Assembly: GCA_963845755.1 (NCBI GenBank)
Contig: CAWJTV010000013.1
Span: 64,001-128,000, forward strand
From: an uncultured Planctomycetota bacterium
GTDB taxonomy: Bacteria > Planctomycetota > Planctomycetia > Isosphaerales > Isosphaeraceae
Reading direction: 5' to 3'
DNA length: 64,000 bases
The notes under the pieces were generated by a model. That model did no database searches. It was given only the letters and a program-made list of their open reading frames with translations, and had not been told where the DNA came from. Within the stretch, counting starts at the first letter, position 1. Every line of letters begins with the position of its first letter. Of the stretch, positions 1-64,000 are shown one piece after another. The position numbers and the translations under genes were made by a program.

Positions 1-511
1 TCGCTCGTGGCCTTGGTCATCCCGTAGTTGCAATAGACCTGGCCCGTCGCCAACTCGTCCTTGGTGAAGGACACGTGATAGTCATGGTTGAAGCTGCTTC
101 CGAAGGACGAGACCCATTTCGCACGCCAGCCCATGCGCTTCTTGAAGGCCTCGATCTTGGCGAGCGGTGCCCGCGAGACCCTGACGAAGCTCACGTCGTG
201 GTTCTCCAGGTGGACGAGGGCGCCTTCGGCATGGTCCGAATGGAACGAACAGCCGACGCACCCCTCATCCCAATCGGGGCCGAACATGAAATGGTGGATG
301 ATCAACTGGCTGCGGCCCGCGAAGAGGTCGGCGAGCGTCTCCTTGCCATCGGGCCCCTCGAAGACGTAAGACGTCGCGACCTTGACCCAGGGCAGGCGCG
401 GCGATGCCGGCTCAACTCGTCGCGGAGCCTGGTCCACTGCTTCTCCTTCTCGAGGAGTTCCTTGCGGGCCGCGATCCATTCTTCGCGAGAGACGACGGCG
501 TGATTGGCCAT
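1..511 (-). CDS. DUF899 family thioredoxin-like protein (runs off window start; frameshift near 395)
   Basis: N-terminus MANHAVVSREEWIAARKELLEKEK. The adjacent frame continues LPWVKV..YVFEGPDG..TLADLFAGRSQLIIHHFMFGPDWDEGCVGCSF, typical of DUF899. Confidence 0.85.
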
Positions 512-607
512 GGGATCCTCCTTCTCGGGCCTGCGGGGAACAGGAGATAGGGCAAGTGGCCGTTCGGTAGGCGGCCTCATCCGCGATACCACCCGCCCTG
601 AGACACC

Positions 608-1953
608 TCAGTCGTCGATCGCCTGGTAGACGGAGGTCCAGAAATCGACGCAGACGTCCGGTGGAACGGGGGAAGTCCAGCGCGCTGGGTCATCAGGATC
701 CCGATCATCTCCTCCCGAGGGTCTGAATACCAGGATGTTCCCAATCCGCCATCCCAGCCGAAACGGCCGGGAACCGCGTACACGTCGTCGCGCCGGGTGA
801 CCACGGATACGCCCAATCCCCAGCCGTGGCTGTCGAAGTAGCCACGGACTAGACCCGAGACCGCCTTCTGCTCGGGTGTGAGTTGATCGGTTGTCATGGT
901 CTCGACCGACGGCCTGGACAAGATGCGCTCGCCGTTGTGTTTGCCCTGATTCAGCATCATCTGACCGAAGGCCAGATAGTCGTTGACGGTCGAGACCAGC
1001 CCGCCGGCTCCGGACGGGAAAGCGGGCGGGCGACTCCATTGTCCGCCTTCGGCTTTGTCATAGAGCTCGAGAATCCCGGTGCGGGGGTTCGGCGCGTAAC
1101 TGGTCGCGAACCGGTCGAGCTTGGTGGCGGGCACGCTAAAGCTGGTGTCCTTCATGCCGAGGGGCTCGAAGATGCGTTCCCGGAAGAACGTCTCGAGCGG
1201 TTGGCCTGAGGCGCGTGCGATCAGCACGCTCAGTACATCCGATCCCGTATCATACAACCACTTCGCGCCCGGCTGGTCCATCAGCGGGAGCGTCCCCAGC
1301 CGGCGGACCCACTCGTCGGGCGCGGGCTGCGTCTGCGGCAGCGGCGGCCCCATCCTGATCTGCAGCTCGGTCGCGGCTTTCTGGATCGGATACGTCCCCG
1401 GCGGCGCCATGATGATGCCAAAGCCCCAGCGAAAGGTCAGCAGGTCGCGCACGGTGATCGGTCGATCGGCGGGCACGGTGTCGTCGAGCGGCCCGTCGAT
1501 CCGCTTCAGCACTCTCCGATTCGCCAGCTCGGGCAGCAGCCGATCGATCGGCTCGTCCAGCCGAATCTTGCATTCCTCGACCAGGATCATCGCCGCCACG
1601 GCCGTGATCGGCTTGGACAACGAGGCGATGCGGAAGATCGTGTCGCGAGCGATCGGGCCGCCGCCGACGGCCTTCGCGCCGATCGCGTCGACATGAACCT
1701 TGCCCCGCCGGCTCACCAGTGTGACCAGGCCGGGCACCGCGCCGCTGTCGACGTGGCGCGCCATCACGTCGTGCATCCTGCCGAGCCGCGTCTTCGAGAA
1801 TCGACCCTGGCCCATTGCGTGTCCCCCCTGCCCCGTGTTCCCCGACCGCGACGGCCGCACGGGTGCGGCCCCCGTCGCCTGCGCAGCGGCGGGCGCGGTC
1901 AGAGTACAGGACGCCGTCGCAGTCATCAAGAACGTCCGACGGTCCAATCCCAT
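608..1953 (-). CDS. Serine hydrolase, beta-lactamase family, with Tat-like signal (C-terminal frameshift)
   Basis: LDRRTFL twin-arginine leader; FRIASLSK (SxxK); LLTFRWG; QPGAKWLY; GWDGGLGT. C-terminus DFWTSVYQAIDD lies in another frame. Confidence 0.9.
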
Positions 1954-1975
1954 CGTTTCCCCCATCTCATCGGAT

Positions 1976-2470
1976 TCAGAAACGCGGCGCTCGCCCGGCG
2001 GCCCGGCGGGCGTCGGCGAGCTGACCGAGATGGGTCATCTGGTGCAGGGCGATGATCAGGATCAACTGGCCCTTTGTCAGCCCGCCAGGTTGGAACCCCG
2101 GCGGCACCTCCGTCGGCGCCCGGTCGAGCCCCTCCTCACCGATCTCGTCGATCCGCGCGAGGTTCTTCGCTCGGAGGTCGCGATAGGTCGCGAGGACCTC
2201 GTCGTAGGGCGGGTACGCTCCGGCGTCGGTCGTCGGCTGCGTGCCCTGACCAAACAGGGGCTTCCAGGCCGCGACCGGGTTCGGCTCGCCGAAGAGGAGC
2301 TGCGAGAACTCCCCCTCGACCACGGCGAGGTGTCCGACGATCCACAACGGATGGTTGCCGCCGCGCGATGTCGGCTGAGTCAGGGGCGCGTCGCGCATGT
2401 CCTCGGCGGCCCCGGTCGTCCATTCGTCGGATTTCTGCAACGCCCAGCGAATCAGGTCGGTTTGCTTCAT
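1976..2470 (-). CDS. DinB family protein
   Basis: NHPLWIVGHLA and HQMTHLGQL histidine motifs; operonic overlap with the upstream gene. Confidence 0.85.
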   Translation of the reverse strand: MKQTDLIRWALQKSDEWTTGAAEDMRDAPLTQPTSRGGNHPLWIVGHLAVVEGEFSQLLFGEPNPVAAWKPLFGQGTQPTTDAGAYPPYDEVLATYRDLRAKNLARIDEIGEEGLDRAPTEVPPGFQPGGLTKGQLILIIALHQMTHLGQLADARRAAGRAPRF

Positions 2471-2952
2471 CGTCCCATCCCCTTTCGCCGCTCGGCCACC
2501 GGTCGCTCCGCGATTTCAGCGATTCGCTTCAGGCGGATGTCCCATCCTTGGCCGACTTTCTCCCGCATCTGCTCCGGGATCAGACCGATCGCCTGGTGCG
2601 TGAGCTTGAGCCGTGTCCCGTCTCCGTCGGCCGTCAGCCGGTACTGGAGGTGGTTGACGCCGGGGAACGACATGAACATCGGCCCGCACACCTCCAGCAG
2701 GGTCGGCGGCTTGATCACCTGGACGTGCCCCCAGAAATGGCCGGAATTATTGCCCAGGTCGCGATACCAACGCCCGCCCGGCCACGGCTCGATCACCATC
2801 GGGAACGGCGTCCCGTCCGGCATCGCCCCGGACGGGCCGATCTCCTCCAGCATCGCCTCGAACGTGATCTCGATCGGCGCGGCGATCTCGATCTCTTTGA
2901 GGATGCTGATGGTCTGGATCTCCTGCTCGGCAACGCTCGTTGACATGTTCAT
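2467..2952 (-). CDS. SRPBCC/AHSA1-like domain protein
   Basis: KEIEIAAPIEITF, EPWPGGRWY, GTRLKLTH, GW signature; follows ArsR. Confidence 0.85.
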   Translation of the reverse strand: MNMSTSVAEQEIQTISILKEIEIAAPIEITFEAMLEEIGPSGAMPDGTPFPMVIEPWPGGRWYRDLGNNSGHFWGHVQVIKPPTLLEVCGPMFMSFPGVNHLQYRLTADGDGTRLKLTHQAIGLIPEQMREKVGQGWDIRLKRIAEIAERPVAERRKGMGR

Positions 2953-3314
2953 TTCACTCCATTGGTCTTGTCCCGTCCCACGGATCGCTCGTTCGCCTTG
3001 CGCTCGGCGCGCTCCTTGATTCGGTCGAGCTGGTGATCCCAGAACGGCTCGAAGGTCTGGACCCAGTCGTGGATGGGCTTGAGATGGTCCGCATTCAGTT
3101 TGTACAGCCGCTGCTGTCCCGAATGGCGCACGCCAACAAGCCCCACTCCTCTCAAGACCCGCAGGTGCTTGGACACCTGCGGCTGGGTCAGGCCAAGCGT
3201 CGCGACCACATCGCCCACCGGCCTCTCGCCCCCGGCGAGCAGGTCGAGGATCTGCCGACGCCGCGGTTCGGCGACCGCGTTGAAGGCATCCGATGTCGTC
3301 GACGCTCGTGCCAT
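2949..3314 (-). CDS. ArsR/SmtB family transcriptional regulator
   Basis: DAFNAVAEPRRRQILDLL, QPQVSKHLRVLR winged HTH. Confidence 0.92.
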   Translation of the reverse strand: MARASTTSDAFNAVAEPRRRQILDLLAGGERPVGDVVATLGLTQPQVSKHLRVLRGVGLVGVRHSGQQRLYKLNADHLKPIHDWVQTFEPFWDHQLDRIKERAERKANERSVGRDKTNGVK

Positions 3315-3519
3315 GCGGGCAGTATATACCCTAATGGGAATATTTCAAGTGCGGACGTCCGGAAACGCATGATTCGTCGGGAACGCTCGGCTCGAGCGGT
3401 CATCGCTCGGCTTGCGCACGCACTACCCCGCTTTCGAGGGGCGGCATCTTTTTGCCCTCGCCCGCATCGATGGGAGAGGGGGAAGTTCCCGGCGGCGCTC
3501 AACTCAATCGTGAAGTGCT

Positions 3520-5337
3520 CTAGCGATACGCCGCCGCCTGGATTCCGTAAAGCTCCGAATACGGACCGCCCCGGGCCACCAGCTCTTCATGGGAGCCCAC
3601 CTCGACCACTCGCGCGCCATCGAGCACAACGATGAGATCGGCCATCCGGACGGTGCTGAAGCGATGGGACACAAGGATCGTGATGCGGCCATCGGCTCCC
3701 TCTGCTTCACCTTCACCATCGAGAGTCCCGCCGTGCGCGGCGGCGGCGTAGCGTTCGAAGAGCGCGTGCTCGGTCTCGGCGTCGAGGGCCGCGGTCGGTT
3801 CGTCCAGCACCAGGAGCAATGGGCGATCGCGCATGAAGCCGCGGGCCAGGGCGAGCTTCTGCCACTGGCCGAAGCTGACCTCGACGCCATCGGGCCAGGT
3901 CGGGCCGAGCTGCGTCTCGAGGCCCGCGACCAGTCGAGCGACGACGTCGTCGGCCCCCGCGCGGTCCACGGCCGCGATGACCGCGGGCTCGTCGTCCAAT
4001 CGCGGAATATCCCCGACGCCCACGCTATGCCGCGCCGGAATTCGAACCGGTAGAAATCCTGGAATGCGCCGGAGAGCCGCGCCCGCCAGGCGTCGGCGGG
4101 CATGCGGGCCAGATCGATTCCGTCCACGAGGATGCGACCGCTCGTCGGCGGGTAGAGCCGGCACAGGAGCTTCACGAGCGTGGACTTGCCGGCGCCGTTC
4201 TCGCCCACGATGGCCACGACGGCGCCGGGCTTGATATCCAGGCAGACATCCTCGAGCACGCGGCGCTGGGTGCCGGGATAGGCGAAGGACACGTGCTCGA
4301 AGCGAATCCCGTCGGCAAGCCGCTCCGGTACGGGCGCGTCGCAGTGCTCGACCAGGGAGGCGGCGTAGTCTTCGAGCCAGGCCAGGCGCCGGGAGCCGTC
4401 GAGCCAGATCCCCCGCAGGAACCCGATCTCGCCCACCGTCGCACCGATGTACGTCGACAGCCGCGAGCCCGCCGCCAGCACCAGCAGCACATCGCTGGAT
4501 CGCGCCGGGATTCGGAGCGCGACGAACGCCACGGCGGCGACGAACCCGGCGCCGAAGATCGACCAGCCGAGCGTATGCCACAGGGCCGTCCCCCACCGCG
4601 CCGCGGCCACGGGCCCGTACCAGCGTTCCCAGGCCGCGCGGCGCCGGGCTACCAGGCGATCGCCGATGCCGGTGACGCGCACCTCCTTGCCGGGCGGGGC
4701 CGTGGTGGCCGTCACGAACAGGTGACGAGCCAGCCGGTTTGCTGGTGCGCCCCGTTCCTGGGCGGCGCGCTCCACGCCCGGTCGCCATGCGGAGGTGAGC
4801 ACCGTCGGCAGCGCCAGCACGGCCAGCAGCCCCAGCGCCGGGTGGATCGACATCAAGAGCGCCACGGTCACGCCGAGCCGGAGGATCCACCCGCATGTGG
4901 AGAACAACGACATATACATGTGATCGAGCACGAACACCTGGTCGCGGAGCATCGCGAGGCGGTTCAGTAATTCGGGGCGCTCGTGGTGCTCGATGGTGGC
5001 GACCGACGCCTGGAGACGGGCCACGTGCGCCTCGAGCGCGATGGTCAAGCGTTCGCGAAACCGGCGCTGCACTGCGCGTGCTGACCACGTTCAGGAACCA
5101 GGTGGCCGTTGCCGAGGCGCCCAGGCCCACGGCCGAGGCCATCACGAGACCTCGGTGGTGAGTCATCACTCCGTCGGCCAGCAGCTTGAGCCAGATCGCC
5201 AGCAGTGCATCGGGCAACGCCGCCAGGAGCGAGAGGCCGAACGACACCACCAGGAGCAGCGGCTCGGATTCATAGCCACGCTTGAGCGCCCGCCACATGG
5301 CGGGCAGTGCGGGCGGCAGATCGTCATGTGAGGACAT
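3520..5337 (-). CDS. ABC exporter, fused permease/ATPase (frameshifted)
   Basis: GENGAGKST Walker A, VSFGQWQK signature, LVLDEPT, SHRFSTV; N-terminal TM helices across two frames. Confidence 0.9.
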   Translation of the reverse strand: MSSHDDLPPALPAMWRALKRGYESEPLLLVVSFGLSLLAALPDALLAIWLKLLADGVMTHHRGLVMASAVGLGASATATWFLNVVSTRSAAPVSRTLDHRARGARGPSPGVGRHHRAPRAPRITEPPRDAPRPGVRARSHVYVVVLHMRVDPPARRDRGALDVDPPGAGAAGRAGAADGAHLRMATGRGARRPGTGRTSKPAGSSPVRDGHHGPARQGGARHRHRRSPGSPAPRGLGTLVRARGRGAVGDGPVAYARLVDLRRRVRRRRGVRRAPNPGAIQRCAAGAGGGLAAVDVHRCDGGRDRVPAGDLARRLPAPGLARRLRRLPGRALRRARTGAACRRDSLRARVLRLSRHPAPRARGCLPGYQARRRRGHRGRERRRQVHAREAPVPALPADERSHPRGRNRSGPHARRRLAGAALRRIPGFLPVRIPARHSVGVGDIPRLDDEPAVIAAVDRAGADDVVARLVAGLETQLGPTWPDGVEVSFGQWQKLALARGFMRDRPLLLVLDEPTAALDAETEHALFERYAAAAHGGTLDGEGEAEGADGRITILVSHRFSTVRMADLIVVLDGARVVEVGSHEELVARGGPYSELYGIQAAAYR

Positions 5338-7125
5338 CGTAGTCCACTCCTTCCTCCTCGTCGGCCGAACCAAAGCGCGAGGCTTGCAGGTCGAACATCG
5401 TGCGATAGCGGCCGCCCGCCGCCATCAGTTCCTCGTGCGTGCCCAGCTCGACCACCCGACCGTGCTCGAGCACGCAGATGCGATCCGCATGACGCACGGT
5501 CGAGAACCGGTGTGAGATGAGGATCGTCGTGGTGTGGCGCGTCGCCGCGAGGATGCGGTCGAAGATCTCGGCCTCGCCACGCACGTCGAGCTGCGCGGTG
5601 GGCTCGTCGAGCAGCACGACACCCGCGCCCAGCCGCACCGCGCACAAGGCGCGCGCCAGGGCCACACGCTGCCACTGTCCGCCGGAAAGCTCGGTGCCGC
5701 CCTCATAGCCGCGCGCCAGGATCGTGTCGAGATCGGCAAGGCCCGACGCGCCCGCGTCGGCGAGTGCCTGCCGGATCGCGTCGTCCGGCGCACCGGCGGG
5801 TGCCACGTTGTCGCGCAGGGGCAATTCGAATCGAATGAAATCCTGGAACACCGCCGTCACGCGCGATCGCCAGCCATCCAGGTCGACCTCGCGGAGGTCC
5901 ACACCGTCGACCTCGATCGCGCCGGCCTGGGGGTCATACAGTCGGCAGAGGAGTTTGGCGAGTGTCGTCTTGCCGGCGCCGTTCTGGCCCACGATGGCCA
6001 ACGACGACCCGGCGGGGATCGTGAGATCGAAGCCCTCGAGCACCGGCTCATTCGTGGCCGGGTAGGCGAAGGTCACGTTCCGGAATCGGATCGCGCGGCC
6101 GGCAGGCCGGAGGCTCCCCGCGTGCCAAGGGCTAGCGCACCGGCGGCGTCCATCGCGTCCTGGAGGCGCAATACCGCCGCGACGGGTGCGGCTGCGCCAT
6201 CGAGTGCCCACGACAGCCCACCGAAGGCGATCATGCTGGTGCCGATGGCGGCGCTCGCGAAGGTCACCACGCGATCGAGTGCCAGGACGCCCTCGGCCGC
6301 GGCGTTCGCCATCGACCAGAACACCACGACGTTGGCGGCCAGCACCACGACCAGGCTCCACGCCACCGGCTGCTCGCGCAGGCGGGTTGCCTCCCAGCGC
6401 AGCTCGAAGAGGCGGAGACGCCGCGAGCGGAACCGCTCGACCACCCAGCCCGCGAGTCCGAACAGCCGCAGCTCTTTGGCGGCCGGCGGTTCGACCGCGA
6501 GTCGATAGGCGTAGTCGGCGTGACGTTGGGCTTCGCGGACCGCCTCGGTATTCCGGTCGCGCCACACGCCGCTCTCCCGCAACAGCCAGTGCGTCGCAAG
6601 CCACGCGCCGCCCAGTATCAGTGGCGCCCACCAGGCATAGGCGGCGAGCACGACGGCCGAAGCCAGGCCCGCTACCATCAAGATCAGCCCCAAGCCGATG
6701 AAGTCCATCGAGATCGACATCGGTGGGCCGGTGATGCCGAGGTCGAAGTCGCGCGCCATCGTGAGGTCGCTGGTGAGTTTCGGGCTCTCCAGGTGGCCCA
6801 TCCCCGGCGGTCGCACGCAGGCCGAGGTAAGACGGTCGTAGAGCCATGCGGCCGTCCGGCTGCCGAGGTTGGCGCCGATGGCCTGGTGGATCTGCGCGAG
6901 CACCTGGAGCGGAACGAACACGACCCCCACCAGCACCAGCGGTACAACCAGGTTGTCGCCCCGCTGCACCGCGCCCACGAGCATGCCCATAACAATGGCG
7001 AACATCGCGGGCAAGATCCCGCGCAGCAGGAGCACGGCCCACCAGGCGATCGCCAGGGTGCGGTCCGCCTGCGGCAAGACCCCGAAGAACTTCCACTCGT
7101 TGCGTACGCGCAAGCGTTCGATCAT
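5324..7125 (-). CDS. ABC exporter, fused permease/ATPase (frameshifted), probable heterodimer partner
   Basis: GQNGAGKTT, LSGGQWQR, LLDEPT; TM domain in ORF 6073-7125. Confidence 0.9.
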
Positions 7126-7623
7126 CGGTGCGGCTTCCTTTCAGCCCCGATGAGGGAGATGGCAGCGGGACTGGCCTCCGACGCCATGCTCACCGGTCCT
7201 GCGTTGGAGACACTTCTTTATGCTTGCAGATCGCCGCTACAGCGGTCTACGCATGGCTGATTCATGGAAACAGATGTACCGTAAAAGCCGAGTGCCGTCA
7301 AGAGCGATGACGCCAGCCGGGGGAGCAACTCTGGCATCACCACTGGGGGTCATCGTCGCCGGGTGTGGGGGAGTCTCTACGTCATTTGCCTGCGAGCGGG
7401 TGAGATCCGAAGCGTCGAGACGCGATGGTCACGAGCGCGGCGGCGCGAAGCCGCCTGGAGCCTTCTGTCAATTGAGCACTCGTCTCAGCCGCAGGCGCGC
7501 CGCGGGATCGCTGGGGAGAGCCGTCCCGACGGGCCCAGGATGCGGGAGGGCGCCACGGAAGCCGAAGATCGAGGCTCGGTCTCGATCCGGGACGACGCCG
7601 TGCGCGCCGGCGACCAGGCGGCG

Positions 7624-7795
7624 CTTGGAGCGTCAGATCTGGCCCCGGCCGATGAAGAGACGCTGGTCGCCGGTCCAGGAATCGAGAATCGGGGCCTCGG
7701 ATCCCCGAGCGAGATCCTGTACGTCTTGTAGGCGATGGTCAGGCCGCCGAGGTCGCCGATGTTCTCACCCATGACGAGCGCCCCGTTGACGTGCT
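7624..7795 (-). pseudogene. Degenerate duplicate of the 3' part of the M13 peptidase gene
   Basis: Aligns by eye with about 8610-8783 (HVNGAL.MGENIGDLGGLTIAYK..RISL, DSWTGDQRLFIG..QI). Confidence 0.85.
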
Positions 7796-7836
7796 GGAAG
7801 TAGCAGACATGGTCCCTCCATTGTCACGGGACATCG

Positions 7837-8350
7837 CTAAACGGAATCTCCGGGCCGGCTCGTCGGTCGATCGATTCGGGCGGGTCCGCTGACCAATTGC
7901 ATCACGAGGATCGCCAGGGCCGTCAGTCCGGCCCAGAGGAAACCATCGATGATCGCCATGAGAGCACCGGCACGAACTCGATCAGGCCCATGAGTTTCCC
8001 GGCGACGAGATAATCGCGCAGCGTACCCACGACCGCCAAGACGCCCAGGAAGACAGCCAGGCCACACCCGCCGAACCGCCGCATCACGGTCCAGCCGATC
8101 AAGGCGAGGAAGGCGAGGATCACAACAATCGCCGGGTACATGGCCACTGGTCCAACGGGCGTGTCGTCGGACGTATACCGCCACCATCCCCGCGCGTGAG
8201 CCAGGGCTTCCACGCCCAGGCCAACGATTGCAACAACCCCGCCGCCGGCCAGGGCTCCCACGACACGACGCGCGGTCGCCCTGGAGAAGTAGATCGCGGC
8301 AGCCAGCAACGAGAGGTACACGCAACTGGCCAGGATGAGGATCTGCGTCA
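7837..8350 (-). CDS. Hypothetical multi-pass membrane protein (frameshifted)
   Basis: MTQILILASCVYLSLLAAAIYF... with about 5 hydrophobic segments; GAGGT RBS before the start. Confidence 0.7.
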
Positions 8351-8441
8351 TGGCCACGCACCTCCCGTCACAGCTTTGTAGGGTTATCTGTGAGCACTGG
8401 CTTATAGCTGGAACAGTGCTCCTCGGGCATCCTACCAACGC

Positions 8442-10503
8442 TTACCAGATCCGCACGCGGCGGTCGGGCGGGAGCCAGAGCTTGTCTCCCTCCTTGACGC
8501 CGAACGCGGCGTAGAACTCGGAGAGATTCCGAACGACGCCGTTGCATCGGAATTCGGTGGGCGAGTGGGGATCCGTGGCCAGTCGGCGGATCAGCTCGGC
8601 GTCGCGATACTTGGAGCGCCAGATCTGGCCCCAGCCAATGAAGAGGCGCTGGTCGCCGGTCCAGGAATCGAGGACCGGGGCCTCGGATCCCTTGAGCGAG
8701 ATCTTGTACGCCTTGTAGGCGATGGTCAGGCCGCCGAGGTCGCCGATGTTCTCGCCGATGGTGAGCGCCCCGTTGACGTGCTGCCCGGGAAGCTGGGCGG
8801 GCGAGAAGCCGTTGTACTGCTCGATCAGCATTTTGGCCCGCTTCTCGAATTCCTGGCGATCGGCGTCGGTCCACCAGTTCTTCATGTTGCCGTCGCCGTC
8901 GAACTTCGACCCCTGATCGTCGAAGCCGTGGCCGATCTCGTGGCCGATGACCGCGCCGATGCCCCCGTAATTCACCGCATCGTCGGCGGTCCGGTCGAAG
9001 AACGGCGGCTGGAGGATCGCGGCCGGGAAGACGATCTCGTTGAAGCCCGGGTTGTAGTAGGCGTTGACCGTCTGCGGGGTCATGCCCCATTCGGTCCGGT
9101 CCACCGGCTTACCGAGCTTGGCGATGTTGCGATCGACTTCGAAAGCATGCGCGCGGCGGACGTTGCCGACCAGGTCGTCGCGACGGATCTCCAGCTTGGA
9201 GTAGTCGCGCCACTTGTCGGGATAGCCGATCTTGGGCGTGAACCTGGCGAGCTTCTCGAGGGCTTTCTTCTTGGTCTCGGGGCTCATCCAGTCGAGGTGC
9301 TGGATGTCCTCGCGATAGGCTTCGATCAGGTTCCGCACGAGCTCTTGCATCCGCGCCTTGGCCTCGGGCGGGAAGTGGCGCGCGACGTACAGTTTGCCGG
9401 CCGCCTCGCCCAGCGAACCCTCGACAAGCATGACGCCGCGCTTCCAGCGCGGGGGAGCTCGGTGGCACCGCTGAGCTTCCGCGCGAAGGCAAAATCCTCG
9501 TCCACGATGGTTTTATTCAAATAGCCCGCCGTCGAATCGATGACGTTCCAGGTCAGCCAGGTCTTCCATTGGTCCAGCGGGATCTCGCCGAACGTCCCGG
9601 CCATCGCCGTGAAATAGTCGGGCTGACGGACGATGACGTCCGATACGTCCTTGGCTCCCGCGGCCTCGAAGTAGATCGACCAGTCAAATCCGGGGGTCAG
9701 GGCGTCGAGCGCCGCGCGGTCTTTCTTATTGTAAGTCAGAGTCTGATCGCGGCTCTTGACGCGGTCCCAGTGCTGCCTGGCCAGCCGGGTCTCCAGGTCC
9801 ATCACCTGCTTGGCCGCCGCGGCCGGCTCGGACCTGCCGGTCAGCGCGAACATCCGTTCCACATGCGCGACGAACGCCCCCCGGATCGGCTGGAACTTCG
9901 GGTCGCGATAATACGACTCGTCCGGCAGGCTGATCCCGCCCTGAGACACGTAGACGATCTCACGGTCCGACTGTTTGGCATCGGGCGACACCAACAGCCG
10001 GAAGGTCCCGCCGATCCCCTGGTGCTGGAATTCGGCGAGGGTGCGGAGCAGTTCCGCCTTGTCCTTGATCGCGTCGATCCGCGCAAGGTCGGCCCGGATC
10101 GGCTGGAGCCCCAGCTCCTCAGCTTTCTTCTCATCCAGGAACCCGGCATAGAGGTCGCCGATCTTCTGGGCCTCGGAGCCGCGCGACTGAGCCGCTTGTT
10201 GGGCCGTCCCCTCGATGATCGCCCGGAGATCCTTCAGCGCGTTATCCCGCAACTCCATGAAGGAGCCGAAATAGCCATACTCGGCCGGGATCTTGGCCTC
10301 GGCCAGCCATCCGCCGTTGATGTGGCGGAACAAATCATCCTGGGGCCGCGCCTTGGCGTCGAAGCCCGATTTTGTGATGCCTGACTTGACGGACGGATCC
10401 GCAGCGCCGCGCGCGGACCCGTTCCCCAGCAGACGACGACCAGACTTGTGGCCAGCAACGTCACGCCCGATGCCATGTACGGCTGCACTCTCATGCGTCC
10501 CAT
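8442..10503 (-). CDS. M13 family metallopeptidase (neprilysin/PepO-like), frameshifted
   Basis: PQDDLFRHING, VNAYY, GHEIGHGFDDQG (HExxH), GENIGD, TDPHSP. Confidence 0.95.
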
Positions 10504-10546
10504 TCCTCAATGATGATAAATCCCACCGCCAGTCCGACTTCGGCCC

Positions 10547-10605
10547 GTAGGTCAGGCTTTCCGGCCTGACCGCATTGCAATGTCAGCCTGGCAAGCCTGA
10601 CCTAT
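10547..10605. repeat. GTAG-type REP-like inverted doublet
   Basis: GTAGGTCAGGCTTTCCGGCCTGAC ... GTCAGCCTGGCAAGCCTGACCTAT; related copies at 47287 and 49235. Confidence 0.8.
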
Positions 10606-10699
10606 GGGGCTGCCGGAGTCGGATCTTACCATCGTGGCGCTCGATCGGGAGGGCACAAGAGCAAACCGCATCCGCGGGCGTTGCACGGGCGGCCGGGGT

Positions 10700-12325
10700 T
10701 TAAGGATTGGCCCGGGGAGTTGGGGCACGATCGCTTGAGTTGGATGAACTCACGCCTGACCCTGTCGCCGCGTCTCCTCGTCGTTCCCTGGCAGGCCCCG
10801 CCGCATCGCTCGAACCCGATGAACTCTCATCCATTTCCCCACCCCTCGCCCTGGCCGAGACGCGCGTGCCGCCGCTCATCATGCGTCGCATTTGCTGCAT
10901 CATGCCGTCGGCCTGATTGCCGCGGTTACGGTCCTCCTTGGCTCCTTCCATCATACGCATCATGCCGCTCATGTTGTCCGCCGACCGATCGGACTGCGCA
11001 ACCCGTCGTTCCATCTCGCCGAATCGTCGTTCCAGCGCGGCGAGCCGTTCCTCCAGGGCGACGACCCGTGATGCAAGCGTCTGCGGCCGGCCATCGGAGG
11101 GAGCGGTCGGCGTGGTCGTCGCGCCTCCCGGCAGGCCGGGAGCCGGGGCGGTATCTGCTCCGGGCGCCATGAGGGGCTGAGGGATCGCGCCGGGCTGGGG
11201 GATCGCGCCGGTTGAGCGTGGAATGGTGTCGCTAGTCGCAACCGCCAGGGTCTCGGCGGTTGGGCGTGGAATAGTATCGCCTGCCGCAACGTGGGGGCGG
11301 GTTTCCGGCCGGGCCTCGGTTCCGGCGGCGGTCTTGCTCGATCCTCCCAGGGCCTCGAGGATCCGATCGAGCTTCCGCTCCAGGGCGCTGAGCCGGTCGT
11401 CTCCCGACGGGCCGGTGCCGGGGTTCCCGGGGCTTTGCGCGAGGACGCCGATCCCTGCGGTGACGACGATCGCGGAGGTGATGCCCAGGACGAGCCCTTT
11501 GAACTTGGCGATGAGCATGGCTTTGAGAACTCCTTGGGTCAGGGTTGCGACCGAGGTCGAAGCGGCCTCGGCCAGGGAAGCACCGGCCGCGACGCGGGCC
11601 GCGGCCTCGATCGTCGAGCCCGCCAGCGCGGGCGGGATCAACAGGGCGCGGGCCTCGGGCGCCAGCGCGGCATTCAGGGTGAAGGATGAAGGGGCGAGTC
11701 CCCGCCGCGCGAGTCGTTCTCGCAGCAGGTCCTTGGCGCGGGCGAGCCGGCTGGAGAGCGTGCCCTCGGGGATGCCGAGCCGCTGCGCGGCCGCGTGCCG
11801 CGACAGGCCGTCGAGTTCGCAGAGGACCACCGCGCCGCGGTACCTCTCGGGCAGCCGGGCGAGTTCCTCGTCGAGGATCGACCGCAGCTCGTCGAGGTCC
11901 GCCGCGTCGGCCGGGTTCAATTCAGAAGGCGACATGGCGTGTGCCTTTCGGTCGCGCGCCTGGCGGCGACTGGCGCGGGCTCGCGCGTCCAGCGCCGTGC
12001 GGCATGCGACGCCATAGAGCCAGTTGGCCAACTGCTGCCGACACGCGATGGAGGATGCCTTCCGCGCCAGGACCAGGAATACCGCCTGGAAGGCATCCTC
12101 CGCTTCGTGCCGGTCGCCCAGCACCCGTCGGCAGACGCCCAGCACCATCGGGCCATATCGTTCCACCAGCGCCGCGAACGCCGCCTCCGCCGACTCGTCC
12201 CGGTCCAGACCCCCGACGCCGACGAATCGGCCCAGTAGCTCCTCATCGCCAAGATGGCCCGCCACGCCAAAGCGGAACAGTCCATCCAACTGCTTCCAGA
12301 CTCCACGCGATGGTGCGCCACGCAT
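10700..12325 (-). CDS. ECF sigma-70 factor with long low-complexity C-terminal extension (planctomycete type)
   Basis: DEELLGRF, AFAALVERYGPMVLGVCRRVL, AEDAFQAVFLVLARKA, LPERYRGAVVLCELDG, GTLSSRLARA; then a TM segment and Pro/Ala-rich tail. Confidence 0.92.
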   Translation of the reverse strand: MRGAPSRGVWKQLDGLFRFGVAGHLGDEELLGRFVGVGGLDRDESAEAAFAALVERYGPMVLGVCRRVLGDRHEAEDAFQAVFLVLARKASSIACRQQLANWLYGVACRTALDARARASRRQARDRKAHAMSPSELNPADAADLDELRSILDEELARLPERYRGAVVLCELDGLSRHAAAQRLGIPEGTLSSRLARAKDLLRERLARRGLAPSSFTLNAALAPEARALLIPPALAGSTIEAAARVAAGASLAEAASTSVATLTQGVLKAMLIAKFKGLVLGITSAIVVTAGIGVLAQSPGNPGTGPSGDDRLSALERKLDRILEALGGSSKTAAGTEARPETRPHVAAGDTIPRPTAETLAVATSDTIPRSTGAIPQPGAIPQPLMAPGADTAPAPGLPGGATTTPTAPSDGRPQTLASRVVALEERLAALERRFGEMERRVAQSDRSADNMSGMMRMMEGAKEDRNRGNQADGMMQQMRRMMSGGTRVSARARGGEMDESSSGSSDAAGPARERRGDAATGSGVSSSNSSDRAPTPRANP

Positions 12326-12624
12326 CCCGATTCCTCCCGGCTCCTCGCCCCGCCCACGCCATCTACCACATACTTGAAGCGGACCGCCCGGCGCGTCCCT
12401 TTTTTCCCGCCGAAATTGGGATCTCCCCGTCCCACGCCGTTCGAGCGAACGTCATCGACGTCGCATCTTCCTCTCTTCGCGGCAGTTGCGTCAATTGGTC
12501 TTCCTCCTGGGCTCCCGCACCTCGGTTGGGACCACGCCACGGTGATCGAGGGTTTCCGGACGGCTTGACCCGCTCGACTTCCCCAGGATTCCCGGCACAC
12601 CCGGAGCCTCTCGGGATCAAGAGC

Positions 12625-12640
12625 TGGCACATGACTTGCT
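12625..12640 (+). promoter_or_regulatory. Sigma54 (-24/-12) promoter
   Basis: TGGCACATGACTTGCT = GG-N10-GC, close to the TGGCAC-N5-TTGC consensus, in an intergenic region. Confidence 0.75.
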
Positions 12641-12763
12641 ATTATCCAGATACCAGTAGACGCACGTTTGAGTAAAGTCGCATACGACGAGGGCGATGGT
12701 TGATCGGATTTCGTTGACCAGGCTCCTTGTCTTTTCGATCGTGATATTTGAGGAGGCATCCCC

Positions 12764-13755
12764 ATGTTTTGGCGATTGAAGAACACCCTGCATGATACCG
12801 GCGACCACGCCCTGTGCCGTCGTTCGCGGCGCTGTGCACCCAGTCTTTCCGGGTCGGCTGCGTGCCTCGAGGATCGCCTCGTCCTCTCAGCCGTGGGTGG
12901 GGGCGAGCATGTCGCGCATGTCGCCCATCACGCGGTCCGGAGGGGAGTCCATGACCTACGAGGTGGCGTCAAGGTGCAGGTTTCGCACAAACACGACGTC
13001 GCGATGGCTCGCAGCCACGCGCTGCATGCATCAAACGCTGCCATGAATGATTATGCCGACCCGCCGGCTTCGCTCGTGTTTTCCTCGAGCGGCAGCTCGA
13101 ACACATCGGCCTCGAGCGGCAGCTCGACCGCATCGGCCTCGAACATGACCTCGGCCTCGATGACCTTCGCGCCAACACCGGCGGCGTCCGTAGCGACACC
13201 GACAGTCGGGTTGAAGGCTTTCCACGCGTTCGGACAGCCTAAGCCGCTCAACTTTTCCGATTTCCGAATGGGGACAGTGGGCGGGAGTGGTGGTGGTAGC
13301 CGATCCGTGGTCACAAGCACGACCAGGACCCGTGTGGGCGGGGCGACCATCCCGGGGATCGTCGGCGCCTCGCTTGGGTCCACGGCTGGGCGACGACCTC
13401 GACCACGGGGACGACCTCGACCACGGGGACGACCTCGACTGTGGTCCCGACCACGACCGCGATCCCCACCACGACTGGGGGGACAACCACGATCTCGAAC
13501 GCGACCGTGCCCTCAGGTTTGACCTCGGGCACGACCCTGTCTTCGGGGACGCCGGTGTCCGTCTCGAGCTCGGGGACGGTCACCTCCGCGGGGACGGTCA
13601 CGTCGGTGGGCCAGTTGCCGTTGAGCCAGTTGTCGATCTCCAACCCGGTTACGGTCGTCACCACGCCGGTCAACGCTTCGCTGGCCAGCACCTCACCCCT
13701 GATGTCGCCGGTGACCAGTTCCTTCGCCGTCAACCTGACACCGGTCGTCGTCTAG
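12764..13755 (+). CDS. Ser/Thr-rich putative secreted protein with LEDRLVLS motif (frameshift near 13385)
   Basis: Arg-rich N-terminus followed by CLEDRLVLS; Thr/Ser-rich body with 18-bp ACGACCTCGACCACGGGG repeats (TTSTTG). Confidence 0.7.
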
Positions 13756-13983
13756 GAAGGTCGACGAATGGACGGTCGCCGCGCGGACGCCACTCGACTC
13801 CAAAACGAGCGGATCCTGCGCGAGATCGGTGCTCTTCCCGGGCGGCATGGCCCATCGATGTGGGCCTGCCGCCCACTGTACTGCGCCCGGCGATCAAGGC
13901 TTGCGTCGGGATTGGAAACTCGCTCCGATCACCGATCCGGAATCTCGAATCGGGACGCCGGAAACTCGCCTCAGCCTCGGTCC

Positions 13984-14595
13984 CTACTCGAGCACATCCC
14001 GATATCGGAGATATAGATTCTTTTCCTCTTCGACGACGGGCCCATGTTCGACGACGGGCCCATCGGGCGATTCCTTCGTGACCATCAGGAACCCGTCCTT
14101 CACCAGATACACCAACCCCAACGAATCGAGAATGCGCGCGAGATGCTCACCCAGGGTCGGTGTGTCGGCCGATGGCGGCCTCTTGACCCGAGAGTTCAAA
14201 GAGACCTCGGCCTCCTGGAGTCCGAGCGGGTCGACGTAGATCGGGATGCCGGCTGTGAGCTTGGGCACCTTCGGATTCTTCGTGGTGAGCGCCCGGATCT
14301 TCTTGAGTACGACATCCAACGGCGCATCATCGAGGTAAATCAAACTGCCTCCAGGCAGCTTGAGGGCGTCGTAAATCCCCTCGTCCCTGAGGTTCCTGTA
14401 GTACGACAATCTGTCCAGGAGGAGTGCCTGGCGGCGCCTCTGATCGTACAAGCCTACCAGGAGCGCCACGACGACAGTCAGGAGCAAGAGCGTGCTCAAC
14501 CGGACTCCGCGCACGAACCAAAGACGGCGCCGTTTCTGGGTTGTGGTGTCGGGCTGTGCTGCTGGCCAAACGGAAGGAGCAGACGTCGTGGTCAT
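13984..14595 (-). CDS. Hypothetical membrane-anchored planctomycete protein
   Basis: TM segment RLSTLLLLTVVVALL; GIPIYVDPLGLQEA motif; ATGA overlap with the upstream paralog. Confidence 0.7.
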   Translation of the reverse strand: MTTTSAPSVWPAAQPDTTTQKRRRLWFVRGVRLSTLLLLTVVVALLVGLYDQRRRQALLLDRLSYYRNLRDEGIYDALKLPGGSLIYLDDAPLDVVLKKIRALTTKNPKVPKLTAGIPIYVDPLGLQEAEVSLNSRVKRPPSADTPTLGEHLARILDSLGLVYLVKDGFLMVTKESPDGPVVEHGPVVEEEKNLYLRYRDVLE

Positions 14596-15128
14596 GGCAG
14601 GAGCCCTTCCTCGTCCTTCGGCTGCTCGATCATGGGATTCTCGATGGCGTCGGGCGTGGTGATCCAGATCGCACCGTCCTTCACCTCGCAGGCCAGGCCC
14701 ATCGGCTCCAGGATCGTACGAAGCTTCTCCCGGAACCGGGTCCTCCCCTGAGGATCCACCGGCAGACCCACCATCGGCGACTTCAGGGTCTTGCCGGTCC
14801 GTTGCAAGGCCTCCGGATCGACGTAGATCGGGATGCCTTTCGGCAACGACGCGGCCCACTTGCTCGACATCGTCTGGATCCGGTCGATCGCATCCTCCAG
14901 GGTCGTGCCCTGGGGCCAGTCCACGTTGAGCCAATTGTCAATGGCCCAGGTGATGTGGCCCACAGACCGGCCCTTGTAGGCCGCCAGCGCCTCACGCAGC
15001 CGCGCCTCCCGGCGCTGCTCCCGGATCAGGGCGTATCCCAGTACCAGGATAACCATCAACAGCAGCGCGGTGCTGAGTCGGATCGGCCATCGCCGCGATG
15101 GGGCTGACAGGGCGTCGATTGGGACCAT
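14592..15128 (-). CDS. Hypothetical membrane-anchored protein, paralog of downstream gene
   Basis: RLSTALLLMVILVL; GIPIYVDPEALQ; LEPMGL..EVKDG matches LDSLGL..LVKDG in the neighbour. Confidence 0.7.
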   Translation of the reverse strand: MVPIDALSAPSRRWPIRLSTALLLMVILVLGYALIREQRREARLREALAAYKGRSVGHITWAIDNWLNVDWPQGTTLEDAIDRIQTMSSKWAASLPKGIPIYVDPEALQRTGKTLKSPMVGLPVDPQGRTRFREKLRTILEPMGLACEVKDGAIWITTPDAIENPMIEQPKDEEGLLP

Positions 15129-15273
15129 GGGACAGAGAGTCGAGGATGTCACGAAGCACACGAAAAGCACCGCTCGATTCACCGCAGTATGCCATGCCCG
15201 CGGTGTCTCTTCCAACCTGCCGAAGCCCCGAGGGGCCGTCTTCCCGTTTTCGCGGCTTTCGTGGATTTCCCAG

Positions 15274-15763
15274 TCACGACTCGATCGCCGCCATCGCGGA
15301 ATGGGCGAGCCGGTAGACCAGCAGCGGCGCGCGTTTGCGCGTGACGGCCGCGGCGACCTCGCAGCGGAGGTGTCCGCTGGCGTGCTGGAGGTGTTCCAGG
15401 ATGATGTCAGGCCCGTGCTCTCGCTCGGTCTTGCCGTCGACGGACGCGACCGCCACCATGAGCCGGGAGGCGTCGGGGAACGGGGTGACGTCCACGACGT
15501 GGAGGTTCCGCAGCACGGCGTCGCCGCAATCGGCGAAGACCTCGTCGAGCGTGATCGCCACCTGCCGGCAAAGCTGGCAGGCCTTGCGGTTGACCGGTCG
15601 GCCCTGCGGCCCGAATGCCGAGCCCCGGACCGGGCCCGGACAGGCGGCTCCGCCCGCCGCGACCGATCCGCCGAGGCGCCAGCCGCGGGTCCAGCCCGTC
15701 TTCCTCGCCGAGCTCGGCGCACAGGCCGCGCATTTGCACTTTTGATGGAAAATGATGTCTCAT
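15274..15763 (-). CDS. RbfA-like (KH-fold) protein, divergent paralog (frameshifted)
   Basis: NRKACQLCRQVAITL...LHVVDVTPFPDASRLMVAV...LQHASGHLRCEVAAAVTRKRAPLLVYR follows the RbfA pattern. Confidence 0.7.
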
Positions 15764-16323
15764 AATCGCTCTCACGGATAAGAATCTCGTAGGCAGTACG
15801 CGGTGGGGAGTAGGCAGTCGAGATGAATCCGATAAGACAGGCCGGCGCGTGCCGGACCTGCCTTCTCTCCGAAACTGCCCATTGACAGCGATGAGAGCCT
15901 GATTCGGACGCGCACGGGCGCTTTGGTGCGGCGCCGGCCGTCACGGTGCGTGACCTCTTCGTAAACCTCGCGGTGCGAGGACTACCGGGACCCGGGCGCG
16001 GGACTCAGGCTCGACGACACACTCATGGAGAGACTCATTCGCATCGTCAGCCTCCTTCGGGTCGCTTCCCATTGAGACATGGAAATGGAGAGCGTGCGGT
16101 CGCGACATATCGCGATCGACATCGTAATCATAGTCGCGCAACGGCCGGGGATCAACCCAATTCCGCTTTCGTCGTGGCCGGTGGCACGTGGCCAGTAAAG
16201 ACCAACCCTCCTTTTGCCGCTTGTCCCTTGCCAATTGCCACTTACGATCGTGTCGGACTCATATCCAGATCGCCGGCGCGGGGGTATAATCGATCGGAAA
16301 TCCACGCGATCAGGAGCCGACTG

Positions 16324-17705
<1,382 letters not shown>

Positions 17706-17709
<4 letters not shown>

Positions 17710-18301
17710 ATGTCCGAATCATCCCCGAGGACGAGGTCAATGATCAATTTATCTTGAAACCCTTGTTCGAGGCCATGCTCAAGAGGCTTGGGAAGAGGGA
17801 TGCGCGGGTGAAGATCCACCCGCCCGACCCCGCGGGTTGGGAAGGCGTGAAGCAGTGGAAGCAGATCCAGCAAATCCTGGATGATTTCTCGGAAGCCCAG
17901 CTTTTCATCCTCTGCGTTGATCGGGATTGCCACGAGTCAGCGGGAGCGGATCTTGGCCGAGCTGGAGGCACGCGCGAACGAGAAGCTCCAATACCCACGG
18001 CGCCTGCTTCGTCGCTGCGCAGGCATGGCAGGAAGTCGAGGTCTGGGCCCTGGCCGGGATCGATTGGCGGCTCAAGCCGAGGTGGACCTGGGAGACGATC
18101 CGCAGCGAACGCGATTCCAAGGAGCATTATTTCGAGCCGGTCGCCAAGGATCGGGGTCTATTCGGCCTGCGCGGCCAAGGACGAAAAGAACTGGGCGCGG
18201 AGGCCGCGCGCAATTACGCCAGGGTCCGGCAGAATTGCCCGGAAGTCCGCGAACTGGAGGACCGGATTCGCCGATGGATCGCCACCATGCCTCACAGGTA
18301 G
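17706..18301 (+). CDS. DUF4276-like/TOPRIM-like partner of the ATPase (frameshifted)
   Basis: IIPED, LCVDRD (DxD), QEVEVWALAG; ATGA coupling to the ATPase. Confidence 0.7.
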
Positions 18302-19997
18302 CCCAGATCGGCCAGGCGCTGCTGGATGGCGGCGTCTTCTTCGGCGGTGTAGGGCGAGTCGATCGGTGCCGAGCTGGCGCGTGGGCGCCGGCAGGCGGCC
18401 GTGGCGAGGGCCGCGGCGGGACGGGCACGTCGTCGCGGGATCGCCGCCGGATCGAGGACCTCGGTCAGGACGCGGCCATCCATGTCGGCGGGGACCGGGA
18501 TTCCCAGCAGGTGGAGCACGGTCGGGGCGATGTCGAGCAGCTCGGCGCCTCGGGGCGCGGACCCGGTCCGGAACGCCGGCCCGGTGCCGATGAAGACCCC
18601 CTCCATCCGATGGTCGCCCGTCGGACCGAATGCCGGCGAGATCACCCGATGCGTCGTGAAGTCGTGCAGGCCGATCGTGCGATAGCGCCAGTCGTTGAGC
18701 ACCACCGTCAGGTCGGGGGCAAGGTAGGCGTGCGGGCCGTCGTAGAGCTCCTCGGCTTCGTAGACATGTTCGACCAGCGGCTGACCCGTCTCAGGATGGG
18801 GGATCGTCTTGAGTGCCGCCTTCAGGTCTTCGAGGAGCGGGCGGGCGTCCGCGGGGGCCACGCACCCCTGGGGCTGCCGCCCCTGGAGATTCAAGAAGAT
18901 CTGGCCGAAGTTGCCCTGTGCGTAGGCGCGGGTCCGCGACCAGTCGATGTGCCGCCGCGACAGGAACAGCGACTCGCCCAGCCGGTCGAGCCGGCTGGCC
19001 TGCTTGCCGCGGAACCGGCTGACCCGATGGCTCCCCAGTCCCAGCCGGCTCATCACGTCGTAGATCCACTCGGGAGTGATCCCCCGGCGATAGCACCAGG
19101 CTTTCTGCTTGACGTAGAACGAGTCCTGAAGCGCGATGTCACCCCGCTCCAGCAGCCAGACGTTGAAATTCACGTAGTGCTCGATCGGCCCAAAGCCGTG
19201 GTCGCTCATGAGCATCAGGGCGGTATCCGGCGGCAGCTCGGCCTCGATGGTCGCCGATCCATCGGTCGAGCGTCTGCCAGAAATGGATCAGCCGGGGCCG
19301 CAGCGCGGCCAGCTCGCGCTCGCGTCCCCGCGCCACCCGATGGGTCAAGTCCCAGACGTGCCATAACTCATGCTGCAAGCGATCCGTCGCCATCAGGTCG
19401 AAGAGGAACAGGTCCCAATCGCACCGGTTCATCAGGAACGAGACGGTGCGCAGATGCTGCTCCAGGAAGTCCTGCAAGTCTTCGAGCACGGCCGACTCGT
19501 TGCCGCCGTCGTGGATGGCCGTCGCCCAGGGACGATACGGCCCAACCGACGTTCTCCAGCTCGGCGAAGAGCTCCGGGTCGCTGCTGAAATCCGGCGCCG
19601 ACGCCGGGCTGAGGAAATCGCCCAGGAAGAACCCGGGGAACCGCCCGGCCGGCCGCGGCGGGTAGCTCATCGGCACCCCGCCGGCCACCGTCCGCTTCCC
19701 GTGCTGCGCCGCGATCTCCCAGATCAGCTTCGACTGGACCGCCCGCGAGGAGTTGACGCGACCCTCCAACGGGTCGTGCCGGTGCTCCACGAACTCGAAG
19801 ATCCCGTGCTTCCCCGAGTTCTTCCCCGTCATCACCCCCGTCCAGGCCACCGGACTCAACGGCGGAAATACCGAGCCCAGCATCCCCCATGAGCCTTGCT
19901 CGCGCAACCGGGCCAGGTTCGGCAGCAAATCCTGCCGGATCAACGGCTCCAGCACGTCCCACGTCGCCCCATCCAAACCCAGAACCATGACCTTCAT
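18292..19997 (-). CDS. Alkaline phosphatase superfamily nucleotide pyrophosphatase/phosphodiesterase (frameshifted)
   Basis: VLGLDGATW, PPLSPVAWTGVMTGKNSGKHGIF, DRLQH, MSDHGFG, TGDHR, C-terminal RLADLGYL. Confidence 0.9.
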
Positions 19998-20614
19998 CGC
20001 GACGATTTCCTTTCCGGAGCCCCGGTTTTCCGACCGCCTCATCTCACAAGAATGTCACAGCGATGACCACTCCTCGCCACGGTGATTGGCTCGACCCTCA
20101 CCATATTTCACATTTTGCGCTTGTTTTGTGAAACCTCAAAATCACCATCTTACTTTCTCTCAACCCAGATACACCACCGCCTGCAAATTATCCAGGCTTT
20201 TCAGATTTACACGACAGCCGGATGTGGGAGAGCGGGGGTATGCTGGAGGGTGGATGCAATGCTCGGGTTCGGTCATAACCACTGCTAAGGTCATACCAGT
20301 CGGAGCCGGATTGTATGGGGAATGCTCAAAAGATGCAGCGCGAGGTTCCGCAACCGAGGACGAACTCCGAACGATCCCGGATCACGAATTCATAACCGAT
20401 TTCCTGGCAAGAAGAAGCGTCTACCGAGCCGCTGGGAAGGTCGATTTCGCGATCCAGAAACTTTGACGTCTGGAGAATTGTGAACGATTGAATGAAAAAT
20501 GCCGAGAGAATGAAATGACGGGGTAAGGAGCCGAACCGGATCGACGCGGGGGAAGCACCGTGCCCACCGCGTGGTACCCGTCTGCACCGGGCCGGCAAGG
20601 AGGAGGGTGTCATC

Positions 20615-21328
20615 ATGGGTCGGTTATTCGGCCAACGGGATGACTCGGGGTGCGGGGCCGACCGCAGTCGCCTGGGTCGCTGGCGGACTTCGACTCGCCG
20701 ACGTCCGCAGTGCGATGAGCTGGAGCCACGCCGGCTCCTGTCGAAGTCGGCGGCCCCGTCCGAGGGCTACCTCTCACCCGGGGCTGGGGAAGCGGCCAAG
20801 GCGCAGTCGCTGATGTCGAGCGTGGCGGGACCGGCCTTTCAGAAGTACGCCGGCGATCTGCAACGACTGGAGCAGTCCTCGGGCGTCACCCCGGCCCAGT
20901 TCGCGAAGCTGAAGAACGATGTCGAGCAACTCGCGGTGGACATCGATTCGTCCGACGAGATGTCCGGCACGGATGCCGAGGACGAGTCCCAGCAGTTCAT
21001 CATGGTCCAGAACGCCGTTGACCAGGCGTTCGTCGGGACAACCTATACGAAGGCCGACTGGAATGCGTTGGAGACGGAGATGGCCAATGGCCTCTACAAC
21101 GTCACCCTCACGACCAATCTCCCCCAGCAAACCATGAGCGAGATGAGGGTGATCGCCCGCGCGGCTCACATCACGGCGGCCGAGAGCCAGCAACTGACGG
21201 CGGACCAGCAGGCTCTTGCCACGGCCCTGGGTGCCCACGCCACCTCCACCCTGGGTGGCAGTACCCCGCGAAATCCGGTGGTCGTTTACTATGAGGGGCA
21301 GCTCAGCCAATTCGTCCACAAACGGTGA
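20615..21328 (+). CDS. Hypothetical secreted protein with LEPRRLLS motif
   Basis: GGAGG RBS; RRRPQCDELEPRRLLS; host-like codon usage. Confidence 0.8.
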   Translation: MGRLFGQRDDSGCGADRSRLGRWRTSTRRRPQCDELEPRRLLSKSAAPSEGYLSPGAGEAAKAQSLMSSVAGPAFQKYAGDLQRLEQSSGVTPAQFAKLKNDVEQLAVDIDSSDEMSGTDAEDESQQFIMVQNAVDQAFVGTTYTKADWNALETEMANGLYNVTLTTNLPQQTMSEMRVIARAAHITAAESQQLTADQQALATALGAHATSTLGGSTPRNPVVVYYEGQLSQFVHKR

Positions 21329-21714
21329 AGCCGGGCAACGCTCAGCTCGAGGACCGCACCGAGGGCGACGCCCGCGGCGTAGCAGACCAGGTCGCTCCAG
21401 AGGAAGCCGAAGCCCAGGACGAGGCCGCCCAGCGTCGTCCGGCGGATTGCGTCGATCCAGGGGGCGTGATAGAGCTGACTGACCTCAACCAGCGTGGAAA
21501 GTCCGAATGCCACGGCCGCGACCCGCCCAGTTCCGACCCGGGGAAAAACCAGACCGAGGAACAGAAACAGGGCGAGCGCCCAGAGTGTATCACCGGCGAA
21601 GCTGGCCAGAACCTGCGGCAGGTGACCGGCGAAGCGGCGGGAGCCGACGCCCAGTCCAACGGCGAGGGCCAGCAGGATCGTCGCGGCCATGGGGTGACGA
21701 TGAATTGTTCGCAT
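21289..21714 (-). CDS. DUF2809 family membrane protein
   Basis: GDTLWA, VEVSQLYHAPWIDAIRRTTLGGLVLGFGFLWSDLVCY. Confidence 0.88.
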   Translation of the reverse strand: MRTIHRHPMAATILLALAVGLGVGSRRFAGHLPQVLASFAGDTLWALALFLFLGLVFPRVGTGRVAAVAFGLSTLVEVSQLYHAPWIDAIRRTTLGGLVLGFGFLWSDLVCYAAGVALGAVLELSVARLHRLWTNWLSCPS

Positions 21715-21814
21715 GATCCTCATCGTGGTCATTAGGCGCGGAGAGTCGAGCCGAATGGTGAGGGCTGGGACAGAAACGAACCTCGGATCAACCCTGCTGA
21801 ATCGGAACCGGGCC

Positions 21815-22287
21815 ATGAAGACCAACGCCGTCCGACAGCTCGACAACCTGGGCATCCCCTACGAGCTGCGCCATACGACGTCGCCCCGGACGACCTCGCC
21901 GCCGAGACGGTGGCCCGAAAGATCGGCTTGCCGCCCGAGCAGGTCTTCAAGACGCTGATCGCCCGCGGCACGACGCACGGGGTCTGCCTGGCCGTGGTGC
22001 CGGGAGATACCCAGCTCGACCTGAAGGCGCTGGCCAAGGCGTCGGGCGACAAGAAAGTCGACACGGTCCCCCTCAAGGAAGTCGAGCCGCTGACCGGCTA
22101 CATCCGCGGCGGGGTGACCGCCCTGGCGTGCAAGAAGCCTTACCCAGTTTACCTCGACGAGACTGCCGACCTCTTCGATGTGATCGCTGTCTCCGCCGGC
22201 ATTCGGGGCCTGCAAATCCTGATCGCCCCGGCCGACTACATGCGTGTCACCAACGCCACACTCATTGCAATCGCCAAGGAGAAATAG
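21815..22287 (+). CDS. ybaK: Cys-tRNA(Pro) deacylase (frameshift near 21870)
   Basis: MKTNAVRQLD, QVFKTL, TGYIRGGVT, VSAGIRG. Confidence 0.92.
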
Positions 22288-22588
22288 GGCGGTCCCGACA
22301 CGTCCCACCGCACGACGCCTCCCGGGCCTCCGCTCGAGGGATCGGGCCTCTTTGATCAGATGATCCCTATTCTTGATCGAAGAATGGATGCGACGACCCA
22401 TCAACACTCCCATCATTGCGAGTTCTTCCATCGCCCGGAAACCCAACACATCTGCCTAGAGTCCGCGCCGTCTCGGCATCCCTCTCGAATGCGATCCCAC
22501 GCGGGCCGTTCGCGGTCGGTTAACACAAGTCGCGGGATCTCCAGGGTTTAGAAAAGCATCGTCTCGAACCTCTCCCGGCCGCGCGCCG

Positions 22589-22605
22589 TTGGCACGGGTC
22601 CTGCT
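22589..22605 (+). promoter_or_regulatory. Sigma54 (-24/-12) promoter
   Basis: TTGGCACGGGTCCTGCT = GG-N10-GC. Confidence 0.7.
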
Positions 22606-22615
22606 TAAATCATCT

Positions 22616-22793
22616 TGCGAAGCCGGAACCAACTGCTCCCAAGAACCGGAAACCCATCCAGCATCCGCGAAACCAAGAGCTTCTACGAATCACGCTCTCC
22701 CGATCCCGGGAGTTGACTCTCTACCAGGAATCACGAGCAAGCGTCGTTCTCCCTGGCTGTGCCCGGCCCCCTCGTGGGGGGCCGGGCTTTTTT
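22616..22793 (+). ncRNA. Candidate sigma54-dependent small RNA (~180 nt)
   Basis: Lies between a sigma54 promoter and an intrinsic terminator; contains no ATG. Confidence 0.55.
22761..22793 (+). terminator. Rho-independent terminator
   Basis: GCCCGGCCCCC-loop-GGGGGCCGGGC stem followed by TTTTTT. Confidence 0.9.
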
Positions 22794-22923
22794 CATTTCT
22801 ACGCCGTAAATACCCTGGGTTCAAGACTTACGGCTTTCCACAGATTCCACAAAACCCACGATTGGGTATCAATTCGCACGGTTTTGAGTATCAGAGTGGG
22901 TATCAGCGAAGCACCTGGCAGGG

Positions 22924-23295
22924 TCAGCCATTGCCGTCGATCACGCTGGCGAGCGCGTCGAAGTCGGCAGCCTCCAATAGCGGCCGTCCGGTCTGGGCAT
23001 CGATGATTTCATCCCGAAGTCCGGTCTCGGGGTCGATGGCCGTATTCCACCCCTCCGGCCGGTGGACGAACCCCAGGGCGGCCGTGGGCCGCGCATCGTC
23101 GGCCTTCGGCCCCACCAGCAGCAGAGTCTTCGGCGCATACCCGCGGAATTCGTCCGCATTGATCCGGTTCATGTAGGGGCCCAACTGCGCGAGCAGCGCG
23201 ATAGGGGGAGTGCGCCAGGGGAATTCCAATTCCACATACTGGGCCGTCGGATGGTGCCGCTTCAGCTCGTCGAATCCCCGGTAAGGTTCGGTCAT
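22924..23295 (-). CDS. Hypothetical protein
   Basis: 123-aa ORF with host codon usage and globular composition. Confidence 0.6.
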   Translation of the reverse strand: MTEPYRGFDELKRHHPTAQYVELEFPWRTPPIALLAQLGPYMNRINADEFRGYAPKTLLLVGPKADDARPTAALGFVHRPEGWNTAIDPETGLRDEIIDAQTGRPLLEAADFDALASVIDGNG

Positions 23296-23463
23296 CGGTC
23301 TCGTTCTTGGGTGGAGGATCGGCCCGCGACGGGGCCTTTATGTATCCTAATGTCCAGGTAAAGCCGCCCCGCGTGCGCCTCCCATGGCGCTCTGCGCGGG
23401 GCATAGGGCAATCGGCATTCCCACCTTCGGCGGCCCGCGGTATCATTCCGCCCGAGGTGCCCT

Positions 23464-23712
23464 ATGCTTTCAGCCGAAGCCCTGACGCAAATGCGCCTGC
23501 ACCTGGAACGGGACGGCATCCGCGTCGATGACGCCAACCGCGAAGCATACCGCGAGCTCGCGCGCGCCGGGATCATGTACCCGGTGTCGACCTTCGCGCG
23601 CGGGCCGGAGGCGTATTTTCGGTTTACCGATTTTGGATGGATGCATCGAGAGAAGATTTTGAGCGGCGAGATTACCTCTCCCTCAACTTCCGCCGCTGCT
23701 CCTCGCGGATGA
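23464..23712 (+). CDS. Small hypothetical protein
   Basis: GAGGT RBS; VDDANREAYRELARAGIMYPVSTF..GPEAYFRFT. Confidence 0.65.
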   Translation: MLSAEALTQMRLHLERDGIRVDDANREAYRELARAGIMYPVSTFARGPEAYFRFTDFGWMHREKILSGEITSPSTSAAAPRG

Positions 23713-24143
23713 TCCGCAGCAGCTCCCTGGCCGCGTGCGTGATCGGCAGCGCCGTGTCCGGTGCCATCTCCACCGCTTCCTCGTGCGTATGGCCCCGGCC
23801 CTCGATCTCCTCGTGCGTCAGGATCGCCATGGCGCGGGTCTCGACCGATGCCCGCCGCCACGCCCTATCCGCGCGGGCCGACGGGCTGCATCAGCTCGTC
23901 GTGGAAAATCCCGTAATCCAGGTTCAGGCGTTCCCCCGGCGAATTGCCGCCGCCGTCGCCTTCATGCGGGAAGAATGCCCGCCATCCGATGCCATGCTGG
24001 CGGTCGCTGGCGCCGATCCGGTTGTCGTCGATGCCGAGCTTCTTCAGGAAGAGCGCCGCCCACTGGTCAAGGGCCTTGGCGTTCTCGACGGCATAGGCGC
24101 GCGCCCCTTCGGCGTCGCGTCGGTCGGGCTTGCGGGGTGTCAT
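23672..24143 (-). CDS. Hypothetical protein with HEExE...HTHE motif (frameshift near 23870)
   Basis: ORF 23865-24143 continues in another frame as ADRAWRRASVETRAMAILTHEEIEGRGHTHEEAVEMAPDTALPITHAARELLRII. Confidence 0.6.
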
Positions 24144-24788
24144 CGGCTATGTCCCCGGTCCATCCTGTCCAGCTCCTTCAGCAGGCGGTATGCCTTGTCA
24201 TCATGCCAGGCATGCTTCTCCCACAACAGAACAGGCGATTACGAACAAAACCAACCATTGCATGAAGGCGATTGGTAATAGCGAGTTCTGCGGATGCTTC
24301 GCACAAAACATATTCGTGAATGTAACCTTCAGCCAATACGTCGAGTTTTTCAGTTTTTCCCCAGATGAATTTGACTATCAGACGCTTTCGCCTAAAGCGA
24401 AGGAGGTTTATAGCAACATGAGGCAAACTTGGGATAAATTTGTTAAATGTTATGAATAGAAGCAATAACTAGATATAGTGTTTGGTCTATAAATTATATA
24501 ATCCCCCCATTCTTCGAAGTTGCTGAACTCGAACGATTGCCATCGGCCTCGCCTCCACGAGGCTCTATACTAACTCGATGTCGCCGCCCTGCGGGCTGAA
24601 CCGCCGGTGCGTGAGCGGCTCGAGATCCTTGGTGAACTTCGACGTGATGACGTGGTGACCCCCGCAGCCGGGCCATGACCGCTTCACTCCCGCCTGGTGA
24701 CGCGGATCGGCCTGACGCTCGAAGCGCCCTACGGGCTGTCCAAACATGGCGGACGACCAACTGTCATTGACCCTGGAGCCTATCGCCC

Positions 24789-25202
24789 ATGTATCGAGAA
24801 CACTTGACGATCGAGACCCGCGGTCGCGGGACTCACGAGATCACGCGTCAGCTCGAGCACGCCGTGGAGCGTTCGGAGATCACCGAAGGACTCTGTCACG
24901 TGTTCATCCATCACACCAGCGCGTCGCTGATCGTTTGCGAGAACGCCGACCCCACCGTGCGCCGCGACCTGGAGAGCTACGCGGCCCGGCTGGCGCCCGA
25001 TGGCGACCCATCGTACGTCCATGACAGCGAGGGGCCCGACGATATGTCCGCCCATCTCCGGTCGATCTTGACCCTCACTTCGCTGACCATTCCGGTCGAA
25101 CGCGGAGCTTGCGACCTGGGGACATGGCAGGGCGTCTTCCTGTGGGAGCATCGCACCAGTCCCCATCGGCGGCGGATCACCATCACGGTCCAGGGTGATT
25201 GA
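24789..25202 (+). CDS. yjbQ: YjbQ/UPF0047 family protein
   Basis: HTSASLIVCENADPTV, HDSEGPDDMSAHLRS, LGTWQGVFLWEHR. Confidence 0.93.
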   Translation: MYREHLTIETRGRGTHEITRQLEHAVERSEITEGLCHVFIHHTSASLIVCENADPTVRRDLESYAARLAPDGDPSYVHDSEGPDDMSAHLRSILTLTSLTIPVERGACDLGTWQGVFLWEHRTSPHRRRITITVQGD

Positions 25203-25338
25203 TCGGCCGAGCGATCCCGGGAAAACCGAACCACCCCTCCCGCGGGCGGTTGCCACGGGAGGGGTGGTCTGTCAATTCTCCGGCATTCTTCGGTCAGGCC
25301 CCGCGGTTTTCTCGCGAGGCCGGGTCGGCTCCGGTCCC

Positions 25339-26436
25339 TCAATTGTTGGCGCTGCTGGCAATCCAGCTCGACCAGTTCCACGTGATCGCGGAGATCGGCA
25401 CGCTGGTCACCGGGGGCATGGCCGGCTGCATGGCGGGCGCCATGGTCACGGATACCCGCGGAGCGGCCGGCGTGGGAGCCGCGGGCTGGGCGGCCGCGAT
25501 GGCGCCCTCGAGGGATCCGCCCTGCCAGGAGCCGGTCAGGACGAAGTCCTGCTCGAGATTGACGTTGCCGACGCTGACGCGAACGCTGTTGATGACCTGG
25601 TTGTTGAGGCTCGCGATGAGCTGATACTGGCCCGGGGCGAGCGACATCTCGTAGCCGCCGGAACTCCAGGTCTGCGTGGAGTTGACCTGTCCCGTCGCGA
25701 GGTTCACGGCGCTGATCTGCACGTTCCCCACGCCGTTACCCGAGGCATAGAACCCGGTCTTGCCGGGGTCGTTGTAGGCCACGCCCACGATCTGGGCCTG
25801 CTCGCCGGACTGGGCGCCGAAGTCCTGGGTCACGACCAGCGGGCCGACCGTGGAACCGGCCCCCGTGTTCACCAGCCCGATCCCGGCATCACGATACGCG
25901 TTCTGCGGAGAGACGTTGGGCTGCTGGATGTTCATCCGATGCCCGTCATCCGAGACGCCCCAGTCGAGCAAGAAGGCTTCCATCGCGTCCTCGACCGAGC
26001 TCGCGTAGGCATAAACATTCTCACCGGTTGACGAGGCGTTGTTATAGCCGGCCGCCTGGATCCGCTGCTGAGGCGTGGACCCGTTCGAACCGTTGTGCGA
26101 CTGGAACTGGTTGCTGGCCATGTCCTGGCTGTGCCCCTGGGCGGACTGTGCGAGTTGGGGGCTCCAGGCAAGCGGCGGCTGGACCGGCGACGACGCGATC
26201 TTCTGCAGGGTCGCCTGGAGATTCACCCCGTAATAATTGAGCGTGTTCTGAATCTCCGGCGTGATGTTCTGGGAGATCTCCTGGGCGGCAGCGGACGGAT
26301 CGGTCCGGGCCTCGTTCAACAATTGGAGCATGTATTGCTCGTCGTTGGTCGGACCCTGGCTCGACACCGTCGACAACAACTGACGGGATTCCAGGTTGTC
26401 GAACCGCGGCGCTCGACGGAACTTGGACCGAGCCAT
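25339..26436 (-). CDS. CAP (SCP-like) domain secreted protein with LESRQLLS motif
   Basis: EQYMLQLLNEAR, AQGHSQDM, QSHNGSNGS, GENV, GHRMNI, VTQDFG. Confidence 0.9.
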   Translation of the reverse strand: MARSKFRRAPRFDNLESRQLLSTVSSQGPTNDEQYMLQLLNEARTDPSAAAQEISQNITPEIQNTLNYYGVNLQATLQKIASSPVQPPLAWSPQLAQSAQGHSQDMASNQFQSHNGSNGSTPQQRIQAAGYNNASSTGENVYAYASSVEDAMEAFLLDWGVSDDGHRMNIQQPNVSPQNAYRDAGIGLVNTGAGSTVGPLVVTQDFGAQSGEQAQIVGVAYNDPGKTGFYASGNGVGNVQISAVNLATGQVNSTQTWSSGGYEMSLAPGQYQLIASLNNQVINSVRVSVGNVNLEQDFVLTGSWQGGSLEGAIAAAQPAAPTPAAPRVSVTMAPAMQPAMPPVTSVPISAITWNWSSWIASSANN

Positions 26437-26648
26437 GGAGACCTCCCTGTCTATTGAAGATCCGACCGGTGAGCACCCCGACCAGTCGTGATGGGGCACT
26501 TCATTTTCACCGGATGAGTCCCCTCACCATCCATAATGAGGGGGATTTGCCTTCTGTCGGGAAGGCGATCGCACGCGAGGGTTGTATGAACTTTAGGAAA
26601 AAATCCGTGAGGGACGACTGCATCTCTCGTACGGACGCTCCCCCAAAA

Positions 26649-26664
26649 AGCAAGTCACGTGCCA
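26649..26664 (-). promoter_or_regulatory. Sigma54 (-24/-12) promoter
   Basis: Minus strand TGGCACGTGACTTGCT, 15/16 identical to the site at 12625. Confidence 0.78.
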
Positions 26665-27057
26665 GTTCGAGAACCGAAGCCGATGGATCGGCCATCTCGG
26701 GGCCTAAGTCTCTGGGATTCCAGCGTTAACGGCGTCAAGCCGACATGACCGGCGTGAGGATTGCGATTCTCGTTGATCCGTTCCCGGGAGCAACTCGTTG
26801 CAAGGTGTCAAGTCGTCCTTACAAAAACGACCTTTTTACAAGGACTCACGGCAGCGGTCGAATGACGAATCTTTCTTTAAAGTCATCGGTTGCGTTAACC
26901 GACAGGGCGCATCGAATGGATCGGCGCGGTCCCCCTCTCGCGAATGCGGGAATCGATTGACCAGCCGGTCTGGAAGCAGGAGAATCAGGAATGGTGCGGC
27001 CGATCGCACCATGGAATGACCCGAATGCTCTCGCGATCATGGAAGGAAGTCCAGCCG

Positions 27058-27849
27058 ATGCGCCCCCCGTTCCCTGGCATGGATCCCTGGTTGGAGCACC
27101 CGGATCTCTGGCTGGGCGTACATAACCGCCTGATCGCGGCGATCTCTGATGAGATCGTTCCGAAAGTAGCCCCCAGATACTTCGTCGCCGTCGAGCAGCA
27201 CGCGTATCTGGTCCCGATCCATGGTGACAGGGTCACCGGCCGGCCCGATCTCCTCGTGAGCCGGACGAGATCGCGAAGGCGGCTCCCGGTCCCGTCCGGT
27301 CCCGAAGCTTCGGTTGGAGCAGGCGTCCTGGAGCTGGACGTGGAAGTGCCCGTTAAGGAGCGGGTCGAGGAATGGTATCTCAAGATCAAGCGGGTGGGGA
27401 CTGGCAAGGTCGTCACCGTAATCGAGGTGCTCTCGCCGACGAACAAGTCTCATCGGCCCGGGCGGAAGCAATACCTGCGGAAGCGAGGACACATTCTCGG
27501 TTCGAACACGAACCTCGTCGAGATCGATCTGCTCCGCAAGGGCAAGCCGATGCCGATCCGTCAGCCTGTGGAAAGCGATTATCGCATCCTCATCAGTCGC
27601 GGACAGTCGCGTCCTAGGGCCAGGCTCCTGGCCTTCGGCGTGCGCCAGCCGATCCCGGTGATTCCCATCCCGCTTCTCCCGAAGGACTCCGAACCGACGC
27701 TCGATCTCAATACCGTTCTTCACGCCCTGTATGAGCGAGCGCGATTCGACCTGCAATTCGACTACGCGAATCCGCCGGAACCGCCCCTGGACAAGAAAGA
27801 CGCCGCCTGGGCTCGCGCCATCGTCTCTCCGAAATCGCGCGGCAAGTGA
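27058..27849 (+). CDS. DUF4058 family protein
   Basis: MRPPFPGMDPWLEHP, VIEVLSPTNK, LVEIDLLRKG. Confidence 0.92.
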   Translation: MRPPFPGMDPWLEHPDLWLGVHNRLIAAISDEIVPKVAPRYFVAVEQHAYLVPIHGDRVTGRPDLLVSRTRSRRRLPVPSGPEASVGAGVLELDVEVPVKERVEEWYLKIKRVGTGKVVTVIEVLSPTNKSHRPGRKQYLRKRGHILGSNTNLVEIDLLRKGKPMPIRQPVESDYRILISRGQSRPRARLLAFGVRQPIPVIPIPLLPKDSEPTLDLNTVLHALYERARFDLQFDYANPPEPPLDKKDAAWARAIVSPKSRGK

Positions 27850-27903
27850 AGGACCCGCGGTGAGGCGACCCTTGACCGCGAGCGGCTCGGAGACCAGACT
27901 GCC

Positions 27904-28188
27904 TTGGTGAGGCACCTGGCCAAGGGGATGCTGGCCAAGCTCGCCCTGCTCCTCGCCGTCGTGCACTCCAACCGTCGGATCGAACTGCTCGACGTCTGTG
28001 TCTCGATGCTCGATCGCGGCGACCGGAGCGATCTCGCCGCGCGCATCCTGGAGCGGTACACGACGGTGGATCCGGTCAGCCCCAAGGGCTGGCGCGGCTG
28101 GCTCGACGCCAACCCCGACGGGCGGCGACAGCCGAGGTCGAATCGGGACGAAGCCGATAGCAAGCACGTCGTCAGACCGGTACGATGA
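27904..28188 (+). pseudogene. Probable gene remnant
   Basis: Short protein-like frame (ILERYT..WRGWLDAN) with no convincing start. Confidence 0.3.
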
Positions 28189-28253
28189 ACGCGCCCTTGC
28201 GGAATGTCCATTTTCTCGGCTGTCTTGATCATCCAAGAGAGGACGCCGTGCCG

Positions 28254-30148
28254 ATGCGCCCCCCTGCTCCGCGCCCGGTCGGAGATGCTGGCTGGGAATC
28301 CTGGGAATCCTCCTGGCCGGCCCGGAGTCGGTCCGAATCGCCTGGTCGGAGGAACCGGCCGGCGCGCGGCAGATGGAGCGACTCGGCCGCGGGGTGGTCG
28401 CCCTCCGTCGCGAGGATGGCCGCGTCTTCGTGAGCTGGCGATTGCTGGCGACCGATCCCGTGGACATCGCCTTCAACGTCTACCGCGCGACCGGCGAAGG
28501 TGAGGCCGCGAAGCTCAACACGAGTCCGATCACCCATTCGACAAGCTTCCTCGACGACCGCGCGGACCGGAGCCAATTCCTGTCATACTCAGTCCGCCCG
28601 GTTCTCGAAGGGCACGAGCAGCCAATCAGCGCCCCGTTCCGGATCCCGGCGAATGCGCCGCCTCGTCCTTACCTGGCGATTCCGCTCCGGACGCCCGAGG
28701 GCTACAGCCCCAATGATGCCTCGGTCGGCGACCTCGACGGCGACGGCGAATACGAGATCGTCTTGCACCAGGAGTCGCGGGGGCGCGACAACTCCCAGCG
28801 CGGGCGGACGGGCGAGCCGATCCTCGAAGCCTACAAGCTCGACGGCACATTCCTCTGGCGGATCAACCTCGGCAAGAACATCCGCGAGGGGGCGCATTAC
28901 ACCCAGTTCCTGGTCTACGACCTCGACGGCGATGGTCGCGCCGAGCTGGTCTGCAAGACCGCGGACGGCACCATCGACGGCACGGCCACACGATCGGCAG
29001 CGCCGCGGCCGATTGGCGCAATCCCTCGGGATATGTCCTGGATGGACCGGAATTCTTGACCGTCTTCGACGGCCTGACGGGCCGCGCACTGGCCACCACG
29101 GAATACCTGCCGCCCCGGGGGCGGGTCGCCGACTGGGGCGACGATTACGGCAATCGCGTCGACCGGTTCCTGGCCTGCGTGGCGTACCTGGACGGTGTCC
29201 GGCCCAGCGTCGTCATGTGTCGGGGCTACTACACGAGGACGGTCCTGGTCGCCTGGAACTGGCGGGACGGGAAGCTTTCGCGCGTCTGGACGCTTCGACA
29301 GTGACGACGGCCCGACGACCAATCGCGCCTATCGCGGCCAGGGCAACCACAACCTCAGCGTCGGCGACGTGGACGGCGACGGCAAGGACGAGATCATCTA
29401 CGGCGCCTGCTGCATCGACGACGACGGCCAAGGTCTCTACACAACGGGCCTGGGTCACGGCGATGCCTTGCACCTCTCGGACATCGACCCCGACCGGCCC
29501 GGCCTGGAGGTCTTCGACATCCACGAGCGGCCCCGGCATCCCAACGGGGCCGAGTTTCGCGACGCCCGCACCGGCCGGCTCCTCTGGGGCAAGCGCTCGC
29601 CCGACGTCGGCCGGGGCGTGGCCATGGACATCGACCCCCGCCATCGCGGCTACGAGATGTGGGCCTCGGGCCAGGGGCTCTCGGGCCTCTGGAACGTCAA
29701 GGGCGAGACGATCTCCGACCGCAAGCCGCGATCCTGCAACTTCGGCGTCTGGTGGGACGGCGACCTGCTCCGCGAGATCCTCGATCGCAACCGGATCACC
29801 AAGTGGAACTGGGAAACCGGCTCCGAGTCGACGGTGCTCGTCGCCGAAGGCTGCACCGCGAACAACGGCACGAAATCGACTCCGTGTCTCTGCGCGGATA
29901 TCCTCGGCGACTGGCGGGAAGAAGTCATCTGGCGGACGCTCGACAATCGCGAGCTGCGCATCTACACGACCACGATCCCCACCGAACACCGGCTCTATAC
30001 CCTGATGCACGATCCCCAGTACCGCCTCTCGGTGGCCTGGCAGAACGTCGGCTACAACCAGCCGACCCAGCCGGGGTTTTATCTCGGCGACGGCATGGCA
30101 ACGCCCCCGCGGCCTCGAATCTCACTCACACAAGTAAGGAAACCCTGA
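28254..30148 (+). CDS. Rhamnogalacturonan lyase, PL11 (YesW/YesX-like), frameshifted
   Basis: RQMERLGRGVVA, FVSWRLL, NDASVGDLDGDG, NIREGAHYTQF, GQGNHNLSVGDVDGDGKDEI, LMHDPQYR, QNVGYNQP. Confidence 0.95.
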
Positions 30149-31178
30149 TGTCCATTCGCATGAATCGCCAGATCCTCCTGGCGGCGCCCCCAGGGTGAGC
30201 CGAAGGAATCCGACCTGAAGCTCGTGGAGACGCCCGTGCCGGACCCCGGCCCGGGGCAGATGCTCTTGCGCACGCTGTATCTCTCGCTGGACCCCTACAT
30301 GCGCGGCCGGATGAACGCCGGTCCGTCGTATGCCGCGCCGGTCGAGATCGGCGAGGTGATGACCGGTGCGACGGTCAGTCGGGTCGAAGTATCCCAGCTC
30401 GGTGGATTCTCTGTCGGCGACATCGTCGGAGCCTACTCGGGATGGCAGGACTACGCGGTTTCTGACGGCCGAGGCGTCCAGAAGCTCGATCCGTCGCTCG
30501 CGCCCATCACCACGGCGCTGGGCGTCCTCGGCATGCCGGGGATGACCGCCTGGACCGGCTTGATGAACATCGGCCAACCGAAGGCCGGCGAGACGGTCGT
30601 GGTCGCCGCGGCCTCTGGCAGCCGTTGGCTCGGTCGTCGGTCAGCTCGCCAAGGCCAGGGGCTGCCGGGCGATCGGGATTGCCGGCGGCGAACGCAAGTG
30701 CGGCTATGTGGTAAACGAGCTCGGGCTCGACGCGTGCATCGACCACCGCCGATCCGATTTCGCCGAGGCACTTCAAGCCGCTTGCCCGAAGGGGATCGAT
30801 GTCTACTTCGAGAACGTCGGCGGGGCCGTCTTCGATGCCGTTCTTCCCCTCCTCAACAACTTCGCCCGGGTGCCCGTCTGCGGGCTCATCGCGCAGTATA
30901 ACGCCAAGGAGCTGCCGGTCGGCCGCGATCGGATTCCGCTGCTCATGGCCCAGATCCTGATCAAGCGGCTGACGCTCCGCGGCTTCATCGTGTTCGACTT
31001 CGCGAAGCAGCAACCCGACTTCCTGGCCGAGGTGGGACCGATGGTACGCGATGGTCGGATCAAGTACCTCGAGGACATCGTCGACGGCCTGGAAAACGCC
31101 CCACGCGCCCTGATCGGGCTCTTGCACGGCGAGAATTTCGGCAAGCTGCTGGTCCGCGTCGCCGCGGAGGGTCCGTGA
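30148..31178 (+). CDS. NADP-dependent oxidoreductase (CurA/PTGR-like, MDR family), frameshifted
   Basis: LSLDPYMRGRM, LGMPGMTAW, GIDVYFENVGG, GENFGK. Confidence 0.93.
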
Positions 31179-32906
31179 TTCGGGACTGGCCGTTTCGAAG
31201 CGCCCATAGCCGTCGTTGCGGATCCACAGTCCGATGCCGGTGCGGTCGTCGTGAAGAACGAGTCGTGAAGGGAGGTACGACTCTCTGAGGAATGCGTGTA
31301 AGGCCCGGAACGGAGCATAGCCCGCGAAGATCAGCTCGGGGGGATTCCGGCGGAGCGTCGCCAGGATCTCCTCGGTCTGGGCCCGGACCAGGGGGTGATC
31401 GCGGTCGGCCTGGTCGCGCAGGAGATTGTTGACGAAGAAATGACGCGTGGGACTATCCAGCCGCGAATAGAAATGCAAAGGGCTCTGCCACCCCCAGACC
31501 AGGAGATGGGGGTGGGTCCAGATCGTCGCGCGACGGGCGAGGTCGCGCCCCAGCGCCCTCAGGACGACCCACTGTCCTCCCCCTTTGTACCGGACCGTCA
31601 ATTGCTCCGGGGCCACGCCCAGGTAGTCGCGTGCCTGGATGAACAGCGTACCACCGATCGCCGCGAGCAAAGCGACCGACGAGGCCGTCGCGATGATGAG
31701 CCGCCCTCGGGTCGAGCGACCGCGAACGGCGGTCCTCGATCCAGATCGGAAACGGCGGGCCAGGACCGAGGCCGAATCCGCCATCAGGATTGCGACCGCG
31801 ATCGCCACCCCGGGGATCGGCAGCAGGTAGTAATGCTGCCAGTACAGGCCCGGGAGGGCGACCTGAAGCCACGCCGCACACGTCCAGCCGGCGGCCAGGC
31901 GCCGCCGCGCGTCGGCCGGCTTGCCGAAGATGAGATAGCTCAGTGCCGGCACCGAAGCTAGCCAGAGGGGCCAGCTCCCGCTCCCCCACCAGACCAGGTA
32001 ATTCGTCTCGCCGAACGGCCAGGGGAGCCGGCCATTCGGGTCGGCATTGCCGGTCAGCCAGCGAATGGGCCACGGCGGGGCATTCGGCTCCGGCAAGGTG
32101 TCGGTGGTCAATGCCCTGCCCTGGAGGATGATGTCTTCGTACGCGGCGTGCCCCGCGCCCTGCACCAGGACGATCGACATCGCGATCCCCACGACCAACG
32201 CCACACCCAGGCCGAACATGAGGACATCGAGAAGCCCACGGACCCATCGTCCCGGACGCGCCGGGTCCGGGAGCCAGGCCCGCAGCAAGATCGCCGGGAC
32301 GAAGACCATCGCGTGGACGATCGCAATCTGTTTGACCAGCACCGCCAATCCCAGGCAGGCCCCTGCCCCGAAGATCGACCATCGGCTCTCACGCGTCCAG
32401 CCGTTAATAAGGAGCGCCAGGGATATGGCCGCGAACAGGTTGATGAAATGCTCGAAATTCGATCCGTTGCCGAAGAGGAAGGGATCGGTGCTGAGCTGCG
32501 TATACAGTCCGGCGGCGAGGCAGGCCGCAACGGGTCCACCCAGCCTCAGGGCGATCCACCACACGCCGGCGATCGTCAACAGGACGACCGGGATCGCCAT
32601 GAGTCGGATCGCCAGCTCCCGATAACCCCCGATCGCCACGGCCAGCGTGTAAAGCCAGTAGCCCAGCGGCGGCTTGTTCTCGGTCAGGTCGCGATACATC
32701 ACGTCGCCCTGATGGATGCGATGGCCGATGTAAGCATAGGCTGCCTCGTCGCAGTCCAGCGGCTCGCTCGCGCCAACCGTCTTGGGCCAGAGATCGAGGC
32801 CCGTCCTGGCCCGAACGTCCGGCCCGAACGTATGCGCGCGGTACCAGACGTCGATCAGCAACAGGAGAACGAGGATCACAATCGGCCATCGCATGGTCGC
32901 GGACAC
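31175..32906 (-). CDS. GT-C (ArnT/PMT-like) membrane glycosyltransferase; 3' end approximate
   Basis: DCDEAAYAY, YRDLTENKPP, many TM helices, HYYL motif. Confidence 0.8.
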
Positions 32907-33526
32907 CTTGATGGTTAGCGGGCGGCACAGGCTCCAAGGGCTCCTGATCAGGATATTCGGGCCGAGAGGATAGGAAAACCCGCAAGACCGGCCATCCGCG
33001 TAGCCGGAACGGGCATGCAGTCACACGGAAGAGGCCTGAACTGGCTCGGGTGCCCATCGTCTGAAGAGGTTCAGGGGCGGCGAAGTCTCACGTCTCAGCC
33101 CGCGATGACCTGGCCTGCACCCAACGGCCTGGCCGATTCCTCACTCGCCCCGGGCGAACGGCTCGGCGGGGAAGTCCAGGTCCATCATCAGAACTCGGGA
33201 GTCGGCACGGGACCGAATCGGGTCCAGGCCGAATTCGACTCGGAGGAGATCGGGGTCCCGAAAGCCGCCGGCTCCGACTCTTCGAAGGATGGCCATCGCC
33301 TCCTGGGCGTGCGACCTTGCTTCCGTGTGGGAGACCTTCGATCTCGACCCTCCGGCGAGCCCCGACCGGGCGCCGTGGCAGCACGCCCAGAAGATGGTCG
33401 GCTCGCTTTGCCCGGCGGATTGGCGGCGTAGAGCTCCGCGGCCCGTCGCCAGTCGGCGGCGCCGGCGGCGGCATCGCCGGCCGCGGCCCTCGCGCCGCCC
33501 GAACGGAGCAGCGTCTCCGCTAACCC

Positions 33527-35015
33527 CAATACCGTTGAAATAGGCGCAAGCCACAGCCTCCTGTTACTTTGGGTTTACTCACGACCCAAGCAACACGGAG
33601 GCCATGACTCGCATGCCGCACGGACATTGCACGCTGCCGCCCGATGGGTCGGGCCGGATCTTGGATCGCTTGGCGGGACTGGAACAGATTATCTCGCCCG
33701 AGGCCGTTCGCCAAGTCCTCGCGGCCACCGGTAAAACCAATCAACGACGTTGCACACTGACCCACGAGATTGTTTGCTGGGTGGTCCTGGCCATGGGGCT
33801 GTTGACCGACTTGCCGATCCGCCAAGTCTTCAAGCATGCACGCCGGCTCCGAGTCGGCGAGGAGAGTCCCCATCGATCCAGCCTGTGTGTGGCCCGGCAA
33901 CGCCTGGGCATCGCGCCGGTCCGCCACCTGTTCGAGCACGTCGTTCATCCTCTGGCCCGGCCCGATACGCCCGGAGCCTTCTACCGCGGGTTCCGCCTGG
34001 TCGGCATCGATGGGACCGTCTACGATGTCCCCGACTCGGAGGCCAACGCCGCGGCCTTCGCGCGCCCTCGGCCGGGCCGCGCGGCGACGGCGCGTTCCCC
34101 CAAGTCCGCAAGCTGAGCCTGGTCGAATTGGGGACCCACATCGAACTGGCCTTCGTGGTCCGGTCGATCGCCCACGGCGAACCGTCGATGGTCGGCGGCT
34201 TGCTCCGCCATCTGACTCCGGAGATGCTCCTGTTGGAGGATCGCGGGTTTTTCAGCTATGACCACTGGAAAACGGCGATGTTGCGGGGCGTCCAGCTGTT
34301 GGCACGCGTGAAAAGCGGCTTGATCCTCAAGTCGATCCAAAACCTGGCGGATGGCTCGTACCTGGCCAAGATTTATCGGGGTTGCTACGACCGTCAGATC
34401 GATCGGGATGGGATCGTCGTCCGGGTGATCCGCTATACACTGGACGACCCGCAACGAGTCGGACACGGTGAAACTCATGTGCTGATCACGAATCTCCTTG
34501 ACGCGGAGCTTTATCCTGCTGAAGAATTGATTATTCTTTATCACGAGAGATGGGAACAGGAGTTGGTCTATGATGAGCAAAAGACCCATCATGATCCGCG
34601 GCGGGCGACCAAGCCGGCACAGATGCGAAGCGAGACCCCGGCGGGGGTGATCCAGGAGATCTATGCGCTGTCGCTGGGTCATTTCGTGATCCGAGCCTTG
34701 ATGGTTGCGGCCGCCGGGACCGTGGGGCTGGACCCGGATCGGCTGTCGTTTCTGGGGTGCTTCCAGATCCTCAAGTGCCGGTTGCCAGAATGCAACAGCT
34801 CGACCCCCGAGGCGTTCGAGGAGTGGTACCAGGGATTGTTGTGGGAGATGCAGGGGGAGCGCACCGATGACGAAATGCGGAGGAACCGGATCAATCCGCG
34901 AGTGATCAAGCGTAAAATGTCCAAGTGGAAAAAGAAACGATCCAAACATCGACACATTCCGCCCTTGAAGAAAACCTTTGCAGAGACAGTGGTTATGCTT
35001 CCTTAAACGGTATTG
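33527..35015 (+). mobile_element. IS4 family insertion sequence, 1489 bp
   Basis: Terminal IRs CAATACCGTTGAA / TTAAACGGTATTG; exact 10-bp TSD CCGCTAACCC at 33517-33526 and 35016-35025. Confidence 0.95.
33604..35006 (+). CDS. IS4 family DDE transposase (frameshift near 34070)
   Basis: ARQRLG, GIDGT, EDRGF, LYHERWEQE (YREK-like), QEIYA, RINPRVIKRK. Confidence 0.93.
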
Positions 35016-38000
35016 CCGCTAACCCCCGTTGATAGGACCCGTTTCCAGGATCGCCCTTGACCAAGGCCTCGCGCAAGTTGAGTGCCCGGTCGCAGTAGGT
35101 CCGCGCCTCGGTGAGTCGGCCCTGCGCCAGCAGGGCCGCCGCGACCTTGGTCTCCCAGCCAGCCAGCGTGTCCCGATGCGAGCGGTTCGTCGGCTCGGCG
35201 GCAACGATCTGCTGTTGAACGGCCGCCGCCTCCACGCAGGCGGGGACCGCCTCGACCGTCCAACCCGCCTTGAGGAAACTCCACCCGAACGTCCCCAGGC
35301 TGGAGGCCAGCCAACGCTGGGACTGCGTATTCGAAGGATTTTCGCCGACTCGTTTTCGCCAGATCGCGACAGCCTCCTCGAACGACTGGCGCGCCTCGCG
35401 CCTCCTGCCCATCCGGGCGAGGGCGTTCCCAGCGATGAGGTGGCTGTACGGCAGATGGATCCGAGAAAGAGAGGAGTTCGGATCGACGGCGAGCATTTTC
35501 TGGATCATCCGCCGCGCCTCGGCCAGTCGTTCCAGGGCCTCGGCCGGGCGGCCGTCGTCGATCAGTTCGGCCGCCAGATTATTCAGGCCGAAGACCAGGT
35601 TGTTCCCCACGGATGTCAGGGCGGGATTGGCCTCGGCCTCTCTCCTCCAGATCGCGACGGCCCGACGCTCCGACACGACCGCCTCGTCGAGCCGGCCCAG
35701 GTCGGCATGACCTCCCGCGATATTGCTATAGAGCTTCGCCAACACGTCCCCGAAACGGTACACGTCGGGCTGGGCGTCGACCAGCCGCTGGTAGATCGCC
35801 GCTGCATCCGTGTTCGTCGCGATCACGTCGGCTGGCCGGCCCGACCGGTAGAAGACATAGCCGATCGTGATATGACTGGCACCAAGCTCTTCCTGGTAAC
35901 GCGTCACCCCGGGATGCTTCCTGACAAGCTCTTCACAAATTGTGCGGGCGCGCTGGGCTGTTTCCAGTTCGGCTCGGGGGTCGGCCATGTCCATGATGGC
36001 GTCATTCAGGGCCTTGGCCAGCAGTGCGCGGGACTCGTCGCCGCCCCGGCCCGCCGCGACCAGGCCCTCGGCCAGGCGGCGCGCCTCCGTGTGAGCCGCC
36101 TGCGTCCCGGTCTTGTCGCCGCTGTCCGACATCGCAACGGCCATGTCGAGCAGGCTCCGGACCACGTCGATCTCGGCCTCGGGCGCGGCACCGGGCCGGG
36201 CCGCCAGCTCCCGGCGCAGCGCCAGGGCCTTGCGGTGGATCGCCAATGCCTGGTCATGGGTGCCGATCTGCCGGGTCAGCGCGGCCAGCTCGAAATAGGC
36301 CCCGCCCAGCGCCGACCGGGATGCCAGGTCCGGCTGGCCTTCCAGCATCTGCTCCAGCTTTTCATAGAAGCCGGCTGCCCCCTTGAGCAACCTGGACCGC
36401 AGGTCGGCGAATTCCTTCTCCTTGAGCAACAGGTCCTCGCTGACCTCGCCGTGGAAGAGCTTGATCGCGTCCATCGCCAGCTCGAACCGCTGACGCTCCC
36501 GCTTATTAGCCGACGCCAACTCGGCGTTTGTCCGCGTCACTCGCCCGTTGGCCGAGGCCAGCTCGGCGTTGGCCGTCTTGAGGCCGGCGTTGGCGTCGTC
36601 CACCTGGCGGTAGGCGGTTGCCAGGTCGTTGTTGGCGTGCTTCAGCTCGCGATTGGCCTGCGCCTGGACGGCCAGGATTCCCGCCAGGCCGACCACTCCG
36701 GCCACCAGCGCGACCACCGCCGCAGTCACCCCCGTACGATGGCGACGCATCCAGCGGCGGGCCCGGCGGGCCCACGGCTCGTTCCAGGCCGATACCGGCT
36801 CATCCGCCATCCACCGCTCGACGTCGTCGGCCATCGCCCGCGCCGACGGGTACCGATCCGAGGGCTGGAAGGCCATGGCCTTCAGGACGATCGCCTCCAG
36901 GGCCGGGTCGATCGACGCGTCGGCCTGCCGCGGGCGGGCGAACTCGCCCCGCTGGACGGCGGCGACCACCTCGCCGAGCTCGCCGGCGACGGGCGGGCTC
37001 CCGGTCAGGAGGTAGGCCATCGTGCCACCGAGGCTGTAAACGTCCGACTGCGGTCCAAGGTCCACGATTTCTCCCCGCGCCTGCTCCGGGCTCATGTAGG
37101 ACGGCGTGCCCAGCGCGCTGCCGGGGAGTGTCTCGACGCTTCCGCTGGCCGACGAGGGGACCAGCGCCCGCTCGCCCGAGTCGGCGCCGGCCTCGGCGTG
37201 GCCCCGTGCCTTGGCCAATCCCCAGTCGACGAGCAGGGTCTCGCCGTGGTTGCCGACGATGACGTTGCTCGGCTTGATGTCGCGGTGGATCACGCCGCGG
37301 ATGTGGGCGTACTCGACGGCGTTGCAGACGTCGGTGAACCGGCGCAACAGCTTGCGCAACTCCAGCGAGCGGCGGCCGGGGTCCGACTGAGTGGCTGGGT
37401 CGGCGTGGAAGTGATCGGCGGCCTCCTTGAGGCTGTCCCCGCGGATGAACCGCATCGCGTAGTAGGGGCGCCCGTCGGCGTAGGCGCCCAGCCCATAGAC
37501 CGGGACGATCCCGGGATGCTCGAGGCACCCGGTGATCTCGGCCTCGATCAGGAAGCGGGCCCGGCTGATCGGGTCGTCGGCGTGTCGGTCCAGGATCTGC
37601 TTGAGGGCCACCTCGCGGTTCAATTCGGCGTCGAGGGCGACGAAGACCGCCCCGAGTCCGCCCTGGGCGTGGGGTCGAAGGATGCGAAATCGTTGCCTGG
37701 CGGTCTCGCCGGTCGTGCGGTCGACGTCGTCCCGGCCGCCGGCTGGGTAGCCGACCGTCCGCTCGGCGTCGTCCCGGCCGTCGTCGGTCCGTCTCTCGCC
37801 CAAGGCGACGTGGCCGAGTGTCCGGCCGATGTCCGGGTCGCCCAGGTTCGTCAGGCTTTCCAGTGTGGACCGTCCGGCGGGAACGGCGGCCAGGCTCGTG
37901 GCGACGTCGCCGCCGTGGGCCTGGACGTGCAGGTCGGCCAGGGCTTCGATGACCGCCCGCTGGGCGACGTTGAGGTGGCCGAGTGCGATCAGGTGGTCGG

Positions 38001-38638
38001 CCAGCGACCGGGACTTGTCGCCGGTCCAGGTGTTGAAGGCGGCCAGGAGCTGCGCAGGCTGGATCAGGTCGTTCTGCAGCGCGAGTAAACCGAGCAGGAG
38101 CTGGCGGTCGGCGGACATCTTGAACTCCGGCAGGACATCGTCGTTGGCCCGTTCCCCACGCCATGAGTGTGGTCCGGATGAGTTTTTTGATTCTAATTGA
38201 TCGATGGACCGGCAGCAGCGCCGAGCATAATCGGAGAGGGAACCTGGGGACATCGTCTACCGGTCCCGGACTGAAATCGGGGCACCCCGATCGAAACGCA
38301 GAGGAGCGATCACAGGCGAAACTCGCTTCCGTGAGCTCGCCCTCTGGCGGCAAGTGGCGGAGCCGGGAGTTGGTGGTTCATGGAATCACGACGCGAAGTC
38401 CGGACTCAGGGCCGTGGAAAAACGCTTGCACGCTTCACTCCGACACGCGGGAGGGACTTCGGTCCGACACCACACGCATTCTTGGGGTAACAATTTGCAG
38501 GCTCTCGCGGCCGGAACAGCTCGAGCGCCTGTCGGATGAGTTGCGCACGGACCAGGACCTCGTTGGGTTGACACGACCCCTTGGGAAGCAGGCGACCACG
38601 GGACGACCCGAGTGTGTCCAACGCAACCGTGAAGCGCT

Positions 38639-39031
38639 CTACTCTCGGGCCTCCGGTTTGTCCGGCCCAGCCCGGTACTCGTTGGGAAGATGTCGCTTGA
38701 GCTCCATACCATCGTGGAGAACCCGTCCGATTTCGACTCGCCCGCCCTCGAGCGTCCGGTACAGGAGGAAATGTCGGGGCCGCTGCACTTTCCCTATGGA
38801 CTTCTTGACCCGGTCGCGGCTGTGGCGGAGGTGGTAGGTTCGGGCCGACACCGAGATCTCCGGGCGATCATGGCTACCCGCTCGTTCGGGCGATTCGGCC
38901 ACGTCCAGGATGGCTCGGATCAGCAGGGCCTCGTAACGGACCCGGGCCTTTTCCCCGAACTCCTCGTGGGTCCATGCGAGGATCGCCTCGATGTCCTGCT
39001 CGGCCTGCGGTGAGACCCGGTATTGACGCAT
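38639..39031 (-). CDS. parE: RelE/ParE family toxin
   Basis: YRVSPQAEQDIEAIL, RHFLLYR, IGRVLHDGM. Confidence 0.88.
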   Translation of the reverse strand: MRQYRVSPQAEQDIEAILAWTHEEFGEKARVRYEALLIRAILDVAESPERAGSHDRPEISVSARTYHLRHSRDRVKKSIGKVQRPRHFLLYRTLEGGRVEIGRVLHDGMELKRHLPNEYRAGPDKPEARE

Positions 39032-39034
39032 CGG

Positions 39035-39335
39035 TCATTTGCCGCCGGAACGCCGTGCGGCCCGCCGGGCCGCCCGTCCGCCGATGTCCTTGATGAAGTC
39101 CGCGACTTCTCGCTCTCCTTCGAGCGTCGTCCCTTCGCCTCGATCGAGGGCGTCGAATCCCTCGGCTGCCAGTCCACGCAGCACAGCCAGCTTCTCCTCG
39201 TCCTCCTTCGCCTCCCGCTCCAGGAGGCGTAAACCCGCGCATCACCTCGCTGGCGTTCTTGTACCGCCCCGAGACAATCAGGGTCTCGACGAAATCGTGA
39301 TAGTGATCCGTCAAATTGACGTTGCGCGTTGGCAT
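39035..39335 (-). CDS. parD: ParD family RHH antitoxin (frameshifted)
   Basis: MPTRNVNLT...SGRYKNASEVMR; directly upstream of the toxin. Confidence 0.88.
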
Positions 39336-40099
39336 GATCCACCCTCCTCAATTCGTTGATACTATTCAGATTGGCAAAAATTGTCAATCCGCGTCGGATC
39401 AAGGCAGGGCTGGTGGGCTGGTTCCTTCTTCGACTTTGCCCGCGGATGGGAGGGCGAGTGCTCTGTCCCCGGTTTTCTCCCCTGTTACCGAACCATCTTC
39501 AATACCGTCATCGGCTAAACTATAGATTCGCTTCGCCGCGTACCCGAGGCGTTGGGCAGGGTCCTAGGCAACCTCCTCGGGAAGCAGGAATCGATCCACC
39601 CCATCGCTGCCGGCGTGTTCGGGTAAGTCTCCTGCCGCCGGTCGTCAAGACGGGAACTCTCCCCGCGACGCACGGGTTCGTGTTTGGTGGCGCAAGAGCC
39701 CGTAAACAAGCCTGGCCCCGAGGTCGGTTCCGCACCCACACAGGCTTCGATGGTCCTTGATCAGGATATTCCCGCCGAGCGCCCATAAAAACCCGAAAGA
39801 GGGACCCGTCGCTTGCCAGCCAGCAAGAGGTGTGCAGGCGATGCTATGGGCCGATTCGATGGAAGGGTGATCCGATGTTGGCTGAAATCGCGCCGGCGAG
39901 GCATCCTGGCCCGAATGCTCCCCGACTGTTGTGCTGGCATCATTGGGCCGTTCCGGGCGGCCCTAACGACGGCTCTGGTATCGTCAAGGGAGACAGGTCA
40001 GAATAGGCCGATGCTCCAGTCCGGGTGATTGCCCGCCAGGAACTTCACGAGGGCTCCCGGTCGCCCCAGGTAGGGGGCCGACGCGAAAAAAGCCCGACC

Positions 40100-40127
40100 T
40101 GTCACAAAACCGCTCCGCTCGTTCGTC
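40100..40127 (+). promoter_or_regulatory. ECF41-type promoter
   Basis: TGTCACA-N17-CGTC upstream of the cupin-ECF41-oxidoreductase operon; the known consensus spacer is about 16 nt. Confidence 0.65.
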
Positions 40128-40184
40128 CTTGGTTCTGGACGGCGGGTGGCGACCGATCACGACTCTTTCGATGGAGGGAAAGCC

Positions 40185-40607
40185 ATGACTCGTGGGACAC
40201 TGATAGTGGCGGCAGGGGTCGTTCTGGGGACCGGAGGCTTGATCGCGGCCCGGCACGACGAAAAACACGAGGCGGCCAGACCGCTGGCGGTCCGGGAGAT
40301 TGCCGAGAAGCTGGACGGCAAGGAGACGAACGCGACGGCCGTCGAGGTGACGCTGGAATCCGGCCAGGCGGGCGCCTCGCACCGCCATCCTGGGCCGGCG
40401 TTCGGGTATGTGCTGGAGGGTGAGTACGAGTGGGCGATCGACGACCAGCCGGCCAAAGTGCTCAGGGCGGGCGAGACGTTCTACGAGCCGGGCGGCTGCC
40501 TGCACCGGGTGTCCAGGAACCCGGGCAAGGTGAAGATGCGGATGCTGGCGTGGGTCCTGCACCCGCGAGACGCGAAGGACCTCGTGATCCCGGAACCGAA
40601 GAAATGA
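40185..40607 (+). CDS. Cupin domain protein
   Basis: HRHPG..FGYVLEG, GETFYEP...LH. Confidence 0.9.
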   Translation: MTRGTLIVAAGVVLGTGGLIAARHDEKHEAARPLAVREIAEKLDGKETNATAVEVTLESGQAGASHRHPGPAFGYVLEGEYEWAIDDQPAKVLRAGETFYEPGGCLHRVSRNPGKVKMRMLAWVLHPRDAKDLVIPEPKK

Positions 40608-40635
40608 CCACGGTCTCCGACTGCGTGAGGACACC

Positions 40636-41478
40636 ATGATCGACGACGTGATCGCCCTGCGGCCGCGGATGATGTCCGTCGCTTACCGGATGCTCGGGAG
40701 CATGGTCGACGCCGAGGACACCGTGCAGGACACCTTCGTGCGCTACCAGACTGCCGGAGGCGTCTCTTCGCCCGAAGGGTTTCTCGTCCGCACCGCGACG
40801 CGTCTCTGCATCGACCGGCTGCGGGACCGGAAGCGGCGGGGTTACGTCGGACCGTGGGTGCCCGAGCCGGTGGAGACGAGCGGGCGGGAATCCGCCCTGG
40901 CCGACTCCTTGACGCAGGCTTTCCTGCTCCTCCTGGAGCGGCCGACGCCGGACGAGCGGGCGGCGTTCCTGCTCCGCACCGTCTTTGACTACGAGTACGC
41001 GGAAATCGGCAACGTGGTGGGGCGGTCGGAGGCGGCCGTTCGGCAGATCGTCAGCCGGGCCCGGCGGCGGCTCGGGCTGGAAGGTGGGGAGCGGTTTCAT
41101 GCCAGCGGAACCCGTGCGGGTGGCCTTGCCGAGCGGTTCATGGCGGCCTGCCGGACGGGGGACGTGAAGGCGGTCGAGCAGATGCTCACGGAGGACGTCG
41201 AGGTCCACTCCGACGGCGGGGGCAAGGCGTCGGCGGCGCGGGTCGTGGTCCGTGGGCGCGACCGGGCCGCCCGGTTCCTGGCCGGGGTGTTCAGCAAGAA
41301 GCGTGCTGACTGCGAGATGCACGCGACCACGGTGAACGGCGCGCCGGGGGTGGCGTTCAGGTACGGCGGCGCGGTGGTTCAGGTCGTGGCCCTGTCCCTC
41401 GGGGTCGGGGTCCGGGCCGTCGATATGACCAACAACCCGGACAAGCTGTCCCGCTGGGTTGTTGCGGAGGTCGAATAG
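40636..41478 (+). CDS. ECF41 (SigJ-like) sigma factor with SnoaL-like C-terminus
   Basis: AYRMLGS..DAED, YVGPWVPEP linker, SDGGGK, NPDKL. Confidence 0.92.
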   Translation: MIDDVIALRPRMMSVAYRMLGSMVDAEDTVQDTFVRYQTAGGVSSPEGFLVRTATRLCIDRLRDRKRRGYVGPWVPEPVETSGRESALADSLTQAFLLLLERPTPDERAAFLLRTVFDYEYAEIGNVVGRSEAAVRQIVSRARRRLGLEGGERFHASGTRAGGLAERFMAACRTGDVKAVEQMLTEDVEVHSDGGGKASAARVVVRGRDRAARFLAGVFSKKRADCEMHATTVNGAPGVAFRYGGAVVQVVALSLGVGVRAVDMTNNPDKLSRWVVAEVE

Positions 41479-41531
41479 GTTTCGCCATACGAATCGCCCG
41501 AAACCTGGGGCGACAAACAAGGAGATTCGTC

Positions 41532-42287
41532 ATGAAGATCGTGGTCATCGGTGGCAGCGGGCTCATCGGGAAAAAACTCGTGCCGATCCTTCGCGAACGC
41601 GGCCATGAGGCGGTGCCGGCTTCTCCCTCTTCGGGCGTCAACACCCTCACCGGCGCGGGGTTGACCGAGGCGCTCGCCGGCGCGGGGGTCGTCGTCGATG
41701 CGTCGAACTCGCCATCGTTCGCGGATGCCGCGGTGCTGGAGTTCTTCCAGACGTCCACTCGAAACCTGCTCGCCGCAGAAGCGGCGGCCGGGGTGGGGCA
41801 CCACGTCGCCCTGTCGGTGGTCGGGGCCGACCGCCTGCCGGACAGCGGATACATGCGGGCCAAGGTCGCGCAGGAGCAGTTGATCGCGGCCGGCGAGGTG
41901 CCATACACGATCGTCCAGGCCACGCAGTTCTTCGAGTTCCTCGGTGGGATCGCCGGGCCGAGGGCCGATGGCGACACCGTCCGACTCCCGACGGCACCGA
42001 TGCAGCCTCTGGCGGCAGACGATGTGGCTGGAGCACTGGCCGAAGTCGTCGTGGGGGTGCCGGTGAATGGGATCGTCGAACTGGCGGGGCCCGAGGCGGC
42101 GCCCATCGCCGAGTTCGTGGGGCGCTTCCTGGCCGCGAGTGGGGACACCCGCACGGTGGTCGCTGACCCGCAAGCCCGCTACTTCGGCGCGGTGCTGGAC
42201 GACCGCGGCCTGAACCCCGCGGGCAACCCGCGCGTCGGCCCGACGCGGTTCAAGGACTGGCTCGGCCGCGCGGTGTCTCAGGGATAA
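41532..42287 (+). CDS. NAD(P)-binding SDR/NmrA-like oxidoreductase
   Basis: MKIVVIGGSGLIG, HHVALSVVG, YMRAK, ATQFFEF. Confidence 0.9.
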   Translation: MKIVVIGGSGLIGKKLVPILRERGHEAVPASPSSGVNTLTGAGLTEALAGAGVVVDASNSPSFADAAVLEFFQTSTRNLLAAEAAAGVGHHVALSVVGADRLPDSGYMRAKVAQEQLIAAGEVPYTIVQATQFFEFLGGIAGPRADGDTVRLPTAPMQPLAADDVAGALAEVVVGVPVNGIVELAGPEAAPIAEFVGRFLAASGDTRTVVADPQARYFGAVLDDRGLNPAGNPRVGPTRFKDWLGRAVSQG

Positions 42288-42401
42288 GTCGGCGTTCGCG
42301 TATTTCGGGGGGCGACTGTCCTGGGAATGGTAGGGCGCCTCATGGTTGCGTTGCACACGCGACCCAGGGTGCTCTGCGAGTACCGATCACAAACCCGTTG
42401 A

Positions 42402-42489
42402 GGAATCCCCAATTCCGGATTCCGGATTCGAGATTCCCGATTCGGGAATCCTTCCTGTTGGGAATCCGGAATCGCGAATCCGGAATCCC
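42402..42489. repeat. Inverted clusters of heptamer repeats (GATTCCG/CGGAATC-like)
   Basis: About 5 copies of nnATTCs followed by about 4 copies of snGAATC, between convergent genes. Confidence 0.75.
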
Positions 42490-42572
42490 TCTGTTGCATC
42501 GACAAAACGTGACTGATTCGTCTCGGTGCTCTCTGTGGCTCTGTGGTGAATCTCTTCGGGTTTGCTCCCTGG

Positions 42573-43806
42573 TCAACGCCACCCATAGCCGTAGAAATGC
42601 TCGGGCGCGACGCGCTCGGCCCGGCTCTCGGTGGCAAGGCTCAGCACCGCTCCGAAGGGTGCTGGGGCAAGGTCGTTGCCCCGGCCGTTGTACTGCGTGC
42701 CTCCCCGGCGGGTCCCGACGGCCACCACCTCGAAGCCGACGAAGCGCCCCTGCTTCCGGTCGAAGCGCGCCGAGCCGAGGAGCTTCATCTCCAGGCCGCG
42801 CTCCTGAACGCTTGGCTTCTTCATGTCGCGATAGCCGCGAATCGACCAGTCTCCCTTTTGTACGGCCTTGGTCCGGCCTTCCAGGCGGAGGGAGACCACG
42901 TCGCCCTGGACTGCCGTGATGCGGCTGGTCAGTGTCGCGTCCTCGATCGCACGCGCCGGGAACGGTGAAGTCTGTCCACGCACGTTGTCGAGGAAATGGA
43001 ACCGGGCGAGTCGCTCGACGAGGGGTCGCGGCACCTCGCGCGTCCGGCCGGGCTCGATCTCCGCGGGCAAGAACTGCCCGGCCTCCTCCTTGGTGAACCA
43101 GGCGAAGTCCTGGTTCCAGGCGTCGGCCCACCGCCCTTGCTGCGGCGGGTTGCGCGGCAAGTCGCGTGTGTTGACCTTCAGGACCAGGCCGCCCTCGGGG
43201 AAGAATCGATCGGCCCGGTTCAACTGTGCGATGTCCAGCGGATCTTCGCCCGAGAACTTACGCCCCTCGGCCTTGAGATTATCCCAATTCTTCAGGGCCT
43301 CACGCAGCTTGCGGGCGACGAATCGCGGGTTATTGTTGTTCCAGGAGGCCAGGAACGTGCCGTCGGCCGTGGTGGCATAGGTCCCCTGACGCGTGCCCGA
43401 GGGCGCGTGCGGCCGGCATAGTGGCCCTGTTCGGCGATCTTCTGGAAGAGCCGGCACTCGGCGTCACTGCCCTTCTGCAGGCGCCCCACCTCGTCGGCGG
43501 CGGGGATGAACTTCGCGGTGAGCTCCTTCACCTCGGGGTCGGTCCAGACAGACTGTCTGGCGATCACGCCGTTGTTTCAGGTACATCCCAGGGGATGACC
43601 GTTCATCGTCCAGAGCAGGATGGGCCGATCGGTCTCTCTCGCCTCATTGATCGCGATGTAGAACGACTCCGCCAGGGGATCTCCAGGTAAGACTCCTCCT
43701 TGACCTGGGGACGGATATAGTCACGCCATCGCTCGAACGACTGATCGTCCAGGACGGGCGCCTGCCCCAGCGCGACGATCGCGGCAAATAGGAACGCGTG
43801 CATCAT
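42573..43806 (-). CDS. Putative secreted thioredoxin-fold selenoprotein (CxU motif, UGA at 43579-43577), two indel frameshifts
   Basis: IPW(R)ESFYIAINEARETDRPILLWTMNGHPLGCT-TGA-NNGVIARQSVWTDPEVKELTAKFIPAADEV is continuous in one frame across the UGA; hairpin 16 nt downstream. Confidence 0.75.
43544..43560 (-). promoter_or_regulatory. Candidate bacterial SECIS element
   Basis: mRNA CCAGACA-GUC-UGUCUGG, a perfect 7-bp stem with a G-leading apical loop, starting 16 nt after the UGA. Confidence 0.6.
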
Positions 43807-44070
43807 TCGCCCGGTCTCCAGAGAAGGATCTCGCTGGCCACTCCGAGACTCGCATTAGACACGGGCCGCATCCCCGTGTGCAAGGGACAACAGCAAATGC
43901 CTCACCCGAACTCTGCCTTCGTGGTTCGCGACTCATCATCGGCGGTCGGTCTGGGTGAGACCCTCGGGCAAACGGGTACCACCTCGGTTGAGATGGCAAT
44001 CAAAGTCCTTCCAAGTTCTTCGGCCAGATCGCCGCTCCGCAGATTCTTACCGCGTCTGCCAGGCATCGAA

Positions 44071-44940
44071 TCAAAACCTCCTGCGGACGAGAGAACATGC
44101 CCAGGCATTTTTCCGGCGCGGATCAGCGAGAGAACGTGGTGAAGAAGTAGGGGCGCGGCCACCCGACGCCGTTTGGTCGAAGGCGAACTCCCAGACTTGT
44201 TTCCCCTTCCGCGAACCGCGAATGGTCGCATTCGCCTCCGGGGCAAAGGCATATTGCCACTCGGGGCCGTTCTGGCCGTTGCGCATTTCGAGGAGCAGGT
44301 AAACTTCGGCGTCGGTGGCCAGCACGAAGGTAAAGAGTGCGCCGTCGAGCGCCTCGGATCCAGGCTTGCCGTATCGCGCCAGCGGCTTGGACAGGAGGCG
44401 AAGATTGTGCCACGTCTGGAGGTCCCAGTTCATCTCGGCGCTGAAGCCCTTGGCGAGCTCGTGCATTTGGCGGAGCCGGCGCTCCGGCGAGTCGGACGGC
44501 CTGGGTGCGTCGGGCACGGGCTTGAACTCGACTCCCGGACGGCCTGGATTCCAGGTGCGGTCCGAGACCAGTGCGTCGGTCGAGAGTGAGGAGAAGGCCT
44601 GGAACCAGGTGCCGTCGCTTCCGCGATAGACCTGCACCGCCGCGGCCGGTCTTTCGGCCGGGTCGAGCCAGAGAAAGATCGCCCCGTCGTGGACCGTTCC
44701 CACCGGATTGTTGAATCGCAGGACAGGGTCGGGCTTCAGGCGGAACACCGTCTTGGGATCGTCCGCGGGGTGGAGGTTGTACTGCGCCAGCGAGTCCTTC
44801 ATGAACGCGAGCCGCTCCGTGGACGTGTCGGACTTCGCCGTCGCCATCTTCTCCCCCGCCTTTGCCGCACCTTTCGCGGCAGTCGGCGCTTGGCTCAGAA
44901 CACCGAGGATCAACGCGAGCGATAACGAGAGAGTTGTCAT
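44071..44940 (-). CDS. Hypothetical secreted planctomycete protein
   Basis: Signal peptide MTTLSLSLALILGVL; PVLRFNNP, DGAIFLW, RLRQM, LRLLSKPLARY, DGALF; C-terminal limit uncertain. Confidence 0.75.
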   Translation of the reverse strand: MTTLSLSLALILGVLSQAPTAAKGAAKAGEKMATAKSDTSTERLAFMKDSLAQYNLHPADDPKTVFRLKPDPVLRFNNPVGTVHDGAIFLWLDPAERPAAAVQVYRGSDGTWFQAFSSLSTDALVSDRTWNPGRPGVEFKPVPDAPRPSDSPERRLRQMHELAKGFSAEMNWDLQTWHNLRLLSKPLARYGKPGSEALDGALFTFVLATDAEVYLLLEMRNGQNGPEWQYAFAPEANATIRGSRKGKQVWEFAFDQTASGGRAPTSSPRSLADPRRKNAWACSLVRRRF

Positions 44941-44953
44941 CGTGGGCTCCCGA

Positions 44954-45217
44954 TCAACGGCGCGAGATGGTGACATGCCCGTAAAGGCTTCCACGGATCG
45001 GGTTGGACCATTTGAGGAGCGGCTGGGGCACGAGCCGGAATGGCGCACCGCCGGGCCCGGCGGCGCGGATGGTGATCGGGCCCACCTCCTTGCGACCACG
45101 CTCCAGGGCCGCGTTCGCCGGCGCCTTCTCGTCGTCCGGCTCGTCGCCGAAGACGAGACCCGCCGCCAGCAGGCAGGAGAACGCCGGGATTACCCGTGTC
45201 GTCGGCCGTCGTCGCAT
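44954..45217 (-). pseudogene. Truncated N-terminal paralog of the downstream gene
   Basis: FRLVPQPLLKWSNPIRG matches FRLKPDPVLRFNNPVG, then the ORF stops. Confidence 0.5.
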
Positions 45218-45377
45218 GGCAAGCACCTTCTCCGGCCAGGACCGGATCGCCTCGGAAGCACTTCGACAGGCGTAGGATCGATCTCGCGAGCTTACAAAAA
45301 TAGTCGGACGTTTACAAGAACCGTCCGGCTCTTCGATCGGCCGTCACAGGCAAGGGTCGCATCCGGGAACGGGCACT

Positions 45378-45569
45378 TAGAGCGCTTCACGGTTGGGTTG
45401 CACACAGGCGAAGCCGGTTCCCAAAGAACCCCCCGGAACCCCCCCTTCGCAAGGGGGGGACCATTGAGGAGGAGTGGCCCATTTCCTGTCCCCCCCTTGC
45501 GAAGGGGGGGTTCCGGGGGGTGTATTCGCATCGCTCTGGGCGTGCGCAACGCAACTGATAATCGCTCTA
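45378..45569 (+). mobile_element. MITE-like palindromic element, copy 1
   Basis: Ends TAGAGCG...CGCTCTA; internal CCCCCCTTCGCAAGGGGGG palindromes; near-identical inverted copy at 47085. Confidence 0.85.
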
Positions 45570-45791
45570 GTTTCTCTCGACGGGTTTCGGAACTGTTGCA
45601 CGAACCGGCCTCGCGTCACAACGCCTTTGCGCCCTGAGCTAGCGCCATGCGTCTGATGACACCGAAGCAGGCTGATCCGAAGGTGCTACGGTCGATCCCA
45701 CGGACGCCTTGTCCCCTACCTAAGAATTCCTGGTATCCTGATTCGTGATTCGCCACGGATTGTTCGCCTTTCCCGAACCGGAGTTGTCCGC

Positions 45792-46151
45792 GTGTCCCGC
45801 CTCTTCGCTGGAACCCCCTGGGATCGTCCCCCCACCTGCGACCGCTGCGGTCGGTTGGAGTCCCAGTGCTCGTGTCCTCCGCCGGTCCCGGAGGCGAAAC
45901 GAATCCCGCCACACCAGCAGACCGCACGGCTGATGACCGAGCGGCGGGCGAAGGGGAAGCTAGTCACGGTGATTGCCGGCCTTGACCCGGAAACGAACGA
46001 CCTCAACGAGCTCGGCGCCCGCCTCAAGAACGCCTGTGGGGCGGGCGGCACGGTGAAGGAGGGGCGTATCGAGCTTCAAGGCGATCACCTCCAGGCGGCC
46101 GAGAAGGCCCTCCAGGCAATCGGCTACAAGACCAAGGCCGGCCGCGGTTGA
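45792..46151 (+). CDS. yciH: SUI1/YciH translation initiation factor family protein with N-terminal Cys cluster
   Basis: RAKGKLVTVI, LKNACGAGGTVK, IELQGDH; CxxC..CxC at the N-terminus. Confidence 0.9.
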   Translation: MSRLFAGTPWDRPPTCDRCGRLESQCSCPPPVPEAKRIPPHQQTARLMTERRAKGKLVTVIAGLDPETNDLNELGARLKNACGAGGTVKEGRIELQGDHLQAAEKALQAIGYKTKAGRG

Positions 46152-46334
46152 TGTCGCGCGGGTCCGGACCGGTACGTCGCCCTGCGTCGATTCGGCGGCG
46201 TCTCGCCCGTCTTGACCGGGCGGCTGATCACCGCGCTGCGTGAGATCATCCGGTGACCGAACCTCGGCGGGCTCGGCCGTGTCTCATTCCTGGCGCAACC
46301 TCGTTCTCACACACTCGGGACGCGCGAGACTCGC

Positions 46335-47039
46335 ATGAAATCCACCGTTGAGCAGATCCGGGCCCGGTTCGACGACGACGTGGAGCGGTTCAGCAACCTG
46401 GAGACCGGGCAGTCGGCCACGATCGACGCGCCGCTGGTCCTCGAGTTGATTTCCCAGGCCGCCGCCGCCACGAACCCGGGTGCGACGGACTTGCTCGACG
46501 TAGGTTGCGGTGCGGGCAATTACAGCCTCAAACTCCTCCAAAGCCTCCCCGACCTCAACGTCACGCTGATCGACCTGAGCCGGCCGATGCTCGAACGCGC
46601 CGAGCAGCGCCTCCAGCCCGCGACGAAAGGACACATCGAGGCCTTCCAGGGCGACGTCCGTGACCTGGACCTCGGCGAAGCCCGCTTCGACGTCATCGTG
46701 GCCGCGGCGGTGCTGCACCACCTCCGAACCGCCGCGGAATGGGATGCGGTCTTCGCGAAGTTCTTCAAGGCGCTCCGGCCCCGCGGCTCGATCTGGATTT
46801 CCGACCTGATCGAGCACTCCTCTGCCGCGATCCAGGAGATGATGTGGCGGCGCTACGGCGAGTACCTCGTCGGGCTGAAGGACGAGGCCTATCGCGACAC
46901 CGTCTTCGCCTATGTCACCCAGGAAGACACGCCCCGGCCGCTGATGTACCAGCTCGACCTGCTGCGCAAGGTGGGGTTCCGCCAGGTCGAGATCCTGCAC
47001 AAGACCAGCGTGTTCGCGGCCTTCGGCGCATGGATATGA
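46335..47039 (+). CDS. Class I SAM-dependent methyltransferase
   Basis: LLDVGCGAG, IDLSRPML, FDVIVAAAVLHHL. Confidence 0.92.
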   Translation: MKSTVEQIRARFDDDVERFSNLETGQSATIDAPLVLELISQAAAATNPGATDLLDVGCGAGNYSLKLLQSLPDLNVTLIDLSRPMLERAEQRLQPATKGHIEAFQGDVRDLDLGEARFDVIVAAAVLHHLRTAAEWDAVFAKFFKALRPRGSIWISDLIEHSSAAIQEMMWRRYGEYLVGLKDEAYRDTVFAYVTQEDTPRPLMYQLDLLRKVGFRQVEILHKTSVFAAFGAWI

Positions 47040-47084
47040 GCGGAGTCGATGGAGTGACCCTTCTGCTGGTCATACCGCTCAAAT

Positions 47085-47277
47085 TAGAGCGCTTATCAGT
47101 TGCGTTGCGCACGCCCAGAGCGATGCGAATACACCCCCCGGAACCCCCCCTTCGCAAGGGGGGGACAGGAAATGGGCCACTCCTCCTCAATGGTCCCCCC
47201 CTTGCGAAGGGGGGGTTCCGGGGGGTTCTTTGGGAACCGGCTTCGCCTGTGTGCAACTCAACCGTGAAGTCGCTCTA
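47085..47277 (-). mobile_element. MITE-like palindromic element, copy 2 (inverted)
   Basis: Reverse complement of 45378-45569 with few differences. Confidence 0.85.
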
Positions 47278-47286
47278 GTTCATGCC

Positions 47287-47342
47287 GGTCAGGCTTTCCA
47301 GGCTGACGTCCAAATACTGTCAGGCTAGAAAGCCTGGCCTAC
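47287..47342. repeat. GTAG-type REP-like doublet
   Basis: GGTCAGGCTTTCCAGGCTGAC ... GTCAGGCTAGAAAGCCTGGCCTAC. Confidence 0.75.
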
Positions 47343-49209
47343 TGGATGCGATACAACCGAACCGGATAAAAGCCACTCCGCGAGGAATGAAACAACTCGC
47401 GCCTTTGCGTCAAGCCCAGCCCGGTGCGGACCCCCTCCAGGTAAGATCCCCAGCTCTCGGGGTCGATGTCCGGCGGCGGCTCGAACGAGCCCCAGAGGAA
47501 GTGGGTGACTCGATACTTCTGGATCACCTCCTGAATCCGCCGGGGATCGTAGTTGCGGGGCATGAGGATGGTCGTCCGGTCGCTGGTCACGCGTAGCTCC
47601 CAGGGGAACCAGGCCATGATCCGGGCATCGGGCGGGACCTGCGCGGGTTCGACCGGATCCAGTCTCCGGCCTCGCGGATCGCCGGCCAGTGGAGCTGGAA
47701 GGGTTTGGTCAGCCAGGACGCGTCATACGCCCAGGTGGGATCGGCCCAGACCATCGTACAGTAACCCGCGGCCAGCCAGGGGACGAGTCGCCTCCGGACG
47801 CGCATCAAGGCACCCCATTCGATCAGGCCGGCGACCGCCGTCGGCAACGCCAGCACATAGACCGGTGCGTAGTAACGGCCAAGCTGGGCGACCTGAGTCA
47901 CGTCGGCAATGCTCTTGAGCGTGGCCAGCACGAACACGACGAAGATCGTCGCAATTAAGAGGTCGACCTCGCGCCCCGGACCACTTCGCGATCGGAGTCG
48001 CCCCAGGAATCCGAGGACGATCGGCAGGCCCACGATCATGGTCGAGTACGCGACGATGATCAGCAGCGACTTGACCTTCACCCTGACGATCTCTGGGAGA
48101 TTCGCCGCGGTGTAAAACTGCGAGGGGAGCGTGTTGCCTTTGTCGTAGTGGTGGATGGTCCAGGAGAAGTTATATTCAAAGTAGGACGTATACGAGTAGA
48201 ACGGGCTCTGATATTCGTGGAACGTGGCCACGGCCCAGGGCAGGATGACCAGCGCGATGCAAGCGACCCACAGGAGGAGCGGACCGAACTGGCGTCGGCC
48301 ATGATTGACCACGAAGACGAGGCCCGCCGCTGCCAGGAGGGCGAGCGCCGTCGTACGGGAGAGGATCGCGAGTCCGCCGCAGATGCCGGCCAGCGCCGCC
48401 CAGCCCCAGGCGCGGCGAGGGCGCGGTTCCGCATGCCAGACCTCTGTCAGCGTCCAGACGGCCAGGATCGACGTCAGTACGACCAGGCTCTCGCGGAGCA
48501 CGAAGCTCGCGTAGATCGCGTGGACCGGCAGCACCGCCAGCACGCCCATGGCGGCCAATGCCGTGCGGGGACCGAACCGTCGCCGGGCGAAGCCGTAGAG
48601 AGCCGGCAGGGCCAGGAGGTTGAGGACGAAGCTGCACGCCTTCGCGACGACGATCCTCGTCTCGAGCGGACCCTCCGGCGCCAGGCCGGCGACGCGGAAC
48701 GCGAGCGCCCGCACGTAGGCATCCAGCGGGGTGGACCAGTCGTCCAGCACTCCGCGGCCCTCGAGGATCCGGGGATAATCCTTGAAGTAGCTCTCGACGT
48801 AGTGCTTGACCGGCCCTTCGCCCCGCAGCACGGAGGTGGCCACCTCCAGGTAGTGGCAGCTATCCCCGGAGACCAGCGGCAGGTTGCCGCCGGCGATCCA
48901 GATCACCGCGCGGATCGCGTAGCCGGCGCCGAAGATCGCGAGCCAGGCCCGGGCATGTCGCGTGAGCCATGGAGCGAGCATCAGGCCGATCACCAGCATC
49001 GCCGAGCCGATCGCGAAATGCCAGCGAACCAGGCTGACCTGCGACGGCCGGCGGATGCGGGCGAGGATCGGGACCTCGTAGAACTGGTGGGCGACCCAGT
49101 CGAAGGCCGGCGTGATCCAGCCATAACGGACGTCGAGCCAGGCCGCGACGATCGCCACGGCGCCCACCAGCAGGGCCGGCCAGACTCGGCGCCCTCGGGA
49201 TTGCGGCAT
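47339..49209 (-). CDS. GT-C (ArnT/PMT-like) membrane glycosyltransferase (frameshift near 47640)
   Basis: GDSCHYLEVA, many TM helices, LAILSR, LGRYYAP. Confidence 0.78.
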
Positions 49210-49234
49210 CACCAAGGTTCTCCGCGGACGCGTC

Positions 49235-49289
49235 GGTCAGGCCTTCCCGCCTGACAGGTTCGGACCTCAGGTTGGAACGCCTGACCTAC
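49235..49289. repeat. GTAG-type REP-like doublet
   Basis: GGTCAGGCCTTCCCGCCTGAC ... TCAGGTTGGAACGCCTGACCTAC. Confidence 0.7.
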
Positions 49290-50977
49290 GGCTTCGCCTT
49301 GAGCATCGACTCGCGCCGGGCCCGGAACTCGCTCTCCGGCTTCCACTCCGGATACCGCGGCTCCTGGGCGACCGAATGACCCAGCTCGACGAGCAGCTTG
49401 ATGTCCTCGGCGGCCCCGGAGAGGTCCCAATCCGGCTTCACCTCGTCGCTCGGCTTGTGGTAGTCCTTCGCCGTGTACTCCTCCTGCTTGCGCTTGCCGA
49501 AGTCGCCCGACTTGCCGACGTATTGCCGTCCTCCCTTGGGATCCATCGCCGGGACGCCCTGCTTGGCGAACTCGAAATGGTCGGAGCGGAAGTAATAGCC
49601 CTTCTCCGGGTCGGCGTCCGGGGCGACGGTCCGGTCGTGCGCGCCGGCGATCGCGACCAGCCGGTCGTCCAGCGTCGTCTGACCCATGCCGATACTGAGG
49701 ATGTCGGTCGTCGGGCCCCAGAGATTGATCACGTCGAGGTTGATGTCGGCCAGCGTGCGTTCGAGGGGATAGAGGGGATGCGTGGCATAGTACTTGGCGC
49801 CGAGGAGCCCCTTCTCCTCGGCGGTCACGATGAGGAAGAGGATTGATCGCTTCGGCGCGGGCTGGATCCGGGTGAACGCGCGGGCAATCTCGAGCACCGC
49901 GGCGACGCCCGAGGCATTGTCGGCGGCCCCATTGTAGATCGAATCCCCCTTCGATTCCGGGTCGCGGCCCAGGTGGTCCCAGTGTGCGGTGTAGACGATG
50001 TACTCGTTCTTGAGCGCCGGGTCCGACCCTTCGAGTTTGGCGACGACATTGTTCGATCGGACCGTGCGAAGTGCGTTGGCCACCGCGAACCGTGCCCGAC
50101 AACCGAGCGGCTCGGGGCGGAAGTCCTGGCGGGCGGCGGCTGCCTTCAGCGCCGCGAAATCGCGGCCGCACGCGCCGAACAATTCCTGAGTCTTCGCCAG
50201 GGTCATCCAGCCCTCGACGGCCACGCGCGCCGGTGCCCCGCCCTGCTGGGGTTCGGCGATGTCGAAATTCTCCCGGCTCCAGCTTCCCCGGACCACCTCG
50301 AACGGATAGCCGGCCGGACCGGTCTCGTGCACCAGGATCACGGCCGCCGCGCCCTTCTCCGAGGCGATCTCATATTTGTACGTCCAGCGCCCGTAGTAGG
50401 TCATGGCCCGCCCCTTGAAGGCGGCCGGATCGAGCTTCGCGGGATCGTTCGGGTCGGGGACCGGCGGGTCATTGACGAGCATGATCAAGGTCTTCCCGCG
50501 CACGTCGAGGCCCTTGTAATCATCCCAACCATATTCCGGTGCCACGGTCCCATAGCCGACGAAGACGACGTCCGAGTCCTCGACCGAGACCTCGGCGGCC
50601 ATCCGTCGTGAGACGGCCACGAAATCCTCGGGGAACGCGAGCGCGACCGTCCGGTCACGGATTTGGAACGAACCGGTCACGCTCCTGGCCTGGAAGCCGG
50701 CCAGCGGGACCGCCTGGATATAGGTGCCGTCCGGGTTGCCCGGCTTCAAGCCCATCCCTCGGAACTGGTCGGTCACATAGGCGATGGTCTTTTCCTCGCC
50801 CGGCGTACCCGGCCCCCGGCCCTCGAACTCGTCCGAGGCCAGGACCTTGATGTGCTCCAGGATCGGCCCCGGTTTGACGCCTTCCAGCGCCGATTTCAGG
50901 CCGGCGTCGGGTGCGGCAGCCAGGGCAAGACCCGCCAGCAGGACAATCTCAATCGATCTCAGGGTGTGACGTCGCAT
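49286..50977 (-). CDS. M28 family metallopeptidase with PA domain
   Basis: [52 protein letters not shown]. Confidence 0.95.
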
Positions 50978-51396
50978 GGGTTCCTCGAAGGTCGTGATCG
51001 CCGATCGATGCGGAAGGCGGCCTCTGTTGTTTGGGTGCTGGATTATTACCATGGTACTCTACGAACGCACCCCTGGAGGTCTATATCATGGCTAAAGTTC
51101 TGGCATCACTGTTCACGAGTCGAAGTTGACAAACGCACAGCGCAGGTGAACTTCAAGGACAAGACGTATAACGTCACCGCCGACGAGGGGCCGTCGCTGG
51201 GGAGAGCGGCCCGGGTCGGCAGCGACTCGGCGAACGCCTGGGGCGTGCACGACGCGGTTGAACGGGACAGGCGATGCCTCGCGCGTCCGCCGTGGCGGCG
51301 AGTGGACCGACGACGGCCGGCCCGGCCGCTCGGCCTTCCGGCTGCGATTTCAGCGGGAGCGCCGCTACGACAACAGCAGCTTCCGGGGCGTGGCGG

Positions 51397-51881
51397 TCAG
51401 GCGGTAGCGCCTGCCATCGGCGAGGCTCCCCCCAGCGCGAGTCGCTTCTCGACGATGAACTTCCGGTGATGCGCCAGATGTTCGACGGCGCCGTTGACCA
51501 TCTGCGCGACGGTCCTGTCTCCGCGGTCGCCCACGACGCCTGTCCGCTCCCATGCCTCGGGCGAGGATGCGATCAGGATACGCGCGATCTGCCTGCGCGT
51601 GATCTCGAAGGCAGTGAGCTCCTCCTCGGCCTCCCGCGCGTGATACGCGAGCGCCGCCTGCATCAAGTCGGGCTGTACGCGCTCGAAGGTCGGTCGCTCC
51701 TCCGACAGGACGCGCTTGATCCGGTGGGCGATGTTGGCATCTGTGTCGGCGAGGTGGCAGACGACCTCGAGGATGCTCCACTTCCCCGGGACTGGCCGCG
51801 AGACCAACTGCTCGCGGCTCAGACCCTCGACCGCCGGCGCAGATCCAAGGGGCCGGCGAGATAGGCTTCGATGATGGACAT
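51397..51881 (-). CDS. DinB family protein (frameshifted)
   Basis: GKWSILEVVCHLADTD, HLAHH; GGAGG RBS. Confidence 0.88.
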
Positions 51882-51929
51882 GGTTCCTCCCGCTGTCTGT
51901 TGTACCGTCAGGTCCGTGGGCGGCTGTGA

Positions 51930-52661
51930 TCAGATCTGGGCGACACCGCCGTCGACGAAGAGCTCGCTCCCCGTGACGAAACTGGAATCGCTCGACGCCA
52001 GGAACAACGCGGCGGTCGCGATCTCCTCGGGGCGTCCCATCGTGCCCCGGGGGATGAGCGCGACGAACCCGTCGAGAGCGTCCTTCGGCACGCCTTCAAG
52101 GATGGGCGTATCGATGGTGCCGGGGCTCAGGACGTTCACGCGGATATTGCGGGCCTTCAGGTCCACCGTCCAGGTCCTCGCGAACGAGCGGAGCGCCGCC
52201 TTGCTCGCGCTGTAGACGCCGAAGGCCGGGAAGCCCATGGAGCCGGCGATCGACCCGTTCATGATGATCGAGCCGCCGTCGGCGAAAAGCGGCAGCGCCT
52301 TCTGGACGGTGAAGAGCGTCCCCCGGACGTTGAGACCGAAGGTCCTGTCGAACTGCTCCTCCGTCACCTCGCCGATGGGGGCGAACTCCCCGGTCCCGGC
52401 GCTGGCGAAGAGGACGTCGATCCGACCTTTCTCCTTCCTCACGGTCTCGTACAGTCGATCGAGGTCGGCGAGATCGGCGGCGTCGCCCTGGACCCCGCTG
52501 ACGTTCCGGCCGATCGCCTTGACCGCCTCGTCCAGCTTCTCCCGGCGTCGGCCGGTGATGAAGACGTAGGCCCCTTCCTCGACGAAGAGCTTGGCCGTGG
52601 CCAGGGCCATGCCCGAGGTCGCACCCGTGATCACGGCCACCCTGTCGTTCAACTTGCCCAT
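51930..52661 (-). CDS. SDR family oxidoreductase
   Basis: [28 protein letters not shown]. Confidence 0.95.
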
Positions 52662-52775
52662 CGAAACACCCCCTTCTGGTGAAGAGTCGGAACCGAGGTT
52701 ATGATAGATGCGGCTTTCGGAAGGGCAAGTACTAACCTTTTCGTAAGTGACCTACCGGACCTCGGGAGAACCGGG

Positions 52776-53117
52776 ATGCGCAGGCCCATTCACGGCTGTG
52801 GCCTCGAGGCGGCGCTCGCCGTCGTCGGAGGCAAATGGAAGCCCATCGTGCTCTGGCGGCTCGCGGGCGGCGCCCGCCGGTTCGGCGAGCTGCGGCGGCT
52901 GGTGGAGGGCATCAGCGAGAAGATGCTGATCCAGCAACTCCGCGAGATGGAGGCGGACGGGATCGTCGCTCGCAAGGACTTCCAGGAGATCCCGCCGCGC
53001 ATCGAGTATGCCCTGACCGAGTTCGGCGTCTCGCTCGCCGAGGCCCTGCGGCCGCTCTGCGAATGGGGCCGCGAGCACATGGCCCGCATCAAGAGGGCGA
53101 AGGCCGAGGTGGGCTGA
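52776..53117 (+). CDS. HxlR family transcriptional regulator
   Basis: GGKWKPIVL, RFGELRR, ISEKMLIQQLREME, PPRIEYALT; divergent from the SDR gene. Confidence 0.93.
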   Translation: MRRPIHGCGLEAALAVVGGKWKPIVLWRLAGGARRFGELRRLVEGISEKMLIQQLREMEADGIVARKDFQEIPPRIEYALTEFGVSLAEALRPLCEWGREHMARIKRAKAEVG

Positions 53118-53196
53118 CGCCGGGCTATTCCGCTCCCCCGAGCCCCTCGCTGATGCGGAAGATCGTGAACCAACGAGTCTTATGCTCTGAAGCGTC

Positions 53197-54590
53197 CTAC
53201 GAGCCGTCAGTAGCCGTGTCCTTCGGCAACCGACCTTCGAGTCCCGCGTACCTCTCACCGGCTTTCCTGAAGGCTGAGCCGTTGTCGATGAACTTCCGCT
53301 GCTGACGCTGCTCGTTCGCCACAGCGAACAGCCTGCGCACGATCGCGGGGCTGCTTTCGTTGGCCGCCTCGCTGCGGCCGCTCTCCTTGTCTGGTCGCCA
53401 GGTCTCGATCAGCTCGGGGACGATTTCGAGGAGAAACTTCACGCGGGTGGCCCGGGCGAGCTTCGGATCTTCGAGCTTCGCCAGAACCTGAGCCGGAGTT
53501 CTCTGAGCCGTGCCGGAAACAATCTTCATCGGGCCGTCGTCCACCGGCGTCGGGTCAAGCGCCATCCGCGCGAAGGGCTGGAGTGCGAGCTTCTCCGCTT
53601 TGAGGGGATCGCGGTCCAACACACCTGCTTTGTATGCGTGCACCTCCTCGAGTATGCCACGCAATGCGGCGGCGAGCGGCGTCCGGGACTCGGCCCGCGA
53701 CGGATCGAGAGAGACCCGCAGCAGGTTCGCGAGGTGCTCGTTCTGCAGCCTGCGATCGCTCGGGTGGCGTTCCGCTGCCTGCATGAGGAGCCCGTTGGCC
53801 CACCGCGTCTGTCCCGCCTTGGCTTCGATCAGCGTACGCAGCGAGGCCGCCTCGCCGTCGTCGAGCGCCCGTACCGTCGAATCGGCCGGGGGAACGGTGG
53901 TCCCTCCCGTCGCCTTTGTAACAGGCGCCATAACTGCTGGACCGCGCGGCGCCGGCTCAGGGGCTGGTGGGGTCTTGAGCGTGCCCGCTGCCGGAGCCGG
54001 ATCAGCCGCCTCGTCATATTGCCGAAGTGGCCCAGACGGGAGCCGCCGTTCCCGAGACGGCGCCGGCCGGGCCGCCTCATGTTCCGGTTCAATCTCGGCG
54101 GCGCGGTGACGGCACGTCACCGAACTCGGCCAGGGCGATCTCATGCAGCCGATCCGCGTCGTCCACATCGGCGTCCAGCTCGCCGAGCAGGGGGACGGTA
54201 ATGGGCAGGTCCTTTACCTTCTCACCATCTGCGGTCTCGAATTTGGTCAGGACGAGAGCGTCCCCGTCCATCCGGCAGAAGATCTCTCGGACGCTGATCT
54301 CCTGAGGCTCGCCGACGCCGTTGACATAGGTGATCTTGATCGAGGGCACCGAGGGACGTTTGGTCATTCCGTCCCTGTACTTCGGGTCGGCTTCGGCGGT
54401 CGCCAGCAATTGACGGGCGGCATACGCGCCGTACGTGGCGGGATCGGATTGGTCGATCCGCAAGCGACCCTGATCGTCCTTGACGACCCGGATCTCCGGT
54501 ATCGACCAAGCCGTCGACGCTTGAGGCGCATGGGCTCGTGGTTTCGCCTCTCTTCGCCCCCTTGATCGTTCGCTGCTACCACCGCGCCCA
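53197..54590 (-). other. Unassigned protein-coding-like region, frameshifted
   Basis: Protein-like frames 54089-54463 and 53197-54100 appear to join; no motif recognised. Confidence 0.4.
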
Positions 54591-55104
54591 TCCTCGAATG
54601 TCTGGAGGGTAGATATTCAATCCCAAGGCCACCTGATCAAAGGCGCCGTTCATGTCGGTGCCCCACCGCCCAGCGCGGTACTCGACTTTCCACCCGAATC
54701 CAGTCACGGGAATCCTTGACCAGGTCTGGCCTTCTGTCCCTTTTGACGCTTCATCCCGCCGAGAAGTTCCATGGCTCCCGGGCGACCGAGCGGCTCACCA
54801 CCCGCCTGAGACCGTCTAGGGTGGGGGATGTCTGTTCTGACCCGAACCGGCGAAGCTCCCCATGCCGCACGGTGGTGAATCTGTTCGTTCCGATGTTTCG
54901 GCCGCCTTTCCCAAAAGCTCTCTGGACGGCGAAGAGGTTAGCAGCCCGCGTACGTCCGTCTCGCCGGTGAGACCATCGTTCACAAATGAGTCTCGCAGAG
55001 AGAGGACGAGAAAGAACGAGCCAGTCGAAGACCATCGCCAATCCTTCGCGGCCACCGGAACGGAATCTTTGATCCGTCCGAGGTGGCTTCGGTCGATCCG
55101 ACTG

Positions 55105-55227
55105 AGAGTCTGTCCCAGAAGGGCGAGCGGGGGGCGTCAGCCGCCTGTCCGGTGAGCGACGGACCTCCAAGACAGGGGGCGGACGCCCCCCCGCTCGCCC
55201 GGACCGGCCCCTTCGGGGACAGACTCT
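55105..55227. repeat. Small MITE/REP-like nested palindrome
   Basis: Outer IR AGAGTCTGTCCC/GGGACAGACTCT; inner IR GGGCGAGCGGGGGGCGTC/GACGCCCCCCCGCTCGCCC. Confidence 0.8.
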
Positions 55228-55280
55228 GACTTTTTTGCGGACTTCCGGTGGCTGGCCAAGCGGCTGGCCTTCATGGCCCC

Positions 55281-55468
55281 ATGATCACCCTCGTCCAGGC
55301 CGTGGCGGACTTGACCGCGGCCCCCGACCGATCCTCTTCCTGGATACCTGCACCTTGCTCGACATTGTCCGGTGCCGGAGCGCCACGTGGCCGGGGAGGT
55401 CCTGCGTGGGCATCCAGCTCCGGCGCGGCGGCGACCGGGACGGTTCGGCTTTTTGTTCAGGACAGTAA
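55281..55468 (+). pseudogene. PIN-domain gene fragment
   Basis: MITLVQAVADL then (shifted) PILFLDTCTLLDIVR, a PIN N-terminal strand, followed by decay. Confidence 0.5.
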
Positions 55469-55545
55469 CCCTCTCCGCTTGGCAAACACCCTCGGCCATG
55501 GTACTCTGTACGTCAGAATAACGAAATGCTTATGCGTATCGTCCC

Positions 55546-55881
55546 ATGACGCATAGCGACTTCAACCACCTCCTGAGCAGCATCAAGGCCCTGACGCCCG
55601 AGCAGGCGCGGCAGCTCCGCCAGCAGCTCGACAGCCAGCCCGCCGAGCCGAAGAAGCCCGCGCCCCCGGCGTCCGCCAAGACCGCTAAACGCGCCAAGGC
55701 CGCCACGGCTCCAAGCAAGCCGCGCTCCATCGAGGAGCTTCACCGGAAGATGATCGCGCGTGGCCTGATCCGCCGCCTGCCCGATCCATCGCTCGACATC
55801 GACGACGATGACCCGGACGATCAGCCGGTTCCCATCAAGGGCGAGCCGCTGTCGGAAACCATCCTCCGCGAGCGGCGCTGA
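55546..55881 (+). CDS. Putative antitoxin
   Basis: C-terminal PIKGEPLSETILRERR, typical of VapB-like partners; directly upstream of the PIN gene. Confidence 0.75.
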   Translation: MTHSDFNHLLSSIKALTPEQARQLRQQLDSQPAEPKKPAPPASAKTAKRAKAATAPSKPRSIEELHRKMIARGLIRRLPDPSLDIDDDDPDDQPVPIKGEPLSETILRERR

Positions 55882-55882
55882 G

Positions 55883-56346
55883 ATGGTCACCGCCTACTTC
55901 GTCGATTCCAGCGCCCTGGTCAAGCGCTACGTGATCGAGACCGGCACCGCCTGGGTACGTCGCATCACGCGCCGCAGCCCATCCACGGTCATCTACATCG
56001 CCCACATCACCGCCGTTGAAGTCACCTGCGCCGTCGCCCGCCGCCGCAAGGGCAAGACCCTCACCGCCGCACGGGCATCGTCGATCCTCCGCCGCTTCCG
56101 CCAGCATCTCGCCGCGCGCTATACCGTCATCGAGGTGACGCCCGACCTGCTGGACGAGGCCGTGCGTCTGGGCAACGCGGCATGCCTTCGCGCCTACGAC
56201 GCCGTGCAGCTCGCCGTGGCCCTCGAAGTCAACCGCAGCCACCAGGCAGACGGTTTACCCCGGTGACGCTGATCTCCGCCGACCAGGCCCTCAACGACGC
56301 CGCTACCGCCGAAGGATTGACCGTGGACGATCCGCAGGGAATTTAG
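55883..56346 (+). CDS. PIN domain (VapC-like) toxin (C-terminal frameshift)
   Basis: YFVDSSALVKRY, LRAYDAVQLA, LISADQ. Confidence 0.9.
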
Positions 56347-56813
56347 TGCAGTTGAGTTCGGGCACGGCCCTGGTCCCGGTCCAGGGTAAGGATCCCGGGG
56401 TGAGGTACAACCGCGGCTTGGCCGGACCCTTCTTGCCGTTGGGCGGGACGTGTCAGGCGGTTGAATCGAGCTGCGTCCTCGTTTCGCGCCGTGTTGTCAC
56501 AGGAGGATGAACGGGACGCTGTAATCATTGCGGTCAGATTCACGGTTTGGAGAACTCTGTCTTTCCCAGACCATCTCAAACCTCCGAAAGAATTAGCAAT
56601 GTCCCCTGCCCCCCCTGCCCCCCAATGCTTTGTCCCGGAGTCGATCTCGGACAGGGTTTTGATGCTGCTCACGTCTCCGAATGCAAGAGTTGAAGCCTCT
56701 CCCCCACGCCGGCGGGGCACCCGCGGTGGAGCGAAAGTCTCCTGAATCGCTGAGCCTCTAGTCTTTGTCTTGCGACGATCGATGCAAATCCCCGCTGTAC
56801 TGGCGGAGCTGAG

Positions 56814-59800
56814 TCAATCCTGCGGCAGCAACGAGATCAACGAGGGCTTCTTCCTGCCTTCGCAGAAGTATAACGCTTTGAATCGCTCCATCTGCTTGAT
56901 CCTATCGATGAGTGCCGTTTCCTTGTCCGAGCCGGCGACATGGCGCATCAACGCCTTCGCGTCCGCCTCGGTCAACCGCAGCACAAGATAGTTCGCAATC
57001 GCCGAGAAGAGTGATATGTTGAAGTCCTTGGCTTCTTGTGAAGCAAGCACTAGCGATATACCATACTTTCGACATTCCTTGGCCATGGTGGGGATCAGTC
57101 TCAATCGAGCGGTGCGATGGGGCCGTTGAACATGACGGCGTGCGTGATTCGAGATTGATGCCCCTGCGGAACATGTCCTTGTAGAGGCCGTAGAACACGA
57201 GGGACGAAAAGGCCTTCTGCAAATTGTCATTCTGTGTCGTGTGTATGCGGATCACAGTTGGATTGTCGCTCTCCCACAAGCACTCTCGAGACTCGGCGAG
57301 ATCGAAGAAGCCATAGTCGCCAAGTTCTCCGAGGCGTGCCAGGAGGGTTTGTAGGCCCCGGTCCGGCTTTGGCTCGCCTGCGCAGGATCTCCACAAATCG
57401 CCCGAATTCCGGCTCGCACAGCCCCGACAGAAGGGCGCTCGGATGCTCCTATTTCTCCCTCAACGAAACTCTTTTTGATAGCTGCGCGGATGCTCCCCCT
57501 GAATATCTCCGATTTCAGGGAAGATCGCGACGAAAATATCGCGGAGCCCGCCTGCCACATCGAGATAAGCCAGGCGAGTCGGCTTTCCGACCGACGGCAG
57601 CACCCCAGACCGTTCTCGCACTTCGACAGCGTTCACTTTGCGATGCAAAGCTAAGAGTCTGTTCCCGTAAGTCTATCCTGAGCCCCCGGATGGGGGCGAA
57701 AGACGCGCAGCGCGGGCGTGACGCCCCTCGGACGCGGGAAGTTCCTTCGTTCTGGTAAACGAAAGCCGCCGACTCCGCCTTCGCGGCGAACGCGGCGGAC
57801 AACCCGGCCATCGCAAGGCGTTCTGCGCCCTTGGTCCCTCCCGAGGAGCTCCGATCGTCCACCGATCGTCGGCCCGGGGCCTGTCGTCGCTGCGGCCATG
57901 CGCTGCACGGCGAAGGTCCCACACCCTTGATCGATCAGGTCGCCGACCTGCCCCGGATCGAGCGACTCGTGGACGAATACCGGCTGCATCGGCTCGCTTG
58001 TCCGGACTGTGGGACGACCACGTGTGCGACCCTCCCCGAGGGGGTCTCCACCAGCCACTTCAGCCCGTACACTCAGGCCGTGCTGGCGACCCTGGCCGGC
58101 GCCTACCGCCTCAGCAAGCGGCAGATCCAGCAACTCGACGGCGATCTGATGGGGCGGTCGATCTCCACCGGGATCATCTCCAAGCTGGAAGCGCAACCGG
58201 CCGCCGTGCTGGAGGCCCCCTATAACGATGCCGGCCGTCGCCGTCCACACGGCGGAGGTGATCCATGCCGACGAGACCTCCTGGCGGGAGGAGCGGCGCA
58301 AGGCCTGGCTTTGGGCGGCGGTGACCGCGATGTTCACCGTCTTCACCATCGCCCGCAACCGCACCGCCAAGGTGGCCCGAGCGGTCCTGGGGACGCACGA
58401 CGGCTCGATCGCGGTGACCGACCGTTGCAGTTCCTACGACTGGATCGCCGCGGCCGGCCGGACCTGCTGGAGCCATCTCCGCCGCGATTTCCAGGCGATG
58501 ATCGACCGCGGCGGGGCGGCCGAACTGATCGGCCGACGACTGTTGAGGCTGTCGGATCGGTTGTACCTCTGGTGGCATCGCCACGAGGCCGATCGGTGGA
58601 TCGGGGGCGATTCTGCGCGATGATTACCCGGGTGAGGCGCGAGGTCAAAGCGGCGCCGGACGACGGTCGCGGCGCGGATGTCCGCGGATGCACGGGATGT
58701 TGCCGAGAATCCTGCGTGTGGAGGGGAGCTTGTGGACCTTTGCGGGTCGAGGGGGTGCCTCCCGACAACAATGCGGCAGTGTGCCGAGCGGCACGCCGTG
58801 ATCTGGCGGCGGATCAGCGGGGGGACCGACAGGCGCAGGGGAGCCGGTTCGTCGAGCGGATGTTGACCGTGGTGGCCACGTGCTCGTCAGCAGGGACGAG
58901 ACGTGCTGGGCTACCTGACATCGTGCATTGAACCGGCTCGGAGCAACCAATCGATCCCCTCCCTCGTCCCGGTGACTCCACCAAAGATCGAGGCCGCCTA
59001 ATTCCAGCTATCACGCCCCATGAACGGGTACGCAGAGACTCCACTTGCTCACGGATTCGCTCGAGGATTTCCGGGTCTTCGCGAGCGTTGCGGAGATGCC
59101 GCCGATACTTGACCTCGATGAATCGGAAATGCAGCCCTTTGCGTGGGATCGCCGACACATAGATGAGATCTGGACGCGCTTTCCTTCTCGCCCCTGCCGC
59201 CACCCTTCGGTGCTAGAGGTGGAAGTAGGTCACGAACATCATCGACAGGTACGATGAAGCCGGCTGTGAGCGGCAGCCAGCAGTCGCAGCTATCGGTTGC
59301 CGTTGACTATTTAGGGCTGAGCGGAAGAGCAATCAGCCCGGAAGTCGGCGCCTTCGGTCCCGTAAGACGGATCGCCAATCGACAGCTGAGTGCTTTGAGA
59401 TGCTCAAAGAGAAATTCGGCGTTTCGAAGACTATGGCTAAGACCCATCGGATCGAGTGCGCTATTGAGTAGATACCGGACCTCTTCCAGGTTGCTGGTCG
59501 AAGTAATCAACTGGAGGCAGCCCAAGTCTTCGCGTTCCGGGACGCAGTCGATCACATAGGCATCGTAGATTTCCTTGCTTTCCTTGCTATCCCCTGGGGA
59601 ATTGAAATACTCAATACCTGCATTCCGATCGAAGGTGATGACCCAATCACACATTCTGTGAAGGGTCTTGAGGCTTTCTGCCTTCTCTCGGGAAATCTCC
59701 GTCCTTAATGCCAACAGATCGCCCTCGGCGTCGATGCTTCGAGCTACGCACTTTTGAATGACTTGCTGCAAGCGGACCAGACGCTCGGTATGTGTCCGGT

Positions 59801-62501
59801 CGGATGGGTGCTTTTCGCCATCGTTCCAATGGGGAACTGTACTTCGCCATAAAGGCGAGGGAGTGCTTGCGAATTCCCGTTCGAAGAAGGAGAGGAGGCC
59901 GAAGGCGTAGAATGGCCTGGGTTTCGCGGTCTGCTCCTTACCTTGGGGAGCCACACGGGACTCGAACGTATCGAAGGCAACCGCAAGATGTGCCGCGGTC
60001 TCTGGGGCTTGCTCACTCTTGCGAGCCCAGCGCAGCCTTGGCAGGTTTACCCCGCCCGGCAGGCTCAGTGACTCCAGCATCCAGAGGTCCTCTCGGGACA
60101 GCATACCCGCTCCGCTACGTCGTTTCTCCCTAGCCTCTGCGATGAATCGCCCTGCAACTGCACGCTGTTCCTGTGACGGATAGAGCTCCAACACGAAAGC
60201 CGGGGCTTTCGTCACCGCGTCCTCATTTAGGTCTTCGTCCGCGCCTTGGCGATATCGCTCATAAACACCGCCGAGCGAGCGTGCCACCGTAAGGCCATCA
60301 CCCGCCCTGAGGGCGTGGATATGGAGGAGTTTCGGCGTGTCGTGGCATTCCAGATACTTGAAGATCTCATTCCCCAGAACTTGATGCTCTTTCTTCCCCA
60401 CTGTCGGCACCGCATCCGCCGTTTCGCTTTCCCCCAATGCCCTCGCGAGAATCGCTATGGCGGCCTTTGGTTCTTTGTCGCAATCGAGAACCATGCCCAC
60501 GGAATGGAAGCCAAGCGTGTCGGCGAAGACGAAGGAACTCCCGCTCTCCAGACCCGGCAGGAACGCTGGAAACATCGCGCCGTCCAGGACCGAAAACTCC
60601 TCCCGAATCTCCTTGGGAGATGCGTGCTGTTCAAAGGCCGCATGGAGCACAAGGTTGTCAAATGCCACGTGCCAGGCCACTGCGCAGCGGGTGGCTCGGC
60701 AAGACTATCAACCCAATGGTCCGACCCGAAAGAGACTGCACCTCAACTGTATTTGCGACCGCCAATGACGGCTCGCCTTCCTCCAGGAGCGCGGCCCATG
60801 CAAGGAGGTACTCCTTCACAATCGTATCGAATATCTTCGATTTCTCATCGTAGACTTGACCGACACCCCCGCCACAGGCTGCGAACCGTTCCGCCATGTG
60901 CCGGCTCGCGACTGCCGCCCGATCCCAGAGTGGTTCCCACAAAGTCCCGGATGAGGATTCGGCACGTACAAACGGAAAGAGCTCCGCTTCACCGGCCCGC
61001 GAGCCGGAGGCTCGCACTTTGACTCTGCCACGCGCCCGATCGCTCCCCCTTTTTCAGTCCATTGCTTTTCCACCTCATCGATCAGGGGTGGTCGAAAGAC
61101 CCGAAAGTTCTTGCCGTGCTCCGGAGTTCGCAACAAGACGAATCCTTTGGAATCCACGGATGGAGTTGTAGCGGAAGTGGCAAGAACCGAAATCATCTCA
61201 CGATCGGCGAGCTTGATGAGTCCCTCGCTGAAAGACCGCACCTTCTCCCCGATCCCGCCTCTATCGCGTTCGGGCGGCTGACCGAACTTAACGATAAATT
61301 CCTCGCTCTCCCGCTTGATGGAGTCGTTCCCGATGACCGAAACGACCACCCTGGCTGAGATCACGCATCCTCGCTCAACATAGAGAAGTCATCGTTACTG
61401 AATCGGCATTTCTCTTCCTTCTTCCCGGAATGCGACACCTCCCGGGAGGCAAGCTCCTCATCCATGTCCGTCAGGATGACGACGCGGTAGTCAACCGCGT
61501 TTTCCTTCAAGTTCTCGGGTCTGCGCTTTCCATTTCACTTCGAGTTTGCTGTAATCGCCCGTCTTCTCGGCCTCCGAGTTCAGGATCAGCTCCGGCGGAC
61601 CATCAGGGGCCCCCTCCAATCCGCACCACTTTGTGATATTGCCTGCGCTGGTTCGCCACGGTGAAAGGTCGATGCTCTGAATGGCCTGACCGGCCTCTTC
61701 AAGCCGTAATGCGTTGACCCAGAGGTGCTTCTTGTCGGCGAGTTCCGTCAACGCGGGAAGAAGACGCTTCGTGGCCGCCGATCGTAAGAACCGCTCCAGG
61801 TCCGTAATCTGCTGCTCGGAAGGAGTCATCAGCTTCAGAGCTTCAATCCGTCGCGCAGGAGTGAGTCCGGAGACTGCCGTTCCCAAGAGGCGATCCACGA
61901 ACATCCGAGAGTCATCCAATTCTTCGGCCCCCACTGATTCGTCGGATCCATGGACCGGCCAGAGGCCGATCATGTTCAAGAGTTCCCTCGGATGCTTCTT
62001 GTCCGCTGCGATACGGACGAGGAAATCGAACTCAGCCCAGAGCGAAATGCTAAAACGGCGGCCGTGTCCGCGTCGCCTTCTTCACCGCTCGTTCTGCATA
62101 CTCACGGGTGTCGCGAGAAAGACGGTGGGTAACCTCGCTTCTCGCTATTCGAACTGCCTCTGTGAATAGGCTCGCCTCGTTGACCTCCCGGGCTGCGCGA
62201 TAGATGCCATCCATGCCGGCGCCGGCCTTTGCCGTGTCCACGAGCAAGAGCGACGCCTCGCCCTTCGTCTCGCGGATCTCGACGGCGCGGTCGGCTGTAA
62301 TCGTGCGTGTGCCCTCATCGTCCGCGTCCGCCACACGACTCACCTGCCAGCCAGACGGGGCAAACAAAGCATCGCGAGCGATCGCATCTACGATGTCAGG
62401 AGTCAGGCATGCACAAAGGCCATGGACCCCGCTTCGTGCTTGCCCAGCACATTGTCGAAGGCGTCTCGAAGGATCGTCGCGTGAAGTTCAGTCCATTCCA
62501 T
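56814..62501 (-). pseudogene. Large defence ATPase/nuclease, MADS Mad8-like (DptH/HerA-related), fragmented and IS66-disrupted
   Basis: N-terminal ITADRAVEIRETKG..LLLVDT..AGAGMDGIY; PD..EVK nuclease-like motif near 59110-59180; HerA-like C-terminus KECRKYGISLVLASQ. Family name from recall. Confidence 0.65.
57625..59031 (+). mobile_element. Degenerate IS66-family (ISBst12-like) element
   Basis: GGQPGH, CRRCG, CPDCG, IHADETSW, VTDR, CWSHLRRDF, PDNNAA. Right end TGAACGGGTAC; left end degenerate and approximate. Confidence 0.85.
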
Positions 62502-64000
62502 GCTCGTCCTCCGTATGGCTCTCGAAGCGAGGCCGCAAGTGTTTCATTGTCTCGGCATCGTTGACGCCCACAAGCAGCCCCAGATCACGGAGGCGGCGTT
62601 CCAGGAAAGTGCGATTTGCTCGCAGGAGATCATTCGAAACTGGCATACCCTGCGGAGCTTCATCAACGCAAAAACCATAACGCTCTTTGAGCCGGCCAAT
62701 GAAGTCCTTAAGCGAGCGAGGCTGTACACCCGGCTTGTTTCCGCTTCGCAACACGTAACGGTGCACGAGATAATCAAGCACCGAATCTGAAAAGAGGAGC
62801 CAACGAACCTCACTCCGCTTCCTGACCGCACTCCCGAAGACGTTGCGCACAGCCGTTCTCTTCATGGCAAGGCCGTTCGGACGTCCTATAAGCAACGATG
62901 AGTCAATCACCGAGATCACGTTGCCCTGTGTGCTCTTGCGGCCCTGCAACGAGGTGAGTGACTCGGCGATGCGAAAACCGGGTTAGGCTGGCTTCCGCTG
63001 TTCAGCAATATCTGCGCAGACTCAGGGTAGTCCTCCTTCAACCTATCAGCGAGCTCCTCTGCCTTCTGTTCCAAGCTATAGAGGATCGGTCGCGCCTCTG
63101 GACGCCGCTCATGAAGCAGCTCGCCCAGCATGTTGAGCCACTCGGTGGCGAAAGGCGTGGTTCTAATCCCGAGCGTCTTTATCTTCCGATCGTATCTCGC
63201 ACTCCAGTCGAGCAGCCGAAGCGCCATGAGAACCACAGGAAACCGTTCGGTTCGACGCATGAAGTCATCGAACGACTGCTCGGCAAGTGTTCTCAGTTGG
63301 CCGGCAACTCCGTTGGAGCAGTCCACGAATAGGGAGGCGGGTTCTTGCTCGCATGCCTTCTGGATTACCCCTGACTCCGACCATGCGAACAGCATCTCAA
63401 TGACGCTCGTGAGGATCGTCGTCATCCCAACTGCCATGCACGATTCTAGGAGTTCAACGAAAGTGTGGCGAGGAATCCCGAAGCTTGCATAGGAGTGCAC
63501 GAAACGCCGTATATCCTCGGAGAAATGCCGCGCCGCTTTTTCAGCGATAGGACGCTGGTTTGAGATACGCACGTCTTCTTCTTTTCCTCGCAGCTTGGCC
63601 GGCGCCTCTCCCAGTTGCTTCGCCAGGCGTATCATCAGCAATTGGTCCAACCCGACGGGTGTCTCCTCATCGAAACGGTCCGACCTGAGACTGCTTGGTT
63701 CCCCGGGCTCATCGCGTCGGGTAATGCCCTGATGAAACGTGCGCGCAGCAGAACATTCTTTTCGAAACCTCTGCCCACGGCGAACAGATGCCTTCCACGT
63801 CTTGTTCCGCTCAATGCGGTCGCCCTTTTGGTCGGCCAGCATCGCAACAATCATCTCGGGGACATAACGAAGGTTCGCCACAGTCCCGGGAAGATCCACC
63901 CAGAACGCCATATAATGGGCTGGCGCGACTCGCTGGACCTGTCCTTCCTGCCCAGTGGTGCTTGGCGTTCTCCAGACAGAAGCACAGTAGTAAATCACCG
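62488..64000 (-). CDS. MADS Mad7-like (DptG-related) protein, partial and frameshifted
   Basis: C-terminus DSVLDYLVH...F...LKERYGF...LERRLRDLGLLVGVNDAE; overlaps the start of the Mad8-like gene; lower GC than host. Confidence 0.62.

Follow-up and report, generated by a model that had tools for sequence, protein, structure and literature searches.

An in-frame TGA in a planctomycete gene almost certainly encodes selenocysteine: a candidate family of exported C-x-U selenoproteins

The 64,000-nt stretch of DNA analyzed here (the window) carries on its minus strand a lone TGA two codons past a Cys, within a frame that is protein-like on both sides, and the question is whether this triplet ends a protein or encodes selenocysteine (Sec). 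The original prediction was that the gene is a hidden selenoprotein gene having a C-x-U motif and a hairpin resembling a SECIS element. The TGA at 43579-43577 was present as described: the frame around it is ...DRPILLWTMNGHPLG-C-T-TGA-NNGVIARQSVW..., with the Thr codon at 43582-43580 separating Cys75 from the putative Sec77, giving the motif G-C-T-U-N-N-G. The gene is spread over three frame pieces. From the ATG at 43806, the N-terminal frame translates as MMHAFLFAAIVALGQAPVLDDQSFERWRDYIRPQVKEESYLEIPW up to a shift near 43670; the middle frame reads ...ESFYIAINEARETDRPILLWTMNGHPLG-C-T-TGA-NNGVIARQSVWTDPEVKEL... up to a second shift near 43405; and the third piece runs from there to the TGA stop at 42575-42573. 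The span of 1234 nt corresponds to 412 codons with the stop, less 2 bases (Table 1).

Table 1. Features of the candidate selenoprotein gene in the window, with Sec decoding genes of the same genome
Feature	Position	Strand	Basis or remark
Whole gene	42573..43806	-	ATG 43806-43804, stop TGA 42575-42573; 411 sense codons allowing two one-base gaps
N-terminal hydrophobic segment (MMHAFLFAAIVALGQAPVLDDQ), probable signal peptide	43741..43806	-	Sequence; low-confidence AF2 helix, residues 2-12
Predicted thioredoxin-fold domain, orthologue residues 38-184	43257..43695 (approximate)	-	AF2 model of L020, VIA-align, Foldseek
First one-base deletion	43669..43671	-	TGGCG-GAG vs TGGCGTGAG or TGGCGGGAG in orthologues
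Cys75 codon TGT	43583..43585	-	Two codons 5' of Sec; Cys in 77/80 homologous loci
In-frame TGA, putative Sec77	43577..43579	-	TGA in 80/80 + 16/16 loci; Cys in 10/23 full-length database relatives
SECIS-like hairpin CCAGACA-GUC-UGUCUGG	43544..43560	-	Apical loop 43553-43551; 16-nt spacer after TGA
Second one-base deletion	43403..43406	-	CACGC-GCCC vs CACGCGGCCC
Predicted C-terminal beta-barrel domain, orthologue residues about 185-411	42576..43256	-	AF2, 79-sequence alignment
selA			406 bits
selD			376 bits
selB			298 bits + wing domain; split by frame breaks in assembly
tRNA-Sec			78 bits; anticodon TCA

The TGA is conserved across the family. A species-level scan, with one genome each, yielded 481 relatives, 80 of which were retained for column analysis, and the Sec column was TGA in every one of these 80 loci. 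They belong to Planctomycetota and Armatimonadota/Fimbriimonadia, with single bins labeled Verrucomicrobiota, Chloroflexota, Acidobacteriota, and Glaciecola. The first search pattern retrieved 73 of the loci, and the remaining 7 were inspected by eye; the uniformity of the column was not built in, because one of the two search patterns ignored it. We also searched 121 genomes of the same bacterial family in six frames. Matches were obtained in 13, and each match spanning the N-terminal part has one TGA within the aligned region. All 16 orthologue and paralogue loci in the related genomes read G-[HN]-P-L-G-C-T-TGA-N-N-G, and besides the orthologues the set includes members of at least three paralogue clades, whose identity to the orthologues is just 26-35%. 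Neither TAA nor TAG was found at the column in the 80 or the 16 loci. Cys75 is replaced by R, A, or S in three of the 80 (L091, L101, and L121).

The sequence downstream of the TGA behaves as a continuation of the same coding frame. An open frame of 306 to 345 codons follows the TGA in 74 of 79 loci, the five exceptions being three shorter frames and two that run off the contig. Between intact orthologues, changes at third codon positions predominate both 5' and 3' of the TGA; the differences between L020 and L019 at codon positions 1/2/3 number 16/3/23 upstream and 36/24/93 downstream.

The original prediction also held that the product, of about 410 aa, is split by open reading frame callers, which agrees with the 411 codons counted here and with the database homologues, most of which are 300 to 335 aa long and start just past the TGA. 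The C-terminal piece used as a query retrieved 346 proteins, and the 120 listed are nearly all of that length. Five of 13 fetched proteins start with V/M-IARQSVW, corresponding to a GTG four codons past the TGA, and appear to be genes that the caller truncated at the TGA. When a profile was run against 1.84 billion cluster representatives, 3801 matched at E<=0.001 (755 at E<=1e-30). Of the 150 best among the 3801, 127 align from profile position 85 or beyond, on the C-terminal side of the Sec column, and in nearly all of these the alignment starts at the first residues of the database protein itself; the other 23 span the N-terminal domain. These 23 full-length relatives have Cys at the Sec column in 10 cases (six C-x-C and four x-x-C) and A, G, N, D, S, E, or R in the remaining 13; the scaffold would therefore also serve non-redox roles. 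A selenoprotein family usually includes Sec forms, Cys forms, and forms without the redox site, and this family appears to show that pattern. The check suggested with the original prediction, whether homologues keep TGA or Cys at this column or have TAA or TAG, was answered in favor of TGA and Cys. One database protein, P0114, has W at the Sec column, which could reflect a TGA decoded by the gene caller under a code with TGA as Trp or a real TGG.

Bacterial Sec decoding requires a SelB-binding hairpin just 3' of the UGA, with a G early in the apical loop. A perfect stem 16 nt 3' of the UGA had been predicted and was found at that place, and a stem-loop shortly 3' of the UGA with a G early in its apical loop is conserved in the family. 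By itself the hairpin is within chance. The 66-nt segment has a folding z of -1.58, with 15 of 200 shuffles folding equally well or better, and perfect 7-bp hairpins with loops of 3 to 8 nt occur at 1.19 per kb per strand in the window. The conservation of the TGA together with the hairpin lifts the feature beyond chance, because the TGA is kept in 80/80 and 16/16 loci and the hairpin is kept with compensatory changes.

These changes were examined in an alignment of the 80 sequences in which the TGA occupies columns 1-3 and the helix is formed by columns 19-26 with columns 30-37. The helix is paired in 85.5% of cells, compared with 22 to 47% when the partner is slid by 1 to 3 columns. None of 500 shuffles equaled the real alignment in pairing, in double changes, or in covariation score, a count that overstates the independent support because the 80 sequences are kin. 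The apical pair is G-C in 26 sequences, A-U in 24, and G-U in 8. A change from Gln CAG to Arg CGG is accompanied by a U-to-C change in the wobble position of the Ser codon that follows; the latter is synonymous, which suggests constraint on the RNA and not on the protein. In the paralogue clades a different hairpin lies 4 nt nearer the UGA, with the loop CGUG[CU]; pairing is intact in 90.7% of its cells, and four of its six pairs show compensatory changes. Together, these patterns suggest that the hairpin is preserved by selection on the RNA. No SECIS model was matched in an Rfam search, which returned only a chance miRNA match (E of 8.7).

The machinery for Sec decoding was looked for in the genome, as the original prediction had proposed, and selA, selB, selD, and tRNA-Sec are all present. 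Among the 13 carrier genomes, 12 have selA, the exception being a genome 76% complete in 1110 contigs. Of the related genomes that carry paralogues, G059 (2 contigs) and G111 (6 contigs) are each 99% complete. The selA gene is also found in 86 of the 121 genomes of the same bacterial family and is common there, so its co-occurrence with the candidate gene is consistent with Sec decoding but is not discriminating.

The window copy differs from its intact relatives by two frame breaks. Compared with three intact 411-aa orthologues (L020, L021, and L019, with 94.8, 90.4, and 83.0% nucleotide identity, respectively), it has exactly two one-base deletions, at about 43670 and about 43405, and no other indels before the last codons. 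Single-base indels had been predicted near 43668 and 43400, and both are borne out. Soil metagenomes and metatranscriptomes supplied contigs of related strains, and these carry the extra base at both places, in 5/5 contigs spanning 43403 (runs X2, X3, and X9) and in the one contig spanning 43669 (run X3). In the same assembly, the essential gene rpoC has two frame switches, as does selB, and several related genomes of few contigs and low completeness have a similarly split selA. Both breaks are most likely one-base assembly errors rather than decay, because rpoC and selB are broken likewise and the relatives carry the missing bases.

The alternative is that the family is a genuine selenoprotein family but the window copy is a recent pseudogene with real deletions. 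The assembled sequence does contain both deletions, and the contigs of run X1, which are identical to the window, end before both deletion sites. None of the sequencing runs searched shares more than 0.30 of the sequence words, so the source sample was not found among them. However, the 1234 nt of the copy, aligned to an intact orthologue with 94.8% identity, show no stop or indel besides the two gaps, and the frame switches of the same kind in rpoC and selB, together with the split selA of relatives, argue against decay. We therefore regard a pseudogene as unlikely. If the breaks are assembly errors, they illustrate that few-contig assemblies rich in frame breaks can conceal real genes through false frameshifts. 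Contigs of relatives from RNA libraries span the TGA (X9 over 43293-43620 and X2 over 43156-43582), a coverage that is compatible with transcription without proving it. In a comparison of synteny with the 94.8%-identical copy in genome G071, the gene alone matches and the flanks do not.

The predicted structure of the product was obtained from the intact orthologue L020 (AF2, 14-row alignment, mean pLDDT of 78). The model has a low-confidence N-terminal helix, a thioredoxin fold at residues 38-184, and a beta-rich C-terminal half. The thioredoxin fold had been part of the original prediction, and Foldseek and VIA-align matches to the model support it. In VIA-align, the closest match of this domain is 3f9u_B (Z of 11.8, rmsd of 2.5, and 116 aligned residues), followed by Thermus thioredoxin (11.0), AGR3 (10.0), DsbH (9.4), the UAS domain of UBXD7 (8.3), and FAF1 (7.5); nine chains reach a Z of at least 8. 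The predicted domain is thus nearest to the exported DsbD-gamma-like/DsbH/AGR/UAS subgroup. Redox motifs of thioredoxin folds occupy the loop that leads from the first strand into the helix after it. In the model, Sec77 lies in the loop between the strand at 63-68 and the next helix, so that one predicted thioredoxin fold straddles the TGA, with the strand before it and helices after it. The AF2 confidence is below 50 at residues 78-83, and the predicted geometry of the site is therefore not established.

Sequence profiles recognize the domain weakly. The Pfam families PF13899 and PF03190 each matched 5 of the 14 members but remained below the gathering score (best E of 0.018 and 0.0045), and the window piece scored 14.2 bits where the cutoff is 27. 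Nothing exceeded the threshold in Pfam or NCBIfam, and a sequence-profile search of the PDB gave no match at E<=10. In the ESM Atlas, residues 20-185 of P0114 gave matches that were all below 0.9, to hypothetical or Thioredoxin_7 clusters.

The C-terminal domain was modeled alone from 79 sequences with higher confidence (pLDDT of 94.4 and pTM of 0.89); in this model long antiparallel strands close into a barrel. The best VIA-align matches of the domain are NspA (Z of 7.1) and PagL (6.9), within a group of small outer-membrane barrels at 7.1 to 6.2 and PsbO-like rows, and Foldseek gave no match at E<=0.001. An identity as an outer-membrane protein was considered and dropped, as these barrel Z values are within the range of unrelated models. 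The modeled barrel appears to be without a clear relative among solved structures.

The N-terminal segment is probably a signal peptide, and the protein would then be exported. A hydrophobic N terminus is present in 13/13 complete homologues, and its resemblance to an export signal is in line with the exported protein originally predicted. Relatives without Sec carry the module behind Ser/Thr kinase domains (five cases), behind a FecR domain (one), or before a SecDF P1 head (one), fusions that fit a module working outside the cytoplasm. No conserved gene neighbors were found; the commonest neighbor cluster is present in only 4 of the 80 loci and gives no clue to an operon or pathway.

The original prediction likened the window protein to selenoprotein N (SELENON), and membership in that family was considered as a rival reading. 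The two have in common a thioredoxin-type fold with Sec close to Cys near the first strand, and the structural matches include UAS domains (UBXD7 and FAF1), members of the same fold subgroup. A weakly related paralogue on contig C23 of the same genome (E of 4e-3 to the window gene and about 1e-8 to its paralogues) has the motif D-D-x-R-C-U-G, which presumably resembles the SELENON site; we take the latter to be S-C-U-G. However, the site in the window is C-T-U rather than C-U (C-T-U in 77 of the 80 loci and C-U in none), and the better structural matches are bacterial domains of the DsbD-gamma/DsbH type. SELENON carries an EF-hand (PMC7474598), whereas no EF-hand family was matched in Pfam at E<=1 in the 14 members, nor did Pfam give any other SELENON feature. 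SELENON is like the window protein, as predicted here, in having Sec beside Cys, a thioredoxin-type domain, and a location outside the cytosol, and it differs in having C-U rather than C-x-U; the window family is without the EF-hand and without the type II anchor. SELENON is absent from the Foldseek and VIA-align matches, although the compared set may hold no solved SELENON structure, and our literature search found no relevant paper on bacterial SELENON homologues or structures. Membership in the SELENON family is in our view very unlikely. It is quite unlikely that the C-x-U family and the C-U family of contig C23 represent the bacterial stock from which eukaryotic SELENON arose. If they did, the unknown chemistry of the SELENON active site would be open to study in culturable Planctomycetes, and the same two-domain module without Sec would serve Ser/Thr kinases and anti-sigma factors as their outward-facing sensor.

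That the TGA is an ordinary stop, ending a 76-aa exported peptide ahead of a separate 330-aa protein with a chance or regulatory hairpin, would agree with the gene calls that annotate the downstream part alone at 300 to 335 aa, the GTG four codons past the TGA, and the unremarkable hairpin energy, but it is extremely improbable given a column that is never TAA or TAG in 80/80 and 16/16 loci, Cys at that column in uninterrupted full-length relatives, a single predicted thioredoxin fold running across the TGA, and hairpin covariation at a synonymous site.

We conclude that the apparent internal stop almost certainly encodes selenocysteine, as judged from comparative sequence evidence, and the hidden selenoprotein of the original prediction is upheld by the invariant TGA, the covarying hairpin, and the Sec machinery. 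The full reading, that of a selenoprotein gene for an exported C-x-U redox protein of about 411 aa whose breaks are assembly errors, is likely, and we hold the selenoprotein status of the family with greater confidence than this full reading. In the proposed mechanism, SelB with Sec-tRNA(Sec) would decode the UGA at 43579-43577 as selenocysteine, directed by the hairpin within the coding sequence that starts 16 nt 3' of the UGA. The product of about 411 aa would consist of an export signal, a thioredoxin-fold domain with Cys75-x-Sec77, and a C-terminal closed beta-barrel. After export, Sec77 may act as the reactive nucleophile of a thiol/selenol oxidoreductase, with Cys75 resolving it as a selenenylsulfide, and the barrel may hold a substrate or partner; we infer both the oxidoreductase activity and the roles of Sec77 and Cys75. 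The need for Sec appears to be family-wide, since it is kept in all 80 loci while Cys75 is lost in three. The absence of Cys75 from these three loci indicates that the Cys-Sec couple is not universal.

The family appears to be a widespread and uncatalogued one. No selenoprotein model of NCBIfam was matched by it, and the 119-family Table 1 of a 2026 review (PMC13188914) lists no family that shares its motif, its domains, or its Pfam families; novelty is judged from these two sources, and primary selenoproteome supplements may use another name. It would add an exported (predicted), two-domain, C-x-U type to the bacterial selenoproteins. The family is also large: each of the 3801 matches at E<=0.001 represents a cluster formed at 50% identity. 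Public records of its Sec forms are almost all cut at the UGA, and the catalytic domain is therefore absent from databases, with the consequence that the selenoproteomes of soil Planctomycetota and Armatimonadota would be under-counted. Sec is never swapped for Cys in the 80 nearest homologues, which makes the family a good test case for the use of Sec versus Cys.

Among known systems, the closest parallel to the predicted N-terminal domain is the group of Thioredoxin_7, Thioredox_DsbH (DUF255), DsbD-gamma, and AGR domains, which have the same fold as residues 38-184 (PDB 3f9u, 2ju5, 3ph9, and 7tkv, with Z of 11.8, 9.4, 10.0, and 9.2, respectively). Proteins of the Thioredoxin_7/DsbH group are exported or periplasmic, as is predicted for the window protein. 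Their redox site is C-x-x-C, whereas the window family has C-x-U past a longer loop (N-G-H-P-L-G), and, unlike them, it has an attached beta-barrel of 225 aa. For the decoding signal, the parallel is the SECIS within the open reading frame of E. coli fdhF, likewise a coding-sequence hairpin shortly past the UGA in which G-U opens the apical loop. The consensus loop in the window family is G-G-U-C-N, and that of fdhF, which we take to be GGUC, is similar; the loop in the window gene presumably lies about 4 nt further from the UGA than that of fdhF.

VPGUxxT selenoprotein type 2 (NF041383) is likewise a thioredoxin-like bacterial selenoprotein, and this family is listed as 'OS_HP5' in the table of PMC13188914. 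Its model matched the N-terminal part of two paralogues at 22 bits (E of 1e-4) and 15.7 bits (E of 9e-3), and it gave no match to the orthologue of the window gene. Membership was rejected, with 22 bits against a cutoff of 275 bits and the motif V-P-G-U-x-x-T rather than G-C-T-U-N-N-G. The paralogue on contig C23 is a further relative within the same genome. Every match that spans its Sec region, across 16 of the 121 genomes, retains the TGA, and the paralogue has, like the window gene, a signal-like N terminus and a ...P-x-x-L-W... strand followed by Sec. It differs in having the adjacent C-U-G, a length of more than 640 aa, another C-terminal part, and another hairpin sequence.

The gene for the candidate selenoprotein is 94% identical at the DNA level (window 42565-43896) to its orthologue in a related genome of another genus (G071:C3:4569632-4570965), and the flanks of the two copies have nothing in common. 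A further copy, 91% identical in protein sequence, was found at locus L063 in a bin labelled Acidobacteriota. High identity with unrelated flanks, together with this Acidobacteriota-labelled copy, points to either recent transfer or mis-binning. Words similar to those of the palindromic cluster beside the window gene also occur downstream of the G071 orthologue, and contig depth in sequencing run X1 is very high over window 42400-42453. This cluster could be a terminator, or else one copy of a dispersed palindromic repeat. Elsewhere in the window, 33521-35030 has about 20 matching places in G071 at about 81% identity and 36150-38115 has many at about 72%; judged by these matches, each stretch belongs either to a multicopy element or to a large paralogue family.

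Features in the window and elsewhere in the source genome (G000)
Feature	Location	Strand	Description
GGATTCC/GGAATCC palindromic word cluster	window 42400-42520		directly 3' of the window's candidate selenoprotein gene
rpoC	G000:C34:567489-571586		three frame pieces
selB	G000:C29:294598-296489		three frame pieces
Candidate selenoprotein gene (loci L018/L139)	G000:C23:48773-50698, outside the window	+	in-frame TGA; motif D-D-E-R-C-U-G-Y

The source assembly, in which rpoC and selB are both split, seems to contain numerous one-base indel errors, and these may account for its completeness of 87.9%. A split of the same kind affects selA in several related genomes whose assemblies have few contigs and are of low completeness. 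The full-length database homologue P0114 (404 aa) carries W at the Sec column (PLACVWNNG), which may be the gene caller's Trp reading of TGA rather than a true TGG.

The two-domain module of the window family is also present in relatives without Sec (P0124, P0125, P0131, P0132, P0218, P0259, and P0219). It is preceded by a Ser/Thr protein kinase domain in five such relatives and by a FecR domain in one, and is followed by a SecDF P1 head in another one. These fusions suggest a further role for the module, as a sensor or accessory domain outside the cytoplasm.

The source genome encodes a second thioredoxin-like, predicted exported candidate selenoprotein of >640 aa, on contig C23. Its Cys and Sec are adjacent, and it belongs to no family in Pfam or NCBIfam. 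Its TGA was retained in all matches spanning the region (16 of 121 related genomes), and the protein shows weak homology to the window family.
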